This document shows positions 1 through 64,000 of a stretch of DNA of 64,000 bases, piece after piece. The notes under the pieces were generated by a model that saw only the letters and a program-made list of their open reading frames with translations, was not told where the DNA came from and searched no databases. Where the stretch lies: the NCBI GenBank assembly GCA_963819615.1, contig CAWFWW010000004.1:573705-637704 (forward strand). The letters run 5' to 3'. Source of the DNA: an uncultured Alphaproteobacteria bacterium. Its GTDB lineage: Bacteria; Pseudomonadota; Alphaproteobacteria; Rhizobiales; Aestuariivirgaceae. How positions within the stretch are numbered: the stretch's first letter is position 1; each line of letters begins with the position of its first letter. Made by a program: the position numbers and the translations under genes.

Positions 1-171
1 GCTGGCGACCAGATCACCTTCGTTGAGATCGGGCCGGGCAAATACGCATTCACGCCCGTCCAAAAACGCTCGGTCACAGCGCTCAAGGGCATGTTTGGCA
101 AATCCAGGCGGCCCGTCTCAATCGAAACAATGAACGCCGCGATCGCAAAGCGCGGCGCATCGGCCAGATGA
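1..171 (+). CDS. AbrB/MazE/SpoVT-family antitoxin, 5'-truncated by window edge
   Basis: Frame 1 is open from base 1 (AGDQITFVEIGPGKYAFTPVQKRSVTALKGMFG...) to TGA at 169-171, overlapping the ATG of the PIN gene (ATGA), a typical vapBC layout. Confidence 0.75.
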   Translation, partial: AGDQITFVEIGPGKYAFTPVQKRSVTALKGMFGKSRRPVSIETMNAAIAKRGASAR

Positions 172-569
172 TCGGCCTCGATACCAATGTGATCGTGCGC
201 TACATCATGCAGGACGATCCCAGGCAATCGAAATTGGCTTCAGCTTTCATTGAGCAGCTGACGGATGCATCGCCAGGCTTTGTGTCACTCGTAGCCATAA
301 CCGAATTGGTGTGGGTGCTGGAGTCGGCCTATTCACTTGCCAGGTACCAGGTCGCCGGGGCGCTGGCGAACCTGGTCAGCATCGACGTGTTCAAGATCGA
401 ACGCGTCGCAGTCGTCGCATCGGCCTTGCGCAGCTACAAGCAAGGAAATGCCGACTTTGCCGATTGCCTGATCGAACGTTCATCGGCAAATGCCGGATGC
501 GAGAAAACCATGACATTCGACCGCGCCGCCGCAAAATCAGCGGGCATGGAGTTGATCAGGCAAGTTTAG
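168..569 (+). CDS. vapC: PIN-domain VapC toxin
   Basis: MIGLDTNVIVRY N-terminus, E in AITELVWVL, DFAD and TFD acidic PIN motifs; 133 aa. Confidence 0.9.
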   Translation: MIGLDTNVIVRYIMQDDPRQSKLASAFIEQLTDASPGFVSLVAITELVWVLESAYSLARYQVAGALANLVSIDVFKIERVAVVASALRSYKQGNADFADCLIERSSANAGCEKTMTFDRAAAKSAGMELIRQV

Positions 570-667
570 CTTTCCCCAAAAACATCCCATATCAAGAACG
601 CATAACGTATCATAGCCCTTGCTCGCCCGCTTGCGGGAGAGCTGGCGCCCGGCCACTTGCCGGGTAA

Positions 668-766
668 CTGATACCAATCGTCACAACAATTGACCCATTC
701 TTTTCCCTCCCCCCTTGTGGGGAGGGCAATCGCTTATGGCTTTCCTCGCCCGAGAATCGGGAGAGG
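668..766. repeat. Composite REP-like element (CCCTCCCC-TTGT-GGGGAGGG plus CCTCGCCCG..CGGGAGAGG); near-identical inverted copy at 33898-33995
   Basis: Manual alignment with the reverse complement of 33898-33995 shows about 99 bp with only a few differences. Confidence 0.85.
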
Positions 767-784
767 AATGATGAATGACCCGCC

Positions 785-848
785 AGCGGGAGAGGAATGA
801 AGAGTCCCGCTAGCGGGAGAGGAATGAAGAGTCCCGCTAGCGGGAGAG
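785..848. repeat. 27-bp tandem repeat (AGCGGGAGAGGAATGAAGAGTCCCGCT x2.4) built from CCCGCTAGCGGGAGAGG palindromes
   Basis: Two exact copies at 785-811 and 812-838 plus a partial copy, immediately downstream of the purA stop. Confidence 0.85.
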
Positions 849-855
849 CAAAGCC

Positions 856-2148
856 TCAATCCTCAAACGGATCAGTCATCAGAATCGTATCCTCCCGCGA
901 CGGCGACGTCGAAAGCATCGCCACCGGGCACTCGATCAGCTCTTCCAGCTGCTTCACATAATGCACCGCATGCGCATTGAGCTGCGACCATGAGCGTGCG
1001 CTGGCAGTGGTTTCTTTCCAGCCGTGGAACGTTTCATAAATTGGTATTACGCGCTTCTGCGCTTCTTCACCGGCGGGATACATGTCAACGCGCTTGCCAT
1101 CCAGCATGTAGCCGACACTCACCTTGATTTCGTCTAACCCGTCGAGGACGTCGAGTTTCGTCAACGCAATTCCCTGAATGCCTGAGGTGCGGATCGCCTG
1201 CCGCACCAGCACTGCATCAAACCATCCCACGCGGCGCTTGCGCCCCGTGACGGTGCCGAACTCACGCCCGCGCTGGCCAATCAATTCACCGATGTCATTC
1301 TTCTGCTCCGTTGGAAACGGTCCCTCGCCCACCCGCGTCGTGTAAGCTTTGCAAATGCCAAGCACATAGGAAATCGCCGATGGCCCCAGCCCCGACCCCG
1401 CAGCCGCCTGCCCCGCAACAGTGTTGGAAGAGGTGACATAAGGATAAGTCCCGTGATCGATATCCAGCAGCGACCCTTGCGCTCCTTCAAACAAGATGCG
1501 CTTGCCCGCGCGCCGCTGTTCATCCAGCAGCGCCCAGACTGCATCTGCATACGGCAAAATGCGCGGCGCGATCTCGATCAAATCCTTGAGGATCGCAGAC
1601 GCCGCGATTTCCGGCTGTCCAAGCCCGCGCCGCAGCGCATTGTGATGCGCCAGCATGCGGTCAATCTTCGGCGCGATATTGGCAAGGTCAGCAAGATCAT
1701 TGACGCGAATGGCGCGCCGCCCGACCTTGTCTTCGTAAGCAGGACCGATGCCGCGCCCCGTGGTGCCAATCTTGCCAGCGCCAGCAGCAGCTTCGCGCAT
1801 CTGGTCGAGCTCGCGGTGCAACGGCAGGATCAAAGTCGCATTGGACGCAATTCGCAAGTTCTCTTGCGATATCTTCACGCCCTCAGCCGAAATCTTGTCA
1901 ATCTCCGCAAGCAGCGCCCAAGGATCAATGACGACGCCATTGCCGATGACAGCCAGTTTGCCAGGTCGCAAAATGCCCGATGGCAGCAGCGACAATTTAA
2001 AGGTGACGCCATCAATGACCAGCGTATGGCCCGCATTGTGCCCGCCTTGATAACGCACCACGATATCGGCGCGCTCCGATAGCCAGTCCACAATCTTGCC
2101 TTTGCCCTCATCGCCCCATTGCGCGCCGACAACTGCTACATTCGCCAT
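856..2148 (-). CDS. purA: Adenylosuccinate synthetase
   Basis: [22 protein letters not shown] and [11 protein letters not shown] motifs; start moved to MANVAVV at 2148 (GAGG RBS upstream). Confidence 0.98.
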
Positions 2149-2165
2149 ATGAAATTCCTCACAGA

Positions 2166-2202
2166 AACGGCCCCGGGACTCAATGAAGAGTCTGGGGCCG
2201 TT
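2166..2202. terminator. GC-rich hairpin between the DUF4139 gene and purA
   Basis: AACGGCCCC...GGGGCCGTT stem with inner GACTC/GAGTC; followed by TTTCT on the minus strand. Confidence 0.5.
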
Positions 2203-2235
2203 GACCGCTCTTACAGGAATTGCCGGGCGATGCAA

Positions 2236-3924
2236 CTAGTCAACCATGCCCACCTGCATGGCCTGGGGCGAAGTCACTTTATAGCCGAATTTGACTGTGT
2301 TTTCGGCATTTGGCTCAACGGCAAACGTCCACGCCATCACGCCCCGCTTCTTATCGACGTCTTTCGCGGATGGCTCGGTCGTCCCCGGCATCAGCGCAAT
2401 CAATACGCCATCTATCGTGGCAAACGGCAGCCGGTCCATGATCGTTACAGGCACGGAAAATGCGTGCAGGTTCTTGACCGTCGTATCCCAAACCCGCTCC
2501 TCGACATTCGACGATGTGAGCAATCCTTCTTCGCCGGTCCGCCGCTTGATTTCCTTGCGCGTCACCTTCACCAGGTCATCAACGCCAAAGCCAAGCTTTG
2601 CATTTTCACCAGCACTGAGCAGCGGCAATGCGCCCTGCCCGACATAGACACCATCGCGATACAGATTGACCGCACCTGGCAACATCGGCCCCTCGCCCTT
2701 GGCGACAAATTCTGTCGTGAGATAGGCATTGGGATCAAGCCTCGGCACGGACATCACCGACAGTTTCACATCAACATCATCGCTCGAAATTCTCACCCGT
2801 TTCGACGTGCCGGAATTGTCAACGCTCACCCGGCCTTGGATCACATAGTTCGCCTGGAAGCCGACAGTTTCGACAAAGGCCTGACGCTGGGCGATATTGT
2901 AGCCGTCCACTTTTGCAGGCGCTGCCGGTTCCGCGACGTCCGCCCCCGCATCGCTTTCAAGCAAGGGGGCCTCGGCCCCTCGCGCCAGCACCTGCTTTGT
3001 GGAGTACCCGGAATCGCGCAGCCTGTTGCCCGCCGCAACTATCTCCTGCTCGAAAATGTCAGGAGCAGTGCTCGCCCCCGCAGGCCTTGCTGTCGATAGC
3101 GTCAACGCAACATTGTCCCAGTTCTCGGTCGTGGATTGTATGACTTCTGCGCGGCGCACAAGCTCCATCTTCGCCGCAGCGCCATCCTTGGGCACTGCAA
3201 GTTTCGCATCATAATACGGTTGCCATCCCGCATTGCCGATGCGGTAGCTCACTTTGAATATCCCGTTGACGGCGTCAGGCGCCGCAAGATGCACGGTGAC
3301 CTGCGTGCGATTTTCGCCATCGGGCGCAAGCACGTCGATCTCAACCCGTATCTCGTCGCAGCGCACGTCAATCGCCTTCTGCCGCAGCCGCGCGTCCTGC
3401 GTGACTTTGGCAAATGCTGAAAGCCGCGCGCCCATCACATCAAGCAATCCGCCAAGCGCCGTTGGATCAACGGCCCTGCTCGTCTCCGTTGTTGACGCAG
3501 GCGTAATCTGCTTGTTGGCTAAACTGATGAGAAACTGCCGTTGCGTATCGGCATCTGCGATTGACTGGTCAAGTGCGGCGCGTTCGTCCTGCAAGTCTTC
3601 AATCATTTTTTCCAGCCGCTTGCGCTGCTGGTCAACCTGTTCGGATTTCAGGGGCACGACCTTGGAATCAACTGAGGCAATCTCAATCCCCTCCCCGCCC
3701 TCGCCTGAAACGCGGATTGATTGCGGATCAATGTCGCCAGGCAGATTCTCCAGGATCAGTTGGTGATCGCCAGCCGTCATCTGCGCTTCGGCAACGCGTG
3801 TCACATCCGCACCTGTCGGGAAAACTGTGACAGAGTCAATTTTCCATACCGGCCGGTAATCGGCCGCCCATGCTCCTTGCGCCAGCGCTGTCGTTGCAAG
3901 CAAAATCGTTCCTAGAAATTTCAT
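2236..3924 (-). CDS. DUF4139/DUF4140 (mucoidy inhibitor MuiA-like) secreted protein
   Basis: Signal peptide MKFLGTILLATTALAQGAWA, IDSVTVFPTGADVTR, coiled coil, AGWQPYYDAKL and TTENWDNVALTLSTARP motifs; GGAGG RBS before 3924. Confidence 0.85.
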   Translation of the reverse strand: MKFLGTILLATTALAQGAWAADYRPVWKIDSVTVFPTGADVTRVAEAQMTAGDHQLILENLPGDIDPQSIRVSGEGGEGIEIASVDSKVVPLKSEQVDQQRKRLEKMIEDLQDERAALDQSIADADTQRQFLISLANKQITPASTTETSRAVDPTALGGLLDVMGARLSAFAKVTQDARLRQKAIDVRCDEIRVEIDVLAPDGENRTQVTVHLAAPDAVNGIFKVSYRIGNAGWQPYYDAKLAVPKDGAAAKMELVRRAEVIQSTTENWDNVALTLSTARPAGASTAPDIFEQEIVAAGNRLRDSGYSTKQVLARGAEAPLLESDAGADVAEPAAPAKVDGYNIAQRQAFVETVGFQANYVIQGRVSVDNSGTSKRVRISSDDVDVKLSVMSVPRLDPNAYLTTEFVAKGEGPMLPGAVNLYRDGVYVGQGALPLLSAGENAKLGFGVDDLVKVTRKEIKRRTGEEGLLTSSNVEERVWDTTVKNLHAFSVPVTIMDRLPFATIDGVLIALMPGTTEPSAKDVDKKRGVMAWTFAVEPNAENTVKFGYKVTSPQAMQVGMVD

Positions 3925-4098
3925 GACATTCCTCCAATATCCAAACCCGCTAGGCAGGAACATCATCACACTCATTGGCGGATTGAGGACCGGATCGCGC
4001 CCGATTGCTGGCCGGATTGTGGCAAAATCATTTCGGTTGACGGCACCATTGCGTTGGCTAGCTTGCGACCAATCATCAACCAGAAGGACAAGGTTAAT

Positions 4099-5547
4099 AT
4101 GCGCCTCAGCCACCAACTTCTTTCCGCCGCCAGCATCTTTGCCCTTTCAAGCACAGCCCTTGCTGCGAGCCCGGAAGAAGCCAGCCAGATCAAGGCTGCC
4201 ATCGAGAAGTATCTGACGGCTGAGCCCGGCGTAGTCACGGTCTCCGTTGCAGGTGACGCCTATGATTTGACAATCGACGTTGGCCCATTCATCGCCAAAT
4301 CAAAGCAGCCGAATATCACCGCAAAAGTTTCGCCCTTGGTCTTCAAGATAAAGCCGCAAGGCGGCGGCAAATGGCAAGTTGGGCAAGACCAGTCAATGTC
4401 GGTTGAGTTGAAAGGCGGACCCGCATTCGCCATCGACTACAGGATCAACGGCATGAAATTTACCGGCATTTTCGACGAAGCCATGTCAGGATTTGCCTCT
4501 AACAACTACGAAGTTGCAAATTTTGAAGCGGTTCAGAGCATCACTGATCCAACCAGCAACACCAAGCAACTCACCAAGTCCAAAGTTGAGGCCTTTAAAG
4601 GGCAAACGGCGTCAACGCTGAATGCCACTGGCGGCATAGATTTCACCGGTAGATATGAAGCGGCTTCGACGGTCTCAGACTCGAAAATTGAAAGCCCGTC
4701 CGGCCCCTTCAGCTTTGCCTATGCCACCGGAAAAAATCTTTCGACTTATGCTGGCACAAATTTTCGTCAACGCGAATTCCTTGCATTGATTGCCTGGTTT
4801 GTCGCCAGGCCGTCGCCTGAAGCAATCAAAAAAGACCAAAACGAACTCCGTGCGCTGGTGAAATCAGCGCTTCCACTTTTCGACACCCTCACGGCAAGCG
4901 GAGAAGCATCCAAGATTGCTGTGACGACGCAAATCGGAAATGGCGGACTTTCCCACCTTGGCTTCAACATCGATTTGAATGGCGTAACCAAGGACGGCAA
5001 GGTGCGCGAAGCCGTCAACTTGAGTGGCATTACTTTGCCAGAAGGCATCCTGCCCCCCTGGTCAAAGCCGCTTCTGCCAACTGACGCATCGCTCGACTTC
5101 ACGATTTCAGGATTCAATGCAGCCGATGCCGCCGCCCTGATGGTCGACAATCTCGACCTCAACGCAGAACCGCCATTGAAGCCGGAAGTGCAAATGCAAC
5201 TTCTTGGCAAGGCTCTGCCGACGGGCGCCATGCAGATAGCCTTGAACCCCGGATCGATCAAATCTGCGTCTTACGAAATCACTTACGACGGTGCATTCAA
5301 CGTCGTATTGGCGGGCCTGCCATCCGGCAAAGGCACGGTGAAAATGAAAGGCTTCGAGCAGACAATTCAGGCGTTGCAGCAAACCGCAACAACTGATCCC
5401 AGCGTCAATCAGATTATTGGCCCCTTGATGGCCGCCAGGGGGTTCAGCAAACAGGATGGCGACGCGCTGGTTTGGGCCATCGAAAGCACGCCGCAAGGCG
5501 GAATTTTGGTCAACGGCATTGACATAACCAAAATGGGCGCACCTTAG
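4099..5547 (+). CDS. Hypothetical secreted/periplasmic protein (~482 aa)
   Basis: Signal peptide MRLSHQLLSAASIFALSSTALA, long ORF with host-like codon use, AAGG RBS; family not recognised. Confidence 0.7.
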   Translation: MRLSHQLLSAASIFALSSTALAASPEEASQIKAAIEKYLTAEPGVVTVSVAGDAYDLTIDVGPFIAKSKQPNITAKVSPLVFKIKPQGGGKWQVGQDQSMSVELKGGPAFAIDYRINGMKFTGIFDEAMSGFASNNYEVANFEAVQSITDPTSNTKQLTKSKVEAFKGQTASTLNATGGIDFTGRYEAASTVSDSKIESPSGPFSFAYATGKNLSTYAGTNFRQREFLALIAWFVARPSPEAIKKDQNELRALVKSALPLFDTLTASGEASKIAVTTQIGNGGLSHLGFNIDLNGVTKDGKVREAVNLSGITLPEGILPPWSKPLLPTDASLDFTISGFNAADAAALMVDNLDLNAEPPLKPEVQMQLLGKALPTGAMQIALNPGSIKSASYEITYDGAFNVVLAGLPSGKGTVKMKGFEQTIQALQQTATTDPSVNQIIGPLMAARGFSKQDGDALVWAIESTPQGGILVNGIDITKMGAP

Positions 5548-5588
5548 GAAATCGTAAAATTTACCCGAAACTGACACTCCGTTGACAA

Positions 5589-5615
5589 AAGCCGCTGACT
5601 TCCCGTCAGCGGCTT
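5589..5615. terminator. Intrinsic terminator-like hairpin
   Basis: Perfect stem AAGCCGCTGAC-TTCCC-GTCAGCGGCTT just after the 5547 stop. Confidence 0.65.
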
Positions 5616-5668
5616 ATTGGCATCTTCGCTCCATCGGCCCGATTTAACTCAACCAACGGAGAAAACCC

Positions 5669-6076
5669 ATGTCAGACGATTCAATCATTTCCCGCCGCAG
5701 CGCCCTGCTGAAACTGTCAGGTTTCGCAGCCGCAGCATTCGTGGTGCCAATGGCGGCATCAATCACCTCAGTCCAGGCCAGCGAAGACCGCGACGGCGAC
5801 AGTGAAGATAACAGCAGCGACGATAACAGCAGCGATGATAACAGCAGCGATGACAGCAACCACGATGATAGCAGCAGCGACGATGGCGCTGGCCATGATT
5901 CCAATGACGACAACGGAAACGACGATGGCTCTAACGACGATTCCAACGACGACGACAGCAATGACGACTCCTCAAGCAACGATGATTCACAGTCGCGTAC
6001 GCGCCGCACTAACACGGCATCAGCCAACGGACTGAAACACAAGAAGCGCACCTTGATGGATTTGTTCAGGGACTAA
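5669..6076 (+). CDS. Small Tat-signal protein with Asp/Ser/Asn-rich low-complexity body
   Basis: SRRSALLK twin-arginine motif, hydrophobic stretch and VQA cleavage site; GGAG RBS; DNSSD repeats encoded by 15-bp tandem units at 5807-5881. Confidence 0.65.
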   Translation: MSDDSIISRRSALLKLSGFAAAAFVVPMAASITSVQASEDRDGDSEDNSSDDNSSDDNSSDDSNHDDSSSDDGAGHDSNDDNGNDDGSNDDSNDDDSNDDSSSNDDSQSRTRRTNTASANGLKHKKRTLMDLFRD

Positions 6077-6171
6077 CGAGATCCCCCGGTCAGGGATTAG
6101 GCGATAAAGTGCGGCGGCTGTGTTCCATTCACTGCCGCCGCAAATGTCTCAGCGTACTGGGACCAGCTGCC

Positions 6172-7758
6172 CTAAAACTTCAGCGCCTTAACCTGTTGCA
6201 CTTGCGGAATCTTGCCGACCGCCCAGAGCAGCGAATCCGGCGGCGTTCCATCAACTTCAACCAGGCAGATTGCATTTCCGCCAGCGCTTTCGCGCCCCAG
6301 GTGGAAAGACGCGAGATTGACATTGGCATTGCCGAAAATCGTGCCCAGTGCGCCGATGAATCCCGGCTTGTCGGTGTTGGTGATGTAAAGCATGTTCGGG
6401 CCGAAATCGGATTCCATCTCGATGCCCTTGATCTGGATCATGCGCGGCTTGCCATCGGCAAACACCGTACCTGCAACCGAGCGGTCATATTTGTCGGTCT
6501 TTACCGTCAAACGGATATATGTTTCATAAGCGCCCCGTTGCGTCTGCTTCACTTCATCAACCTTGATGCCACGTTCCTTGGCGGCAACCGGTGCCGACAC
6601 CATATTGACCGTGCCAAGCTGCGCCGACAAAACGCCTGCAAGCGCAGCTGAGGTCAGCGCACGGGTATTCATCTCGCCGACCTCACCGGCATATTCAATG
6701 ACGATGCCGCTGATCGAGTCATCCGTGAGTTGCCCCGCAAAAGAACCAAGCTTTTCCGCAAGCCGCACAAATGGCGTAAGGCGTGGCGCTTCAACAGCGG
6801 AAATCGAAGGCATGTTCAGCGCGTTCGATACCGCACCGCGAACCAGAAAGTCCGACATTTGTTCGGCCACCTGCAGCGCCACGTTTTCCTGCGCTTCATT
6901 TGTGGATGCGCCAAGATGCGGCGTGCACACGACATTGTCCATGCCGAAGAGCTTGTGTGTCGTCGCAGGCTCAGTCTCAAACACGTCAAGAGCAGCACCT
7001 GCAACATGCTTGGCGATCAGCGCATCATAAAGCGCATCTTCATTCACCAGCCCGCCACGCGCGCAATTGATGATGCGCACACCCTTCTTGCACCGCGCCA
7101 GCGATTCAGCGTTGACGATATTGCGCGTCTTGTCGGTGAGCGGCGTGTGCAATGTGATGAAGTCCGCACGTTTGAATATCTCGTCAAGATCAACTTTCTC
7201 AACGCCCAACTCCATCGCGCGGTCCGCCGACAGAAACGGATCGAACGCCAGCACTTTCATCTTGAGGCCAACACCGCGATCCGCAACGATCGAACCGATA
7301 TTGCCGCAGCCAATGACGCCAAGCGTCTTGTTGTAAAGCTCAACGCCCATGAAGCGGTTCTTCTCCCACTTGCCGGCGTGGGTTGATGCATTGGCTTCAG
7401 GGATTTGGCGGGCCATTGCCATCATCATCGAAATAGCATGTTCTGCTGTCGTGATTGCATTGCCGAATGGCGTGTTCATCACCACGATTCCCCGCGCCGT
7501 GGCCGCCGGAATATCGACATTGTCAACGCCGATGCCTGCACGGCCAATGACCTTCAGGCGTGGAGCCGCACTGATGATTTTCGGCGTGACCTTCGAAGCC
7601 GAGCGGATCGCCAGCCCGTCATACTCCGGAATGGCGGCAAGCAGCGCATCCTTGTCCTTGCCGAGATCAGGCTTGTAATCAACATCAACCCCGCGATCAC
7701 GGAAGATCTGCACGGCGGTTTCAGAAAGTTTGTCAGAGACGAGAACGCGGGGTTTCAT
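6172..7758 (-). CDS. serA: D-3-phosphoglycerate dehydrogenase
   Basis: GRAGIGVDNVD, GCGNIG, TPHLGAST and C-terminal ACT domain; start moved to MKPRVLVSD (GGAG RBS). Confidence 0.97.
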   Translation of the reverse strand: MKPRVLVSDKLSETAVQIFRDRGVDVDYKPDLGKDKDALLAAIPEYDGLAIRSASKVTPKIISAAPRLKVIGRAGIGVDNVDIPAATARGIVVMNTPFGNAITTAEHAISMMMAMARQIPEANASTHAGKWEKNRFMGVELYNKTLGVIGCGNIGSIVADRGVGLKMKVLAFDPFLSADRAMELGVEKVDLDEIFKRADFITLHTPLTDKTRNIVNAESLARCKKGVRIINCARGGLVNEDALYDALIAKHVAGAALDVFETEPATTHKLFGMDNVVCTPHLGASTNEAQENVALQVAEQMSDFLVRGAVSNALNMPSISAVEAPRLTPFVRLAEKLGSFAGQLTDDSISGIVIEYAGEVGEMNTRALTSAALAGVLSAQLGTVNMVSAPVAAKERGIKVDEVKQTQRGAYETYIRLTVKTDKYDRSVAGTVFADGKPRMIQIKGIEMESDFGPNMLYITNTDKPGFIGALGTIFGNANVNLASFHLGRESAGGNAICLVEVDGTPPDSLLWAVGKIPQVQQVKALKF

Positions 7759-7786
7759 GGTGGGTAACTCCAAAGTAATCTTCATT

Positions 7787-7912
7787 TTCTTCCCCCTCCC
7801 CCTTGTGGGGAGGGTTGGGGTGGGGTCGGGCGCTTGATCAGAATTGCAAGAAAACCATGCATGGACAGGTCGGAGCGACCCCCACTGAAACCTCCCCACA
7901 AGGGGGAGGGAA
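7787..7912. repeat. REPIN-like element, family A (inverted CCCTCCCCCTTGTGGGGAGGG arms)
   Basis: Inverted palindromic arms around a variable core; same family as 22910-23036 and 23113-23239. Confidence 0.85.
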
Positions 7913-7919
7913 AATCTAA

Positions 7920-9056
7920 CTAGGCCGCAGCTTTCTGCGTCGCCAGAGAATAAGCCCAGTCGAGCCACGGAACGAGCGCCATCACATCGGCCGTTTCAAC
8001 TGTGGCGCCGCACCAGACGCGAAGCCCCGGTGGGGCATCGCGGTAAGCGCCGATATCAAGGGCAACACCCTCTTTCTCGAGCAGCTTCACGACAGCCTTC
8101 GGCACATCTTCTCCGCCGTCCAGCGTCAGGCACACAGACGTGTTGGATTGCGTCGCAGGAACCTTCGCAAGATGATGCGCATAAGGTGTGGCCTTGATCC
8201 ACTGGTCAATCACCGCGGCATTCGCATCTGCCCGCGCCACGAGACCTTTCAGGCCGCCAACCGACTTCGCCCATTCAAGCGCCAGAATGTAGTCTTCAAC
8301 GCACAGCATCGATGGCGTGTTGATCGTCTCGCCCTCAAATATGCCGTCGATGAGCTTGCCGCCTTTTGCCATGATGAAAATTTTCGGCATTGGCCAGGCC
8401 GGCGTATAGGTTTCAAGCCGCTTCACTGCGCGTGGTGACAGGATGATGACGCCATGCGCGCCCTCCCCGCCCAAAACTTTCTGCCAGGAGAATGTCACCA
8501 CATCGAGCTTGGAAAAATCCACGTCTTGCGCGAACGCCGCTGACGTTGCATCACAAATCGCAAGACCTTCACGGGTCGAAGGAATCCAGTCGGCATTGGG
8601 AACGCGCACGCCTGAAGTGGTGCCATTCCAGGTGAACACGACGTCACGATTGAAATCAACTTTGGAAAGGTCTGGCAACTCGCCATAGGGTGCGGTCATT
8701 TTGCGCACATCGGCAAGCTTCAGCTGCTTCACCACATCAGCGACCCAGCCTTCGCCGAACGATTCCCAGGCAAGCATGTCAACACCGCGAGCACCCAGCA
8801 TCGACCACAGCGCCATTTCAACGGCACCGGTATCAGAGGCGGGAACAATGCCGATTTTGTAGTCCGCGGGAACATTCAGGATTTCACGCGTCAGCGTGAT
8901 GGCGCGCTTCAAACGGGCCTTGCCTTCGCCGGAACGGTGCGAGCGGCCTGTGAGCGCTGAATTGAGTTTGGAAGCGTTCCAGCCCGGGAACTTTGCACAA
9001 GGGCCGGAAGAAAATTGGGCGTTTTGCGGCCGCACGGCCGGTTTCTGTAGCGTCAT
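7920..9056 (-). CDS. serC: Phosphoserine aminotransferase
   Basis: [22 protein letters not shown] and [14 protein letters not shown] motifs of alphaproteobacterial SerC; start moved to MTLQKP. Confidence 0.97.
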
Positions 9057-9060
9057 TTGA

Positions 9061-9112
9061 TCTCCATCCTTACAGATGGACTGGCCTACGGTGGGGAAGG
9101 CTAGCCCGCGCT
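9061..9112 (-). promoter_or_regulatory. Probable serC leader RNA motif
   Basis: Two small hairpins directly 5' of serC; the second (TCCATC-TGTAAG-GATGGA) covers the RBS, as in the known alphaproteobacterial serC motif. Confidence 0.65.
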
Positions 9113-9198
9113 CCACATGCAACAATTGCCGCATGCGTGCAACAAAGAAATCAAAAGCAACTAAGGATAGGTTAAGTTAACGGAGGTTAACCGAAAGG

Positions 9199-9226
9199 TT
9201 CCTCTCCCGCAAAAACGGGAGAGGAA
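9199..9226. repeat. REP-like hairpin TTCCTCTCCCG-N6-CGGGAGAGGAA (family B), possible terminator of the porin gene
   Basis: Perfect 11-bp stem just after the 9236 stop; same arms at 33756-33778 and 33898. Confidence 0.7.
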
Positions 9227-9235
9227 ATGATTGCG

Positions 9236-9793
9236 TCAGAACGAGAACCGCATGCCAACCGCGAACTGGTGCTCCATCGGATCATGGCCAGAGGCCATGA
9301 CATCACGGAACCGGTAACCTGCATCAACCGCAATATTCTCGGAAAGATCAACCGCAACACCAGCGGCAAGGCCCAGGGCCATCCCGTTCGGGTTATTGTC
9401 GACCCAGCTGTAACCGAGGCCAGCGCCAACATAGGGCGTGAACATCGTATCATTGGCGAAGTCAAAATATCCATTGCCCATGACCGTCGTTGTCGCAAGA
9501 TCATTGCCCGTGCCAACGTCATAATTGCCGGCCCAGTCAAGCGTCAAATCGGTGCGGAAATAATCCGTGATGCGATAGCCGATGCCGCCGCCGACTATCC
9601 AGCCGCCATCATCATCGCCACCCTTCCATTCAAGTGCCGAATAGCCGACATCTCCCCGAAAATAGATGCCGAGGTCCGATGTTGGCGTTGGCTCGACAAT
9701 CGGTTGCTCTTCAATTGGATCAGCAGCGTGGGCAACGGCCGCAAACGGCAACGCTGCAGCAGAAGCAAGAAGAAGAATTCGAATATGTTTCAT
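9236..9793 (-). CDS. Outer-membrane beta-barrel protein (Omp25/RopB-like porin family)
   Basis: Signal peptide ending AHA, alternating beta strands, TPYVGAGLG motif and C-terminal Phe (GMRFSF). Confidence 0.85.
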   Translation of the reverse strand: MKHIRILLLASAAALPFAAVAHAADPIEEQPIVEPTPTSDLGIYFRGDVGYSALEWKGGDDDGGWIVGGGIGYRITDYFRTDLTLDWAGNYDVGTGNDLATTTVMGNGYFDFANDTMFTPYVGAGLGYSWVDNNPNGMALGLAAGVAVDLSENIAVDAGYRFRDVMASGHDPMEHQFAVGMRFSF

Positions 9794-10008
9794 GTCACTC
9801 ACCATTGTTCAGTGCGCCATCCCGTGGCGTGACTTGAATATGGTGATGCGATGCGGCGGAACACAGCCTTCAAAACGTCAGAAAAGTGACAATTTCTTGA
9901 TGCTACGTGGTTGTTGCAATGGCGACACATAAACTTGTATCAGCCCGGCACAATTGTTCATCAATTCACTTCCATTGGAAATCACGCCCGCAATGGCACT
10001 GACGCACC

Positions 10009-11355
10009 TTAAGCCGCAGCTTTTGCGATAAGCCCGCACAGGTCATCGACAACCTTCTGCACCAGCGAGCCGTCATCGCCTTCCGCCATCACGCGGATCA
10101 ATGGCTCGGTGCCTGAAGGCCGTATGACCAGGCGCCCGTGATTGCCAAGCATTGCCTCGACATCCTTGATGGCGCTCTTCACCGCATTGTCGCCCAATGG
10201 ATTGCCACCCTTGAATTTCACGTTCTTCAAAACTTGCGGTAATGGCGTGAACAGATTGCACACTTCGCTGACAGGCTTGCCCTGCCGCACCACTTCCGCC
10301 AGCACCTGCAATGCAGCCAACAATCCGTCGCCCGTCGTCGCGTAATCCGACATCACAATGTGTCCGGATTGCTCGCCGCCAATATTGAACCCATGCTCGC
10401 GCATGTGTTCGACGACATAACGGTCACCGACTTTTGTGCGCGCCAGTGACAATTTCTGGCTCTCCAGATAACGCTCAAGTCCGAGGTTTGACATGACAGT
10501 GGCGACCAGCCCGCCGCCTTTCAATTGCCCGCGCTGCGCCCATGATGTGGTGATCAACGCCATGATCTGATCGCCATCAATCACCTGCCCGCGTTCATCG
10601 CAAATGATCACGCGGTCCGCATCGCCATCCAGCGCAATGCCGATGTCGGCGCGTGTCTCGCGCACCCGTGCGCACATGACATCAGGATGCGTTGATCCGC
10701 ATTTGTCGTTGATATTGATGCCGTTGGGTTCGTCCCCGATCTGGATGATTTCAGCGCCCAGCTCCCACAAGGCAGGCGGCGCCGATTTATAAGCAGCGCC
10801 ATTCGCCGTATCGATCACGATGCGCAAGCCATCTAGATTGCTCTCGCCGGGATATGTGCGCTTGGCAAATTCAATGTAGCGTGCGCCAGCATCTTCAATG
10901 CGTTTGGCTCGCCCAATTTCGGTGGGCTCCGCCACTTTCACTTGCGACGGATTGTCGATCAGCGCTTCAATCTTGAGTTCCTGCTCATCCGAAAGCTTGT
11001 AGCCGTCCGGCCCGAACAGTTTGATGCCGTTGTCCTGAAAAGGATTGTGCGAGGCCGAAATCATCACGCCCAAATCAGCCCGCATCGAGCGCGTCAGCAT
11101 CGCAACCGCAGGCGTTGGCACAGGACCGAACAGGAACACGTCCATGCCCGCCGAAAGCAGCCCCGCCGTTAACGCTTGCTCAATCATATAACCAGAAAGC
11201 CGCGTATCCTTGCCGATGACCACACGGTGCCGGTGCCCGCCGCGACGGTAAAGTTGGCCAGCCGCCAAACCCAACCGCATCACCAGTTCAGGCGACATTG
11301 CGCCGAAATTGGCGCGTCCGCGCACCCCATCAGTGCCAAAATACTTGCGTGTCAT
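10009..11355 (-). CDS. glmM: Phosphoglucosamine mutase
   Basis: [23 protein letters not shown] and DGDADR motifs. Confidence 0.98.
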
Positions 11356-11400
11356 TCTGCTTGTTCCACTCAAATCCCGTCCAACCTTTAATAGCACTTC

Positions 11401-12453
11401 CTAAAGACCCGCTAAATCGGGATCTTGTGAAACCGTAAACACCCGGAGCGCCTGCGCCGTGGCCGCCACATCATGCACCCTCAAGATATGCGCGCCAGAA
11501 AGCGCCGCGTGCACCGCCCCGCCGACTGAACCCGCAACGCGATTTGCCGCGACATTTTCGCCCGTCAGCACGCCAATCATGTTCTTCCGCGACACGCCCA
11601 CCAACAGCAGCACGCCAAGCCCATGGAAGATTGTAAGTGACTGCATCAAGGCAAGATTATGCTCGAATGTCTTTCCGAATCCAATGCCCGGATCAGCACA
11701 GATCATGTCCTCAGGAATCCCGGCCGCCTTCGCCATCGCGATGCGTTCCGCAAGGAAGTCGTAAACATCAAACACGACATCATCATATTTGGGCTGAAGC
11801 TGCATCGTCTTGGGCTCGCCCTGCGCATGCATCAGGATGAGGTGCTTTCCAAGCTGCGCAACTGTCGCGGCACTCGCCGCATCAAACCCGAGCGCTGATA
11901 CATCATTGATGATGGCAGCGCCCCCGGCGATTGCACGCTCCATCACCCGTGATTTCCGCGTGTCGACTGAAACAATGGCGGCGCCAGAAAGACCTTCAAT
12001 GACCGGCATGATCCGGCGCAGCTCCTCCTCCTCCGCAACCTCTTCGGAACCCGGCCGCGTCAACTCGCCGCCAACATCAAGAATATCGGCGCCCTGCTCT
12101 ACAAGCGACTTCCCGTGGGCAATGGCCGCCGCCGCATCAGCATGCCGCCCGCCATCGGAAAAACTGTCCGGCGTAACGTTGACGATTCCCATGACTCGCG
12201 TCTGGGTGAAATCAAGCCCAGCGAACGGCGCTCTTTTCCTGGTGATTTTCTTTGCAACCGGATGATCCGCGCAATCGCGATATGAAACACATCGCTTCGT
12301 GATCTGTCTGCCGTTTCGTTCGATGACTTCGGCAGAAGTGAAAGCAACATGCGATGACCCGCCCAGCGCACCAGCCGAACCATCAGCAATCATCACCCGC
12401 GCATCAGGCCCGAAGGCAAGCGACACCGGCCTCACATAGGTTTTCAGTGACAT
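11401..12453 (-). CDS. folP: Dihydropteroate synthase (with N-terminal extension)
   Basis: MGIVNVTPDSFSDGG, DPGIGFGK, GVSRK and LRVHDV motifs; ftsH-folP-glmM synteny. Confidence 0.96.
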   Translation of the reverse strand: MSLKTYVRPVSLAFGPDARVMIADGSAGALGGSSHVAFTSAEVIERNGRQITKRCVSYRDCADHPVAKKITRKRAPFAGLDFTQTRVMGIVNVTPDSFSDGGRHADAAAAIAHGKSLVEQGADILDVGGELTRPGSEEVAEEEELRRIMPVIEGLSGAAIVSVDTRKSRVMERAIAGGAAIINDVSALGFDAASAATVAQLGKHLILMHAQGEPKTMQLQPKYDDVVFDVYDFLAERIAMAKAAGIPEDMICADPGIGFGKTFEHNLALMQSLTIFHGLGVLLLVGVSRKNMIGVLTGENVAANRVAGSVGGAVHAALSGAHILRVHDVAATAQALRVFTVSQDPDLAGL

Positions 12454-12503
12454 GAAAAATACCAGCCAGAGCCTTCACTTCCAAGGGAGAAGGAACACAG
12501 GGA

Positions 12504-14417
12504 TTACGACGTCGGCTGTGGCTCAAGCCCGCTTGTTCCCGAAGACCCGCGCTTTGCGCCTGCGCGCGGGACGCCGGAACTTTCGGGTTTCTTCTTCGGC
12601 TTGTCGTCGCGGTCAGGCTTCTGGCCTTTGAGGACCATAGCCACTTCATCGCCCGACAATGTTTCATATTCGAGCAGTGCAGCTGCCAGCGCATGCAATT
12701 CGCTGCGCTTCTTTTTGAGAATTGCCTTGGCCTGTGCTTCGCCTTCATGGATCAAGCGCCGCACTTCCAGATCAATGATCTCTGCCGTGCTCTCCGAAAC
12801 GTTTTTCGACTGGGTGACGCTGTGGCCAAGGAACACTTCCTGTTCATTGGCGCTGTAGCGCACGCGTCCAAGCTTTTCGGACATGCCCCATTCGGTGACC
12901 ATCTGGCGCGCCAGCTGCGTTGCCATCATGATGTCGCCCGATGCGCCGCCCGTGACATTCTTTTCACCGCCAAGGATAAGCTCAGCCTCGCGCCCGCCGA
13001 ACAACACTGCAAGACGCGCCTCGCACCATTCGCGGGTGCGGCTGTAACGGTCGCCTTCCGGCAGGTTCATGGTCACGCCAAGCGCGCGGCCGCGCGGAAT
13101 GATTGTCACCTTGTGCAGCGGATCATAGGCAACGTTAAGGCCGACAATCGCATGGCCGCCTTCATGATAGGCCGTGTTGCGGCGCTCTTCCTCACTCATC
13201 ACAAGTGAACGGCGTTCCGCACCCATCATCACTTTGTCTTTGGCATCTTCAAATTCTGCCTGTGTCACGATGCGCTTGTTGCGACGCGCGGCAAGCAGCG
13301 CAGCTTCGTTGACCAGGTTGGCAAGGTCAGCGCCCGAAAATCCAGGCGTGCCACGCGCGATAATTCTTGGCTCGACATCCGGCGCAAGCGGCACATTCTT
13401 CATGTGCACTTTGAGAATCTGTTCGCGGCCCTTCACATCAGGATTGCCGACAGTGATCTGCCGGTCAAATCGGCCGGGACGCAAAAGCGCAGGATCAAGC
13501 ACATCAGGACGGTTGGTTGCAGCGATGATGATGACACCTTCGTTCGCTTCAAATCCATCCATCTCGACCAGCAATTGGTTGAGCGTCTGCTCGCGTTCAT
13601 CATTGCCGCCGCCAAGACCGGCGCCACGATGGCGGCCAACCGCGTCAATTTCGTCAATGAATATGATGCAAGGCGCATTCTTCTTGGCTTGCTCAAACAT
13701 GTCGCGCACGCGTGAAGCGCCGACGCCGACAAACATTTCGACGAAGTCAGAACCTGAAATGGTGAAAAATGGAACATTGGCTTCCCCCGCAACGGCGCGG
13801 GCGATCAGCGTTTTACCTGTGCCTGGCGGGCCGACAAGCAAAGCGCCTTTCGGAATCTTTCCGCCGAGCCGTTGGAACTTGTGCGGATCACGCAAGAAAT
13901 CAACGACCTCAATCAGGTCTTCTTTCGCTTCATCAACGCCTGCAACATCGTCAAACGTCACGCGGCCTTGCTTTTCAGTGAGCAGCTTCGCCTTTGATTT
14001 TCCAAAACCCATGGCCTTGCCTGAGCCCTGCTGCATCTGGCGAATGAAGAATATCCACACGCCAACGAGCAGCAGCATCGGCAGCCAGGTCATCAGCGCA
14101 CCGCCCCAGAATGATTCACTTTGCTGCGGTTTGAATTCGATGTTGACGCCCTTGTCGCGCATCTCTTTTACATCTTGTTCCGACCAGTAACCTGAGGTCT
14201 CAAGTGATTTGCCGGAAGAATCCTTGCCGACAGCTGATGTGCCGCTGATCGTCACTGACTTCAACTCGCCGGAATCGACTTTCTTCATGAATTCAGAATA
14301 ACTCATCTCGGTCGATGAAGGGCGCAGGCCCTGACTTTGAAACAGGCTGAACAGCGCAAACAGAAGCAGCGCGATGACCGCCCAGACTGCGACGTTGCGG
14401 AATTGATTGCCGTTCAT
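12504..14417 (-). CDS. ftsH: ATP-dependent zinc metalloprotease FtsH
   Basis: Two TM segments, GPPGTGKT Walker A, FIDEIDA Walker B and HEGGH zinc motif. Confidence 0.99.
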
Positions 14418-14528
14418 GCTGCTTAACCTTTCGCCGCCGGAGTTTTGCCCCGGGGAACAGAGCTTTATAAAAGAGACCTTAACATATGTTGCACAGCGCC
14501 GGTTTCCAAGCCCTGTAAGCCAGCAAAG

Positions 14529-15749
14529 CTAACGCAATCCCAGAAATCGCGACGATAGCCGGGAATGTGGCTTGTCTAGGGCCAAAACACCCAATCCAGA
14601 TGCATCAAGCAGCACCGGTAGGGCGTCAAAAACGACCCTTGGAAGCCCGGAAATCCGCTGTAAACCCGTGATTTTGCCGGCACAGCCAATTTGGCTGCCA
14701 ACCGGGCCAAAAATCTCAAATCGATTGTCCCAGACCAGCGCTTGTGACGTAAAAATGGTTTGTGGTCTCGAATCAACCCGCGCCGGTTCGCGCATGAACA
14801 AAACTTCGCTTTTCCGCTTGGCAATAACCGCTCCCCCGAGTGTCCGCCGAATGCCGGAAGCGGACTTCAACCAGTCGCCGAGTCGCACTCGTTCTTCCCG
14901 CAATGCTTCATCGCCGCCAACACTTCGCAACAACATGCGGATGAGCGTGTCTGTCCTTGCATGGGTGAGACCCAACAAGGCGGCGCGCGCCACCGAGAAA
15001 TATCCCTCAACATGCGTCTCAACATGTTCCGCTGCAAACAAACGCACTGCATGATCTGTTTCGGCCGCCCGCAATTGCGCCGCTGCCGCTTGCCTCGCCA
15101 GCGCATCAACATCTGCGGTGTCCAACTCCAGCCTTACACGCACACGCTCAAATGCCATGTTGTCATTGCTGGGATCGTCAATCCACCGCTGCCCAAGCCC
15201 GCGGAGCAAGTCGCGCAATGCTTCGCGTTTCACTTGCAAGAGCGGCCGCAACACCCTGATTTGATTCCAGATAATCTCGGGCCTGATCCCCGCAACGCTT
15301 TCATCAGTGCTTGTTCGTTTAAGGCGCATGGCGACCGTCTCGGCCTGATCATTCATCGTGTGGCCGGTCAACAGAAAGTCCACGCGATTGTCTCTGCACC
15401 ACTGTGACATGAGATCATACCGGGCCTTCCGTGCCGCAGCTTGCAAACCAGTTCGGGGTTTGTCGCCAGGCCAAGCCAATGTGACATGAGGAACTCCCAG
15501 CGCCGCCGCCCACGCCTCAACCACTTGCGCTTCCCCAGCCGATTCAGGTCGCAGGCCATGATCGACTGTAATGGCGGTCACGCGAACTCCTTCGTTATCG
15601 CTCCAGCACTTTGCAAGATGCAGCAACGCCAGAGAATCTGACCCGCCCGATACCGCAACAGCCAAATGCCGCGAACCCTTCGCGGCATCGAACATCTCTG
15701 AGAGTTGAAATGGAAAAACGACGGGCCTGACTGCCTCAGCAGCCAGCAC
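14529..15749 (-). CDS. tilS: tRNA(Ile)-lysidine synthetase
   Basis: AVSGGSDS, TVDHGLR, GHTMNDQAET and DPSN motifs; start estimated at a GTG overlapping the cpoB stop. Confidence 0.93.
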   Translation of the reverse strand: MLAAEAVRPVVFPFQLSEMFDAAKGSRHLAVAVSGGSDSLALLHLAKCWSDNEGVRVTAITVDHGLRPESAGEAQVVEAWAAALGVPHVTLAWPGDKPRTGLQAAARKARYDLMSQWCRDNRVDFLLTGHTMNDQAETVAMRLKRTSTDESVAGIRPEIIWNQIRVLRPLLQVKREALRDLLRGLGQRWIDDPSNDNMAFERVRVRLELDTADVDALARQAAAAQLRAAETDHAVRLFAAEHVETHVEGYFSVARAALLGLTHARTDTLIRMLLRSVGGDEALREERVRLGDWLKSASGIRRTLGGAVIAKRKSEVLFMREPARVDSRPQTIFTSQALVWDNRFEIFGPVGSQIGCAGKITGLQRISGLPRVVFDALPVLLDASGLGVLALDKPHSRLSSRFLGLR

Positions 15750-16668
15750 GGCGGTACTCGACTTGCGCCCGTTTCTTGGCTTCAACTGCCTTGGGATATT
15801 CCGTCCCAACATTCGACAACGCAGCGCAACCTTGGTCTTTTTGACCCAACTTGTTGAGGGCAAGGCCGAGCTTCAGTAGACTGTCAGGCGCCCGACGGCT
15901 CTTGGGATATTTCTGGTAGCCTTGCAGATAATTTTGCGCGGCTGTGCGGAAATCGCCTTGCGAAAAATAAGTTTCCCCCAGCCAATATTGTGCGCTGCCC
16001 GCCAAACTGTGATCCGGATAAGACTCCAGAAACTTGTGGAAGCCATTGCTGGCAAGATCAAACTGACGCCGCAACAGCGCTTCATCGGATTTCTTGTAAA
16101 GTCCTTCAGGCGTTTCTTCGGTCAATGCAACTTGCTCAAAGCCATCGTTGCCAGCCGATGCAGGAGCCGCATCTGTCAAAGCAGCCGAACTCGCCGATGT
16201 ATCAGCGCCAGGATCTACCAAGACGCCTTGGAAACCCCCGTCGCCAGGCTCTGCGGCCTTCTTGCGGGTAAGCCCTGATGGCGCAGGCGCCAAAGCCAGC
16301 TCTTGCCCGTCAGTTGGAACTGCATCGCCATAAATTGACTCTTCAACCTTCTGGGTTTTTTGAATTGGCTCTCCGACGATCTCGATGCCGCCATCATCAA
16401 CTGGCTCTTGCTCAAGAGTCGTCAGCTTTTGCTTCGGCAGCATGACCGCAGGTGCCGCTGCATGCTGCACTGGAGCCAGCGCATCTTCAGCAGAGGCACT
16501 TTGCTTGCGCATTTGCTTCAACTGATAGGTGAGTTCCTCCACTTGCCCGGTCAAATTGCGGACCTGCTGTTCCAGCTGGTCGACGCGGCTTGCATCTTGG
16601 GCAAAAGTTGGAGTGACAAACACAGCGCCGATCAGCAGCGCTGCAGTGAATACGCGACGATGAAACAT
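15736..16668 (-). CDS. cpoB: Tol-Pal system protein YbgF/CpoB
   Basis: Signal peptide, coiled coil and C-terminal TPR (AQYWLGETYF, APDSLLKLG); follows pal. Confidence 0.92.
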   Translation of the reverse strand: MFHRRVFTAALLIGAVFVTPTFAQDASRVDQLEQQVRNLTGQVEELTYQLKQMRKQSASAEDALAPVQHAAAPAVMLPKQKLTTLEQEPVDDGGIEIVGEPIQKTQKVEESIYGDAVPTDGQELALAPAPSGLTRKKAAEPGDGGFQGVLVDPGADTSASSAALTDAAPASAGNDGFEQVALTEETPEGLYKKSDEALLRRQFDLASNGFHKFLESYPDHSLAGSAQYWLGETYFSQGDFRTAAQNYLQGYQKYPKSRRAPDSLLKLGLALNKLGQKDQGCAALSNVGTEYPKAVEAKKRAQVEYRRAGC

Positions 16669-16813
16669 TCTCGAAATTCCGCCTAAGAGTTTCACAATGG
16701 CTGATCTAGTGCGCGGCAAAGGCGCACAAAATAAGACGAGTCCATGGCTGAAAAAGAAATGCGGCGCGCTGTTGCAAACGCGCCACAACTTGTGGCCGGA
16801 TCATGGCCTCAGG

Positions 16814-17335
16814 TTAATTTGTCCCGCCCGTGATGACTGTCACCGCACGGCGGTTCTGGTTGTAGCATTGCTCGGCATCGCACAACGCAGCCGGACGTTC
16901 CTTGCCATAGGCGATCGAGGAAATCCGCTTGCCGGTAACGCCCTGCTGTATCAGGAATTCGCGTGCTGCCGTTGCGCGCCGCGCCGACAACGAGATATTG
17001 TACTCGCGTGTACCGCGCTCGTCGGCATGACCCTCAACCTGGACGGTCACTGCTGGATATTGCTGCAACCATTGTGCCTGTTTGGTCAGCGTATCCTGGC
17101 CTTCCGGGGTGAGGTTTGACTGGTCGACAATGAAATAGATGCGGTCACCAATCTCGGTTTCAAACTGCTGTTTTGAGCCAGGAGCGGCAGCGCCAACACC
17201 CGGACCGGTATCGGCCCCGAGGTCAGGCGTGTTCTTCTTCGAGCACGCCGCCAGCGCCAGAACACATGTCATGGCTGCAACGATCTTGAAGCTCGCTGAA
17301 CGGCCTGCTGCACGACCAGCTGCTTGAATTGTCAT
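16814..17335 (-). CDS. pal: Peptidoglycan-associated lipoprotein
   Basis: Lipobox LAAC, EGHADERGTREYN and NRRAVT OmpA-like motifs. Confidence 0.97.
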   Translation of the reverse strand: MTIQAAGRAAGRSASFKIVAAMTCVLALAACSKKNTPDLGADTGPGVGAAAPGSKQQFETEIGDRIYFIVDQSNLTPEGQDTLTKQAQWLQQYPAVTVQVEGHADERGTREYNISLSARRATAAREFLIQQGVTGKRISSIAYGKERPAALCDAEQCYNQNRRAVTVITGGTN

Positions 17336-17524
17336 AATTCCACTCCTTCACTCAATTGGCTTCGCCGAGCCAAATTTTACTCAACCCGATACGATTCGAG
17401 TCAAATTGACCCGGATTCGCCGCGTTTGAAGCTCCTAGCCCGCCTACAGGGGCAACATTGTGGCTATCCCGGCAAGCAAAACGCCCGCGAAACACCAAAC
17501 ACGGTAAACGCTTTATGATCAAAC

Positions 17525-18976
17525 TTAGTTAAGACGAGGTGACCAGGCCGGATCCGAGGCAAACCCAGGCGTTTCGATCTTCCGCTCATTATAGCCTGAA
17601 ATATCAACGCTATAGAGCTGCGGCCCGCCATTTTCGCCCGGCGTATCGCGGAAAAACATGACGACCCGGCTGTTCGGCGACCACGTAGGCCCTTCATTAT
17701 GGAACCCTTCCGTCAAAATTCGCTCGCCCGATCCATCCGGCGCCATCACGCCAATTGCAAATTTTCCGCCCGCCTGTTTGGTGAAAGCAATCCACTTTCC
17801 ATCTGGCGACCATACAGGCGTTGAATAGCGGCCACTGCCGAAACTGATGCGATTCTGGCCAGATCCATCAGCCCCCATCACATAGATCTGCTGCGCGCCG
17901 CCACGGTCAGACTCGAACGCAACCTGTGCACCATCCGGCGAAAAACTGGGTGCGGTGTTGATGGCCGGCGTCTCGGTGAGCTGCCGCAATTGCCGCGAAC
18001 GCAGATCAAGTTCGAAAATATTCGAGTTGCGTCCGTCATCGCTTTGCAAGCTCATCACAACGCTCTGGCCATCTGGCGAATAGCGCGGCGCAAAGCTCAT
18101 GTTCGGAAAATCGCCGACGATTTCTTTCTGCTGTGTTTCAATGTTGTAAATGTAAACCCGTGGCACGCCGCTGCCGAACGACATGAAGGTAAGTTCAAGC
18201 GATGTCGGCGAAAACCGGGGCGTCAGCAAAAGATCGCCACTCACTGGCAATGTGCGCGGATTGAATCCATCCTGATCCATGATCGCGAGTTTCTTTTCGC
18301 GCTTGTCCTTTGGGCCAGACTCATTGATGAACACGATGCGTGTGTCAAAATATCCTTCGTAGCCCGTGAGCTCCTTGTAGATCATGTCGGCGATGCGATG
18401 CGCAATCCGCCGCGCATTTTTGGGACTCGCTGCAAAAGTCTGCCCGGCGCGCATGGTTTGAGCATTGACGTCATAAAGCTTGAACGACACCTGTATCTTG
18501 CCGCCAACGGCGACCGCTTGCCCCACGACCAACGCCTTGGCCTGCACCTGCCGCCAGTCGCCATACCGTGGCTCCTGCTCGAAATTCGTGACTTGCTCGA
18601 TGAACGAATCCTGCGGCAACGGCGCGAAATAACCTGTGCTGCCAAGATCGTTGCTGATGACCCCGGCAACAGTCTGCGCCACTTCGCTCGCCTCACCATC
18701 CGCAATGAACGGCGCAATCGCGATAGGCAAAGGATCAATCTGCCCGCCTTGCACGGTGCCTTTGAGTTGAGCCTGGGCGGTGGAGATCAGCGATACCAGA
18801 AAAAACACGCTGGCGATCACCCCAACAACTCCTCCCCGCCCTTGAGGGCGGGGTCGGGGGCGGGTGTCAGCCAAAAAGAAACTCATCCAAGCGCCAGCAA
18901 ATGCGGCTGACACCCACCCCTGCCCCGCCCTCAAGGGCGGGTTGCATTTCAAACAATTCTTCATGGCTATCATCAT
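17525..18976 (-). CDS. tolB: TolB beta-propeller periplasmic protein; start uncertain because a palindromic element lies in the signal region
   Basis: PIAI, AHRIADMIY, DTRIVF and repeated PxFSPDG/PxWSP blades. Confidence 0.96.
   Translation of the reverse strand: MMIAMKNCLKCNPPLRAGQGWVSAAFAGAWMSFFLADTRPRPRPQGRGGVVGVIASVFFLVSLISTAQAQLKGTVQGGQIDPLPIAIAPFIADGEASEVAQTVAGVISNDLGSTGYFAPLPQDSFIEQVTNFEQEPRYGDWRQVQAKALVVGQAVAVGGKIQVSFKLYDVNAQTMRAGQTFAASPKNARRIAHRIADMIYKELTGYEGYFDTRIVFINESGPKDKREKKLAIMDQDGFNPRTLPVSGDLLLTPRFSPTSLELTFMSFGSGVPRVYIYNIETQQKEIVGDFPNMSFAPRYSPDGQSVVMSLQSDDGRNSNIFELDLRSRQLRQLTETPAINTAPSFSPDGAQVAFESDRGGAQQIYVMGADGSGQNRISFGSGRYSTPVWSPDGKWIAFTKQAGGKFAIGVMAPDGSGERILTEGFHNEGPTWSPNSRVVMFFRDTPGENGGPQLYSVDISGYNERKIETPGFASDPAWSPRLN
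18834..18941. repeat. REPIN-like element (family D) inside the tolB 5' region
   Basis: Inverted arms CCCCGCCCTTGAGGGCGGGG..GGGTGTCAGCC / GGCTGACACCC..CCCCGCCCTCAAGGGCGGG; related copy in opposite orientation at 22729-22832. Confidence 0.85.
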
Positions 18977-19926
18977 CAGCGGGACATCATGTTGGGGTTG
19001 AAATCAAGCACGACAGTTTTCCACATGTCGTATTTGTCGGGAGGAAGCTCATAAGGCTCGCAGCCTTTGACCGCAGCAACACCAGCCGCAGCTGTGGCTG
19101 CATAGATTGGATCAGAATAGGACTGCTCAGGCTGAACTGAAGTCACGGTGCCATCGTGAGCAAGGCTGAAACTGATCGGCACGGTAATGTCTGCGTCCCG
19201 CGCGGCAGGTGGAACCGTGAAACACTGTTTGACGCGGGCCACCAGCGCCTCAATCAGCGTTGCCGAAACACTGGCGTCCGCCCCCGCCATCGCCTTCTCA
19301 GCCTTCTTCGGCGAACCAGCTTCCTTGGAATTCACCTGCGTCGTGCGCTCGCCATCTTCCTTGTTGAGGAAGGCCGCAATGTCGTCGAGCTTCAATTCTT
19401 TTTTCTTTTTCTCGGCCAGTTTCTTCTTCTCTTCAGCTTTCTTTTTTTCGTCAGCCTTTTTCTTTTCGTCGGCTTTCTTCTGTTCCTCAGCCTTCTTCTG
19501 CTCGTCAGCTTTCTTTTTCTCGGCCTCTTGCAGGGCAATGAGTTCCTTCAAAGGATCAGAATCGAGCGGCTTTTCCTCAACCTTCTTCGGTTCCTCTTTT
19601 TTGGGCTCTTCCTTTTTCGGTTCCGGCGGCTTCGGCGGCTCTGGTGCCACAGGCTCCTTCATCGCGGTTTTGACTTCTTCCGAAACTTTGGGAGCCGGCG
19701 GCGTCTCCTTCACTACTTCCATCTTCTTCGGCGCGGGCTTTGCCGTCTCCGGAACATCATCTGTCGTTGCCGCAAGCCGCTTCGAGTCATCCGTGATCTG
19801 GCTGATATCAACTTCAATCGCATTGACCGGTGGCGCCTTCAGCGCATTGCTCGAAGGGATGCTGAACAGTGCCAGAGCCAATATGGCCCCGTGGAAAACC
19901 GTCGAAAGGAGGACGCTTTTCTTCAT
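18976..19926 (-). CDS. tolA: TolA cell envelope integrity protein
   Basis: N-terminal TM with the SxxxH motif, Pro/Lys/Glu-rich stalk (KKADE repeats) and TonB-C-like domain. Confidence 0.9.
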   Translation of the reverse strand: MKKSVLLSTVFHGAILALALFSIPSSNALKAPPVNAIEVDISQITDDSKRLAATTDDVPETAKPAPKKMEVVKETPPAPKVSEEVKTAMKEPVAPEPPKPPEPKKEEPKKEEPKKVEEKPLDSDPLKELIALQEAEKKKADEQKKAEEQKKADEKKKADEKKKAEEKKKLAEKKKKELKLDDIAAFLNKEDGERTTQVNSKEAGSPKKAEKAMAGADASVSATLIEALVARVKQCFTVPPAARDADITVPISFSLAHDGTVTSVQPEQSYSDPIYAATAAAGVAAVKGCEPYELPPDKYDMWKTVVLDFNPNMMSR

Positions 19927-19927
19927 C

Positions 19928-20395
19928 TCAATTGCCAGCGGGCACCTTGTCCTTGGTCGTCGTCACCAGACCAATTTTCTTGTAGCCAGCCCCATTGAGC
20001 AACCCCATCACTTCCATCACGGCACCATAACTGACGCTTGTGTCGGCCCGCACGAACAGCTGCTCATCATTGCCATTCTTCGCAATCGCCTTCAGTTTGG
20101 CGGAAAGATCCGTCATCGCAATTTCAGTCTCTTGCAAGAAAATCTTGCTGTCAGCCTGCACGGTAATCGTCAGTGGCTCAGTTGAAGTGTTGAGTTGCTT
20201 GGCTTCCGTCTTCGGCAGTTCGATGGGCACACCAACCGTCATCAAGGGTGCGGCCACCATGAACACAATGAGCAACACCAGCATGACGTCAACCAGTGGC
20301 GTGACATTGATCTCGGAAATCGCCGCAGCTCCACCGCGCCTTCGCGAATTGCGCCGCGAATATCCGCCACGGGCCCCGCCAGAGCTCGCTCCCAT
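19928..20395 (-). CDS. tolR: TolR
   Basis: EINVTPLVDVMLVLLIVFMV motif. Confidence 0.96.
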   Translation of the reverse strand: MGASSGGARGGYSRRNSRRRGGAAAISEINVTPLVDVMLVLLIVFMVAAPLMTVGVPIELPKTEAKQLNTSTEPLTITVQADSKIFLQETEIAMTDLSAKLKAIAKNGNDEQLFVRADTSVSYGAVMEVMGLLNGAGYKKIGLVTTTKDKVPAGN

Positions 20396-21105
20396 TACTG
20401 CACCCTTTCATCCAGCTGCCGCGAAATGATCGCGGAAAATTCGTCGGCGAAATTCTCCAGTCTGGTTCCGATTTTCGCCGCGTCACTGGAATACATGTTA
20501 TAGAAAATTGTCGCCGGTATGGCGGCCACAAGGCCTATGGCCGTGGCAAACAGCGCTTCCGCAATGCCCGGTGCAACCACAGCAAGATTGGTTTGCCCTG
20601 AATTGGCAATTCCCTGGAACGACGTCATGATGCCCCACACCGTGCCAAACAGCCCGATAAAAGGTGCCGCCGAGCCAATCGTGGCCAGAAACAACAGCCG
20701 CGATTCCAGCGCTCCCATTTCCTTCTGAATGGCAACATCCATGACCTTTTCAATGCGCTTTTGCACACCCGCAAAGCCGGCCCGCATTGCCGCACCCTGG
20801 CTGCGTTTCCACTCCTGCATGGCGGCAAGGAAGATCGACGACATCCCCAGCGATGGCCGTGCATTCAGTGCGCTGTAAAGATCATCCAGCGACTTCCCCG
20901 ACCAGAATGTCTCTTCAAACCTGTCATTGGCCGAATTCACCCGGCGATAGGAGAACCATTTCTCGAAAATGATCGCCCAGCACCACACAGAAGCGGCTGC
21001 AAGCCCGATCATGACCAGAAACACCGGCCACGATGCCTGGAAAACGAGATGCATCAGCGAAATTTGTGCGCCTTGCGAAACCGGCGCGGCAGTAATTGGA
21101 TCCAT
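20395..21105 (-). CDS. tolQ: TolQ
   Basis: LATIGSAAPFIGLFGTVWGIM and VAPGIAEALFATAIGL motifs. Confidence 0.97.
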   Translation of the reverse strand: MDPITAAPVSQGAQISLMHLVFQASWPVFLVMIGLAAASVWCWAIIFEKWFSYRRVNSANDRFEETFWSGKSLDDLYSALNARPSLGMSSIFLAAMQEWKRSQGAAMRAGFAGVQKRIEKVMDVAIQKEMGALESRLLFLATIGSAAPFIGLFGTVWGIMTSFQGIANSGQTNLAVVAPGIAEALFATAIGLVAAIPATIFYNMYSSDAAKIGTRLENFADEFSAIISRQLDERVQ

Positions 21106-21204
21106 GATCTAAACGGTCATTCCCTTTGGAGGCTCAAACAGATCGATTCTGTCGAAACTGGGGCGGCTCGATTGCCCGCCATTAACTTGAATGAATAGGG
21201 ATGG

Positions 21205-21219
21205 TTAACGGAAGGTTAC
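21205..21219. promoter_or_regulatory. CtrA-like box upstream of tolQ
   Basis: TTAA-CGGAAGG-TTAC (7/8 match to TTAA-N7-TTAA), 100 bp 5' of tolQ. Confidence 0.55.
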
Positions 21220-21650
21220 AGCGCAGTCTTTGCCGCAAGGTGAAACTTTTCTGCCATAGCGGCAGTAATGCGTTGTGGCCGACCTTTGCCATCCACAATG
21301 ACAGCCGTCACTTCAGCCGTGAAAATAAGCTCAGAGCCACGCATCACTCGTTGCGACATTACAAATCGCGCACCTTTGATGTCTTTCGCCACTGACTCCA
21401 CCATCAGTATGTCGTCAAATATAGCCGCCCGCTCGAACTCGCAATCCATCCGCCGGATGACAAAATATTGGCCGGATGCCGCCATCGCATTTTGATCAAC
21501 ACCAACAACCCGCAGCCAGTCCGACCGCGCCCGCTCGCAATATTTCAGGTAATTCGAGTGATAGACCAACCCGGAAAAATCCGTGTCCTCGTAATAGACG
21601 CGAAGGTCGAAAACATGCTTGCCATTTTCAAGGTGGCCGGAAAGCGTCAT
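21216..21650 (-). CDS. ybgC: Tol-Pal-associated acyl-CoA thioesterase
   Basis: [19 protein letters not shown] hot-dog motif; ruvB-ybgC-tolQ synteny. Confidence 0.93.
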
Positions 21651-22687
21651 TCCCCCTCCTCCAGCGGCAGCACACCTTGCGTGATCTCCGCGCGGTTCGG
21701 CACAGCCAACCCCAGATGCTTGAACGCATGGTGAGTCAAAATGCGTCCGCGTGGCGATCGATTTAAGAACCCAAGCTGCAACAGATAAGGCTCAACGACA
21801 TCTTCAATTCCATCACGTGCCTCCGACAACGACGCCGCAATGGTGTCGATCCCAACCGGCCCGCCGCCGAAATTCAACGCAATGCATTTGAGATAGCGGT
21901 GGTCCAAAGCATCCAGCCCGGCATCATCAACATCCAATGCTTTCAAAGCCTTGTCGGCAGCACGTGAATCGATCTGTGAAGCCCCCGCCACCGAAGCAAA
22001 ATCCCGTACGCGACGCAGCAACCGCCCGGCGATACGAGGTGTGCCCCGTGAACGCCGCGCAATTTCCCGTGCCCCATCTTCAGTGACAGGCATCTGCATG
22101 ATCCGCGATCCGCGCCGCACGATGTCAAGCAGCTCATCCTCGGTGTAAAAATCCAGCCGGATTGGAATGCCAAAGCGATCGCGCAGCGGCGTGGTGAGCA
22201 GTCCAGTGCGCGTCGTCGCACCTATCAGCGTAAACCGCGCCAGATCAATCCGCACCGATCTTGCGGCGGGGCCTTCACCAATAATCAGATCCAGCTGAAA
22301 ATCCTCCATCGCTGGATAAAGCACTTCTTCGACAGCCGGATTGAGCCGGTGAATTTCATCGATGAACAACACATCGCGATCTTCGAGATTGGTGAGGAGT
22401 GCAGCGAGATCACCAGCCTTGGCAATCACAGGACCAGATGTCGCCCGAAAATTCACCCCAAGTTCGCGCGCCATGATCTGCGCCAGCGTGGTCTTCCCCA
22501 ACCCCGGTGGCCCCGCAAACAACACATGATCCAGCGCTTCACCGCGCGATTTCGCCGCCTCAATAAACACGCGAAGGTTCTGCTTCTGCTTCGACTGCCC
22601 GACAAACTCATCAAGCTTCTGCGGCCGCAAGTGAGTGTCGAGCGCGTCCTCGGGTTTGGGGGAATGATCAAGGATGGTGCGGGTCAT
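21647..22687 (-). CDS. ruvB: Holliday junction branch migration helicase RuvB
   Basis: [29 protein letters not shown] and [11 protein letters not shown] motifs. Confidence 0.99.
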
Positions 22688-22728
22688 GGACTACTTCCCC
22701 CTCCTCCTGGCGGGGATCAACAAACTCT

Positions 22729-22832
22729 CCCCTCCCTTGAGGGAGGGGTAGGGGTGGGTGTCAGCCCCAAGTGAGATCGAACTTCCATTGCGTGGCTGGC
22801 ACCCGCCCCCGGCCCCGCCCTCAAGGGCAGGG
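22729..22832. repeat. REPIN-like element (family D) upstream of ruvB
   Basis: Inverted arms matching the tolB element in reverse orientation. Confidence 0.8.
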
Positions 22833-22848
22833 AGCTGAACAAACACAC

Positions 22849-23309
22849 TCATCCCGCCGCCAGCTCCTTCAGCGCCGCACGGATCAATTTCTCCGTGGAC
22901 TGACTAAATTTCTTCCCCCTCCCCCCTGTGGGGAGGGCCGGGGTGGGGGTCGGGTGATCTCGCAGAATAAAGTTCATTCCCTTTCTGCCAAGACGGAGCG
23001 ACCCCCACCCTAACCCTCCCCACAAGGGGGAGGGAATGTTCCTTGCAATCCTCATCCCACCGCCAGCTCCTTCAGCGCCGCGCGGATCAATTTCTCCGTG
23101 GGCTGACTAAATTTCTTCCCCCTCCCCCCTGTGGGGAGGGCCGGGGTGGGGGTCGGGTGATCTCGCAGAATAAAATTCATTCCCACTCTGAAAAGCCAAA
23201 GCAACCCCCACCCTAACCCTCCCCACAAGGGGGAGGGAATGCTATTTCCAAACCTCATCCCGCCGCCAGCTCCTTCAGCGCCGCGCGGATCAATTTCTCC
23301 GTGGGCTGA
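22849..23309 (-). repeat. 203-bp tandem repeat: three copies of the last 55 bp of ruvA separated by two family-A REPINs
   Basis: ruvA tail at 22849-22903, 23052-23106 and 23255-23309; the two intervening 148-bp segments align without gaps. Confidence 0.92.
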
Positions 23310-23869
23310 TCATCGCCGCCCTTGTTCATCGCCGCACCCACAGCCATCGCGGCTTGTGATTGCCCGTATCCCAAATTCACCAGCGCCGACACCGCATCCG
23401 TCACCGCTGTCGGCCGATCAGCAGCCAGCTCCGCCGCCACCTGCCCCAGGCCGATATCCGCCGCCGTATAGGCAGGCGCCTTGTCTTTCAATTCGAGCAC
23501 GATGCGTTCAGCAAGTTTCTTGCCAACCCCATTGGCCCGCCCGATCATCGCCTTGTCCTGCAACGCAATCGCATTCGCCACGTCACCCGGCGACAGCACC
23601 GACAAGATCGCCAGCGCCACCCGCGCCCCCACGCCCTGAACAGTCTGCAAAAGCTTGAACCACTCTTTTTCCATGGTACTCGCAAATCCAACGAGCCGGA
23701 TATTGTCCTGGCTCACCAGCATCTCGGTGTGAACCTCGGCAAACTCACCGACTGAAAGCGTCGACAGTGTCTTCGACGAGCACGACACAAAATAACAAAC
23801 CCCGCCCACATCAACCATCGCCCAGTCAGGCCCGGTGGAATCAATGCGGCCTTTCAGTTTTCCAATCAT
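23255..23869 (-). CDS. ruvA: Holliday junction branch migration protein RuvA
   Basis: MIGKLKG, HhH motif LQTVQGVGARVALAIL and DAVSALVNLGY. Confidence 0.98.
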   Translation of the reverse strand: MIGKLKGRIDSTGPDWAMVDVGGVCYFVSCSSKTLSTLSVGEFAEVHTEMLVSQDNIRLVGFASTMEKEWFKLLQTVQGVGARVALAILSVLSPGDVANAIALQDKAMIGRANGVGKKLAERIVLELKDKAPAYTAADIGLGQVAAELAADRPTAVTDAVSALVNLGYGQSQAAMAVGAAMNKGGDDQPTEKLIRAALKELAAG

Positions 23870-24282
23870 TGGTGCATATCAGGCGCAATAATTTCAAGAT
23901 TTGGAAAGTGCCGACGATACCGCTTGGGATCGCGCGTCAACAAACGATAGCCAAGCACTGCCGCATGCGCTCCGATGAAAAAATCAGGCAATGTGCGTTC
24001 CCGATAGCCGCCAGCTCTGCGATAGGCGACATGCGCCATGCCTGCCATGAACGATGTATGCCAGGGTAAATCTTCCAAAGTGAATCCAAAACTCTCCATC
24101 ATGCGCACCAACTCTTGCTCGCTGCCAAACTCTGGCGCAGCTTCAGCGAGGATAATCGGGTTGACGATAACGTCTCCGGCATCGCGCCACCTGACCAAAA
24201 CGTCCTCTGACCAATCATGCCATGCTTGGCCTGGCCGCAAGAGATCCAGCACAACACTGGAATCAGCGAGGCTCGACGTCAT
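23866..24282 (-). CDS. vapC: PIN-domain VapC toxin
   Basis: LADSSVVLD, IILAE, LPDFFIGAHA and LLTRD motifs; stop overlaps the ruvA ATG. Confidence 0.9.
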   Translation of the reverse strand: MTSSLADSSVVLDLLRPGQAWHDWSEDVLVRWRDAGDVIVNPIILAEAAPEFGSEQELVRMMESFGFTLEDLPWHTSFMAGMAHVAYRRAGGYRERTLPDFFIGAHAAVLGYRLLTRDPKRYRRHFPNLEIIAPDMHQ

Positions 24283-24544
24283 CTGCGGGGCCGCGCACGA
24301 ATTCAATGATTTCATCGGTTGACATGCCGGCATAGGCACTGGTCCGCCGGTTGCTTTGCGCAAACGCGTTCATCAGTCGCGCCATCTTTTGGCCAGGCGT
24401 CTCACCGGATTTCTGCTTCTCGCTGACCAATATCATCTGTCCACCTTCTTCTTGAAAACCGACTTCGGACCCCGGTTCAATTCCGAGTTTTTCCCGGATC
24501 TCTTTCGGGATAGTCACCTGACCTTTGGATGTGACGCGGCTCAT
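24263..24544 (-). CDS. AbrB/MazE/SpoVT-family antitoxin
   Basis: SRVTSKGQVTIPKEIREKLGI AbrB signature; overlaps vapC. Confidence 0.9.
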   Translation of the reverse strand: MSRVTSKGQVTIPKEIREKLGIEPGSEVGFQEEGGQMILVSEKQKSGETPGQKMARLMNAFAQSNRRTSAYAGMSTDEIIEFVRGPADDVEPR

Positions 24545-24569
24545 AAGTAATACCTCACCAGTATTACTT
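24545..24569. promoter_or_regulatory. Putative TA autoregulatory operator
   Basis: Perfect inverted repeat AAGTAATAC-N7-GTATTACTT abutting the antitoxin ATG. Confidence 0.7.
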
Positions 24570-24588
24570 CCACAAACCGGCGAACAAG

Positions 24589-25071
24589 TCAAGAACGTCT
24601 GATCCCCCGGTGATGCGCATGGCATATAGCAATCGCCAGTGCATCCACTGAATCCGCCGACTTCAGCACGGCTTTCGGCAACAGCAGCTTCACCATGTGC
24701 TTGACCTGCGCCTTCTCCGCATGCCCTGCCCCTACCACGGATTTCTTGATCACATTTGGCGCGTATTCCGAAACGGCAATCCCGAGTGATGCCGGCGCCA
24801 GCATGACAGCGCCCCGCGCCTGGCCCAGCTTCAGCGTGGCCCGCGCATCCTTGTTGACGAAAGTCTCTTCGATCGCCGCTTCATCCGGCGCATATTCATT
24901 CAGCACACGGATCAATTGCGTATGGATCTGCAACAGGCGCATCGCCAGCGGCGCATCCGCATCCGAATGCACCGACCCGTCAGCGACATAGATGAGCCGC
25001 GATCCTTCGCTGTCAATCACACCCCAGCCGGTATTTCGCAAACCCGGATCAAGCCCGATAATCCGAACCAT
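24589..25071 (-). CDS. ruvC: Crossover junction endodeoxyribonuclease RuvC
   Basis: [22 protein letters not shown] and [11 protein letters not shown] motifs. Confidence 0.98.
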
Positions 25072-25109
25072 CCGCCCTCCTGAAAAACAGGCCGTAGCAC
25101 AAACAGTGC

Positions 25110-26363
25110 TTACTTCTCCAGTACCGCAGTGGCCGCAGTCTTGATGCCTGAAGGAACCGGAACTTTCGTTGCCCCGTAATTCGTGTTCAGGACGAGTTCA
25201 GGTCCTTCCTTGAGCTCAAGCCGGTTCACCACAATTGCAGTATAGGCGGACTTTTCGCCAACTCGCGCGGTGGGATCAATAGTCAGATTGCCATTGGGAA
25301 GATAAATGGTCCCAGTCAGCTCATTTGTTATCAGCGTATTGATCCTGTGCTGTCGGCCAGCCGCAACAGCCCGGTCTTCAAAAAACAACAATCCCGCCAT
25401 GTCGCCGTCTTCGCGCCCGGCGAATTCGACCAAGGCACCACCAGTAAAGTCGATGACTGAATTATCACCCGTCAGGAAGAAGCCGATGTTCTTGCCCCTC
25501 GCAAATGCCAGCCCGGAAATCTTGAATGGCCCGTCCTTGATGATGTACTCACCCGCTGCAAACGTGACAACCGCTGGGCCGACAATTTCCAGCCCGCCAC
25601 AATAGACTCCAGGCTGCATCGTGGTGATGCCGACCCCCACGCGCTTGTTGGTAAAATTGCACCCGGCATACGAAGGATTTGGCCTGTCGATTAAAGGATC
25701 ATCGATCTTGGAGCAATCAGTAGTAGGTTCTGGATTGATTGATCCCGGCGAGTAGGTAACTCCGCCTGCCGAGCAAACAAGGTCGGCGTTGATTGCTGCG
25801 CCGGAAGAAACAATGACTGCATCCGATGCGACGGAATCAGCATAAACGGCGCAGGACGGTCCAACCATTTTGGCCTTCGACCCGACTTGAACTGCTCCAG
25901 AAGCGCTTCCGTCAAGAGCCAGAACACACAAGTTGGTTGCTCCTGCCAGCCCCGCCGCCGCTTCGCTCACGATAGGCGTAAGTGCGCTGCCAAGCTGCTT
26001 TCCGACCATCGGTGACCAGTCTTCGCTGATGGTTACCGAAACCTTGCTGTCCTTCTTGTCCGACGTGACAACAATCTCGAGAGCAAGCTCACTGCCCATT
26101 TCTTGCTGTGCAAAGGCTTTCGCGGCTGCTTCAATCGAAACTTGCGTCGACCCGGCAACGGCAAGTTCCCTGGCTCCTGCGATGGCGGCTGCATCAGCAG
26201 CTGCTTGCAAACGTGCTTTCTTCATGCCGTATGAGGTGGCATCAATTGCAGCGCCAACGGTTCCCAATGTAACAGGCAGGGCCAGCGCGAAAGCGATTGC
26301 AACGTTTCCAGCTTCATCAAGCCGGAATTTTCGCAACCACTTCTTTGTTATTCCGCGTTTCAA
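25110..26363 (-). CDS. TadG/TadE-like pilus assembly protein (start uncertain, TTG 26363 chosen)
   Basis: [31 protein letters not shown] and CVLALD motifs of Tad pseudopilin-like proteins. Confidence 0.8.
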
Positions 26364-26559
26364 TTGCGCCCTCGGCTCTGTGAACGGCTTTGATACGGAA
26401 TTCTTCCTAACGCCTGATTGAAACTTTCCCTCGACTTCGCCAGTACATGCAAAAATCCGGTTCAAAATGAGAATTAAATTAAACAATGGTTATCGGAACT
26501 TGACCGCAGTCACTCTCTTTTTGGCAGTTCGCTCCCCAAGGCTTAAGGCATGTGAAGCT

Positions 26560-27474
26560 CTAACGGCTTATCCCCTCCAACCACCGCTTCTCCAATCTGC
26601 ACGCCACTGAAAACGCCGGATTGAACACATTCGCCACATCGTAGCGCACCGCCATGCCGAGGAAATGCGAGGCACTCACGCGGTCAAGGCCGTAGTCATC
26701 CTCCAGCCACACCAGCATCTCACTCGTAGCATGTTGCAGCGCCTGTTCCAATGGACGAGCATTTCCAACGGCAAAAATGCATTCTTCCGTTTCGCCGCGC
26801 GGCCAGCTGATCTTCTTCCGCTTGATGATCCGTACACTGAATTCAACTTCTGCCGATGTCTCAATTCCCGTGCCCGCGATTTCACCATCGCCTTGCGCGC
26901 CATGCACATCGCCGAGAAAGAACAAGGCTCCCGGCACAGTCACCGGAAACATCGCCGTGCAGCCTTCGCCAAACAGCCGGTAGTCCATATTCCCGCCATA
27001 CGGGCCGCTTGTCGCCGTGGAAATGAATTCTCCGCAGGCAGGCGCCACTCCAAGACAGCCGATCATTGGAACCAATGGAACCGACCAGTCCTTCAGCGTC
27101 GCCGGAGGCTGCTGCAGCGAAATGCCGTTGCCACCAATGTCCCACGTAACCTTGTCACGTTGAGGCATATCCCGCACCAAAGCTGGTTCAACCACATTCC
27201 ACGCCAGCCCTTGCCGCGACCATCCCGTTTTGCGGTTCATCGAAATTCGCCTGATGCCGACGGAAAGTGCGTCGCCAGGCTCCGCGCCCGCAACGAAGAA
27301 CGGTCCTGTCATGGGATTGGGGTCGGTGCCAAGCCTCTCGCCATCTTTGTCAAAGCCATGCGCATCAAGCGTTTCAATTATGACAGAATCGCCATCAGCA
27401 ACCCCATGCATCGGCGCGTGCGCCCCAATTGTGTTAAAGAAAGTTTTCTGGCCCAATCTGTGCGTTGCCATCAC
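26560..27474 (-). CDS. Acetamidase/formamidase family protein
   Basis: NPMTGPFFVAGAEPGDAL, GGNMDY and GDVHGAQGDGE motifs. Confidence 0.88.
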   Translation of the reverse strand: MMATHRLGQKTFFNTIGAHAPMHGVADGDSVIIETLDAHGFDKDGERLGTDPNPMTGPFFVAGAEPGDALSVGIRRISMNRKTGWSRQGLAWNVVEPALVRDMPQRDKVTWDIGGNGISLQQPPATLKDWSVPLVPMIGCLGVAPACGEFISTATSGPYGGNMDYRLFGEGCTAMFPVTVPGALFFLGDVHGAQGDGEIAGTGIETSAEVEFSVRIIKRKKISWPRGETEECIFAVGNARPLEQALQHATSEMLVWLEDDYGLDRVSASHFLGMAVRYDVANVFNPAFSVACRLEKRWLEGISR

Positions 27475-27475
27475 A

Positions 27476-28222
27476 TCACGCAGCGCTCAATTTTTCCATG
27501 ACATCCGCTGGGATGTCTGCGTTGGAAAAAACCACCTGCACATCATCATCATCATCCAGCGCATCAACCATCTTCATCAGGCTCTCCGCTTTCTCGAAAT
27601 CTACGGGCGTCATGACCCCAGGTTTCCAAACGACTTTCACTGAATCAGCATCGCCAAATTTCGCCGCGAGTGAAGCCGATACCTCTCCGATGCTTTCAAA
27701 CGCGCAGGTGATCATGTGCCCTTCGTCAGATGAAGTGACATCATCCGCCCCGGCATCAATGGCTGCCTCCATCATCGCATCCACCGAAGCCTTCGCAGCT
27801 GGATAAACAATTTCACCAACCCGCGAGAACATGAACGCAACAGATCCGGTTTCACCCATGTTCCCGAATTTGGTGAAGATCGCCCGCACATTCGAAGCCG
27901 TGCGGTTGCGGTTGTCCGTCAGTGCTTCGACGATGACAGCAACGCCGCCCGGACCATACCCCTCGTAGCGGACCTGATCATAATTTGCGCCATCGGCCCC
28001 AGCAGCTTTCTTGATGGCGCGCTCAATATTGTCCTTGGGCAAGTTCTCCGCCCGCGCATTCTGAATGGCCAGCCGCAACCGGGCATTGGCCGCTGGATCG
28101 GGCAGGCCAGCCTTCGCGGCAACAGTGATTTCCCGCGCCAGCTTGGAGAAAATCTTGGACCGCATCTTGTCCTGTTTTCCCTTGCGGAACATGATGTTCT
28201 TGTACTGTGAATGGCCCGCCAT
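27476..28222 (-). CDS. yebC: YebC/PmpR (TACO1) family protein
   Basis: [18 protein letters not shown] and TDNRNRT motifs. Confidence 0.96.
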
Positions 28223-28287
28223 AACGTCCTCAGTTAAACTCGTTTTCCTGCCTTATAGCGGCACCCAAGCCCGCGCAACAAGCGCGA

Positions 28288-28303
28288 TTAACCACGAATT
28301 AAC
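28288..28303. promoter_or_regulatory. Perfect CtrA consensus box
   Basis: TTAA-CCACGAA-TTAAC between divergent yebC and the 28357 ORF. Confidence 0.7.
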
Positions 28304-28356
28304 ACTGTCCCATCAAGCTCTCGGACCAGTATGGTTTGTAAGTGGAGTATTGCGTC

Positions 28357-28680
28357 ATGGCGGCAACCAAAGCGGCGATTGAATCCTTTTCTTTTGATGG
28401 CGAAGAAGTGGGCGGAAGTGCCGCCAGCGCACTGCGAAAGCTCAAATCCCTGTCCGAACTGGCGCCGCAAGGCCGCATGTTTTCTGCAATCGCAAGCATG
28501 TGCGATATCAGTGGCCAGGCTGCGATGGAGTTCGAAGCCGCAAGCCTTGCTGCCCTCAAACTCCAGCAAGAAGCTTCCGAAAGCCACCTCCATCGCGGCA
28601 TGCGACTGGCCAAACGCCTGAAGGAATCTCTGGGCGCAGAGGTTCCAACCCAACTTCCCGCTTTCATGCGCCGGAAGTAG
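28357..28680 (+). CDS. Small hypothetical protein (107 aa) ending in QLPAFMRRK
   Basis: Fills the gap between yebC and the VOC gene; GGAG RBS at 28344-28347; helical composition; family not recognised. Confidence 0.55.
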   Translation: MAATKAAIESFSFDGEEVGGSAASALRKLKSLSELAPQGRMFSAIASMCDISGQAAMEFEAASLAALKLQQEASESHLHRGMRLAKRLKESLGAEVPTQLPAFMRRK

Positions 28681-29113
28681 CCTTCAGCCTGGCAATCGCC
28701 TTTTCCTGCATGTTGCCCGGCAGCATTTCCATGAACTCGATCCGGTTGCCGTCTGGGTCTTTGATCCAGCATTGATTATTGCCATCCAGTCCCAGCTTGG
28801 CCGCGCGGAATAGCGCAATGCCGCGCTCGCCAAGAGCTGCCGCAGTTGCAGCAATGCTGTCCACCTGCAAACACACATGATGCATCGAAGTTGTGCCTTC
28901 ATCTGGCGACTGGTCGCCATCTCCTTCAGGAAACAGCTCGACAAACTGCGTGTCGGTGACACGCAAATAAACCAGCATCAATCGCCCGTCGTCATGGTTG
29001 ATACGCATCATTTCGCTGAATCCAAGCGTATTACGATAAAACGCCAGTGACCTTTCAAGGTCTTTCACCTTCAACGCCCAATGTGCAATTTGCGAAATGC
29101 CAAGTTTCTTCAT
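28664..29113 (-). CDS. VOC (glyoxalase/bleomycin resistance) family protein
   Basis: IAHWALKVKDLERSLAFY, HHVCL and KDPDGNRIEF motifs. Confidence 0.9.
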   Translation of the reverse strand: MKKLGISQIAHWALKVKDLERSLAFYRNTLGFSEMMRINHDDGRLMLVYLRVTDTQFVELFPEGDGDQSPDEGTTSMHHVCLQVDSIAATAAALGERGIALFRAAKLGLDGNNQCWIKDPDGNRIEFMEMLPGNMQEKAIARLKATSGA

Positions 29114-29123
29114 CTCAAACACC

Positions 29124-29951
29124 TCAATCCTGCCAAAACGGTATGTCGGCAGGCGACAACCGCCCGCCAATTCTAAATGGCGCAACCTTCAACGCAAGCC
29201 CTGTAACCTCGTCAGTCTCGACAGCCAAGCCGCACACAGTCGCTTCGCCTTCCGCCGGTTTCATCCGCTCGACCGGAAGCTTGCGAGTAAATCGCTGCAA
29301 CGGCTCGGCCTTGTCCATGCCAATGACAGAATCATAATCGCCGCACATGCCAGCATCAGAAAGATACGCCGTGCCGCCCGCAAGAATTTGATGATCGGCC
29401 GTCGGCGTGTGCGTATGCGTCCCAACTACAACGCTGGCCCGCCCATCGACAAAATGGCCCATCGCCATTTTTTCCGAACTGGCTTCAGCATGAAAATCCA
29501 GCAGGATCGCATCGCAATCCTTGCCAAGGACGCAATTATCCAGCGCCCGCTCAATGGCGGCAAATGGATCATCGAGCTGCGGTTCGATCATGACTCTTCC
29601 CATCGCATTGATGACCAGGACTCGACGCCCCTTTTCAGTTTCAATCATTGTCATGCCACGCCCTGGGCAACCCGCCGGCCAGTTCAGCGGCCGCACAAGC
29701 CGGTCTTCCCGCTCGATGAACACCAGCGCTTCGCGTTGGTCAAACGCGTGGTTGCCGAGCGTCACAACGTCGGCTCCCGACTCGCGCAGGCGATGATAGA
29801 TGTCTTCGGTGATGCCAAAGCCGTGCGCTGCATTTTCACCGTTCACAACCACAAAGTCGGGCGTGAATCTTTCCCGCAGAACTGGAAGATGCCGGGTCAC
29901 AGCCTCTCTTCCGCTCCGGCCAACGACATCGCCTAGAAACATCAGCCGCAA
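29124..29951 (-). CDS. YmdB/TIGR00282 metallophosphoesterase
   Basis: LGDVVG, NGEN, LGNHAFD, DFHAEASSEK and GTHTH motifs. Confidence 0.94.
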   Translation of the reverse strand: MRLMFLGDVVGRSGREAVTRHLPVLRERFTPDFVVVNGENAAHGFGITEDIYHRLRESGADVVTLGNHAFDQREALVFIEREDRLVRPLNWPAGCPGRGMTMIETEKGRRVLVINAMGRVMIEPQLDDPFAAIERALDNCVLGKDCDAILLDFHAEASSEKMAMGHFVDGRASVVVGTHTHTPTADHQILAGGTAYLSDAGMCGDYDSVIGMDKAEPLQRFTRKLPVERMKPAEGEATVCGLAVETDEVTGLALKVAPFRIGGRLSPADIPFWQD

Positions 29952-30517
29952 CGAATGACCTCCTCTTCAGTCATGACGAAATCCAATGGCAGGTCATGTT
30001 GCCCACGCGGCACGGAATAAACTTCTTGTGCCGCATAAGCGACGCCAATGGCAATGACTGATCTGTGCTCTTTCAGAGCAGCCAGCGTACGGTCATAGAA
30101 ACCGCCCCCATAACCAAGCCTGAAGCCATTACGGTCAAAAGCCAGCATGGGAACCAGCAGAACATCAGGCTCTACGATAGGCGCGCCATCCGATGGTCGC
30201 GGAATGTTCCAAAGCCCCGATATTGTGATTTCACCGGGATACCATCGCCGGAAGGTCAGCGGCAGCCCCTTTCCGAGGATGACAGGGAGCGATGGTGTCC
30301 AGCCCTCCCCTGCAAGCTTGCCGAGCAATGGCCTCACATCAATTTCACTCTGGTATGGGTAAAAACCCGAAACCACTGCAGTATCCTTGTTATGTTCACA
30401 CGGAAAATTTAATGAAATCAAGGCGCTTGGAGCCAAATCCGCAGATTCAAGATGAACTCCCGCCCGCCGCACTGCGGCGCTCTTTCTTAGTTCTCTTTTG
30501 TCATCTTCCAGCGTCAT
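29942..30517 (-). CDS. ygfA: 5-formyltetrahydrofolate cyclo-ligase
   Basis: SEID and PDVLLVPMLAFDRNGFRLGYGGGFYDRTL motifs; directly downstream of 6S RNA. Confidence 0.94.
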   Translation of the reverse strand: MTLEDDKRELRKSAAVRRAGVHLESADLAPSALISLNFPCEHNKDTAVVSGFYPYQSEIDVRPLLGKLAGEGWTPSLPVILGKGLPLTFRRWYPGEITISGLWNIPRPSDGAPIVEPDVLLVPMLAFDRNGFRLGYGGGFYDRTLAALKEHRSVIAIGVAYAAQEVYSVPRGQHDLPLDFVMTEEEVIRCG

Positions 30518-30528
30518 CAATAGTAAAA

Positions 30529-30695
30529 GCGGCACGCCACCATAAGCCGTGGGAACATGCGATCCCGGGTCCCTACTAGCGTAGGTGGGCGTCGTATATG
30601 CCAGGCCACGGCCCGGCACAGGGACAACTCCCTGAAGAATCGTTTATAGGCCCTGGGAATAAAGTGTTCCTTCACAAACCGGGCAGCAGTGCCGC
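30529..30695 (-). ncRNA. ssrS: 6S RNA
   Basis: Complementary ends GCGGCAC/GTGCCGC, internal CAGGGAGTTGTCCCTG and GGCCGTGG..ACGACGCCCACC typical of alphaproteobacterial 6S; conserved position 5' of ygfA. Confidence 0.9.
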
Positions 30696-30818
30696 TAACC
30701 ATTATAAAGGGATTTTTTGTATTGTGCACTGGCTAGTTTAATGTGCTTAAGAAGGACTCTTTGCAAGTGATGCAAATCGTGCCAAACAAAGAGTCGGCGG
30801 ACTTGGGGTGAAACAAGC

Positions 30819-32030
30819 ATGAACAAAGTGGCATTTCTCTATATTGGAGGCATGCACCAGGTCTTCCATACGGCTGCTGTAGCTGCCGAGATGTCACGTC
30901 GGGATGACGTTGAAGTCCATTGCTTGTACGCCTCAAGTGAAAATCAGGGTACTTTCGCCAGGATCGCTGAAGCATTTGACGCTGGTCCCATAAAATACTC
31001 GAACTTGAGCGTGAGCCCGACATGGGAAACCATCCTGCGGACGCTGAACATTCCCAAAGCTCACAAACTCTTGCGGTTGTACTCGATGCGCCGCGAGCTC
31101 AGCACCTTTGACGCCATCGTGACACCCGAGCGCACCAGCGCCATCTTGAGAGGTTGGCTGCCGCCGTCAGTGAAGCTCATCCACTTCAAGCATGGCGTGG
31201 GTGACGGCCAAAAGGGCTTTGAGAATCGGTTGAAATCATTCGACATGGTTGCGGTCTCAGGCGAAAAAGACCGGGAACGCCTGTATCGCGACGGTGTCAT
31301 CGATCACGGCAAGTGCGCCGTGACAGGTTCAGTAAAGCTCGCGACCATTGAAAAACTTCAGAAAGACAAGGGCGCATTTTTCAACAATAACCGCCCCACA
31401 GTTCTCTACAATCCGCATTTCAATGAATCGCTGGGTTCGTGGTCCAACTGGGGACAGAAAATTGTAGGCGCCTTCGCCGCCCAATCAGATTTCAACCTGA
31501 TACTGGCTCCGCACATTAGAATGCTCGAAAATGCCTCAGTCAGCGAGCGCGAAGAATTTGAAGCCCTGTCGATCCCCGGCAAGATTATCGCCGACGCCGG
31601 TTCGCTTGCTTCCTGCGATATGAGTTACACGACTTCGGCGGACATCTTCATGGGGGACGTCAGCAGTCAGGCTTACGAATTCATCACAACTCCAAGGCCG
31701 TGTGTATTCCTCAATAGTCATGACGTGAATTGGCAGAAGGACAAGAACTATGCCTTCTGGCGCTTTGGCGATGTTGTTGACAGGGTCGAAGGCATTCTTC
31801 CAACACTCAACCGGGCCATTGGCCGTCACAATGCACTTTACCGGAACATGCAAGCTGCATCATTGGCGCGTGCAATTGGTGTCGAAGTTCAGTCCGCACC
31901 CGCACGAGCTGTTACTGCTATCGTGAATTGCGTTCAGCATCGCACAACGAAAACGGAATACCTTTCCCGGTTGCCGCGCCTTGAGGGAAGCGGCGTATCA
32001 GCTAGCCAAGTCAAGGAAGACGCCGCTTAG
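30819..32030 (+). CDS. GT-B-like protein, probably CDP-glycerol glycerophosphotransferase-related
   Basis: HFKHGVGD, VLYNPHF and DIFMGDVSSQAYEF segments resemble TagF-like transferases; family assignment by recall only. Confidence 0.55.
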   Translation: MNKVAFLYIGGMHQVFHTAAVAAEMSRRDDVEVHCLYASSENQGTFARIAEAFDAGPIKYSNLSVSPTWETILRTLNIPKAHKLLRLYSMRRELSTFDAIVTPERTSAILRGWLPPSVKLIHFKHGVGDGQKGFENRLKSFDMVAVSGEKDRERLYRDGVIDHGKCAVTGSVKLATIEKLQKDKGAFFNNNRPTVLYNPHFNESLGSWSNWGQKIVGAFAAQSDFNLILAPHIRMLENASVSEREEFEALSIPGKIIADAGSLASCDMSYTTSADIFMGDVSSQAYEFITTPRPCVFLNSHDVNWQKDKNYAFWRFGDVVDRVEGILPTLNRAIGRHNALYRNMQAASLARAIGVEVQSAPARAVTAIVNCVQHRTTKTEYLSRLPRLEGSGVSASQVKEDAA

Positions 32031-32042
32031 CAACCGTTTCTG

Positions 32043-33494
32043 ATGCCCAAAAAGGATAGGACTGGGAATGGCAACGCAGTCTGCCTTGCAGATGCTGAAG
32101 AAGTCCATCCTTTTGTGTTCGCAAGGTTCATGAAGAATAGGTTGCGCGCAATGCTGTCGGCATTGGCGAGAATTGATCTTGAGTCGAATTCTCGCAAGCT
32201 CAAATTTTTCGAATCTCTTGTTCCAGCAACAAAGTCGGCTGGCGCAGCCGCAAAAGGGCAAATATTCTACGTGCTGAACGCATCACTTCCGCACGAGACA
32301 AGGGGATATGCCACCCGCTCCCACGGTGTCATCGGCGGACTGCAAGAGAATGGATGCAGCGTCTTTGCCGTTACGCGCCCGGGTTTTCCGATTGATGTCA
32401 AGCAAGGCATCCAGCGGCAGGACGTGGCCCCCGTTGAGCGCGTTGGCGGCGTTGACTACCACAGAATGCTCGGGAGTTCAGTGACCGAACAGAAATTGAC
32501 GGATTACGTTGTCGCTGCAGCCTCGCAGCTGGAAGTTTCCATGAACAAAGTCAACCCGGCATGTGTATTGGCTGCAACCCCATCCCACTACGCTGGATTG
32601 CCCGCACTCATTGCCGCACGTCGGTGCGGCCTGCCTTTCTATTATGAAGTCAGGGGCCTCTGGGAAATCACCAAAGCTTCTCGCAAACCAGGGTTTGCAA
32701 CATCGGCAGACTACAAACTTCGTGTCGGCCTTGAAGAGATGGTTTGCCGCCACGCTGATCACGTTTTCACCCTGACCGACGGACTGAAGGAAGTTTTGGT
32801 TGAACGCGGAGTTTCAACCGGGAAAATATCACTGGTCCCGAACTCATGTGATCTGTCTTGGTTCCCTCCAGTCGGAAAAAGTCAAAAGCTCGCGGAACAA
32901 TTGAATGTTCCCAAAGCCGCAATCGTCATCGGTTACGTCGGATCAATTGTCGATTACGAGGGGTTGGACGATCTTGTTGAAGCATTTGCACTGCTGAAAT
33001 CGCGTGGCCGAAACGTCGTCTTGCTCATTGTCGGCGCTGAAACAGTGAAGCAAGGGAAGGCAACCGTGGTGACCAACGCCCTGCGCCAGATCATTTCTCA
33101 ACGCGGACTTGGCAACGCAGTGATTATGCCGGGAAAAGTTCCATTTGATCAGGTCGCAGAATATTACTCGCTGGTTGATATCGCCGCATTTCCGAGAAAG
33201 CCGTGGCCCGTCTGCGAAATCGTGTCGCCTCTCAAGCCGCTTGAAGCCATGGCGATGGCAAAAGCCGTTGTCGGTTCAAGCGTCCGCGCACTTGCGGAAA
33301 TGATCGACCATGGCAATACGGGCCTCATATTCGAGAAGGGCAGCATATCGGCGCTATGTGAGGCGTTGGACGAATTGGTGAAGGACAGCGCCACTCGCCA
33401 CCGCCTCGGCCAAAATGCGCGTTCCTGGGTCCAGTCTCAAAGAACCTGGAAAAAAACCACGGAAAAAATGCGCAATGTCATGCTTGCTGAGTAA
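32043..33494 (+). CDS. Glycosyltransferase family 4
   Basis: GYATRSH, YEVRGLWE, GYVGSIVDYEGLDDL and SPLKPLEAMAMAK motifs. Confidence 0.9.
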   Translation: MPKKDRTGNGNAVCLADAEEVHPFVFARFMKNRLRAMLSALARIDLESNSRKLKFFESLVPATKSAGAAAKGQIFYVLNASLPHETRGYATRSHGVIGGLQENGCSVFAVTRPGFPIDVKQGIQRQDVAPVERVGGVDYHRMLGSSVTEQKLTDYVVAAASQLEVSMNKVNPACVLAATPSHYAGLPALIAARRCGLPFYYEVRGLWEITKASRKPGFATSADYKLRVGLEEMVCRHADHVFTLTDGLKEVLVERGVSTGKISLVPNSCDLSWFPPVGKSQKLAEQLNVPKAAIVIGYVGSIVDYEGLDDLVEAFALLKSRGRNVVLLIVGAETVKQGKATVVTNALRQIISQRGLGNAVIMPGKVPFDQVAEYYSLVDIAAFPRKPWPVCEIVSPLKPLEAMAMAKAVVGSSVRALAEMIDHGNTGLIFEKGSISALCEALDELVKDSATRHRLGQNARSWVQSQRTWKKTTEKMRNVMLAE

Positions 33495-33597
33495 GTTTCT
33501 CGGCATCCGAAACAAAGCGCTCGGTTATAAACTGCGTGGCCCTCACCCACGTCCGTTCATTCTCAACCCAAGCCCTTGATTTCTCACCGAGCGGCAT
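33478..33597 (-). pseudogene. Relic C-terminus of a second GT4 gene
   Basis: Minus frame reads LGEKSRAWVENERTW..., 8/15 identical to LGQNARSWVQSQRTW at the end of the adjacent GT4. Confidence 0.5.
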
Positions 33598-33712
33598 TTT
33601 GATTTCCCGGCTGCGGCAAAACCATACGCAGAGGCTGCACTCAATCAACTACGAAATCATACCAACAGTCATAAATACTGACTCTTCGGGCTTCAAACGA
33701 GTCTCTCTGGTA

Positions 33713-33995
33713 TTCCCTCCCCCTAGTGGGCAGGGCTATCGCATGTGGACATTTTTCCTCTCCCGCTGGCGGGAGAGGTGTCGCTTGCAAAGCAAGTGAC
33801 GGAGGAGGGGCTTTGGCTCAAGCGGGAAAAAATTTGCCCATTTTCCAGGCTGTGCGAAGCCCCTCTCCGTCTTTCGCGTCTTGCGACGCGAAATTCACCT
33901 CTCCCGATTCTCGGGCGAGGAAAGCCATATCCGATTGCCCTCCCCACAAGGGGGAGGGAAAAGAATGGGTCAATTCTTGTGACGATTGGTATCAG
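33713..33995. repeat. Nested palindromic composite (outer family-A arms, inner family-B arms)
   Basis: Arms at 33713-33778 and 33898-33961 are mutually inverted; 33898-33995 matches 668-766. Confidence 0.8.
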
Positions 33996-34075
33996 ATCAG
34001 ACAAATGGAACAAGCACTCCACTCCAGGAAACGAAAACTCCCACGCTTTGACTTTCATTTCAAATTTCCAATCAT

Positions 34076-35371
34076 TCAATGCGTCGCTGCGCGGCGTTCC
34101 ATCTGAAACGCCCCGCTGAAATCCAGCTTCACGAGTTGCCTGAGTTTCGCCGACTTCTTGAAAGCGCTGTGGCTCACCAGCATCGCATGCACATGCGCTG
34201 TTTCGGAGGCTTCTTCTATGCTGGCAAGTTTCAAACCAGACAGCTTGGAGGGCAGTGAATCAACATGCGGCTCAACGACAAGAATCTGCGTCGACAACTC
34301 GCTCGCCAAATGCGCCGCTATTTCCAGCGCCGGACTTTCGCGCAAATCATCAATGTCCGGCTTGAAAGCCAGCCCGTAGCAGGCAACTATGACATCTTTT
34401 GCCGCCATCCCGGGATTCTCAAGCAGGTAGTCCGCAACGGCAGCCTTCACTTTCTCGACCACCCACTTTGGTTTTCTGTCATTCACTTCCCGCGCCGTCC
34501 GCACCAGTCGCGCCTCTGCTGGTGTTTTCGCGACAATAAACCACGGATCAACCGCAATGCAATGTCCGCCGACGCCAGCACCCGGCTGCAGGATCTTGAC
34601 GCGCGGGTGCCTGTTGGCCAGCGCAATCAACTCCCACACATTAATGTCCAGTTTTTCACAGATGATCGAGAGTTCATTCGCAAAAGCAATGTTGACGTCG
34701 CGGAAGCTGTTTTCAGTCAGCTTCGCCATCTCAGCTGTCCGGCAGTCGGTGACGACGCATTCTCCTTCGACAAAAGTCTTGTAAAGCGCAACTGCCTGCT
34801 CCGAGCACGCATGTGTCATGCCACCGATGACGCGGTCGTTCTGGACAAGCTCGCGCAAGACATGGCCAGGCAAGACCCGCTCCGGGCAATGCGCGACACG
34901 GATATCGGACTTGGCGCCATGCGTCTGCGGAAATGTCAGGTCCGGCCGTTTCTCGGCAAGCCAATTCGCCACCAGCTCCGTCGTTCCGACCGGTGAAGTC
35001 GATTCAAGCACGACCAGATTGCCCGCCTTGAGCACCGGTGCAATCGCATTGCACGTTGCCTCGATATAGCTTACGTCAGGATCAGGCGTATCCTTGCCAT
35101 TGTCGGATTTGAACGGAGTGGGCACGGCGATCAGAAAAGCGTCAGCAGGTTCAGGCTTCGTGGTCGCCCTCAAATAGCCCTCGGAAACAGCGGCATGCAC
35201 GACGATGTCAAGGTCCGGCTCGACAATGTGAATCGCGCCCTTGTTGATCGTGTCAACCACGCGCGCGTTGACATCAACGCCAATCACCTTGATCTTGCGC
35301 CCCGCAAACACTGCGGCAGTTGGCAAGCCAATATATCCGAGGCCAACGACCGAGATAGTTTTGAATTCCAT
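34076..35371 (-). CDS. wecC: UDP-N-acetyl-D-mannosamine dehydrogenase
   Basis: VGLGYIGLP, HCPERVLPG, TENSFRDVNIAFANEL and GVGGHCIAVDP motifs. Confidence 0.95.
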   Translation of the reverse strand: MEFKTISVVGLGYIGLPTAAVFAGRKIKVIGVDVNARVVDTINKGAIHIVEPDLDIVVHAAVSEGYLRATTKPEPADAFLIAVPTPFKSDNGKDTPDPDVSYIEATCNAIAPVLKAGNLVVLESTSPVGTTELVANWLAEKRPDLTFPQTHGAKSDIRVAHCPERVLPGHVLRELVQNDRVIGGMTHACSEQAVALYKTFVEGECVVTDCRTAEMAKLTENSFRDVNIAFANELSIICEKLDINVWELIALANRHPRVKILQPGAGVGGHCIAVDPWFIVAKTPAEARLVRTAREVNDRKPKWVVEKVKAAVADYLLENPGMAAKDVIVACYGLAFKPDIDDLRESPALEIAAHLASELSTQILVVEPHVDSLPSKLSGLKLASIEEASETAHVHAMLVSHSAFKKSAKLRQLVKLDFSGAFQMERRAATH

Positions 35372-36516
35372 CAGTTCACCTTCCAGGTTGCGAGTAACGA
35401 TACAATGCGTTGCACCGCTTTGCCATCGCCGTAAGGATTATGCGCCATGCTCATCGCGCGATAGGCAGCTTCATCAGTCAAGAGCCTGCTCACACCCGAG
35501 ACTATCGCAGATTCGTCCGTGCCCACCAGCTTGACCGTGCCGGCCTCGACAGCCTCTGGCCGTTCCGTGGTATCGCGCATCACCAGCACCGGTTTGCCGA
35601 GCGAAGGAGCCTCCTCCTGCACGCCACCTGAATCGGTGAGGATCAAATGTGCCCGCTGCATCAAATATATGAATGGCAAATATTCAAGCGGCTCAATCAA
35701 GTGGACATTGCTGATGCCCGAAAGGATTTGCCGCACGGGCTGCACCACATTCGGATTCATGTGGACCGGATAGACGATTGCAACGTCCGGAAAAGCCCGC
35801 GCAATCTCGGCGATGGCCCTGCATATCCGCTGGAACCCGTCGCCAAAATTCTCGCGCCTGTGCCCGGTAACCAGCAAGACCCTTTGCCCGTTTTTGAGGA
35901 AAGAGAACTGAGCGCCAAACTGCTTCTGCAAGTCCTTGTCGCCACTGACCCGCGCACTCACGTCAAGCAGCGCGTCAATCACTGTGTTGCCAGTGACATG
36001 AATGGATTGCGGGTCAACGCCTTCACGCAGCAAATTTTTGCGCGACAATTCCGTCGGTGCAAAGTGCAGCGATGCGAGCGCACCCGTAAGCTTCCTGTTT
36101 GCTTCTTCCGGAAATGGCGCGCGCATGTTGCCGGTCCGCAATCCAGCTTCAACGTGGCCAACCGCAACATCATGATAAAAACTGGCAAGGCTAGCCGAAA
36201 GCGTCGTTGATGTATCGCCGTGGACCAAAGCAATGTCGGGTTTGAACGCGCGGTAAACATCGCGCATCCCGGTCAGGATGCGTGCTGTCACATCAGTCAG
36301 GTCTTGCCCTGGCTTCATGATGTCGAGGTCAAAGTCAGCCTTGAGCCCGAAAAGTGTCATAACCTGATCAAGCATCTGGCGATGCTGGCCGGTCAGGCAC
36401 AGCCGGAAATCGAACCTTGGGTCAGCCCGCAGCGCCAGCGCCAACGGAGCCATCTTGATGGCCTCGGGCCGCGTCCCGATGATGCACATGCATTTGATGA
36501 CGCCTTGTCCCATCAC
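35371..36516 (-). CDS. wecB: UDP-N-acetylglucosamine 2-epimerase
   Basis: [30 protein letters not shown] and [13 protein letters not shown] motifs. Confidence 0.96.
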
Positions 36517-36542
36517 GCCACCATAACCGCAATTTCAAGCAC

Positions 36543-37826
36543 TCAATCTTCCTCGCTCTGAAAGGGCAATTGGCCCGATTCGCCCTCCCCGCGCAAAACC
36601 CGATTGATCGTCTCCATCGGCACCCGCATGACCTCAGGCCTCTCGAACGTCGGAACATCCGGCGGAAACGGCATGAACGCGTTTCCACCCATCCTTCCAT
36701 GCCACTTCTCATAAGCAGTCTTGTAGGCTTGCCTGGTTGGCGAAAGCCCGCCTTTGACTCTGGCGGCAAAATTGTCCGACCCACTGAGGCTTGTGCTTGC
36801 TTCAAGTGAAATCATGCTGATGCTCTTGAGGCGAGGCAGGGTCTTGCGGAGAAAATACTCGGTTCGGCTGATGATTTCGCTGTCGCCTCCAAACCGCACG
36901 CAATCCCAGGACCCCAGCTTTGTCATCAAAAGGTCCCGGTGGAACAAGCATGAAGGAGTGGCAACATTGGCGACGCCGTCCGGGCTGCCGCTTCTCGGCT
37001 CGCCGATCCTCGCAAATTCACCCTGCGGGGTCATGCGCAGGCGCAGCGTAAGGCTTGCACCCTCAAGGCATGAATTGGCCCGCGCCATCTTCATGTGCTG
37101 GGCAAGCCGCTGCGGGTGCGCCCAGTCGTCAGCGTCGTGACATGTAATGAAATCTCCGGTCGCCAAACCCAGATGCAGCGCAATGTTCTTGCAAACATAT
37201 GGCCCGCTATTGATCCTGTTTCGCAATGCCTTGACGCGGCTATCCCGCGCAACGGCTTTCTGGATTTCTCGCCACGTATCATCGCTGCTGGCATCATCGA
37301 CAATGATGAGCTCCAGCCGCTGCCACGTTTGTCGAAGGATTGAATCAATCGCAAAGCCAATGGTGCTGGCCGCATTATGCGCTGCCATGATGACGCTGAT
37401 CAGCGGCCCATCATTGACCTCTGGCAACGGTAATGTCGTCAATCCATGAAGTCGGCTGGCGCTTCCGGGTGCCAGCCCGACTGGCGCTTGATCAAAATGT
37501 TCAAGATACTGGTTCAGGTGCTGCAACCAGCGGCCTTCATCCTGCCCATGCATGTTTGCGCGAACAATATCGACCGCTGGACGCACGTAGCGGGGAAGCG
37601 GCATTGTCATCAATTTTTCCGCCTCTTCCATCAAACCTTTCTGTACGAGCGCCTGGGCCTCTGCCACGCGAGAAAATCCGGAGTGATAAAACTTGCGCTC
37701 GACGACAGTCACGGCCTTCCAAAGTCCGGTCATTTGCTTCGCCGCAACATAACTGCGGCTCAAAATCCGCCTCACGTCATCACCATGTTTCGCAGGGAAA
37801 TTCTTGCATCCTGACAACAGCCTCAA
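36543..37826 (-). CDS. Glycosyltransferase family 2
   Basis: ISVIMAAHN, VDDASSD, NSGPY and CHDADDWAHP motifs. Confidence 0.88.
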   Translation of the reverse strand: MRLLSGCKNFPAKHGDDVRRILSRSYVAAKQMTGLWKAVTVVERKFYHSGFSRVAEAQALVQKGLMEEAEKLMTMPLPRYVRPAVDIVRANMHGQDEGRWLQHLNQYLEHFDQAPVGLAPGSASRLHGLTTLPLPEVNDGPLISVIMAAHNAASTIGFAIDSILRQTWQRLELIIVDDASSDDTWREIQKAVARDSRVKALRNRINSGPYVCKNIALHLGLATGDFITCHDADDWAHPQRLAQHMKMARANSCLEGASLTLRLRMTPQGEFARIGEPRSGSPDGVANVATPSCLFHRDLLMTKLGSWDCVRFGGDSEIISRTEYFLRKTLPRLKSISMISLEASTSLSGSDNFAARVKGGLSPTRQAYKTAYEKWHGRMGGNAFMPFPPDVPTFERPEVMRVPMETINRVLRGEGESGQLPFQSEED

Positions 37827-39112
37827 AGCCTGAGATCGCTTTCTGTGATCGGGTAAACCGCCTTGAGATCAAAGAAAAGACCGTTGCTGTTTAATAGCGA
37901 ACGAACCCGTGCCGCTCCCCTTGCAATGAACTCCTTGTGTCCCACAGCTAGCACAACGGCATCATATTCTGATTTCTCCGGCAGCGACTCAACGACGGCA
38001 TCGGCGTTCATGCGCTTCCGGTCCCTGTCTGAAGGCCATGGATCGTGAATGCTGACATGGGCGCCATACTGCTTCAAGTGCAGGATCAAATCCTGCACTT
38101 TTGTATTGCGCATGTCGGTGCAGTTCTCCTTGAACGTGACCCCTAGAACGAGGATTTTCGACTTGCCGATTGCGATGCCTTTCACAATCATCTCTCGCAC
38201 CAGCCTCGACGCAGCAAATTCCGGCATGCTCTCATTGATGCGTCGCGCCGTCTGGATGATGTCGGGCACGTATCCGTGCGTCAGCGACTTCTTCACCATG
38301 TAGTAGGGATCAATGCTGATGCAGTGTCCGCCAACCAGGCCGGGTCGGACTGGCACAAAATTCCATTTCGTCGAAGCTGCCTCTATCACTTCAACCGTGT
38401 CGATCCCGATCCGCGAGAATATCTGTGACAACTCATTCATCAAGGCGATGTTGAGGTCACGCTGGATGTTTTCAATGATCTTGGATGCCTCGGCGACTTT
38501 GATGCTTCCAGCCCGATATGTTCCCGCCGTGATGATCGCCTTGTAAAGGTCATCGACGGCCGCCGCAGCTTCGGGTGTAGAGCCGGATGTCACCTTGGTG
38601 ATGCTCGCAATGGGCCGCTCCTTGTCGCCCGGATTGACCCGTTCCGGACTGTATCCCGCGAAAAATTCCGAATTGAAGGCAAGCCCGGATTCCCGCGCCA
38701 GAATTGGAACGCAGATTTCTTCGGTGGCGCCGGGATAGACAGTCGATTCGTAGATGACGATGTCACCCTTCTTGAGCGCTTTGCCCACAATTTCAGAAGC
38801 GCTGATCAACGGCGTAAAATCCGGATCGCGCGTTTCGTTGATGGGAGTCGGAACGCAAACGATGAACCTGTTGCAGTTTTTGATGTCGCTTGGCAAATCG
38901 CTGAAGCTCAGGTGCGTGGCGCGCGCAATCTCCTGTGCGCTCAATTCACCCGTCCAGTCCACGCCCTCACGCAGCTGCGCCACGCGGCGGCTGTTGATGT
39001 CAAAACCGATTGTCTTGAACTGTTTGCCAAATTCCACCACAAGCGGAAGCCCGACATAGCCCAGGCCAAGTACAGCGATGAAAGGTGTGGTGGACGCTAG
39101 CGCGCTCGCCAT
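37823..39112 (-). CDS. UDP-N-acetylhexosamine C6 dehydrogenase (TviB/WbpO-like)
   Basis: LGLGYVGLPL, YESTVYPGATEE, YSPERVNPGD, ENIQRDLNIALMNEL and GGHCISIDPYY motifs. Confidence 0.9.
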   Translation of the reverse strand: MASALASTTPFIAVLGLGYVGLPLVVEFGKQFKTIGFDINSRRVAQLREGVDWTGELSAQEIARATHLSFSDLPSDIKNCNRFIVCVPTPINETRDPDFTPLISASEIVGKALKKGDIVIYESTVYPGATEEICVPILARESGLAFNSEFFAGYSPERVNPGDKERPIASITKVTSGSTPEAAAAVDDLYKAIITAGTYRAGSIKVAEASKIIENIQRDLNIALMNELSQIFSRIGIDTVEVIEAASTKWNFVPVRPGLVGGHCISIDPYYMVKKSLTHGYVPDIIQTARRINESMPEFAASRLVREMIVKGIAIGKSKILVLGVTFKENCTDMRNTKVQDLILHLKQYGAHVSIHDPWPSDRDRKRMNADAVVESLPEKSEYDAVVLAVGHKEFIARGAARVRSLLNSNGLFFDLKAVYPITESDLRL

Positions 39113-39202
39113 GATGTGTGAGTCCAGGATGTTCAGCGAATCGAACGCTTATAGGTCCACCGACCAGCTCGCGCAACCAATCGGAAATTACTCACGCCCC
39201 AA

Positions 39203-39547
39203 CTAACCCACCGCCTTGTCCAGCCGGTCTGCCGCCTCTTCCATCCGCCGTATGAACATGTCTTCGACTGACTTCACCTGCGCCAGGGCATTGTTGCGCG
39301 TGTCTTTCAGCGCTTGCGCCTGTTCTTCAAGAGCGCCGATCTTGCGCGTCGCCTCAGACAAGCGGTCAGCCACCATTAATCCCGCCATCACCAGCAAGCG
39401 GATGTCGCCGATTGAGCCGACGCTCTGCTTGATGCGGTTGACTTCCTCATCCAGCAGCTTTGCCAGCTGCTTGAGATGGTCTTCTTCCCCATCCGGGCAC
39501 TGCATCGTGTAAGGACGGCCGGCGATCGATACGATGACATTCGACAT
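39203..39547 (-). CDS. zapA: Cell division protein ZapA
   Basis: VSIAGRPYTMQCPDGEEDHL and RLLVMAGLMVAD motifs. Confidence 0.93.
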   Translation of the reverse strand: MSNVIVSIAGRPYTMQCPDGEEDHLKQLAKLLDEEVNRIKQSVGSIGDIRLLVMAGLMVADRLSEATRKIGALEEQAQALKDTRNNALAQVKSVEDMFIRRMEEAADRLDKAVG

Positions 39548-39553
39548 GCTGGA

Positions 39554-39841
39554 CTAGGCTCCCGCGCTGTTGGAATGGAGGACGGCGCGAATCCGCGACA
39601 TGGCTTGGTCAATCTTCCCCGAGGCCTGTTTGCTCGTATCAACCAGCTCCATGGCCTTGGTTTTCAACAGCTCAAGATCACGCGCCAGCCTCTGCCGCTC
39701 GGCGCCCATGACCTCAGCATCACGCGCAAGCGAAACCAGCTTGTCGTAGTCGTTATTCTTGCGCGCCGCTTCTGTTTCAAGCTTTAGGAGTGCTTGGTCG
39801 AAGCGGGCGAGCGCAGAATCAAGTCTGCTCGTCTCAGTCAT
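39554..39841 (-). CDS. DUF4164 coiled-coil protein (ZapB-like position)
   Basis: Short coiled coil directly upstream of zapA and divergent from tkt, a conserved alphaproteobacterial arrangement. Confidence 0.75.
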   Translation of the reverse strand: MTETSRLDSALARFDQALLKLETEAARKNNDYDKLVSLARDAEVMGAERQRLARDLELLKTKAMELVDTSKQASGKIDQAMSRIRAVLHSNSAGA

Positions 39842-40017
39842 TCTCTGTCCCCCTAAGACATTTTCAGCAACTTACAGAGATTTGCCAGCCCGATCAAATC
39901 TTTGTAAAGGGTATATGATTCGAAACTCGAAGTACAACCGCAAAACACCGGGTTTGACAAGCGACCTGCGGATGATATTTGGGGCGCAACTCACGCTAAT
40001 CAAGAGGTGCCCCAACC

Positions 40018-41997
<1,980 letters not shown>

Positions 41998-42000
41998 CAC

Positions 42001-42034
42001 TTGACAAATTGTAAGAGTGTGTATAAATACACAC
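42001..42034 (+). promoter_or_regulatory. hicAB promoter/operator
   Basis: TTGACA at 42001 and perfect inverted repeat GTGTGTAT-AA-ATACACAC (42017-42034) abutting the hicA ATG. Confidence 0.7.
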
Positions 42035-42035
42035 C

Positions 42036-42224
42036 ATGAATAGCCGCGAGGTTATTGGGCTCTTGCAAAAGGCCGGCTGGGTAAAGGTTGCCCAGAAGGG
42101 CAGTCACGTCCAGTTCAAACATCCGCAGAAGCAGGGCCGGGTGACAGTGCCACACCCGAAGCAGGAAGTGCCGCTTGGCACTTTGCGGTCAATCGAAAAA
42201 CAGGCACAGATGAAGTTGAGGTGA
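42036..42224 (+). CDS. hicA: HicA toxin
   Basis: KGSHVQFKHP and VTVPHP dsRBD-fold signature; 62 aa. Confidence 0.93.
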   Translation: MNSREVIGLLQKAGWVKVAQKGSHVQFKHPQKQGRVTVPHPKQEVPLGTLRSIEKQAQMKLR

Positions 42225-42227
42225 ACT

Positions 42228-42614
42228 ATGGCTGAGTTTATTTCTGTCATTCACAAGGAAGCGAAAAGTGCCTTTGGTGCAAGCTTTCCAGATCTGCCGG
42301 GCTGCATTTCGGCGGCCGCAAGCCTGGAAGAACTGCGGCCGATGATTGAAGAATCTCTCGGCCTTCATATCGAAGGCATGATCGAAGATGGCGAAGCCGT
42401 ACCAGAGCCCAGCCCGCTTGATGCCATCTTGAAGTCGAAGGACTATGCCGACGCTGTCGCGGTGATGGTCGTGAAAGCGCCGGACGTTCCGGAAGCAACG
42501 GTGCGCGTCAACATCACCCTGCCTGAAAAGACACTTGCCCAAATCGACCGCAAAGCCGCCGAAAAAGGCATGTCCCGCTCCAGCTTCCTCGCCAAGGCGG
42601 CGGAGCGGTGGTGA
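42228..42614 (+). CDS. hicB: HicB antitoxin
   Basis: FGASFPDLPGC and C-terminal RHH (VRVNITLP..SRSSFL). Confidence 0.93.
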   Translation: MAEFISVIHKEAKSAFGASFPDLPGCISAAASLEELRPMIEESLGLHIEGMIEDGEAVPEPSPLDAILKSKDYADAVAVMVVKAPDVPEATVRVNITLPEKTLAQIDRKAAEKGMSRSSFLAKAAERW

Positions 42615-43023
42615 TGGAACCTGCAAATCGAAAGAGTAGAGCCAAAACCTACATCGGCATTCTGGATGGCCGCGGCAAAGTTTTGGGCGTGCGCATCCCC
42701 GACATTGATGGCGGCGGCGCTACTCCCGAAGCGGCCATAGCTGATGTCACCCGCGCACTGCGCGATGTTATGGCGCACAAACAAAGCAATGGTGTCACGT
42801 TCCCCAAGGCATCGCCCATCGCTGATATCCTGAAGCGCGAAAACTGTGTAAAGGTGAAAGTACGGTCATCGTTCCCGTGGTCCTCGATGCAGGCCGCACC
42901 GTCCGCGCCAACCTGACACTCGACGCGGGCTTCCTCGAAGCCGTCGACACCGCCGCCCACCGCGCCGACATCACCCGCTCCGCCTACGTTGCAAGCGCCG
43001 CGAGGGAGAAGCTGGAGGCGTGA
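42614..43023 (+). pseudogene. Second HicB-like gene, frameshifted
   Basis: N-part GVRIPDIDGGGATPEAAIAD continues after a frameshift near 42845 (TGTGT) into VRANLTLDAGFLEAVD..ITRSAYV RHH domain ending TGA 43023. Confidence 0.75.
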
Positions 43024-43388
43024 GCAACATTTGCAAGCATGTTGGACGTCTAAAACCCACCGAATGTTATGAAATCGCAACCTAGGTATATTTCCCTCGG
43101 CTGCCAACTGAATTTGTACTCGTTCTCGTCTAGATCGGCACAACTATAGCCCGGCAGAACTTCTCCGGTCTTGTTGGTCACAACCTTTTTGGAATAATAG
43201 TTCCAAAACGAGTATTTCGATTCCGGGTCCTTCTCGAAGCGACTGATGTTCAAAACACCGCACGCACCTGTTGGACCTTCTTGCTGCACCACAATCCATT
43301 TGTCGCTGCCGTCAATGTTTTGAAATTTTTGTTTGTGAACCGCCCCGGGATTGCCGGAGGCTCCAATTCTTGAGAAGAAGGAGCCATC

Positions 43389-43730
43389 ATGAACAATACA
43401 ACAACCCCAAAGAAACGTCCGAACTATGCGCCTGAGGTCCGCCAACGTGCGGTTCGCATGGTGCTGGATCACCAATGTGATTACCCGTCGCGCTGGGCGA
43501 CGATAGATTCCGTTGCCAAAAAGATCGGTTGTGCACCGCAGTCGCTTCACGAATGGGTGAGGAAGACCGAGGTGGACAGTGGCAAACGCGCTGGTGTTCC
43601 GAGCGACATGGCCGAGAAGATGAAGGCCTTGGAACGCGAGAACCGAGAACTGCGCCAGGCCAATGAGATCCTGCGCAAAGCGTCAGCTTATTTTGCCCAG
43701 GCGGAGCTCGACCGCCCGTTCAAGAGATGA
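43389..43730 (+). CDS. IS3 transposase OrfA
   Basis: HTH ([25 protein letters not shown]) plus leucine zipper; [12 protein letters not shown] frameshift region. Confidence 0.92.
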
Positions 43731-44641
43731 TCAGCTTCATTGATGATCATCGTGGAGACCATGGGGTCGAGCCGATCTGCAAGGTACTGCCGATCGCCCC
43801 TTCCACCTATCACGATCATGTGGCCAAGCGTGCTGATCCGGAAAAACTTTCGGTTCGGGCAAGGCGCGACATGGCTTTGAAGCCTGAGATCACACGTGTC
43901 TTCGAGGACAACTTTGCGGTCTATGGGGTTCGCAAAGTCTGGCGACAATTGAAGCGCGATAACCTTGATGTGGCCCGCTGTACAGTCGAGAGGCTTATGA
44001 AAGAGATGGGATTACGGGGCGTTATTCGCGGCAAGCCGATACGCACCACCTTCAGTGATAAAGCAGCAGCTTGCCCGCTTGATCACGTCAATCGTCAGTT
44101 CCATGCGCCAGCCCCCAACAGGCTGTGGGTGTCGGACTTCACCTATGTCTCGACTTGGGGAGGGATGATCTATGTCGCCTTCGTCATCGATGTTTATGCC
44201 CGCTACATCGTGGGCTGGCGGGTGAGCAGAACCGCCCATGCCGGCTTTGTGCTGGATGCCCTGGAACAGGCCATTCATGACCGAAGGCCCATGAACAAAG
44301 GGGGCCTCATTCATCACTCTGACCGCGGTAGCCAATACCTCTCCATCAAATACACTGAACGATTGGCAGAAGCGGGGATCGAACCTTCGGTTGGCAGCGT
44401 TGGTGACAGTTATGACAACGCGTTAGCCGAAACCATCAACGGCCTCTACAAAGCCGAAGTGATCCACAGAAGAGGGCCTTGGCGCTCGTTCGAAGCTGTT
44501 GAGTTTGCAACACTGGAATGGGTCGACTGGTTCAACAACAGACGCCTGCTGGAACCCATCGGCAATATCCCGCCTGCCGAGGCCGAAGAAAACTACTACG
44601 CAGCAACCGCAGCCATGGACAACGTCCCCATGGCCGCATAA
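43727..44641 (+). CDS. IS3 transposase OrfB (DDE)
   Basis: [16 protein letters not shown] and [14 protein letters not shown] motifs. Confidence 0.95.
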
Positions 44642-45367
44642 CTTAAACCAACAAGCCTCCGGCAATCCCGGGGCGGTTCATTTGTAAGGATTAACCGATA
44701 CATTGCATGTTCAAACTTCTTTTTCCGAACTCTGGCGCGCGATTGCCACCCAGTTTTTTTCCGTTGGCGACAAGCAAAATCGAGACAACACCTCAAGTAA
44801 TTCGACTGCGACCTTTCGTTCCTCCTTGCCCAAATTGGATACAGTGTCGAACACTTGAGCCAATTCCTTCTCTTTCGGAGCTTTTCCCGACCTAAAGGCT
44901 TCAAGGATGGTGGGCATACCATGACAAAACTTCTTGTCTTCGTTTTTCATTTCTTCGACGATGTTGGGATACTGCTTTCTTGCTTCATCAAGTTTCTTTG
45001 AGACATCAGATGGATTTAGTTTACGATTAATCCGGCCCTGCGTGAAGCTGCATTCGAGAATGCTGCCCTGCTCGTAGCATTCATACTGCAGAAAGTTGGG
45101 CTCCAACGTATTGTAAGCAAAACCAGTGGTCGGAAACTCTGCGGCCAGAGTATCGCTAGCGAATTCGACTAAACTTGCCGTCAGGCCGACCAGCATTGCA
45201 AATCCCAAAACAACTAGTTTCATGTAATCCCTCTGACCTCTACCTCTTGCATACGCCGAATAGCACTCGCCGTTGCACACCTCAATTAGTCCCAACCGCA
45301 TACCACGGCAATTCCAGCATACACGCCCACCTTGCTCCCCACACCCAACTCCCCCATAACTTCCCCC

Positions 45368-45762
45368 ATGCACCCCGACCTCGCCACCCACAACGCCGCC
45401 ATGCCAGCCACACACGGTGCCATAGCGGATGCACTCGCCCTGCTGCTCTCGCAAGGTCTGCCGCAAGCGGAAGCAAAAATCTGGCACCGCACGGCGGTAT
45501 GGTTCATCGACGGCAATCCTATCGTTGGCTGCGGTCACGCAAGAAAAATGTGACGCTGCTATTCTGGTCCGGCCAGTCTTTTGATGAACCCGCACTGAAG
45601 CCCGAAGGTTCATTCAAGGCCGCCGAGATTTTCTACACCGAGCCGTCCCAGATCAACGCCGCCGACCTCGCCCGCTGGCTCGACAAAGCCCAGCGCATTC
45701 AGTGGGACTACAAGAACATCGTGAAACGCAAGGGCAAGTTGGAAAAGTTCGGCACCTGGTAA
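45368..45762 (+). pseudogene. DUF1801-family gene with a -1 frameshift in an A-run (~45545)
   Basis: EAKIWH..VWFIDGNPIVG in one frame and LLFWSGQSFDEP..IQWDYKNIVKRKG in the next; adding one A to AGAAAAATG restores the frame. Confidence 0.75.
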
Positions 45763-45847
45763 GAACAGGCATGCATCGGCATTAAAGAACCAAGCCCATC
45801 CCCGCGCCTACTGGCTTGCATCACCCCAGCACGCTACAATCACCGCC

Positions 45848-46744
45848 ATGACCTCCTCCCCCGCCGATAACTTCAACGCCACCGCCGCCCGCGCCTATGA
45901 CGCGCGCAATCGCAATCTGTCTCCTATAGCTGACTGCATGCATTTTCTCATCCGGCTTGCGCTGCAGGATTTGCCGGCCAAATCCCATGCCCTTTGCGTT
46001 GGCGTCGGCACGGGTGCTGAAATTCTTTCACTCGCCAAGGCGTTTCCGCAGTGGACATTTGTGGGTCTCGATCCTTCTGCCGCCATGCTCGAAGTCGCCC
46101 GCGAACGGCTTGCGCAAGCAGGCGTTCTGGAGCGCTGCCAGCTGCAGCATGGCTACGTGAAGGATGCACCCCCTGGCCAGAATTTTGATGTCGCGTTGAG
46201 TGTGTTGGTGGCGCATTTTGTGAAGCGCGGTGAGAGACTGGATTATTTCCGCAACATGACCAGTCGCTTGAGGAAAGGCGGCAGCATCGTCAACACCGAG
46301 ATCAGCTCTGATCTCGACGCCCCCGAATTTCCGGCAATGCTGAAAAAGTGGGAAAAGGTGCAAGAGCTCTTGGGCGCAACACCCGAATCCCTCGCCAACC
46401 TTCCGAAACTGTTGCGCGAAATGCTGAGCGTGCTTTCGCCGCAAGAAACGGAAGAGCTGCTGCGCCAGAGCGGCATTCCGGAACCTCTGCGCTTCTTTCA
46501 GGCCTTCATGATCACGGGCTGGATTGGGACAACTGGAGCAGCAGCCTCACCCCCCAATCCCCCGCTCCCCATGCCGCAAGATCACCGGCACGATCAAATC
46601 TTCCTCATCTGTCAGATGCCGGTCGATAAATTTTTCAAGTTGCAAAAGCTGCGCATGAAATGCACCAGCCTCGCCACCTTGCAACACCCCATTGGCGTGG
46701 TCCACAAATGCCGCAATATGCCTGTCGAGCGCCTGGTGATCTGA
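45848..46744 (+). CDS. Class I SAM-dependent methyltransferase; C-terminus runs about 198 bp into the convergent gene
   Basis: LCVGVGTGAE, GLDPSAAML and FFQAFMITGW motifs. Confidence 0.85.
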   Translation: MTSSPADNFNATAARAYDARNRNLSPIADCMHFLIRLALQDLPAKSHALCVGVGTGAEILSLAKAFPQWTFVGLDPSAAMLEVARERLAQAGVLERCQLQHGYVKDAPPGQNFDVALSVLVAHFVKRGERLDYFRNMTSRLRKGGSIVNTEISSDLDAPEFPAMLKKWEKVQELLGATPESLANLPKLLREMLSVLSPQETEELLRQSGIPEPLRFFQAFMITGWIGTTGAAASPPNPPLPMPQDHRHDQIFLICQMPVDKFFKLQKLRMKCTSLATLQHPIGVVHKCRNMPVERLVI

Positions 46745-47092
46745 ATCCAGAATCTGAAACCCCTGCTCCAGCCGCCTCTCGCGCGCCACCAGCAATGGAA
46801 AATAATGATTGTCCTCGATGTGGTGGTGCCCGTGCAGATGCTCGACAAACTGCCCGCCCACGCGCGCCAGGCGCACACCAAAAGCCGCACGCTCCAGCTT
46901 GCCATCCAACAGTTTCTCAGCATCATCGCGCATCACGGCCAAACCTTGCCGAAACCCTTGATGCATTTGCAGCCAGAACGCCACGAGGCCGGAAAAATTC
47001 GGATCCGCTTCCCACGCCTCGCGCGGATACTCTGCAAGCAGAATCCGCATCGCTTCCGGCAGTCCGCTGCGCGTTTCCAGATCAAGCGTCAT
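46547..47092 (-). CDS. Hemerythrin-domain protein
   Basis: WLQMH, HLHGHHHIED..YFP, LDSDH and HLTDEEDL motifs. Confidence 0.85.
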   Translation of the reverse strand: MTLDLETRSGLPEAMRILLAEYPREAWEADPNFSGLVAFWLQMHQGFRQGLAVMRDDAEKLLDGKLERAAFGVRLARVGGQFVEHLHGHHHIEDNHYFPLLVARERRLEQGFQILDSDHQALDRHIAAFVDHANGVLQGGEAGAFHAQLLQLEKFIDRHLTDEEDLIVPVILRHGERGIGG

Positions 47093-47096
47093 TGCA

Positions 47097-47315
47097 TCAC
47101 GCCTTCTTCAAAAATTCCGTCCGCAGCACCAACCCCTTCACCTTCTCATGGCGGCAATCAACCTCTTCAAGATTATCGGTCAGCCGAATGCCTTTAATCA
47201 TGGTGCCACGCTTCAGCGTCACATTCGCACCTTTCACTTTCAGGTCCTTGATCAGCGTAACACTGTCGCCGTCTTTCAGTTCATTGCCATTGGAGTCGCG
47301 TGCGACATCACTCAT
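47097..47315 (-). CDS. PhnA/YjdM-like protein (C-terminal domain only)
   Basis: DSNGNELKDGDSVTLIKDLKVKG and EFLKKA motifs; no N-terminal zinc ribbon. Confidence 0.85.
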   Translation of the reverse strand: MSDVARDSNGNELKDGDSVTLIKDLKVKGANVTLKRGTMIKGIRLTDNLEEVDCRHEKVKGLVLRTEFLKKA

Positions 47316-47353
47316 CGGAATCAATCCTCGTAAATTGCTTGCACGCTGATATC

Positions 47354-48052
47354 CTAAACTGCAATCGCCTGCATCACTTCAGGCTCGATCACATTCACGC
47401 CCGGCAACCCCGCTTTCAATTCATCCGCATTCTGCGCCAGCAATCCGAACGTCCGGTAGTGTGATGGGATCACCGTTTTGAAATTGAAGAATTTGCGACA
47501 CGCGAACGCGGCCCGTTTCATGTCCATCGTAAAATGCCCGCCGCAATTCAAAATGCCGATATCCGGATTGTGCAACTCCGCCCACAGTCCCATGTCGGAA
47601 GTCACATCAGTATCACCCGAAACATAGATCGTGTGTCCCTCGCCCGCGATCATGTAGCCCGCTTCCGATCCGCCCGGCATCATCACACCACCAAAATCAT
47701 GCGTCGATGAATGCACCGCGTTCACCATAGTTACACGCACATCACCCAGTGCAATCGTGCCACCCTTGTTGAAGCCAATGGTCTTGCAGCCCGCCTTTTC
47801 CCAAACATCACCAAGCTCCGCAATGCACGCAATCGGAACACTCAACTCTTTCGCAATCGCTTCCGCCTCGCTGGCGTGATCACCATGCGCATGCGTGATC
47901 AGAATGGCCGTAGCCCCACGTAAGGCCGCCGCGCGGTCATGACCCCCGGAAGGAGGACTGAACAGCGGATTGGCCAGCCACGGATCAACCAGCAACACCT
48001 GGTCCGCAATCTCGATCCGCCAACTCGCATGCCCCAGCCAAATGATGTTCAT
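47354..48052 (-). CDS. Metallo-beta-lactamase-fold hydrolase (UPF0173)
   Basis: WLGHASW, ITHAHGDH, AVHSS and SGDTD motifs. Confidence 0.88.
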   Translation of the reverse strand: MNIIWLGHASWRIEIADQVLLVDPWLANPLFSPPSGGHDRAAALRGATAILITHAHGDHASEAEAIAKELSVPIACIAELGDVWEKAGCKTIGFNKGGTIALGDVRVTMVNAVHSSTHDFGGVMMPGGSEAGYMIAGEGHTIYVSGDTDVTSDMGLWAELHNPDIGILNCGGHFTMDMKRAAFACRKFFNFKTVIPSHYRTFGLLAQNADELKAGLPGVNVIEPEVMQAIAV

Positions 48053-48110
48053 ATTGCAGCTCCCTCGCTTCTAATGTACGCCCCTCACAAAACCCACGAG
48101 GAGTCAAACC

Positions 48111-49292
48111 ATGCCCGCATTTCGCACCCTGAACGACGTTGATGTCAAGAACAAGCGCGTCGTCATCCGTCTCGATCTCAACGTGCCAATTGAAAAAGGC
48201 AAGATCACCGACACCACCCGCATCGACCGCGTCATCCCCACGCTGAAGGAACTGATCAACAAGGGCGCCGCCATCATCATCCTCGCGCATTTTGACCGCC
48301 CCAAGGGCAAGGTCGTGCCGGAAATGTCGCTGAAGCCGGTCGCCGCTCCGCTGGAAAAAGCGCTCGGCCACAAGGTGCAATTCGTCTTCACCGATTGGCA
48401 ATCCGCACCCGCCGTGAACGCGAAGCCCGGCGATGTCATCCTCATGGAAAACACGCGCTACCACGCCGGCGAAGAAAAGAACGACGCAGGCTTTGCGAAA
48501 ATGCTCGGCGGACTTGGAGATATCTTCGTCAACGACGCATTCTCCGCCACCCACCGCGCGCACTCATCGACCGAAGGCATCGCCCACGTCATTCCGGCCT
48601 ATGCCGGCCGCGCCATGGAAGCCGAACTCTCAGCCTTGCAAGCCGCTCTCGAAAAACCCGAACGCCCCCTCCTTGCAGTGGTCGGCGGTGCGAAAGTCTC
48701 AACTAAGCTCGATCTCCTGGGAAATCTCGTCGGCCTCACCAACACCATCGTCATCGGCGGCGGCATGGCCAACACATTCCTCGCAGCACAAGGGTTCAAC
48801 GTTGGCAAATCGCTTTGCGAACATGACCTCATCCCCACGGCACAGGAAATCATCGCAAAGGCCAAGGCCAAAAACTGCACGCTGCTCTTGCCCGTCGATG
48901 CCGTCGTCGCCAAAGAGTTCAAGGCCGGTACCACATCACGCACCGTGACACTGGATCAAGTGGCAGCAGATGACATGATCCTCGACGTCGGCCCGAAATC
49001 CATTGCCGCAGTCAACGCCGCCTTCGATGCCGCCAAAACCGTCGTCTGGAATGGCCCCATGGGCGCCTTCGAAATCGCTCCTTTCGATCACGCCACAGTC
49101 GCCGCAGCCCAACACGCCGCCAAACTGACCAAGACGGGAAAACTCGTAACCGTCGCCGGCGGCGGCGATACTGTGAGTGCACTCAACCACGCCAGAGCGG
49201 CGGATGATTTCACCTACATCTCAACAGCAGGCGGCGCTTTTCTAGAATGGCTGGAGGGGAAGGAACTGCCCGGGGTGAAGGCATTGTCTTGA
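48111..49292 (+). CDS. pgk: Phosphoglycerate kinase
   Basis: [27 protein letters not shown] and [18 protein letters not shown] motifs. Confidence 0.99.
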
Positions 49293-49299
49293 TCTTATA

Positions 49300-49328
49300 T
49301 TGACATCTGACACGTGACGCATTACACT
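49300..49328 (+). promoter_or_regulatory. Sigma70-like promoter of higBA, probably leaderless
   Basis: TTGACA-N17-TACACT with the higB ATG 8 nt later. Confidence 0.6.
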
Positions 49329-49335
49329 CAGGCAA

Positions 49336-49614
49336 ATGATCGTTTCGATCCGCCACAAGGGCCTACGTCGACTTTATGAGTTAGATGATCCGCGCGGCGT
49401 GATAGCGGATCACGCAGACAAACTGCGGCGCATTCTAGCACGACTGGATGCTTCGCAAAGTGCCGCAGACATGGACCTGCCGGGTTATCGACTCCACCCG
49501 CTAAAAGGCGAACTGCGTGGCCTTCACGCCGTCACAGTCAGAGCGAATTGGCGTGTGGTGTTTCGTTTTGAAAATGGGAACGCCGTCGATGTTGATTACC
49601 TGGACTATCACTGA
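49336..49614 (+). CDS. higB: HigB (RelE/ParE-fold, plasmid killer type) toxin
   Basis: IRHKGLRRLYE, LHPLKG and VRANWRVVFRF..VDYLDYH motifs. Confidence 0.92.
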   Translation: MIVSIRHKGLRRLYELDDPRGVIADHADKLRRILARLDASQSAADMDLPGYRLHPLKGELRGLHAVTVRANWRVVFRFENGNAVDVDYLDYH

Positions 49615-49626
49615 AAGGAATTCGCA

Positions 49627-49911
49627 ATGCCCATGAAGAATCCACCCCATCCCGGAACGATTGTCCTTCGAGACTGCATTGAACCCTTGGGACTGAGCAT
49701 AACTGGCGCTGCGAGTTCCCTTGGCGTAACACGCAACACGTTGTCCGAACTTGTCAACGCCCGCCGCGGCATCTCCCCCGAAATGGCCATCCGCCTTTCA
49801 AAAGCCTTCGGCGGCAGTCCGGAAAGCTGGCTGACCCAACAAGCCCACTACGACCTCTCACAGATCGCGGCGGATCGCATCAAGGTGAAGCGTGTGAAGG
49901 AGGCGGCGTGA
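49627..49911 (+). CDS. higA: HigA antitoxin
   Basis: PPHPG, XRE HTH and ISPEMAIRLSKAFG..WL motifs. Confidence 0.93.
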   Translation: MPMKNPPHPGTIVLRDCIEPLGLSITGAASSLGVTRNTLSELVNARRGISPEMAIRLSKAFGGSPESWLTQQAHYDLSQIAADRIKVKRVKEAA

Positions 49912-49982
49912 TGTCCGGCGGCGCGTTTCTGGAATGGCTGTAGGGGAAAGAATTGCCGGGCGTGAAGGCGTTGGAGGGATAG
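49911..49982 (+). repeat. Displaced copy of the pgk 3' end
   Basis: 49917-49973 vs 49230-49286: 49/57 identical; reads [22 protein letters not shown]. Confidence 0.92.
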
Positions 49983-50579
49983 ATGCAATTTCGACTCTTC
50001 TACCAGGGCCCGCTGTATTCATCGCAAGGCGAGCCTCGAAATGGGGCTCCCGATAGGCGAGCAAAAAACAAGCATGAGGTAAGAAAGCAATTTCATCCTC
50101 AACTGAAACATCTATGGTCAATCAAGGAAGAACTGAATTCTGCCAAGCATAATGAGCAATCACTTATGGACTATCTGGCATCTTGTCACGACTCTTTTGG
50201 CATGAAATGGGTACCGCTTGTCAACGAGCAACACTTTCTGCACTGTAGCTTAAAGATATTGTTCTTGCGCAGAGATCGGCCCGGGGGAATTTTCGAGACC
50301 CGCGACATTGATAATAAACTCAAGACACTTTTCGACGCGCTCCGGATGCCTTTAGACTCCAATGAGTTCGATCCGACCCAAGAGGATAGGGACGCGGGTC
50401 CAATATTCGTACTATTGTCAGATGATAAACTCATTAGTGGAGTTACGGTAGAAACTGATGAATTGCTTGACCCACCAGATGCCGCAAGTGACACTGATGG
50501 TGCCCTTGTTCGCGCCATCATTACAGTGAACGTCAAGTTATACAAAGTAACCATAGACAACATTGCTTTTGGACTATGA
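49983..50579 (+). CDS. Hypothetical protein with a RusA-like catalytic motif
   Basis: RDIDNKLKTLFDAL..LSDDKLI resembles RusA DxDNxxKxxxDAL..DD; AT-richer than host genes. Confidence 0.6.
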   Translation: MQFRLFYQGPLYSSQGEPRNGAPDRRAKNKHEVRKQFHPQLKHLWSIKEELNSAKHNEQSLMDYLASCHDSFGMKWVPLVNEQHFLHCSLKILFLRRDRPGGIFETRDIDNKLKTLFDALRMPLDSNEFDPTQEDRDAGPIFVLLSDDKLISGVTVETDELLDPPDAASDTDGALVRAIITVNVKLYKVTIDNIAFGL

Positions 50580-50780
50580 AGTTTCATATAACGGCTGCTG
50601 CACTATCGCCCACACCAACCCCGTCATTCCATGCAAGGGCGTGTTTTCGCATCGCGCAAACGGAAGCCAGCTTTGGCAACAACAAGCTCGCCTGTTGGAA
50701 GCGAGAACAAGCCGCATAACGCGAGTCCATCTTCGCTCATCCCTCTTACTCGGTGCATCGCGCCAACTTCTCGAAAAACT

Positions 50781-51116
50781 TCAGTTGTCCTCCGAAAAGC
50801 TGAGGTTCGAAATCCCGAACTTGCCTTCAAACGCAGCGCCCGCATCGCGCGAGCCATGGAGCACACGGGCGATGGCAATGTTGTCGTTGACGAACATGTA
50901 GAACACCACATGTTTCCCGCTCACGAAACTGCGAAGCGCATCATCAATCTCTGGCCGCACGCGCCCGATTGTCTGGTTCAGCGCGAGCAGATCGAAAGAC
51001 GCATATAGTTCACCCAGATACTTGGCGGCTTGAGCTTCGCCCCAAGTGTCCCTTGTGTATTCATAAAGTGACGAGATGTCTTGTTTTGCAAGTTCGGAAA
51101 GAAGGTACGCCTTCAT
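50781..51116 (-). CDS. parE: ParE toxin
   Basis: LSELAKQDI..WGEAQA, GKHVVFY and IARVLHGSRD motifs. Confidence 0.92.
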   Translation of the reverse strand: MKAYLLSELAKQDISSLYEYTRDTWGEAQAAKYLGELYASFDLLALNQTIGRVRPEIDDALRSFVSGKHVVFYMFVNDNIAIARVLHGSRDAGAAFEGKFGISNLSFSEDN

Positions 51117-51358
51117 TTTGCACTGCGACGCGCCTTACTTTCCTCGATGATGTCAGCGGCTGAAACCCTTGACACTTTCCTTGCCTTGATCTGCGCTACA
51201 CCCGCAAGTACGTCACGTTTCAACGCCGTGAGTTTTAACTGATATTCGCTTTGCAACCGCAACGCATCCCGCACAACTTCGCTGGCATTGTTGAAGTGCC
51301 CAGATGCAACCTGCTCGGACACATATTTCTCCCACGTCTTTCCCAAAGATACATTCAT
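51113..51358 (-). CDS. parD: ParD antitoxin
   Basis: MNVSLG..VASGHFNNASEVVRDALR RHH signature; ATGA overlap with parE. Confidence 0.92.
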   Translation of the reverse strand: MNVSLGKTWEKYVSEQVASGHFNNASEVVRDALRLQSEYQLKLTALKRDVLAGVAQIKARKVSRVSAADIIEESKARRSAK

Positions 51359-51471
51359 CACGCAATTTCTCCTGGGTTGCTCATAGCATCTATTGTCAAT
51401 TATTGCTAGAGTCGAATTGTTTGGCAGGGATGAAAGAGTGTGGGATGAGTAAATAAACACAGGAACACCCC

Positions 51472-52068
51472 ATGCGCATCCTTCTCATCGGCGGCTCAGG
51501 CACAGTCGGCAAGGCCGCTGCCTCAGGCCTCAACAAACACGATCTCATCATCGCGGGCCGCAGCTCTGGTGACATCAACGTTAATGTGATGGACGAAGCG
51601 TCGATCCGCGCCATGTTTGCGAGTGCTGGCAAGCTCGATGCCATCGTCACCACCACGGGCCACACCCATTTCGGCCCTGTCTCCGACATGACAGCGGAGC
51701 AATTCCGCAAGGGCCTGAACGACAAACTCATGGGCCAGATCATGGTGGCCTTGATCGGCCAGCAACACCTCAACGACAATGGCTCAATCACCTTGACCAG
51801 TGGCGTCACCAATCGCGATGTCATCCGCAAAGGCGCCAATGCCGCAGCCGTCAACGGCGCACTCGATGCCTTCGTGAAATCCGCCGCAATCGAAATGCCG
51901 CGCGGGCTGCGCATCAACGCAGTCAGCCCCGGCCTCCTTGAAGAATCCGCCGCCAAATACGATGGCTTCTTCCCCGGCCACGAACCGGTGTCATCACTGC
52001 GCGTTGGCATAGCCTACGCCAAGAGCGTCGAAGGCGCACTCACCGGCCAAGTGATCATCGTCGAGTGA
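51472..52068 (+). CDS. Short-chain dehydrogenase/reductase
   Basis: IGGSGTVG, KLMGQ and RINAVSPG motifs. Confidence 0.88.
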   Translation: MRILLIGGSGTVGKAAASGLNKHDLIIAGRSSGDINVNVMDEASIRAMFASAGKLDAIVTTTGHTHFGPVSDMTAEQFRKGLNDKLMGQIMVALIGQQHLNDNGSITLTSGVTNRDVIRKGANAAAVNGALDAFVKSAAIEMPRGLRINAVSPGLLEESAAKYDGFFPGHEPVSSLRVGIAYAKSVEGALTGQVIIVE

Positions 52069-52307
52069 CGCAGCGCACCCTCGCCATCAAGCTCACGCCC
52101 AAAGCCTCATCCGATCGCATCGGCGACACCCGCAAACTCCCCGATGGCACAGAACAACTCGCCGTCTACGTCACCGCCGTTCCCGAAAACGGCAAGGCCA
52201 ACGAGGCGATGCTGCGTCTCCTGTCAAAACAATTGAAAATTCCAGTGTCGCGGCTCGCCGTCACCAAGGGCGCAACGAGCCGCAACAAGCTTGTTGAAAT
52301 CAGCTGA
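52065..52307 (+). CDS. DUF167/YggU family protein
   Basis: VTAVPENGKANEA and GATSRNK motifs. Confidence 0.85.
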   Translation: MTQRTLAIKLTPKASSDRIGDTRKLPDGTEQLAVYVTAVPENGKANEAMLRLLSKQLKIPVSRLAVTKGATSRNKLVEIS

Positions 52308-53175
52308 ACGCTGCCGCGTTCGCTTTCACCCACGGCTCAAACGGTTGAGGATCAACGCCCGTCAGCGCCTTGTAGTCACCCGTCACACCAGACAAGCCAC
52401 CTTTCGCCGTGTTGTCATCAAACGAAGCAAACAACCGCGCCATGCCTTCCGGCAATCCAGCGCCTATCATGCCCTGCACCAATCCCTCAACCGGCACATG
52501 CACAACATTGATTGCCTTGCCCGTCGCAGCCGTAACCAGATTCACGGTTTCGTCGGTGGTGAATTCTTTCGCACCTGTCAGCGAATAGGTTTTCTTGCCC
52601 TTGCTATCCGAAGCCAGAACCGCAGCCGCTGCCCGCGCCAGGTCATCCCGCGCAATGTGCGGAATTTTCCCTTGCCCTGCTGCCGTGTACAGGCTGCCCG
52701 ATTTTATCGCATTCGGCATCGACATGAACAGGTTCTCAAAATACCAGTTGTTGCGCAAGACAGTCCAATTCTTGATCGATGAAGCCGCCAATGCCTTCTC
52801 GGTGTTGAGATGGTCCGCCGCAAACAGAATGGAAGAAGTCTCAGGCTTCGGCATCGACGTATAGATCACATGGCCCACACCAGCTTTTTCAGCAGCATGA
52901 ACTGCAGCACCATGTTCATTCTGGCGGGCACCCGGTTCCAGTGAACTGGTGCTGATGATCAGCGCCCGCGCCGCACCTTCAAACGCCTTCTCCAGCCCAT
53001 CACTTTTTGTAAAATCCGCAGAGCGAACAACAATTCCCTTGCCCTTCAATTCCGCCAGCTTCGCCGGATCGCGGGTAAGCGCAATGATCTTGCCCGCAGG
53101 CACTTTGTAAGTCGTGAGCAAGTGATTGATAACAGCCCGGCCCAATTGCCCGGAAGCTCCAGTAACAAGATACAT
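52300..53175 (-). CDS. NmrA-like NAD(P)-binding oxidoreductase (QorB/YtfG-like)
   Basis: VTGASGQLG, LRNNWYFEN and IARDDLARAAA motifs. Confidence 0.88.
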   Translation of the reverse strand: MYLVTGASGQLGRAVINHLLTTYKVPAGKIIALTRDPAKLAELKGKGIVVRSADFTKSDGLEKAFEGAARALIISTSSLEPGARQNEHGAAVHAAEKAGVGHVIYTSMPKPETSSILFAADHLNTEKALAASSIKNWTVLRNNWYFENLFMSMPNAIKSGSLYTAAGQGKIPHIARDDLARAAAAVLASDSKGKKTYSLTGAKEFTTDETVNLVTAATGKAINVVHVPVEGLVQGMIGAGLPEGMARLFASFDDNTAKGGLSGVTGDYKALTGVDPQPFEPWVKANAAAFS

Positions 53176-53321
53176 TGTTGTCTCCTTCAGATGATGTTAT
53201 ATAAAACATATATAATTACACATCGGATTTATGCAACTGCGGGCGCATTTCCTGCAATTGAAAGCCGTCACCCCAGACCACATGCACGCATCGTTCGAAT
53301 GTGTGGTATCAGTGAGTCACC

Positions 53322-53705
53322 ATGGCGTTATCTCATCCAATTCCCCCGCAAATTATGGCCAAAATCCGCAAGATCGCGATGGCAATGCCGCGCGCCTATG
53401 AGGAAACCGCTTGGGTGGGAACGCGCTGGTGCATCAGTAAAAAGAACTTCGCCCATCTGATCTTGGTCAATGATGGCCATCCGCCGAATTATGCGAAAGC
53501 TGCAAACACGTTTGGCCCTCAGTGTATTCTGACCTTCCGCTCTGATCTCGCCGGATACGATCAAGAGATCTTCCGGCAAGAGCCCTATTTCAAGCCCGTC
53601 TGGTTCCGTAACATCGCGGGAATCAAACTGGATCGCGGCACCAACTGGACCGCCGTCAAGGACCACATCGAAGCAAGTTACCGGCTCTTGGCGGACAGGC
53701 CATGA
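53322..53705 (+). CDS. MmcQ/YjbR family protein
   Basis: EETAWVGTRW..KKNFA, YFKPVW and IEASYRL motifs. Confidence 0.8.
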   Translation: MALSHPIPPQIMAKIRKIAMAMPRAYEETAWVGTRWCISKKNFAHLILVNDGHPPNYAKAANTFGPQCILTFRSDLAGYDQEIFRQEPYFKPVWFRNIAGIKLDRGTNWTAVKDHIEASYRLLADRP

Positions 53706-53942
53706 CAGGCCACGACAGTTTCCATTCATCAGTATACAGACTTTATTAGTCCGTGAACTGAGCATCTGCTGGGCCGTCGCCCTGGCGGAGGCCAGGGCCC
53801 GGACGGTCAGCCAGCGCAGAGTCGGAAAGCCTGGTTGCTGGCATGCGCCAGCATGCCGGCTCAAAAATCAAGTTCAACTGATGGCGGCAACAGAATGCGA
53901 TTCCATTTGGCTCGCGCCCTTTCCCCGGCTAAGTCCGGCTCG

Positions 53943-54527
53943 ATGTCACATCCCCGTCTCTTCCTCGTCGTGCCCGATGGCCTCCCCGGCGAAACCCTCA
54001 AAGCTTGTGCCGAAGCCGCCTGCAAGGCCGGCGACTGCGCCTCGATCCTTGTTCCGCAAACCATAACAGCGGAAGGTGTGGCCGGTCTGCAGTCCTTGGG
54101 GCTCGCCGTCATCATCAAGGATTGTGAACCGCGCCAGGTCCATCACCTCAAGGCCGATGGCATCCACATCTCGCGCGCAACCCCTGTGAAAAACTTGCGC
54201 GCCACATTCAAAAATGAGGTCATCGGCGTCTTCGCCGCAACCTCGCGCCATATCGCCATGGAAGCGGCAGAAGCGGGCGCGGACTACATCGCCTTTGCGC
54301 ATAAATCGCAGACCGCGGAATCACTCGCCGACAATGAACCCCTGCTCGCTTGGTGGCATGACATATTCGAGGTCCCGACAGTCGCCTTTGATCCCGTGAT
54401 GGCCGATGACCTCGCCACACTCCTGCCCCAGAATCCGGATTTTGTCCGCCCATCCGATGACATTTGGAAAGACGCCGCCACAGCCAGGTCCATCATCGCG
54501 GAAATGACGCAGAAACTCAAAACATGA
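53943..54527 (+). CDS. Thiamine-phosphate synthase-like protein
   Basis: PRLFLV, ADGIHI, SRHIAMEAAEAGADYIAF and WWHDIFEVP, typical of the alphaproteobacterial ThiE-like family. Confidence 0.8.
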   Translation: MSHPRLFLVVPDGLPGETLKACAEAACKAGDCASILVPQTITAEGVAGLQSLGLAVIIKDCEPRQVHHLKADGIHISRATPVKNLRATFKNEVIGVFAATSRHIAMEAAEAGADYIAFAHKSQTAESLADNEPLLAWWHDIFEVPTVAFDPVMADDLATLLPQNPDFVRPSDDIWKDAATARSIIAEMTQKLKT

Positions 54528-55420
54528 GATTGAAAACCGCCATCGCAGCATTGCTTCTCGCAAGCGCATCAGCTTTGGCCGCAGCATCTTTTGAAGAGGC
54601 CGTCTCGCTCTTCGAAGACAAGGAATACATCGAAGCCCGCAGCATCGCGGAAACCCATGCAACATCAGGCGATCCCCGCGCCATGGCCATGATGGGCGCT
54701 ATCTATCTCAAGGGCTTCGGCGTCGAAGCCAACGCAATCACGGCCAAAGACTGGTTCACCAAAGCCGCCGACCTTAATCATCCCGGCGCGCAACTATCGC
54801 TCGCCATGATGTATCTCGATGGTTCCTTGGGCGAGCAAGACCCGGACGAAGCCGCAACCTGGCTCGAAAAATCCGCCAATGGCGGCAACGCCCAGGCGCA
54901 ATACAATCTCGGCATTCTCTTTACCGGCATTTATGGAACACCCCCCGATTGGAAACAGGCCGCCAGCTGGTTCACCATCGCATCGGAACAGAATTACGCC
55001 GACGCGCAATACAATCTCGCTCTGCTTTATCTCGATGGCAAAGGCGTTGAGAAAGACCTGACAGCCGCCGCCCGCTATTTCTCCAAGGCCGCACTGCAAG
55101 GTCTGCCGGAAGCGGCACTCGAATATGGCGTGATGGTCTATCGCGGCGACGGCGTGCAGAAGGATGAAGCCATCGGCGCGAAATGGCTCATCGTCGCCGC
55201 CAATCGCGGCAACTCCGTCGCCCAGAACCGCCTCGCCCGCATCTACGCCACAGGCCGCGGCCTTCCCAAGGACGAAGTCAATGCCGCCCGCTGGAACCTC
55301 CTCGCCAAACAAGGCGGCCGCGGCGATCCCGAACTTGATGCGGCATTCGAAAAACTAAATGCTGAACAGCAAAAGGCGGCAAAAGACAAGGCAGCCAAGT
55401 TTGCGCCAGTGACGCGTTAG
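54524..55420 (+). CDS. Sel1-like repeat protein, secreted
   Basis: Signal peptide; repeated AQYNLG/LY..G.GV..D..A..W..AA units. Confidence 0.92.
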   Translation: MRLKTAIAALLLASASALAAASFEEAVSLFEDKEYIEARSIAETHATSGDPRAMAMMGAIYLKGFGVEANAITAKDWFTKAADLNHPGAQLSLAMMYLDGSLGEQDPDEAATWLEKSANGGNAQAQYNLGILFTGIYGTPPDWKQAASWFTIASEQNYADAQYNLALLYLDGKGVEKDLTAAARYFSKAALQGLPEAALEYGVMVYRGDGVQKDEAIGAKWLIVAANRGNSVAQNRLARIYATGRGLPKDEVNAARWNLLAKQGGRGDPELDAAFEKLNAEQQKAAKDKAAKFAPVTR

Positions 55421-55929
55421 ATTTTGTATTGGTAATAAACAAACGCGGCTCCCGCAATCTCGCGGTAGTCAAGAAATTCCATCCCGATCTTCTCAAGTAT
55501 TCGCCGCGAAGCGACATTGCCCGGCAGCGCGAACCCCACAAGTGACTCACGCGGCCTGTGGACTTTAGCCCAGGCCATCAACGCAACCGCCGCCTCACTG
55601 GCATAACCCTTGTTCCAGAATTGTGGTTTGACGGCATAACCGATCTCAAGTGAGTCTTCTTCCCACGGCGACCATCCAGCGCGCCCAATGAAAGTGCCGT
55701 CAGACAGGCTCAACTTCCATTTTGTAAAACCAGCGCTTGCCTGTTCATTCATGTATCCGGTCAAGCGGCGGTCGATCCCTTACTTGGTCCATTTATGCGG
55801 TCCCGGAGCATAGTTTTTCTGCACCAGCGGATCAGCATGGAGGTCAAAGAGCAAGTCTATGTCCTGAGGCATCCAGGTCTCAAAGCGAAGCCGCTCGCTC
55901 AACAACATGACCTGGGCTTGATCCGGCAT
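55417..55929 (-). pseudogene. RimJ/RimL-type GNAT acetyltransferase with an in-frame TAA at 55780-55782
   Basis: SERLRFETW..DPLV..KWTK*GIDRRLTGY..EIGY..WNKGYASEAA is one frame apart from one stop. Confidence 0.8.
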
Positions 55930-56149
55930 GGCAGCCTCCTTCGATTCATCACTCACCATCGACCTGTTTCGGCAAGCCACCAGCGCCACTCAGCTTTTCA
56001 TATCGGACAAATCGTCAAATGGGCTACTTCAATATTCTGTCATTGAATTAGAAAAGCGCGCCCCTTGCCCTTCCCTCTGGCAGCGAGACTTGCTATTCGG
56101 GCGCCACGATTTCGCCCATAATTGCCCATAATTGAATGAAAGAAAACTC

Positions 56150-56950
56150 TTGGCCCACACTCCCATAATGACCGTCATGATCGCAGCTGTCCGCAAGGCG
56201 GCGCGCGGCGTGCAGCGCGACTTCGGCGAACTTGCAAACCTCCAGGTCTCAATGAAAGGCCCCGGTGATTTCGTCACCGCCGCCGATCAACGCTGCGAGA
56301 AAGCGTTGCGCTCCGAGCTCGCCAAGGCGCGGCCGGACTACGGTTTCCTCGGCGAAGAAGAAGGCGAAACCAAAGGCAAGGACCCGGAGCACCGCTTCAT
56401 CATCGATCCCATCGATGGCACGCACAATTTCATGCACGCGTTTCCCTATTTCGCCGTGACCGTCGCACTGGAGCGCAAGGGCGAGATTGTTGCAGGCGTC
56501 ACCTACGATCCCATCAAGGACGAACTCTTCCACGCCGAAAAAGGCACAGGCGCTTTCATGAACAACCGCCGCATGCGCGTCGGTGCGCGCAAGAACCTGC
56601 ATGATGCACTCGTCGTCACCAACATCCCGCATCGCGGCCAGCCGCAAACGCACGTTAGGCAACGCAACGAAATTGCGGTTCTGCAAGCAAGGTCCGGCGG
56701 CGTCCGCGCCTTGGGCTCAGCCGCACTCGATCTTGCCTACGTCGCAATTGGCCGCTTCGATGCGACCTGGACGCACGACTTGAATCCATGGGACATGGCC
56801 GCAGGCCTATTGTTCATGAAAGAATCGGGCGGCTTCGTTCGCGGCCTGAATGGCGAAACCGACGCGCTCAACTCGGGCGGCTACATAGCCACCAACGCCG
56901 ATCTTTTGCCGCAGGTGCAGGCAGCGCTTGCGGAAGCGGCCAAACTGTAA
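56150..56950 (+). CDS. suhB: Inositol monophosphatase family (start TTG 56150 or ATG 56132)
   Basis: DFVTAAD, GEE, IIDPIDGTHNF and WDMAAG motifs. Confidence 0.93.
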   Translation: MAHTPIMTVMIAAVRKAARGVQRDFGELANLQVSMKGPGDFVTAADQRCEKALRSELAKARPDYGFLGEEEGETKGKDPEHRFIIDPIDGTHNFMHAFPYFAVTVALERKGEIVAGVTYDPIKDELFHAEKGTGAFMNNRRMRVGARKNLHDALVVTNIPHRGQPQTHVRQRNEIAVLQARSGGVRALGSAALDLAYVAIGRFDATWTHDLNPWDMAAGLLFMKESGGFVRGLNGETDALNSGGYIATNADLLPQVQAALAEAAKL

Positions 56951-56979
56951 TTATCTGCAAACAAGCCTATATGTAGGAA

Positions 56980-59316
56980 ATGCAGCATCACGATCATCCG
57001 GCAAAACAGGCGCCAAATCCGGTCATGGTGATCGACCTCGTTTGCGGCATGGATGTCGACCCACACACATCGACCCTGAAAGCCGATCACAAGGGTCACA
57101 CCTATTATTTCTGCGGTCCCGGTTGCCGCACCAAATTCATCGCCAACCCTGAAAAGTTCTTGAGCCCGCAGCAACGCGAAGAAGGGCTGGTGGCAACCGG
57201 CGCGACATACACTTGCCCGATGCACCCGGAAATCCGCCAGGTCGGCCCTGGCTCCTGCCCGATCTGTGGCATGGCGTTGGAACCGGAACTGGTGTCGCTT
57301 GACGACACGCCCAACCCTGAACTCGCCGACATGACCTGGAGATTCTGGATCGGTCTTGTCCTCACCATTCCAGTTTTCATTCTTGCCATGGCAAGTCATG
57401 TCTTCGGCCTCCACATCATCGACAGCGCAATATCAAACTGGGTGCAGCTGGCCCTCGCAACGCCTGTTGTTCTGTGGGCGGGCTGGCCATTTTTCGTACG
57501 CGGTTGGCAATCGCTTCTGACGCGCAATCTCAACATGTTCACATTGATTGCCATCGGCACTGGAATCGCATGGGCCTACAGCATCGTCGCTACAAGTTAC
57601 CCCGGCCTCTTCCCGCCAGCATTTCGCGGCCATGATGGCTCGGTCGCCGTTTACTTCGAGGCCGCCGCCGTCATCACGGTCTTGGTGCTCCTGGGACAAG
57701 TCCTCGAACTCCGGGCCCGCGAAAGAACCTCTGGCGCCATTCGCGGGCTTCTCGATCTTGCTCCCCGCACCGGGCGCGTCATCCGCAGCAATGGCACGGA
57801 AGATGATGTTGACCTTGACCAGATTCAACCCGACATGTTGCTGCGCGTTCGCCCCGGCGAAAAAGTCCCGGTAGATGGCGAAGTTACCGAAGGTCATGTC
57901 TCGATCGACGAGTCGATGGTGACAGGTGAATCGCTGCCGGTCAGCAAGGAACGCGGGTCAAAAGTGATCGGTGGAACAATGAACCAGTCCGGCAGCTTCA
58001 TCATGCGCGCCGAAAAAGTCGGCCGCGATACGATGTTGTCGCGCATCGTGCAGATGGTGGCGCAAGCCCAGCGCAGCCGTGCCCCCATTCAGCGCCTTGC
58101 TGATCAAGTTTCAGGCTGGTTCGTGCCGCTTGTTATTCTCGCTGCCATTCTCGCATTCGCTGCCTGGTCGATCTGGGGGCCAGAACCGCGCTTCACGTAT
58201 GCCTTGATCGCCGCCGTCGCCGTGTTGATCATCGCCTGCCCCTGCGCCCTTGGCCTGGCAACGCCCATGTCAATCATGGTGGGCATAGGCCGTGGCGCAC
58301 AGGAAGGCGTGTTGGTCAGGAACGCCGAAGCGCTGGAGCGCATGGAAAAAGTCGACACACTGGTCATCGATAAAACGGGTACGCTCACTGAAGGCAAGCC
58401 CGCGGTGACAGCCATCGTCGCAGCCGATGGTTTTGAGGACCACGAAGTCTTGCGTCTGGCTGCAAGTGTTGAGCAAGCCAGCGAACATCCTCTCGCATCA
58501 GCCATTGTGGCCGCAGCCAAAACCCGCAACCTGCCGCTGGCCAAAGTCATGGGCTTTGACTCGCCAACAGGCAAAGGCGCAATTGGCATGGTCGAGCGCA
58601 AGCGCCTGGCGATTGGCAATTCAAAATTCCTCAACGAACTTTCAATCTCGACCGAAGCGCTGGACTTGCAAGCAAAATCACTGCGCCAGCATGGCGCCAC
58701 TGCCATATTCGTCGCCATCAATGGCAAGGCCGCAGGCGTCATCGCCATAGCTGATCCCATCAAGGCATCGACTCCAACCGCACTCGATCAGCTTAGGCAA
58801 AGCGGCATCGAAATCGTCATGTTGACCGGCGACAACCGCATCACGGCGCAGGCGATCGCCGGCAAACTTGGCATCACCAAAATCGAGGCTGAAATTCTCC
58901 CCGATCAGAAAGCCGAAATTGTTCTGCGCCTGAAAGCCAAAGGAAAAATCGTCGCCATGGCAGGTGACGGCGTCAACGATGCTCCTGCTTTGGCCGCAGC
59001 CGATGTCGGCATCGCCATGGGCACCGGAACAGACATCGCGATGGAAAGTGCCGGCATTACTTTGCTGACAGGCGACCTCTCCGGAATCGTCAAGGCCCGC
59101 AACCTGTCCCGCGCTGCCATGCGCAACATCCGTCAAAACCTGTTCTTTGCTTTCATCTACAACGCCGTCGGCGTTCCCATTGCCGCAGGCATACTCTATC
59201 CCGTTTTCGGCATCCTGCTGTCACCCATGATTGCAGCGCTCGCAATGTCGCTCTCGTCAGTCAGCGTCATCACCAACGCCCTGCGATTGCGCACGCAAAT
59301 GCTGGGAGGCAGTTGA
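56980..59316 (+). CDS. copA: Cu(I)/Ag(I) P1B-type ATPase with YHS and heavy-metal-binding domains
   Basis: [41 protein letters not shown] and GDGVNDAP motifs. Confidence 0.95.
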
Positions 59317-59415
59317 GTATCAGCAAATCCATGTTTGTTGGAATCGCCCTCACCCAATATTCGTCATGGCCCGCCTGAAGCTGCTGCTGTCCGGCTAACT
59401 CGAAATCCCCAATTC

Positions 59416-59602
59416 TGTCATCCTCGCAGCTGTCGCGAGGACCCATCCATCACCTTGCGTGAAAGTCACGTCGCGTGCCGTGCACGCGCATCCACCGCAT
59501 TTGACGCAGCCTTTGCAGGGTTTTTGAGCGAAACACGCTTCGCTCACCTAAACATCCCGTCACGCGAACCGTTGGGTCCCCGAAACAGGTGCGGGGATGA
59601 CA
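59416..59602. repeat. REPIN-like element, family C (TGTCATCCCCGC..GCGGGGACCCA arms)
   Basis: 30-bp inverted arms at 59416-59445 and 59573-59602; related doublets at 62638-62719 and 62776-62834. Confidence 0.8.
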
Positions 59603-59785
59603 ACATTTTTTGAGATTCGAGCTGCAAATGAGAAAACGACTGATACTCCACACCTGAGCCAATTACGTCTGTCGTGTCTTTTACCTTTCAGCAGTGGGCG
59701 TGGACGCCACATAAACGTGGAAGTGCCTGCCGTCTTCAGTGCCGGACTCGACAAAGTATTCCGGGCGGATCGTCTTGTACTCGAC

Positions 59786-59809
59786 AAAAAGGCCGGAAAA
59801 ACCGGCCTT
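59786..59809 (-). terminator. Intrinsic terminator after rpsU
   Basis: AAGGCCGG-N5-CCGGCCTT followed by a T run on the minus strand. Confidence 0.75.
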
Positions 59810-59836
59810 CCTCTTTCTGGGGACTGCAGGTTAAGA

Positions 59837-60145
59837 TCAGCTCCGGCCCATGCCGACGCCACTGCTGAAACCAGAGCCTGCGCCATTCATGCCCCCGCTC
59901 ATGCCAGGACGGCGCGGGCGTTCGATCTTTTTGGGAGCTGGAAGCAAGCCTTCACGCTGCAATTTCTTGCGGGCCAGCTTGCGCGCGCGACGTGCGGCCT
60001 CTGCCTGTTCACGGGCCTTCTTGACGGATGGTTTTTCGAAATGATCGCGAAGCTTCATTTCGCGGAAGATGCCTTCACGTTGCATCTTTTTCTTCAGAAC
60101 CTTCAGGGCCTGATCAACATTGTTGTCACGTACGACGACTTGCAA
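59837..60145 (-). CDS. rpsU: 30S ribosomal protein S21 with Gly-rich C-terminal extension
   Basis: [29 protein letters not shown] motif; TTG start. Confidence 0.95.
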
Positions 60146-60252
60146 GCGGATACCTCGACATTGGCGTTTAACGAAAGTAGGCCCCTTTTTGGGCCTGTTG
60201 GCGCGAGCCAATACACCAACAAAAAACCGGAGTCGAGAGGAAAAAAGCAGGG

Positions 60253-60268
60253 TTAAACGGGCTTTAAC
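60253..60268. promoter_or_regulatory. Perfect CtrA consensus box upstream of rpsU
   Basis: TTAA-ACGGGCT-TTAAC at the purK stop, 108 bp 5' of rpsU. Confidence 0.55.
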
Positions 60269-61332
60269 AGCCGGTTCACATGCCCCATCTTCCGCCCCGC
60301 CCGTGTCTCGGCCTTGCCGTAAATATGGACACCAGTCGCTCCTGCCTTTGCCAGCGCCAGCCAGTCGTCAACATCATGGCCAATCAGGTTGGTCATCACC
60401 ACGTCCGAATGCCGCAGCCCCGCGCCCAGGGGCCAGCCCGCAATTGCCCTGATATGCTGTTCAAACTGCGACACTACACAGGCATCCATCGTCCAGTGCC
60501 CGGAGTTGTGCACGCGCGACGCTATCTCGTTGACCAAAAGCACATCCCCGCCCACAAAAAACTCAACCCCCATCACACCCACATATTCGAGCGTATCGAG
60601 TATGCGCCGCGCCACAAACACAGCCTCATGCTGCAAGTCGAGGTCAACCGCCGCTGGCACTGTTGAAGTATGCAGAATATGATTGCGATGCACGTTCTCA
60701 ACAACGTCATAGGCCGCAAACGCACCATCAAGCCCTCGCGCCGCAATGACTGAAATTTCCTTGTCGAAATCAACAAACCGCTCAAGCACCGCAGGCTTCC
60801 CGCCAATCGCGGCCCATGCAGCTTCAGCATCGGCAACCGCAAGGATTTTCGCCTGGCCCTTTCCGTCATATCCAAACCGCGTCGTCTTCAAGACCGACGG
60901 TACTCCGATCTTCGCCGCCGCCGCTTCTAATTCAACGAGCGAATTGACCACCTCAAATTCCGCCGTCAACGCGCCAATTTTCCGCGCCAGCGTCTTTTCC
61001 TTGATCCTGTCTTGTGCTGTCGCCAAGGCATGCGCATTGGGCCTGACCGGCACCAGATCATCAATGAACTGAACCGTCTCAACCGGCACATTCTCGAATT
61101 CATAAGTGACGACATGAACCGATTGCGCAAACGCCGTCAGCGCCGCTTCATCGCCATAATCGGCAAGAGTATGAAACGCAGCAACGTCAAATGCCGGGCT
61201 GTCCTTCTCCGGCGCGAAAATATGGCATTTGAAACCGAGTTCCGCAGCAGCCATCGCCAGCAAGCGTCCCAATTGCCCGCCCCCCAGAATGCCAATGGTG
61301 GCCCCGGGCGCAAGCCTTTGCAGTGATGACAT
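60253..61332 (-). CDS. purK: N5-carboxyaminoimidazole ribonucleotide synthase
   Basis: [24 protein letters not shown] and GRKMGH motifs. Confidence 0.97.
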
Positions 61333-61821
61333 CTATGTTTCGTCCTTCGGAGTGAGTGTCACCGCATCAGTCTGTTTTTTCCGCCACGCCTCAACTCGCT
61401 TGGCCAGCGCCGCATCGCTCAAGGCCAAAACGCTCGCCGCCAGCAAAGCCGCATTGATCGCACCCGCCTTGCCAATCGCCAGCGTGCCAACCGGTACTCC
61501 CGCCGGCATTTGCACGATCGACAAAAGCGAATCCTGCCCCGACAACGCCTTCGATTCAATCGGAACGCCAAACACCGGCAATACGGTCATTGCGGCAGCC
61601 ATGCCTGGCAAATGCGCCGCTCCCCCTGCCCCGGCAATGATCACCTTGAAACCAGCGTCCTTCGCACCCTTGGCAAATTCATAAAGCCGCTCTGGCGTGC
61701 GATGCGCCGAGATAATCTTCGCATCAGCCTCGACCTGCAATTCAGCAAGCGTATCGGCGGCAAACTTCATCGTCGCCCAATCCGATTGCGATCCCATGAT
61801 GATGGCGACGGTCTTGGTCAC
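61333..61821 (-). CDS. purE: N5-carboxyaminoimidazole ribonucleotide mutase
   Basis: [14 protein letters not shown] and [10 protein letters not shown] motifs. Confidence 0.98.
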
Positions 61822-62036
61822 GCAATGATGTCCGGTATGATCTGCGCTCCGACCATGGTGATTTGATCCTTGAGTGCAAGTTTCATCTTTTTGAGTCGCC
61901 GCAACTGCAGTTGGTCGGCACTGCCGCCCACTTCAATCTCCGCGATTCGCGCATCGAGCTCGCGATGCTCCTGCTCAAGCCCATGCAACTTCGCGCGCAG
62001 CTGCACTTCCTGCAATGAATTCAGCACATTTACCAT
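61818..62036 (-). CDS. DUF465/YdcH family protein
   Basis: [23 protein letters not shown] motif; coupled to purE. Confidence 0.85.
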
Positions 62037-62181
62037 GTCGCCTGAGATTTTCCAAAATGTGACCCGATAATTGCACTAAAGCGGCAAGCAACATTCGACA
62101 AGTGCTGATTTTTGTGTCAGTGTCATGACTGGTTCGGCACCGAACCACCAAAGGTTAATCCCCTAAGATGGAGGCTTACGA

Positions 62182-62364
62182 ATGAGCCAGGATTTAGACC
62201 TCTCCCACCTTCATGCAAAACATCGTTCTTTGGAAAAAGAGCTGGCCGAAGCAATTGCTCATCCAGCTTCCACCGATGAAGAAATCGCCGCTATCAAGCG
62301 CATGAAGCTGAAACTGAAGGACGAGATCGCCATCCTCGAACGAACAACAGCAGAAGCCGCCTGA
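62182..62364 (+). CDS. DUF465/YdcH family protein
   Basis: LHAKHRSLE..IKRMKLKLKDEI motif; GGAGG RBS. Confidence 0.85.
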   Translation: MSQDLDLSHLHAKHRSLEKELAEAIAHPASTDEEIAAIKRMKLKLKDEIAILERTTAEAA

Positions 62365-62407
62365 ACTTGGTCCTGAATTAGGTCCTGAACCAGGTCCTGA
62401 ACCAGGT
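62360..62407. repeat. 12-bp tandem repeat x4 starting at the DUF465 stop codon
   Basis: CCTGAACTTGGT CCTGAATTAGGT CCTGAACCAGGT CCTGAACCAGGT. Confidence 0.8.
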
Positions 62408-62637
62408 TTGGCATTCGGCCGATCAGACAACGCCGCCGCCAAAGTGGTGACGGTGTCGGTCTCTGTCGGCGCACGGACAGCGACATCACGGCCATAGGCC
62501 GCAGGATCAACCTCTGTCCCTGCATAGAGCAAGGCCTTGATGCGGAAAAAATGGCGATCATCTTGCGCCGCCCAATTGCTGCCGAAGTGTCTGGATCACC
62601 GGGAGTCAATTGCAGATGGACAATCAAACAAAGAAAC

Positions 62638-62877
62638 CGTCATGGTCCGCGCAGGCGGACCGCCCACCGTATGTAAAATCAAACCTGCAGTGGTTCCTCC
62701 GCCTTCGCGGAGGATGACGGCGATGGAGTTGCGACAAGTGCACTGCTGTCCGGTTAACACGAAATCTCCCAAAATTGTCATCCCCGCACTTGTTGCGGGG
62801 ACCGATGGTTCCCCGCGACAAGCGCGAGAATGACTACATTATTTGAAAGTTCGAGCTTGCAATGAGAACTGAACTGA
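62638..62877. repeat. Cluster of family-C REP doublets
   Basis: GTCATGGTCCGC..GCGGACC / GGTTCCTCCGC..GCGGAGGATGAC and TGTCATCCCCGC..GCGGGGACC / GGTTCCCCGCG..GAGAATGAC. Confidence 0.75.
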
Positions 62878-62938
62878 TGTTCGAACTGGATTCCGCCACT
62901 TCCAGCCTACCGGTACTACTTTAACCGGAAATTAGCGT

Positions 62939-63487
62939 TTACCGCGCCCCGAATGCCCGCTGCAACTGGTCCATTTGCAGCGACACCGGGCTGTCAACGG
63001 CCTGCACCTGTTCTGCATTCATGCGCTGCTTCTGCATCATCACGTCAATCGTGCGAATGCGCTCCAGCAGGCGCAATGAACGTTCAACCAGCCCCATCAG
63101 GCCTTCCGGCAATTGCTCGCGGCCTTCAATGTCGTTGCCTGAGCCAATTTCAGTCAAACTGATGCGATTTTTCTCTTTGGTCGCTTCGCTGGACGACATT
63201 TCGCCGGCTACGATGGCGCGCTGCAGCAACAGCCACGATGCGAGCTGCATCAGCCGCGTCGTCAAACGCATGCTTTCGGTGGCATAGGCAATCGCACCCT
63301 GACGGTCCAGCAAACGTGAATCCATCCGGCCCGGGCCGTCAAGGTAATTGGCGGTCTCTTCGACCAGCCCCATGCCTTCCTGGAAAACTTTTGAAAATTG
63401 CTCGGAGTTGGTGAACCTGCTGATGAACTCAACCGTCATCTGCGGAACAATGTTCTTAACGCCCATGGTAAACAACCCCTGACTCAC
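62939..63487 (-). CDS. rcdA: Regulator of CtrA degradation (DUF1465)
   Basis: GMGLVEETANYLDG..YATESMRLTTRLMQLASWLLLQRA motif. Confidence 0.9.
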   Translation of the reverse strand: MSQGLFTMGVKNIVPQMTVEFISRFTNSEQFSKVFQEGMGLVEETANYLDGPGRMDSRLLDRQGAIAYATESMRLTTRLMQLASWLLLQRAIVAGEMSSSEATKEKNRISLTEIGSGNDIEGREQLPEGLMGLVERSLRLLERIRTIDVMMQKQRMNAEQVQAVDSPVSLQMDQLQRAFGAR

Positions 63488-63614
63488 TTCACTAAAACTC
63501 TCTACGCCCTAATTCATGATGGTGCCAGACCCAGAATTGGTCAATGGCCACCATGAGCAGGCACTGGACTTATCAGCAAGATTGAGGCCAAGAATAAATG
63601 CAGAATAAAAACAG

Positions 63615-63714
63615 AAAAAAAGCCGCGTCGAAACGCGGCTTAAAGTGTTAACAGGGAGGCGTCAAACAGAGTGGAAAGCTCCACTCGGAGAGACCCGGAA
63701 ATCACCGGGTCGAC
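63615..63714 (-). ncRNA. Candidate trans-acting sRNA
   Basis: Two GC hairpins, single-stranded CCUCCC anti-SD motif and intrinsic terminator, in the DUF1192-rcdA intergenic region. Confidence 0.6.
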
Positions 63715-63735
63715 GTCAAAAGTAAACCGGAAGCC

Positions 63736-63750
63736 TTACCAAGCCGTTAA
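63736..63750. promoter_or_regulatory. CtrA-like box upstream of the candidate sRNA
   Basis: TTAC-CAAGCCG-TTAA (7/8 match). Confidence 0.5.
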
Positions 63751-63793
63751 ATTTGCAGGCAAGTTGCATAAATTTGTCGCCTGCCTTGAAACC

Positions 63794-63979
63794 TCATGTT
63801 TTAAAGAACGAGTCCGCTGCAACCTTGCTGGCCTCTTTCTTGGCCAATTCGGCCTTAACCCTGACAATTTCGGTTTCCAAATCCTTAACGCGCTGTGTGA
63901 GTTCTGCAACACTCACAGCGTCAAGATTTTCGCCAATAACCATGACAGGCTTCGGTTTTGGAAGGTCGTCCATATCCAT
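63794..63979 (-). CDS. DUF1192 family protein
   Basis: DDLPKPK..IGENLDAVSVAEL..EIVR..AADSFFK motif. Confidence 0.87.
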   Translation of the reverse strand: MDMDDLPKPKPVMVIGENLDAVSVAELTQRVKDLETEIVRVKAELAKKEASKVAADSFFKT

Positions 63980-64000
63980 GAGTGCATCTCCGCATTGCTT

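Follow-up and report, generated by a model that had tools for sequence, protein, structure and literature searches.

The window, the whole 64,000-nucleotide stretch of DNA analysed here, carries the genes ruvA-ruvB-ybgC-tolQ-tolR-tolA-tolB in this order on its minus strand, as read from the open reading frame list. The tolA stop codon and the first ATG of the tolB frame have one base in common (TGATG, with the shared A at 18976), and a stop/start overlap of tolA and tolB was also present in lineages L245, L001, L244, L249, L259, L090, L256 and L258. tolB is a single-copy gene, with one TolB match in the genome (G000), and Pfam TolB_N and PD40 domains were found from residue 75 of the frame onward. 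A palindromic element lies between the first tolB codons and the hydrophobic core of the signal peptide, and the features of this region are as follows.

18976-19926, minus strand: tolA, with its TGA stop at 18978-18976 (open reading frame list and sequence)
17525-18976, minus strand: tolB open frame, 483 codons counted from its first ATG (ATG1)
18941-18976, minus strand: tolB leader, codons 1-12 (MMIAMKNCLKCN; sequence and alignment by eye)
18905-18941, minus strand: 5′ arm of the element, B-type, CCCGCCCTTGAGGGCGGGGCAGGGGTGGGTGTCAGCC, translating as PPLRAGQGWVSA (repeat search and nhmmer match to C4:592606-592645)
18873-18904, minus strand: loop of 32 nt, unique to the tolB copy, translating as AFAGAWMSFFL
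18832-18872, minus strand: 3′ arm, A-type, GGCTGACACCCGCCCCCGACCCCGCCCTCAAGGGCGGGGAG, translating as ADTRPRPRPQGRG (repeat search and nhmmer)
18829-18834, minus strand: GAGGAG, a Shine-Dalgarno-like sequence at the foot of the stem
18818-18820, minus strand: GTG, codon 53, a rival start that would yield MIASVFFLVSLISTAQA, which has no charged n-region
18770-18829, minus strand: hydrophobic core of the signal peptide and AQA cleavage motif, codons 50-69 (read from the sequence)

The element consists of two inverted arms of 37-41 nt flanking the 32-nt loop, and it starts 12 codons past the ATG at the tolA stop. The sub-hairpin CCCGCCCTTGAGGGCGGG recurs in both arms. The palindrome proper in the 3′ arm spans 18835-18872, and the repeat unit reaches 18832. 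The predicted fold of the tolB-sense RNA has an energy of -91.9 kcal/mol (z = -6.5), a stability matched by no sequence among 200 shuffles. The TolB frame is stop-free across the element on the minus strand, reading NPPLRAGQGWVSAAFAGAWMSFFLADTRPRPRPQGRGG and then VVGVIASVFFLVSLISTAQA|QLKG. Cleavage is predicted at AQA|Q after codon 69 (18772-18770), which places the start of mature TolB at 18769 (QLKG), where the mature N-termini of relatives also align. When 18941-18834 (108 nt) was deleted in silico, the frame was preserved and the remaining MMIAMKNCLKC-K-GVVGVIASVFFLVSLISTAQA formed a normal signal peptide. The original prediction of an in-frame palindrome of about 108 bp in the TolB signal peptide was therefore confirmed in its arms, its open frame and its clean deletion. 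The alignment of other copies, both genomic and from metagenome contigs, runs from 18832/18833 to 18941, so the repeat unit is taken to be 110-111 nt long, with a 3′ end that partly overlaps ancestral coding sequence.

A search of Rfam 15 gave no match at the gathering score. The best match was to che1 RNA (39.8 bits, below the cut-off of 54.1; window positions 18811-18926, minus strand), and the others were likewise sub-threshold and of the generic long-hairpin type; the che1 match probably reflects a generic GC-rich hairpin. We looked for a sigma-70-like site and for a T-run after the long hairpin in the tolB sense and found neither. The only candidates picked up, a sub-hairpin on the opposite strand and a weak stem in the core, were close to chance level, and a role of the element as a terminator or promoter was rejected for want of a fitting signal. 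In five public runs containing the organism, no read joined the two flanks as expected of an empty allele in the population; contigs of these runs break at the element arms, and one 94-nt unitig spans the loop. A search for RNA runs found none.

Iterated nhmmer searches of the 4.3-Mb genome recovered 55 arms of this repeat family (family 1) at 32 loci. A strict arm pattern gave 19 matches, compared with 0 for the reversed control, and was present in 7 of 151 species of the genus. Twelve of the loci are convergent doublets that combine an A-type arm (..GGGGTCGGGGGCGGGTGTCAGCC) with a B-type arm (..GGGGCAGGGGTGGGTGTCAGCC), enclosing loops of 17-99 nt with unrelated sequences; the remaining loci are divergent pairs or single arms. 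The copies are mostly intergenic and often lie 4-41 nt upstream of a gene start. When a random frame of a family-1 doublet was considered, it was stop-free in 25 of 72 cases. The related intergenic element that had been expected at 22729-22832 was found, with slightly wider limits, as a second doublet upstream of ruvB:

22728-22833, no strand assigned: family-1 doublet, intergenic (C4:596432-596537)

Two tandem 68-aa open reading frames between ruvA and ruvB (window positions 22849-23258) adjoin this doublet and end in the C-terminal peptide of RuvA (..EKLIRAALKELA.G). At C4:1038738-1038929 of G000, a GNAT-type gene has its ATG directly next to an arm end (GGGAGAG), and the arm has been tandemly duplicated together with the first codons.

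The name REPIN, under which the element was first described, was not supported. The loops of the copies are unrelated, and none of the Y1-transposase (PF01797) genes of the genome, both of which were checked as candidate RAYTs, is flanked by family-1 arms; the nearest arm to the one on C4 is 1.1 kb away, beyond another open reading frame. A RAYT link of family 1 was therefore rejected, and REP or BIME-like doublet is a better fitting term. The arm consensus CTCCCCGCCCTTGAGGGCGGGGTCGGGGGCGGGTGTCAGCC also lacks a GTAG or CGTC end tag. The other gene, a RAYT-like Y1 transposase at C22:46721-47467 (locus L137), is flanked by its own, different REP (TTATTTCGGTGACAGTGCATTTAA).

A genome-wide search for further in-frame copies, as the original prediction had proposed, found them in three other genes, and these copies are clearly translated. 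A second REP family, the one found at tolB of the close relative G132, also has in-frame arms in long conserved genes. The copies are listed below by genomic contig.

C12:241000-241103, minus strand: family-1 doublet in truB (C12:240570-241637), in frame, 35 aa
C7:119803-119906, minus strand: family-1 doublet in the 2-oxoacid dehydrogenase E2 acyltransferase gene (C7:118893-120158), in frame, 35 aa
C12:29519-29558, strand not given: single family-1 arm in an RlmL-like methylase gene, in frame, 12-14 aa
C10:9383-9427: second-family arm in polA, in frame
C4:27160-27197: second-family arm in an acyl-CoA synthetase gene, in frame
C6:180031-180070: second-family arm in an RM methylase gene, in frame
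C4:702476-702591: second-family doublet in a copper amine oxidase gene (C4:702286-704562), in frame

The TruB insertion falls in a surface beta-turn between residues aligned to positions 156 and 166 of E. coli TruB, and this position has no insertion in seven relatives, two of which are G132 and G081, and holds a different element in G155. The E2 copy sits in a linker with the lipoyl and E3-binding domains on either side. It is orthologous in G081 and G132, where the stems have been held by compensatory changes and the loops have diverged; in G155 and G055 the same linker site carries other elements. The arm in the RlmL-like methylase lies within the methyltransferase domain, and its site is empty in five relatives. 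The doublet in the copper amine oxidase is directly before the signal-peptide core with no ATG between, a parallel to the tolB case, and the copper amine oxidases of relatives have short MK.. signals.

The tolA-tolB junction was compared among relatives. Among GTDB species representatives there was one close relative, G132 (the same as L001 in sequence; TolB 93%), and further lineages were gathered through protein-cluster and contig look-ups; JGI metagenome contigs held no closer relative above 75% identity. An orthologous family-1 copy was found in L245, whose mature tolB differs from that of the window by 13% at the nucleotide level. G132 has a different palindromic element of 150 nt at the same spot of tolB, also in frame. 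L247 and L248 carry a PALVAGIH..FPAFAGMT element, L244 a single ARLKRAMT hairpin and L249 two of these, L259 an SFPRRRE..VPAFAG doublet, and L090 (G015) a VIPAKAGI element. In total, at least seven separate insertions of at least six repeat families have occurred at this spot, where the tolB start overlaps the tolA stop.

The tolB site was empty in L256 and L257 (TolB 88% identical), with signals of 31-32 aa, so the empty site asked of the tolB 5′ ends of relatives does exist. The L256 signal, MITHKISVERYLAAVF..ANA, begins on the tolA stop (ATGA overlap) and contains no later in-frame ATG or GTG; its only other start-type codon is a TTG at codon 18, from which about 13 residues would remain. 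The L257 signal, MMIPLPRFQANLFRLLF..AQA, has the same M-M-I at the tolA-tolB junction, where the tolA stop is cut by the contig edge. In the window, the leader offers in-frame starts at 18976-18974 (ATG1), 18973-18971 (ATG2) and 18964-18962 (ATG5). By eye, the leader codons C-N-P align in frame with L-N-P in the leaders of L244 and L003, and the Arg before the core aligns with V-E-R of L256 and L244. The empty-site signals that start at the tolA stop, together with the leader and Arg alignments, place the insertion within what was ancestrally coding sequence for the signal peptide, after the first dozen codons and before the pre-core Arg. The earlier reading as an in-frame insertion into the TolB signal peptide is upheld, with L256 and L257 placing the ancestral start upstream.

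Two other ideas about this region lost ground in the comparison. An out-of-frame ATG in GAAATGCAA (18933-18931) was considered as the ancestral start from its similarity to L002, and was dropped because L003, L244 and L256 show the in-frame C-N-P to be the ancestral L-N-P. The idea that G132 tolB holds a remnant of a family-1 arm end lost support, since in lineages with other elements this purine tract belongs to the ancestral coding sequence.

In the branch where the tolB start overlaps the tolA stop, the insertions have kept the frame. For the seven insertion states (the window genome with L245, G132/L001, L247, L244, L249, L259 and L090), the TolB frame contained 0 stops from the end of tolA up to the mature protein, and the other two frames 0-10. 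Another branch of the genus has a true tolA-tolB spacer, with a canonical ATG and a basic n-region after the element, and in two of its three insertions (L127 and L134) the frame of that ATG contains stops. Open frames in the overlap branch versus stops in the spacer branch are what selection for the upstream start predicts.

Comparison with the orthologous copy of L245 showed that the frame has stayed open through 16 substitutions, and that the sole indel in the leader is 3 nt long. The substitutions in codons 1-48 were distributed over codon positions 1, 2 and 3 as 4, 7 and 5, with no third-position excess; in codons 49-69, which encode the hydrophobic core, the corresponding numbers were 1, 0 and 4. 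Divergence was 10% over leader and element together, compared with 33% at third positions of tolB; the 3′ arm had no change in 34 nt, and one stem pair had a compensatory change. This low divergence, the unchanged arm and the compensatory pair point to the nucleotide sequence or the hairpin that it forms as DNA or RNA, and not to the peptide, as the object of the constraint.

On present sequence comparisons, we give a probability of roughly 0.65 to the reading that the element is translated from the tolA-overlapping start as a long n-region that signal peptidase removes. We infer continued use of the upstream start, followed by export and cleavage of the long leader; mixed use of several tolB starts is possible. 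A Lys or Arg precedes the core in the signal of every relative, and an in-frame Arg is found 1-3 residues before the core in all lineages. The form from the upstream start has this Arg/Lys, the core VVGVIASVFFLVSLIS and AQA|QLKG, as does a form from the ATG in the loop (M31), whereas the form from the GTG has no charge. A Sec signal peptide of 69 residues with a moderately hydrophobic stretch is unusual. In the window genome a single Arg stands where some members of the genus have RR. Twin-arginine-like TolB signals were seen in L084, L130, P0017, P0019 and P0020 (NRRNLL, SRRTFV, SRRRLI, TRRRFV), which suggests Tat-type TolB export in some species of the genus.

The start calls on record differ: the product is 431 aa long, from the GTG, for the window contig and L245, and has the long form for G132 and for the sister strain P0009, whose 483-aa TolB differs by one residue. 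Shine-Dalgarno statistics are a weak means of deciding on the tolB start, since starts called from the longest ORF are noisy (a site in 8.9%) and the arm end itself resembles a Shine-Dalgarno sequence.

It is unlikely, in our judgement, that the TolB start has moved to the GTG at 18820-18818 by way of GAGGAG, giving a 17-residue signal (MIASVFFLVSLISTAQA) and leaving the element in an untranslated tolA-tolB spacer or only incidentally crossed; the hairpin would then be an intercistronic RNA element affecting stability or coupling. With GAGGAG 8 nt upstream, the GTG has the look of a textbook initiation site, and just 0.9% of the internal in-frame start-type codons of the genome have such a site. 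The GTG and the purine-rich tract are preserved in L245 and G132, the annotation on record uses this start, and codon-position bias is absent before codon 49. The arrangement would also resemble that of the other family-1 copies 4-41 nt upstream of gene starts, including the arm end that serves as the ribosome-binding site of the GNAT gene, and a downstream start is what the literature expects for N-terminal REPs (PMC3733652). However, the purine tract belongs to the ancestral coding sequence (V-E-R-R-G in L244, where GAGGAG matches the E-R-R-G codons of GAGCGGAGAGG, and V-E-R in the empty-site L256) and thus not a newly evolved ribosome-binding site. No start codon exists at the corresponding position in L244, L249 or L256, the resulting signal would lack Lys and Arg, unlike those of all relatives, and the frame that is open back to the tolA-stop ATG in every insertion would be left unexplained.

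A start at the in-frame loop ATG (M31, 18886-18884; MSFFLAD), the alternative named in the original prediction, with a 39-residue signal made of MSFFLADTRPRPRPQGRGG and the core and the 3′ arm alone translated, is improbable: although the ATG is conserved in L245 with its surroundings (GCTGGCGCYTGGATGAGTTTCTT) nearly unchanged, the loop is single-stranded in the predicted fold, the product would have a well-charged n-region, and element-borne ATGs in L244 and L247 would likewise give canonical signals (MTVERRG..., MTRVLG...), there is no upstream Shine-Dalgarno sequence, only about 11 nt of loop separate the ATG from the stem, the element of G132 lacks an in-frame ATG, and the open frame upstream of the loop would again be unexplained.

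If the element is translated from the tolA-overlapping start, the following sequence of events may be proposed. A doublet of inverted REP-type arms with a copy-specific loop has inserted about 12 codons after the start that overlaps the tolA stop. Ribosomes ending tolA would most likely re-initiate at the overlapping ATG and read through the hairpin, and the product would be a pre-TolB with a 69-residue signal peptide, in which 36 repeat-encoded residues (PPLRAGQGWVSAAFAGAWMSFFLADTRPRPRPQGRG) part the old N-terminus from the core and the repeat arginines adjoin the core. Signal peptidase would cut at AQA|Q and take off the whole leader; mature TolB would thus be unchanged, which would make the spot unusually tolerant of insertions. 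With the tolB start lying on the tolA stop, the two genes have no non-coding spacer, and hairpin repeats that arrive between them would land in the n-region. The n-region makes few demands on sequence and is removed once the protein has been exported, so in-frame, stop-free insertions there would survive and the spot would become occupied repeatedly.

At both sites for which an empty allele is available, one end of the element resembles its target (truB target CACCTCGCC and arm end CTCCTCGCC; tolB target GAGCGGAGAGG and arm end AGGGCGGGGAGG), a resemblance that hints at microhomology during insertion (n = 2 sites). A more far-reaching reading, which we hold to be rather doubtful, is that the TolB n-region is the only dock for hairpin repeats, which would enter by microhomology, be kept only when in frame and replace one another by family, and that the translated hairpin would set the tolA:tolB translation ratio. 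Among the promoter-like and terminator-like signals looked for, none fits a tuning of tolB expression relative to tolA.

Rickettsia palindromic elements (RPEs; Ogata et al. 2000, 2002) are described in PMC10969869 and PMC3733652 as palindromic repeats lying in frame inside genes. Like RPEs, the repeats studied here are multi-copy, about 100-150 bp long and in frame in conserved housekeeping genes, truB included; they are placed at loops and linkers, keep the frame, and persist and decay as old copies. Unlike RPEs, they reside in a free-living host of Hyphomicrobiales type (4.3 Mb, 55% GC) and not in the reduced genome of an intracellular member of the Rickettsiales. Family 1 also differs in its unit, a doublet that is rich in GC and has REP-like arms of 41 nt and a loop that is not conserved, and in the mostly intergenic position of its copies; at tolB, the insertion is in a signal peptide that is cleaved off and not in a mature protein. 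Family 1 is classed here as working like RPEs by its behaviour, not as one of them by descent. The copies in truB, the E2 acyltransferase and the RlmL-like methylase bear out the analogy that the original prediction had drawn; the in-frame insertion into the ancestral signal also stood, a repeat peptide that still forms the n-region today is probable, and the name REPIN fell.

Intragenic REPs are known in several free-living bacteria, with truB and the DNA polymerase I gene as recurrent hosts (PMC3733652; PMC10969869 for RPEs). According to Di Nocera et al. 2013 (PMC3733652), ORF-internal REPs are a minority and encode 14-35 residues, and those at the N-termini of ORFs are ambiguous, as translation may start downstream; most REPs at ORF 5′ ends have been judged non-coding in published surveys (PMC3733652). 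Family 1 shares with the REPs and REP dimers of that work its short palindromic units, which often form inverted pairs and lie mostly between unidirectional or convergent genes. In contrast to those REPs, its arms have no GTAG or CGTC end tag, the ancestral start of tolB is placed upstream by relatives with an empty site, and the same codon-level site has been taken by at least six families in close relatives. The inverted A and B arms, the long hairpin and the dozens of copies recall REPINs with RAYT (Bertels and Rainey 2011) and the BIMEs of E. coli, whereas the unrelated loops of 17-99 nt, with no conserved spacer, and the Y1-transposase genes, one of which is flanked by a different REP and neither by family 1, set it apart from REPINs.

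Rickettsia is the best-known source of in-frame palindromic repeats, and their cataloguing in free-living bacteria has been brief. Copies at the 5′ ends of genes are commonly written off as annotation artefacts. An ancestral start placed upstream by empty-site relatives, together with seven frame-keeping insertions, argues that the tolB 5′ copy was tolerated as coding sequence. RPE-like intragenic REPs, which persist within genes at places where added peptide is harmless, were already known, and what is added here is modest, namely the location in a signal peptide and a comparative series at one site. The difference in start calls among assemblies of the same species (431 versus 483 aa) is a warning for the annotation of repeat-decorated genes. 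If the start has moved to the GTG, repeat insertion would be driving start-codon turnover in an essential envelope gene. The translated reading identifies the cleaved signal peptide as a permissive insertion site, and, should the TolB n-region indeed act as a dock, it would be both a neutral dock for mobile hairpins and a coupling valve.

Follow-up and report, generated by a model that had tools for sequence, protein, structure and literature searches.

How does an operon take up a long palindromic repeat between two overlapping genes, and why should the end of the upstream gene be repeated along with it? These questions are raised by the ruvA-ruvB junction of an uncultured alphaproteobacterium. 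In the window, that is, the whole stretch of 64,000 nt that was analysed, the last 55 nt of ruvA (T) are present three times on the minus strand at an exact 203-nt period, in the order T1-A1-T2-A2-T3, where A1 and A2 are copies of one palindromic repeat (REPIN A); a REPIN of another family (REPIN B) lies downstream, followed by ruvB (Table 1). Tandem Repeats Finder placed the array at 22848-23309 (period 203, 2.3 copies, 93% matches, 0 indels), and a repeat search returned three 56-nt tail copies (22848-22903, 23051-23106 and 23254-23309) with 95-96% identity, the only three occurrences of the tail sequence within the 64-kb window. The two programs bear out the original prediction of a ruvA tail triplicated at this period with REPINs in between. 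The flanking genes are readily assigned: RuvA contains the Pfam domains RuvA_N, HHH_5 and RuvA_C (residues 155-201) and matched RuvA chains in the PDB at E=3e-30, and the ruvB orthologue of a near-identical strain (L284) contains RuvB_N, AAA and WHD_RuvB.

REPIN A has the form expected of a REP doublet that folds into a hairpin, with 36-nt arms that are 89% complementary and 46-50 nt apart, each arm ending in its own small palindrome (CCCTCCCC-N4-GGGGAGGG). It is 148 nt long and has no coding capacity apart from one frame: A1 is stop-free in a single sense frame (stops by frame 0, 5 and 2), as is A2 (0, 5 and 1). Through this frame run two intact 68-codon ORFs whose ATG overlaps the preceding TGA, as originally described, and both end in Q(P/S)TEKLIRAALKELA(V/A)G. 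The proposed chain of coupled mini-ORFs stands as far as the overlapping cistrons are concerned, but it is longer than described, a third ORF that reaches ruvB (22691-22852, minus strand) having been missed. The stop/start overlap is ATGA at ruvA/ORF 1, ORF 1/ORF 2 and ORF 2/ORF 3. ORF 3 is also called in L284. The two 203-nt units differ at 15 positions (92.6% identity) rather than the roughly 17 first counted; as first noted, most of them cluster, 13 falling in two patches (unit positions 58-68 and 107-125), which leaves 2 for the remaining 173 nt (98.8% identity). Within the REPINs, A2 matches A1 at 90.5% identity, every mismatch lying either in the 5' flank or in the loop, towards its 5' side. 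The predicted RNA fold of the locus consists of three long hairpins (-364.5 kcal/mol, z=-10). Rfam at permissive thresholds gave nothing beyond sub-threshold similarity to miRNA hairpin families of eukaryotes, the noise that any hairpin produces, and a promoter/terminator scan returned nothing above shuffled sequences. A search for RNA sequencing runs containing the locus returned none.

Table 1. Features of the ruvA-ruvB junction (window coordinates; A and B denote REPIN families, T the ruvA tail)
Feature	Position	Strand	Length	Remarks
ruvA	23255..23869	-	204 aa	From ORF list; T1 is its final 55 nt
T1	23255..23309	-		Functional ruvA tail; contains AAGGAG and ATGA
Candidate relay ORF 1	23052..23258	-	68 aa	ATG overlaps ruvA TGA; crosses A1; closes at the next ATGA, in T2
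REPIN A1	23107..23254	-		15-nt flank; 36-nt inverted arms 23120-23155/23204-23237; loop; right end ...GGGGGAAGAAATTTAG
T2	23052..23106	-		1 difference from T1 (GCG>GTG)
Candidate relay ORF 2	22849..23055	-	68 aa	From T2 ATGA across A2 to T3 ATGA
REPIN A2	22904..23051	-		Arms 22917-22952/22999-23034
T3	22849..22903	-		2 differences from T1
Candidate relay ORF 3	22691..22852	-	53 aa	From T3 ATGA across REPIN B to TAG 3 nt before ruvB ATG
REPIN B and A-like REP remnant	22691..22848	-		B arms 22727-22754/22807-22834; remnant of 26-29 nt at 22691-22716
ruvB	21647..22687	-	346 aa	Last cistron of the chain

The ancestral state of the junction can be read from relatives. In about 35 related species or genomes of the Aestuariivirga clade, the ruvA TGA overlaps the ruvB ATG (ATGA), so that the last ~18-20 codons of ruvA are at once the final RuvA helix and the translation-initiation region of ruvB. 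The ATGA of T1 is this former ruvA-stop/ruvB-start overlap, and the ATG opening each 68-codon ORF is the ancestral, displaced ruvB start codon, an identity absent from the first reading. An AAGGAG hexamer 11 nt upstream of the ATGA in the tail is likely a Shine-Dalgarno sequence, a role made uncertain by the insertion-free relatives, in which the hexamer varies from AAGGAG to AAAGAA. Immediately upstream of ruvB in the window, the A-like REP remnant at 22691-22716 provides GGAGGAGG; REPIN B brings its own Shine-Dalgarno sequence for ruvB, which might therefore be independent of the upstream ORFs in this strain. A comparison of unit counts among related genomes, as had been suggested, showed that the layout recurs, with zero units in the overlaps of the ~35 relatives, one in L284 and two in the window. 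RuvA scans of GTDB species representatives and JGI metagenomes (best matches 86-87% identity) revealed no locus with a second tail copy, a DNA pattern of REPIN arm plus tail had 0 matches in the GTDB representatives, and an exact-protein look-up of the window RuvA returned no record. Assemblies bearing the module surfaced only through a protein search with the mini-ORFs; such a search returns intact ORFs only, which biases the ascertainment of homologous modules.

We propose, as the probable explanation of this arrangement, that a REPIN came to lie in the former ruvA/ruvB ATGA overlap, that it was tolerated through duplication of the ruvA tail, and that the resulting ORFs act as relays keeping the two genes translationally coupled. 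In an ancestor, a family-A REPIN acquired a copy of the tail on each side (T-A-T), either by a duplication that accompanied insertion or by duplication of the junction first, with the REPIN landing inside. The upstream tail completes ruvA and the downstream tail keeps a native initiation region before the next gene, while the start codon orphaned at the end of ruvA opens an ORF that the sole stop-free REPIN frame carries across. Since this ORF reaches the second tail in the ruvA frame, its stop falls at the second ATGA. Ribosomes leaving ruvA may then re-initiate, melt the ~36-bp hairpin during translation and terminate exactly at the start of the next cistron, which would preserve coupled, stoichiometric synthesis of RuvA and RuvB. 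The selected trait would be the open, in-phase frame with its terminal initiation region and not the peptide. In the window strain the module occurs twice, and REPIN B, after T3, is bridged once more by an ORF ending just before ruvB.

A T-A-T module is also present in at least five other lineages with RuvA identity of 79-93% (ORF proteins P0003-P0006 and P0009), and the ORF always extends from one ATGA to the next. L280 and L284 carry the module too. The gene order is ruvA, ORF, ruvB in L282/L283 and L285 and ruvA, ORF, orfX, ruvB in L281 and L286, with stop/start overlaps throughout the chains of L281-L286. ATG-to-ATG distances across modules are 203, 218 and 224 nt, all 2 modulo 3, and the modules have in common a 48-nt loop and a 16-nt gap between the end of the REPIN and the tail. 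This identical architecture in all modules suggests one old T-A-T event. The duplicated tail runs further 5' in L281, L282 and L285 (GATGATCAG), and in L286 the first 12 nt of the ORF repeat the start of ruvB exactly (ATGACCCGCACA), so the original duplication may have extended into ruvB. GATGA, found at both unit borders, was considered as a transposase target or as slippage microhomology and rejected, since the longer 5' tail in those three lineages makes the window border degenerate and other copies of the family have no preceding GATGA.

Could the ORFs be a neutral by-product? The array would then be an ordinary tandem REPIN-plus-flank cluster of the Pseudomonas or E. coli kind, its functionless ORFs open since G/C-rich arms seldom hold stops. 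Tandem REPIN clusters with flanking DNA are common (PMC3116915, PMC3733652), and a stop-free frame in either direction is found in 85-90% of 45 A-like REPINs whatever their context, with no difference in "any stop-free frame" between operonic and non-operonic REPINs. Openness alone is thus compositional, and phase alone is informative. A period of the correct phase has a chance of 1/3, the peptide sequence is not conserved, and the allele reconstructed from sequencing run X2, in which the loop is 1 nt longer, may be out of phase: its ORF would stop at a TAG at the 3' end of the REPIN, out of phase with T3. Against neutrality, the correct and complete frame is present in every complete case at ruvA-ruvB, across four REP families and at least six lineages, the indels are all multiples of 3 (combined P of ~1e-3 to 1e-5), and L280 keeps the terminal ATGA despite the decay of its tail peptide. 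When the variable parts of the modules were shuffled, the probability of an open frame was 0.15-0.26 per module, giving a product of 3e-4 across 5 lineages. An unbiased set found through RuvA (L007, L008 and L019) carries other REP families, each with a complete ATGA-to-ATGA ORF; together with REPIN B of the window these give a product of 7e-4, multiplied by 1/27 for length phase. One locus counts against the relay explanation: in L024, where the junction reads GTGA and the contig is cut, a stop ends the bridging frame after only 21 codons. On balance, we regard a neutral origin of the frames as unlikely, though it deserves serious weight; were it true, the locus would still present a clear REPIN-associated copy-number polymorphism touching a DNA-repair operon.

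The original prediction also held that the ORFs might be expressed as peptides that modulate RuvAB, for instance 68-aa products that bind or titrate RuvB through the C-terminal helix of RuvA. RuvA domain III is established to bind RuvB, PDB 1ixr is among the RuvA matches, and the window, L281, L284 and L285 all encode an intact tail peptide, TEKLIRAALKELA(T/A)G. The 5' half of T2 (CGGAGRAATTGATC) is moreover invariant in 8 of 8 modules, although T1 shows synonymous variation in L282, L285 and L286. However, the tail comprises only the last ~15 of the 47 RuvA_C positions (it spans RuvA 187-204 only), and neither 68-aa ORF has a Pfam match at E<=0.01. The 50 N-terminal residues are REPIN-encoded, low in complexity and variable; 10 of 68 residues distinguish the window pair, and identity among homologues is 57-67%. 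Even the tail peptide has decayed in L280 (..LVFTGLVVQ), L282 (QRTEELIGRALKELALG) and L286 (LLSEKLIWLALKELATG), all of which retain the frame and the terminal ATGA, and the identity of T1 and T2 in L281 is explained by gene conversion. With conservation this weak, a function of the peptides appears very improbable, and the tail copy is best read as being maintained for its putative role as the ruvB initiation region.

The origin of the second unit is illuminated by L284, which has one unit. Upstream, as far as and including T2, the two strains share 99.94% identity; downstream the value falls to 97.9%, the drop coinciding with the array. A one-unit sister allele together with an identity breakpoint at this site fits unequal recombination. 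The second unit most likely arose by unequal homologous recombination between the tails of two diverged one-unit alleles, the direction of which we infer from the sequence, and not by a second transposition. The rival account, advanced in the original prediction as REP mobilisation iterated twice, is that each insertion of REPIN A duplicates ~55-75 nt of target and that the array records two insertions. As predicted, tail copies are linked to the REPIN, with junction direct repeats flanking REPIN A in every module; the 12-nt ruvB-start match in L286 fits a long target duplication, and A1 and A2 differ by 9.5%. These points are outweighed by several others. A1 and A2 have a common non-REPIN 5' flank, are of equal length and differ by 1.2% outside the two patches, which identifies them as copies of each other, and a single architecture is found throughout. 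The rest of the 64-kb window contains one A-like copy (7786-7912), one B-like copy (18823-18941) and three single hairpins, and no flanking duplication surrounds either REPIN copy. The family-A arm motif is widespread in Alphaproteobacteria (>119 loci), yet 0 of 279 loci searched, 119 of them with this motif, had a long-period tandem containing a REPIN, and other gene-tail-plus-REPIN tandems, for which a scan had been suggested, were found neither around the 119 further family members nor elsewhere in the window. Transposase-type or MITE-type target duplications measure 2-14 bp, occur at every copy and accompany terminal inverted repeats, whereas the flanking repeat here is 55-63+ nt. Repeated insertion with long duplication is accordingly quite improbable. 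Two apparent tandems in the wider search were discarded: a double motif in L213 proved to be a scaffolding gap, and a period-85 repeat in L172 adjoins a REPIN but excludes it.

A mis-assembly of a locus that truly has a single unit was weighed as well. The sister assembly has one unit, and short-read unitigs break within the array. Independent read support for the array is partial: run X1 contains exact words for both distinct tail-to-REPIN junctions (T2-to-A2 and T1-to-A1), and in run X2 a Logan contig of 288 nt extends across A2-T2-A1, with an A2 loop that differs from the window. The copies have diverged at 15 positions in exact phase, whereas an artefact would yield identical copies. The junction word of L284, a GTG-bearing tail joined to B, is absent from the window, which marks L284 as a distinct allele and not a collapse. 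An artefact is very improbable. In a contig of run X4, a ruvA body resembling that of L280 is followed at once by a single tail and REPIN B, with no A unit. Its identity drop at the tail border was considered as the mark of a mobile tail-plus-REPIN unit, an idea weakened by the tail being generally better conserved than the preceding linker (in L002, 96% identity against 75% for the 200 nt before the tail).

As a repeat array, the locus is of a known kind. Ordered tandem REPIN or REP clusters that include flanking sequence have been described (Bertels & Rainey 2011, PMC3116915; Di Nocera et al. 2013, PMC3733652), as have the BIME-2 arrays of E. coli. Here, too, a REPIN and adjacent non-REPIN sequence are arranged head to tail in nearly identical units, copy number depends on the strain, and the mechanism of formation lacks an accepted account. 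Unlike in those clusters, the flanking sequence both encodes the end of one gene and serves as the initiation region of the next, the 1.3-copy form, T-A-T, is shared by lineages whose RuvA identity is 79-93%, and the units are complete cistrons, linked one to another through ATGA overlaps. Integrating elements may carry the 3' end of their target gene, producing attL/attR duplications at the ends of tRNA, tmRNA or protein genes. The ruvA-ruvB module resembles them in that direct repeats of a gene 3' end flank an insert, so that the target stays intact and recombination between the repeats precisely restores the empty site. It differs in that no integrase or recombinase is present, its neighbours being ruvA and ruvB, the insert is 148 nt, and the REPIN family is dispersed, with other copies lacking such repeats.

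There are parallels on the translational side as well. ATGA overlaps mediate termination-reinitiation coupling, often between subunits of one complex (Huber et al. 2019, PMC6728339; 2023, PMC10666635). The window chain has the ATGA overlap, a likely Shine-Dalgarno sequence of the downstream cistron within the upstream ORF and, as predicted here, a ribosome that unwinds structure before the downstream start. The synthetic bicistronic designs attributed to Mutalik et al. in 2013 reportedly use a leader ORF whose translation terminates at the start codon of the gene to be expressed; the leaders here are instead natural, made from a mobile palindrome and a duplicated gene tail, with up to three chained between two subunit genes. 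REPs near stop codons, as in work ascribed to Newbury et al. (1987) and to Liang, Rudd & Deutscher (2015), are said to modulate translation or mRNA stability. The shared trait is a hairpin within ~15 nt of a stop codon in an operon transcript, but in those cases an untranslated hairpin causes down-regulation or stabilisation, while here the hairpin lies inside an ORF that is apparently kept open. A further comparison is offered by the palindromic elements of Rickettsia and by other REP/MITE insertions within genes (Ogata et al. 2000, via PMC10969869 and PMC3733652): a stop-free palindrome is read by ribosomes and tolerated inside transcription units, and a TAG stop is often provided by the end of the REP, which is also the case at REPIN B in the window and in L288. 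Such elements lie inside a conserved host protein and are read in its frame, whereas the ruvA-ruvB REPINs sit in separate mini-cistrons, with no fusion to a host protein.

We tentatively extend the relay explanation from this junction: it is possible, on the sequences compared, that REPINs of this alphaproteobacterial family settle in tightly coupled operon junctions exclusively in the form of translational relay modules, a selected and general route of absorption. In each such module the displaced start codon of the downstream gene would open a stop-free REPIN frame, which would close at a regenerated start or beside it. The tail may have to be duplicated wherever the upstream gene contains the initiation region of the downstream one. 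Cases may include ruvA-ruvB in at least ten lineages with four REP families, tolA-tolB, hisS-hisZ and the nuo operon. If relays operate at ruvA-ruvB, they would explain how palindromic mobile repeats can lie between overlapping coupled subunit genes without uncoupling them, would add an open in-phase reading frame to the known constraints on REP/REPIN evolution, and would account for a class of small hypothetical ORFs called in REP-rich Alphaproteobacteria. Earlier work left the formation and copy-number change of tandem REPIN-plus-flank clusters unexplained (PMC3337134), and the same explanation would supply a concrete route, with junction duplication followed by unequal recombination between the duplicated flanks. 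If the general form is true, it would be a natural counterpart of synthetic bicistronic design, by which operons absorb hairpin DNA without losing stoichiometric coupling.

ORFs of the bridging type were also observed at other junctions, namely hisS|hisZ and DUF3291|nuoG and, within the window, tolA-like|tolB. The tolB copy (18823-18941) lies in frame, after the ATGA and ahead of the signal peptide, and may be a true in-frame N-terminal insertion.

The triplicate ruvA tail and exact 203-nt period of the original prediction were confirmed by Tandem Repeats Finder (2.3 copies, 93% matches, no indels) and by a repeat search of the window, which returned the end of ruvA as three 56-nt copies and found two pairs of 36-nt inverted arms in the array. 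On the minus strand, the order from 5' to 3' is ruvA ending in T1 (the first copy of its last 55 nt), REPIN A1, tail T2, REPIN A2, tail T3, REPIN B of another family, a short A-like REP remnant and ruvB; no further copy of the tail was found elsewhere within the 64-kb window. Both 68-codon ORFs are present as described and their coupled layout is real, but the chain is longer than predicted, as a third ORF of 53 codons that reaches the vicinity of ruvB had been overlooked. REPIN B supplies its own GGAGGAGG ahead of ruvB. The two units, each a REPIN plus a tail, differ at 15 positions rather than about 17, and the predicted clustering held: 13 of the 15 fall into one patch in the 5' flank (unit positions 58-68) and another in the 5' part of the loop (107-125), leaving 2 differences in the other 173 nt. 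RNA folding gave very stable transcript hairpins (-364.5 kcal/mol, z=-10).

Features of the array, its surroundings and two other contigs (window positions unless a contig is named)
Feature	Position	Strand	Remark
ruvA	23255-23869	minus	ends in T1
ruvB	21647-22687	minus	last in the chain
203-nt tandem repeat	22848-23309		Tandem Repeats Finder
Third, different palindrome pair	22727-22754/22807-22834		repeat search
Third chained ORF, 53 codons	22691-22852	minus	opens at ATGA of T3, crosses REPIN B, TAG 3 nt before ruvB ATG
Loop of A2	22954-22997		divergent in run X2
MazE/AbrB-like antitoxin and PIN-like toxin genes	23866-24625	minus	between ruvC and ruvA; Pfam on L282 and L284 orthologues
PIN gene stop/ruvA start	23866-23869		overlap as ATGA
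B-like REPIN	18823-18941	minus	region 18815-18976; directly downstream of ATGA stop/start overlap, tolA-like gene/tolB at 18976
A-like REPIN	7786-7912	minus	region 7757-7968; between serC-like stop (7920) and serA-like start (~7759)
Single REP-like hairpins, same family	698-727, 33712-33738, 33937-33965
27-nt tandem repeat, 3.3 copies	758-848		adjoins hairpin 698-727
18/36/54-nt tandem repeats	19402-19525		inside tolA-like gene
49-aa ORF between hisS and hisZ	L288 2501-2650		REPIN-A-encoded; protein search
60-aa ORF between DUF3291 gene and nuoG	L287 2501-2683		REPIN-A-encoded, bridging; protein search

The origin of the chained start codons was revealed by relatives. A RuvA scan with one genome per species assigned the window to the Aestuariivirga clade (Hyphomicrobiales), with a best match of 86%. 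Because the ruvA TGA overlaps the ruvB ATG as ATGA in ~35 of those genomes and in many metagenome contigs, the ATG overlapping the previous TGA in each unit is the ancestral ruvB start codon, carried along with the tail copy. Since an AAGGAG motif lies within the tail 11 nt upstream of this ATG, we infer a dual-use segment, encoding the last RuvA helix and serving as putative initiation region of ruvB.

A protein search with mini-ORF 2 showed that a REPIN A flanked by two tail copies (the T-A-T module) also occurs in other assemblies, returning five ORFs of 68-75 aa that combine a REPIN-A peptide with a RuvA-tail-like end. The ORF lies between ruvA and ruvB in L282, L283 and L285, is followed by a further gene, orfX, before ruvB in L281 and L286, and stands between ruvA and another ORF in L280, with stop/start overlaps throughout. 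The RuvA proteins of these carriers are 93% (L280), 87% (L281), 80% (L282) and 79% (L286) identical to that of the window, and module carriers and non-carriers are intermingled. Alignment showed the same arms in all modules, a constant loop length of 48 nt even though loop sequences have diverged almost to saturation, and 16 nt between the REPIN end and the TCAG of T2; this one architecture indicates a single origin. The scattered occurrence is consistent with the module being lost easily and precisely when its two tails recombine; some horizontal exchange may have contributed. The first module may have arisen by a duplication accompanying insertion, for example through a double template switch, or by a junction duplication that gave dispensable DNA in which a REPIN landed later. 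The original duplication may have reached into ruvB, as the first 12 nt of the L286 ORF are identical to the ruvB start.

Frame and phase are conserved among these modules, the peptide sequence is not. Left flanks measure 16, 31 or 35 nt, so that both indels (15 and 21 nt) are divisible by three; from one ATG to the next the modules span 203, 218 or 224 nt, each of which is 2 mod 3. Frame 0 contains no stop in any module and the other frames 1-7. When only the variable parts were shuffled, the probability of an open frame was 0.15-0.26 per module and 3e-4 over five lineages, a figure that ascertainment inflates, since only intact ORFs can surface in a protein search. The homologous ORFs are 57-67% identical to the query, and in L280, L282 and L286 the tail peptide has decayed while the frame and terminal ATGA were kept. 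The suggestion that expressed peptides modulate RuvAB is thus unsupported. In L281, T1 equals T2 with lineage-specific changes present in both alike, which points to gene conversion; the T2 of L282 and that of L286 are unlike the T1 of their own genomes. As a separate observation, the 5' half of T2, CGGAG(A/G)AATTGATC, is invariant in 8/8 modules (alignment of the window and L280-L286), and synonymous changes occur in the functional tail T1 of L282, L285 and L286; the invariance of T2 in these three is explained neither by the initiation-region idea nor by gene conversion.

The history of the second unit was informed by L284, a near-identical strain from another NCBI assembly, which reads ruvA-T1-A1-T2 and then directly REPIN B, the 53-codon ORF and ruvB. 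The word formed at its junction, where a GTG-bearing tail meets B, is absent from the window, so L284 is a genuine allele rather than a collapsed assembly. From ruvC through T2 the two sequences differ by 1 mismatch in 1650 nt, compared to 31 in 1507 nt beyond. A copy-number difference that coincides with this identity breakpoint is the outcome expected if two diverged one-unit alleles had undergone out-of-register homologous recombination between their tail copies; a deletion in the L284 lineage could also account for its one-unit state. The proposal of a mobilisation mechanism that duplicates gene tails on insertion, iterated twice, found no support, given one T-A-T architecture across lineages and a doubling that fits unequal recombination. 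Two Logan contigs added further alleles. The contig from sequencing run X2 covers A2-T2-A1. Its A2 loop is wholly unlike that of the window (14 substitutions and 7 single-base indels), while the neighbouring tail and the covered part of A1 are identical to the window except for one change in T2, 23059 A>G. It seems that REPIN loops are swapped, or that they mutate or hypermutate far faster than arms and tails. As reconstructed from difference tables, the X2 allele is 1 nt longer and its ORF would stop at a TAG at the REPIN 3' end. In the X4 contig, a ruvA body that matches that of L280 exactly is followed directly by one tail and REPIN B. Together, these alleles and that of the window establish that 0, 1 and 2 A units exist; independent support for the two-unit array is partial.

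Junctions in other relatives mark the site as an insertion hot spot in which every complete insert is spanned by an ORF. They show a plain overlap, orfX or REP-like palindromes of other families. orfX, which lies between ruvA and ruvB with ATGA coupling at either end, encodes a hydrophobic product of ~140-160 aa without a Pfam match. Its carriers (L001, L005, L006, L009, L012, L018, L046, L050, L051, L081, L281 and L286) are patchily distributed even between close relatives. In the three complete REP cases, L007, L008 and L019, which were retrieved via RuvA and hence not chosen for ORF presence, the ATG overlapping ruvA lies 254, 74 and 161 nt from the ruvB ATG (all 2 mod 3), and its frame runs without stops to a TGA overlapping that ATG (3/3); the remaining two frames contain 1-3 stops each. 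In composition-preserving shuffles the probability of an open frame was 0.047, 0.55 and 0.118, respectively, and 0.23 for REPIN B of the window, giving a product of 7e-4 and a further factor of 1/27 for length phase. An exception to this bridging is L024, a cut contig with a GTGA junction, whose frame stops after 21 codons. Of 45 A-like REPINs, 85-90% have some stop-free frame in either direction in any context, leaving phase alone as informative.

The best explanation is a conserved module of REPIN and duplicated tail acting as a translational relay, doubled here by unequal recombination. We are highly confident in the module's anatomy and history, and consider the predicted relay function somewhat more probable than its absence. 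Ribosomes terminating at ruvA would re-initiate on the orphaned start, translate across the hairpin and thereby unfold it, and stop at the following ATGA, which is also the start of the next cistron. The synthesis of both subunits of the complex would thereby stay coupled. Published work documents termination-reinitiation at ATGA overlaps and shows that it depends on very short distances (PMC6728339, PMC10666635). A bare 148-nt insert (1 mod 3) after the TGA would bring the frame onto stops in REPIN B, interrupting the chain of ORFs. The 203-nt unit is phase-neutral, so whole units can be gained and lost. In P. fluorescens SBW25, the most frequent higher-order arrangement of REPINs is a tandem array "including the flanking sequences"; such arrays also occur in E. 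coli, with no formation mechanism proposed (PMC3116915, PMC3337134), and the array as such is therefore of a known kind. In-frame palindromic elements are known in Rickettsia (PMC10969869), and our literature search found no paper tying REP or MITE insertions to translational coupling. Three points appear to be new: a relay-ORF module that is conserved, duplication of a gene tail that doubles as initiation region, and a route by which copy number changes that could be documented.

Several other junctions resemble this layout. First, the reading frame of the B-like REPIN near tolB continues unbroken to the signal peptide of TolB (MMIAMKNCLKCNPPLRAGQGW...VIASVFFLVSLISTAQA), and the element may be either an N-terminal insertion or a relay before a GTG start with GGAGGAG upstream. 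Second, the A-like REPIN ahead of the serA-like gene has no stops in that gene's frame, and an alternative ATG further upstream is available at the 3' end of this REPIN (GGGGGAAGAAAATG). Third, two contigs of one ENA metagenome assembly, L287 and L288, carry bridging ORFs that begin at or 2 nt past the upstream stop and end either 1 nt short of the downstream gene or 8 nt inside it; the hisS-hisZ ORF starts at ATGA and its TAG lies 1 nt before the hisZ ATG. As further relays these cases are suggestive, with the same ascertainment bias as the module homologues. The ATGA shared by the PIN gene and ruvA indicates that a toxin-antitoxin pair is threaded into the ruvCAB operon by a like overlap. 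Lastly, the tandem repeats of the tolA-like gene are probably its Lys/Glu/Ala-rich repeat region.

Follow-up and report, generated by a model that had tools for sequence, protein, structure and literature searches.

In the window, by which we mean the whole stretch of 64,000 nucleotides of DNA analysed here, a predicted HigBA toxin–antitoxin cassette lies between two versions of the 3′ end of pgk. The locus is a small-scale version, lacking a recombinase, of an integration topology already known, and it is common to related lineages. Its unexpected aspect is that the displaced gene end is found in several lineages and has evolved as coding sequence. How chromosomal toxin–antitoxin operons reach the gaps between core genes without visible mobile machinery is an open question (PMC13617665). 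The locus provides a concrete and testable footprint, in which, in each of five diverged lineages, a cassette carrying only a toxin–antitoxin operon is bracketed by two versions of the end of a core gene.

Anatomy of the pgk–higBA locus

The elements of the locus and its immediate flank are, in window coordinates:

48111–49292, plus strand: pgk, encoding a full-length PGK of 393 amino acids (PF00162, E = 4e-145, profile positions 1–379 of 379)
49230–49286, plus strand: T1, the working pgk tail of 19 codons (codons 374–392; direct-repeat family D7)
49287–49299, plus strand: cassette-linked pgk end TCT TGA (…S*) and a 7-nt spacer; homology to T2 ends after 49286
49300–49328, plus strand: predicted strong higBA promoter TTGACA-17-TACACT (10 of 12 matches in a promoter scan); a palindrome centred on CACGTG separates the two hexamers
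49336–49614, plus strand: higB, RelE-fold toxin of 92 amino acids (PF05015, E = 1e-20, above the gathering score)
49627–49911, plus strand: higA, HTH antitoxin of 94 amino acids (PF01381, HTH_3, E = 8e-11; TIGR02607 HigA equivalog, 99.3 bits against a cut-off of 47.7)
49908–49943, plus strand: mini-ORF in the T2 frame, predicted from sequence; its GTG and ATG overlap the higA stop, and the TAG at 49941–49943 closes it
49917–49982, plus strand: T2, pgk C-terminal pseudogene fragment, comprising the 57-nt repeat and its own end GAG GGA TAG (49974–49982)
49983–50579, plus strand: orf198, with a RusA-like fold, neighbouring cargo outside the cassette (G+C about 0.46, lower)
50781–51460, minus strand: parE/parD toxin–antitoxin pair (PF05016, E = 2e-16; PF03693, E = 4e-9; TIGR02606)

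PGK of the window ends …KALS, with the TGA stop codon at 49290–49292, and is 85–90% identical in amino acid sequence to the pgk products of L001, L002 and L161. A G-to-R change in the conserved HAGAADDF motif is unique to this pgk, and exact-protein look-ups for the window's PGK and HigB returned no record for either. Codon usage in T1 is atypical within the gene (score −0.38 against 0.60 ± 0.21 for the gene body), and atypical codons extend through the final ~130 nt. Between about 49150 and 50580 the GC skew does not follow the local trend. Change points in skew and codon usage were considered for placing a crossover and rejected, as their resolution is too low. Foreign composition was likewise dropped as evidence, because higBA has co-diverged with its hosts.

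The two tails form a direct repeat. T1 (49230–49286) and T2 (49917–49973) are separated by 687 nt start to start and are identical at 49 of 57 positions; the probability of at least 49 matches arising by chance is about 1e-19. Compared codon by codon, seven of the eight differences are synonymous and the other converts GAG to TAG at 49941–49943. The longest identical runs are 8–9 nt (GGCGGCGC, GAATGGCTG and GTGAAGGC), a size that allows the overlap region of a tyrosine recombinase but is not diagnostic of one. T2 has no pgk body upstream of it and carries the TAG, and the terminal codons of the two tails are different. Its ending in the window, ALEG*, resembles the ALE.. ends of non-carrier relatives (ALEVK*, ALETK*). 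The TGA of higA (49909–49911) is overlapped by a GTG (49908–49910) and an ATG (49911–49913), both in the T2 frame, and the ATG of orf198 at 49983 follows immediately after the T2 stop. The first-pass annotation had described the repeat, its spacing, the seven synonymous differences and the GAG-to-TAG change, the ATG overlapping higA and the adjoining ATG, and was accurate in every one of these details. Neither tail contains an Rfam family, a terminator (by scan) or a significant RNA fold.

The cassette consists of the promoter, higB and higA, some 0.69 kb in all, and the 630 nt between the tails code only for the two proteins. The toxin is HigB-like with a RelE fold, and the HTH antitoxin HigA lies directly 3′ of it, the reversed order; by their profile matches and arrangement we assign the pair as a putative HigBA type II toxin–antitoxin system. 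The CACGTG palindrome is probably the HigA operator, and the motif TTGACATC.G.CACGTG....TACA is kept in every homologous cassette, those at other loci included. Only about 50 nt of the module are non-coding, which leaves little space for arm-type sites.

The locus in related lineages

How general is this arrangement? Our search found 6353 homologues of HigB at E ≤ 1e-10, the closest of which are 87–90% identical and also adjoin pgk. Four further carriers (L161–L164), all metagenome contigs, were found through the HigB search. They have the order pgk-T1-promoter-higB-higA-T2 wherever the contig extends far enough; that of L162 begins at the promoter, with neither pgk nor T1, and that of L164 stops inside T2. 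The carriers are well diverged from one another (pS 0.42–0.77, dS about 0.6–1). The same layout in four other lineages at this distance indicates that the arrangement is old, or has been repeatedly re-made, and is not a recent entry. It had been proposed that the cassette entered this particular genome; the common architecture, with nearly the same higA/T2 junction in the other four lineages, does not bear this out.

The two sides of the cassette differ in what is preserved. In the window, L161, L162 and L164 the higA/T2 junction is formed by the higA TGA, five nucleotides and GGCGGCGCG. L163 has a variant that retains Y-S-T-A of PGK and is minus nine bases, its T2 extending further upstream and differing by in-frame deletions. 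Every one of the five carriers has an NTG, in frame with T2, that overlaps the TGA of higA. For T1 the ending is …ALS*, separated from TTGACA by a few bases, in the window, L161 and L163; in L164 it is ALER*, directly abutting TTGACA. The working tail is linked to the cassette, with …KALS* just before the −35 box in three of the four carriers and T2 of the window ending ALEG*. By contrast the far end of T2 varies, as EG* (window and L162), EEK* (L161) or S* (L163), and so does the gene that follows: orf198 in the window, RraB in L161 and L162, and in L163 a methylase-like gene (judged by its N-terminal sequence, with no Pfam match).

Beyond the carriers the arrangement was not found: the 160 other pgk loci examined, drawn from genomes and metagenomes, include neither a second tail nor the cassette genes. 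The plasmid and phage collections yielded ordinary pgk tails and distant higBA only, with no vector carrying a pgk tail or the cassette. In other lineages the gap between tkt and pgk, upstream of the latter, contains homologous higBA cassettes (HigB 79–83% identical), and no flanking repeats surround homologous cassettes at other loci. Six metagenome runs contain the locus itself, as short contigs of low depth. No joint skipping the 687 nt, the mark of an excised or empty form, occurs in the contigs of these six runs, a depth too low to show absence. A lone 702-nt skip joint was rejected as an empty site, since it is the pgk of another organism (FSFVSTAGG...) matching T2.

Evolution of the displaced tail

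The displaced tails have not evolved as debris. T1 copies of four carriers show 22 synonymous differences and no nonsynonymous ones. For T2 across the carriers there are 26 synonymous against 12 nonsynonymous changes or lesions. Neutral decay is expected to give about 74% nonsynonymous change (P = 5e-8), and the variable sites of T2 are concentrated at third positions (P = 3e-4). The T2 copies of the window, L161 and L162 are 82–88% identical to one another, far above the neutral expectation at pS 0.44–0.77 (P < 1e-7). The lesions are specific to each lineage: the TAG in the window, a 1-nt deletion in L162, E>D and K>M in L161, G>V in L164, and several in L163. Past the window's TAG and the L162 frameshift, the sequence still keeps the original frame intact. 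This pattern of substitution indicates that the displaced tails have been under PGK-type selection for most of their history. Either, then, the displaced tails served as pgk ends until recently, or recombination renews them. The identity of T1 and T2 within a genome (49–50 of 57) is no higher than between genomes, so intragenomic conversion from T1 is not the explanation.

A phylogeny of the tails had been suggested as a check, and was only partly informative. Synonymous sites in the 57 nt are saturated and biased, and unrelated alphaproteobacterial tails reach 50–52 of 57 matches, no fewer than the tails of different carriers do, so the tree was set aside. One comparison alone stands out: T2 of the window matches the working tail T1 of L163 at 55 of 57 positions, where 49 is the highest count among 160 unrelated pgk tails.

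The gene body also has a composite history. In the N-domain the four carriers with a known pgk share 82–88% nucleotide identity, and are closer to one another than to any non-carrier. Their C-domains are of two deeply separated types (pN about 0.25): that of the window and L161, which group with L001, and that of L163 and L164, which group with L005 and L004. pgk has therefore undergone homologous exchange with diverged alleles, and a tree of the whole gene cannot be read as a host tree.

A model for the origin of the locus

The structure could be generated in its entirety by a single step. Circular DNA bearing a pgk tail, the promoter and higBA would meet the tail of a chromosomal pgk, and one reciprocal crossover of the Campbell type within the final ~20 codons would integrate it. 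The pgk end borne by the module, …S* a few bases before the −35 box, would keep PGK at full length, and the original chromosomal end would be displaced behind higA to become the pseudogene fragment T2. Such a crossover predicts that the higA/T2 junction and the end of T1 derive from the element, and both are conserved; it predicts that the end of T2 and its flank derive from the host, and both vary. A cassette-linked T1 and a varying T2 end and flank are what is expected of an attL that is host on the left and element on the right, and an attR of the opposite disposition. Since the module encodes no recombinase, the crossover would require either a trans-acting enzyme or the homologous recombination of the host, working on the highly conserved codons of the tail. 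On this point the first-pass proposal of recombination within the pgk tail survives, in that the layout agrees with it and the module has no recombinase of its own. We further suggest that the tails may keep recombining with working pgk ends, by re-integration, allelic exchange or both, which would account for a T2 that is nearly intact with the TAG as its single recent lesion.

We give integration inside the pgk tail with ongoing recombination a probability of about one half. The anatomy of the locus, its conservation in relatives, the coding-like evolution of T2 and the mosaic pgk are seen in the data; the circular intermediate, the enzyme and the recurrence are inferred. Several observations count against the integration account. 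No recombinase, parental element or excision is seen in the loci, collections and contigs examined, the module has scant non-coding DNA for arm-type sites, and in the window genome there is no identical run of T1 and T2 longer than 9 nt.

The duplicated tail might have a further significance. It is conceivable, if doubtful, that it serves as the attachment site of a recombinase-less cassette that repeatedly enters and leaves pgk, lesions in T2 then locking the cassette in. On that reading T2 would be coding-like because displaced tails return to service after each excision, and the TAG in the window and the frameshift in L162 would lock the cassette in because its loss would truncate PGK. If true, recombination would here provide a second kind of addiction. 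More generally, if the cassette lands and leaves at the tails, gene ends of high conservation would be portable homology for minimal selfish cassettes, and decay of the displaced end would make loss of the cassette costly. Alternatively the locus may be a frozen scar, in which case it amounts to a small relative of e14/icd and no more.

Alternative explanations

The arrangement might have arisen without any circular element, by illegitimate recombination facilitated by homology (a pgk arm together with GGCGGCG microhomology) or by local duplication and deletion. In the latter route higBA would have stood upstream of pgk, a tandem duplication of the higBA–pgk unit would have followed, and the second pgk would have been mostly deleted to leave its tail. 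The repeat-free cassettes immediately upstream of pgk in other lineages, which also count against integration, provide a plausible starting point, and two full copies of pgk would account for the long synonymous-only divergence of both tails. GGCGGCG is found both where higA ends and where the tail starts, recombination in the pgk of the carriers is demonstrated, and the longer T2 of L163 with its in-frame deletions is compatible with such an origin. Yet duplication and deletion needs three events in place of one crossover, with boundaries that hit exactly the −35 box and a few bases past the pgk stop; the ends of T1 and T2 differ (S* against EG* or EEK*) in three lineages; and no genome with the order pgk-higBA-pgk is found among the loci fetched. 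Moreover the shared junction would place the deletion before the lineages split, T2 then decaying neutrally, which it did not do. We regard a circle-free origin as unlikely. A single ancient integration, with T2 kept for a function of its own as a short peptide coupled to higA or as a leader of the downstream gene, seems to us more unlikely again. The N-domain that the carriers share in pgk, and a higBA diverged to the same degree, agree with one ancient insertion inherited vertically, and to that extent speak against repeated integration; by itself such an insertion leaves the coding-like T2 unexplained. A function for T2 would supply the explanation, and would agree with the start codon that overlaps the higA TGA in every carrier and with indels near the 5′ end of T2 that are multiples of three. 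The ORF is, however, cut at codon 11 by the TAG of the window and at codon 19 by the deletion in L162, and the intact old frame past these lesions shows that constraint acted on the full reading frame of the PGK tail. The overlap itself arises easily by chance, since three of the four bases that can precede TGA give a start codon. Nor was an RNA family, structure or terminator found at T2 that might serve such a role, and the gene that a leader would precede varies among lineages.

Two other explanations are very improbable. Recent duplication of the pgk tail within this genome, followed by drift, has a precedent in the one tandem duplication of a gene tail in the window, at ruvA. Against it, seven synonymous changes and one nonsense change have a probability of only about 0.01 under duplication and in-place divergence, the terminal codons of the tails differ, and the carriers L161–L164 at dS 0.6–1 contradict it; here the first-pass annotation, for which a recent local duplication would have been a refutation, is upheld by both the probability and the other carriers. 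The alternative that an assembly or binning artefact joined the pgk genes of two organisms arises because the source samples contain several related pgk genes. But the same junctions are found in L161–L164, which are independent assemblies from other samples and studies, and contigs of runs X1–X3 and X5 cover T1–higB and higA–T2–orf198 with 0–11 differences, the junctions being reproduced by contigs of six runs in all. This reproduction rules out an artefact for practical purposes.

Comparison with known integrated elements

The closest parallel is provided by e14 and phage 21 at icd of E. coli. According to PMC13626634 (citing Hill et al. 1989), e14 is flanked by icd and an icdC fragment, and excision re-forms icd from both copies. 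As there, the insert at pgk lies in the 3′ end of a gene of central metabolism and supplies a replacement end that differs mainly synonymously, the original end remaining on the far side as a C-terminal pseudogene fragment. Direct repeats of the gene 3′ end are found at both borders, with an intact target ORF and a displaced C-terminal fragment. The two differ in scale and in content. e14 is about 15 kb, with its own integrase and excision functions; the pgk insert is 0.69 kb and contains a toxin–antitoxin operon only. A site-specific recombinase encoded by the element is absent here, the nearest genes of a recombination type being an IS3 DDE transposase and the RusA-like orf198. Unlike that at icd, the repeat at pgk is a 57-nt sequence of 86% identity without a long identical core.

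The locus also fits the structural definition of an integrase-less CIME at the 3′ end of a core gene (PMC5704250; compare the ICESt1 family at fda). CIMEs accrete at the end of their target gene (PMC5704250). In contrast to a CIME, there is no parental ICE or IME targeting pgk in the 160 other pgk loci or in the plasmid and phage collections. Neither is there a third copy of the tail around orf198 and parDE, so that successive site-specific integrations lack a footprint. The islets of PMC13617665, which are toxin–antitoxin operons without mobile-element genes that spread by recombination at flanking core genes, share with this cassette a minimal operon between core genes, a gap in which genes turn over rapidly, and no transposase or integrase inside. 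Location within a duplicated gene end is not reported for them; here the displaced tail could act as the right-hand homology arm. Finally, like integron cassettes carrying higBA or parDE, this one is small and promoter-proximal with sharp boundaries. It differs from them in lacking an attC-like imperfect palindrome (fold z-scores of −0.5 for T2 and 0.1 for T1), and in having a coding gene end as its flanking repeat.

Neighbouring genes and the ruvA repeat

Is the locus one instance of a general route by which small cassettes accrete at the 3′ ends of core genes? This had been proposed, with a triplication at ruvA taken as the same phenomenon, and finds no support in the window or at the 160 pgk loci. 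A search of every ORF end in the window for displaced copies yielded the pgk and ruvA cases only. At ruvA (22848–23309, minus strand) the tandem units are 203 nt long and 92–96% identical, each comprising 56 nt of ruvA tail and a 147-nt spacer that holds a palindromic element with 36-nt arms. Two of the three differences in the ruvA tails are nonsynonymous, and there is no cargo. This near-identical repeat is, on its sequence, a recent local tandem duplication and so a different matter from the displaced end at pgk. A vapBC-like pair located between ruvC and ruvA has no duplicated termini.

It had also been stated that there is no integrase nearby. Neither the module nor the ORFs scanned to a distance of about 8 kb include a tyrosine or serine recombinase, and no integron integrase is present among the ORFs scanned (25 of the 85 families in the whole-window Pfam scan are listed); to this extent the statement stands. 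It does require some qualification, because upstream of pgk, at a distance of 3.5 kb (about 4.6 kb from the repeat), there is a DDE transposase gene of the IS3 type, and the RusA-like gene abuts T2.

Across the family the genes run tkt-pgk-(fba or MFS)-TMP_TENI-Sel1-inositol phosphatase, and some relatives have them closely packed. In the window, tkt (40018–41994) is followed by a 6.1-kb insert that includes the transposase (43727–44638). Between pgk and TMP_TENI (53835) there are 4.5 kb containing higBA, T2, orf198, parDE, an SDR gene, DUF167, an NmrA-like gene and one further ORF. Gene content in this pgk|TMP-TENI gap differs in each relative, indicating high turnover. No third pgk tail bounds orf198 and parDE in a scan of the window. 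The parE/parD pair is missing from L161, which has RraB in the interval from T2 to the SDR gene, and orf198 is missing from L161–L163, in which other genes stand 3′ of T2. orf198 has no match in Pfam, NCBIfam or PADLOC. Its AF2 model has a pLDDT of 90 and is matched by Foldseek to RusA (2h8c and 2h8e) with a probability of 0.99 and a TM score of 0.61–0.63, suggesting a RusA-like fold. Three aspartates of the protein (D108, D110, D118) are invariant; R112 and K114 vary hardly at all.

The pgk gene and its flanking cassettes

The cassette carriers share a mosaic pgk gene, in the window (48111-49292) and in the metagenome contigs L161, L163 and L164. The N-domain is of a type common to all of these, with a shared 14-residue motif, and the C-domain exists in two forms that are deeply diverged from each other and that group with different non-carrier lineages.

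Homologous higBA cassettes, with an identity of 78-83% in HigB, are found upstream of pgk, within the tkt-pgk gap, at loci L165-L170 and L175-L184, and thus a single cassette family flanks pgk on one side or the other according to lineage. The borders of these upstream cassettes lie exactly at the -35 box at one end and the higA stop codon at the other, no flanking repeats are present at these loci, and a small variable ORF often precedes the cassette.

Within the window pgk itself, nucleotides 49194-49196 are AGA (Arg) in the conserved HAGAADDF motif, at a position that is Gly in 17 related PGKs and Lys in one; the surrounding ~130 nt contain codons that are rare elsewhere in the gene.

Neighboring features

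Two further features lie close to pgk:
43727-44638: OrfB transposase of the IS3 family (rve, HTH_21)
49983-50579: orf198, directly 3′ of the displaced pgk tail T2

In the window, tkt and pgk are kept apart by a 6.1-kb insert, which contains the transposase gene; in relatives, pgk lies next to tkt. The orf198 product belongs to a family of ~90 proteins without annotation, in which D108, D110 and D118 are invariant, and has the motif DxDN(R/K)LKxLFDAL. Its confidently predicted model (pLDDT 90) matches the fold of the RusA Holliday-junction resolvase with a probability of 0.99, RusA being shorter by ~80 residues. The G+C content of orf198 is lower than that of the flanking DNA.

The ruv region and other repeats

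22848-23309, minus strand: tandem repeat of the ruvA tail, 203-nt units
22727-22834: another, diverged palindromic element, ahead of ruvB
23869-24625, minus strand: vapBC-like pair between ruvC (24592-25071) and ruvA
59384-59410, 62743-62769 and 62768-62821: short repeats bracketing ~3.4 kb

Each 203-nt unit comprises 56 nt of the ruvA 3′ end and a 147-nt spacer, inside which is a palindromic element with 36-nt inverted arms. The ruvA tail is consequently present three times, the copies being 95-96% identical, and a single palindrome arm recurs at 7793-7826. The vapBC-like pair consists of a MazE/AbrB-type antitoxin and a toxin with a weak PIN-domain match, the stop codon of the toxin gene overlapping the start of ruvA; no duplicated gene termini are present at this pair.

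The short repeats near the end of the window include a 27-nt direct repeat of 89% identity, adjoined by an inverted match with the translation ...GPRN(K/R)CGDD..., and may either constitute a repeat element or delimit an islet.
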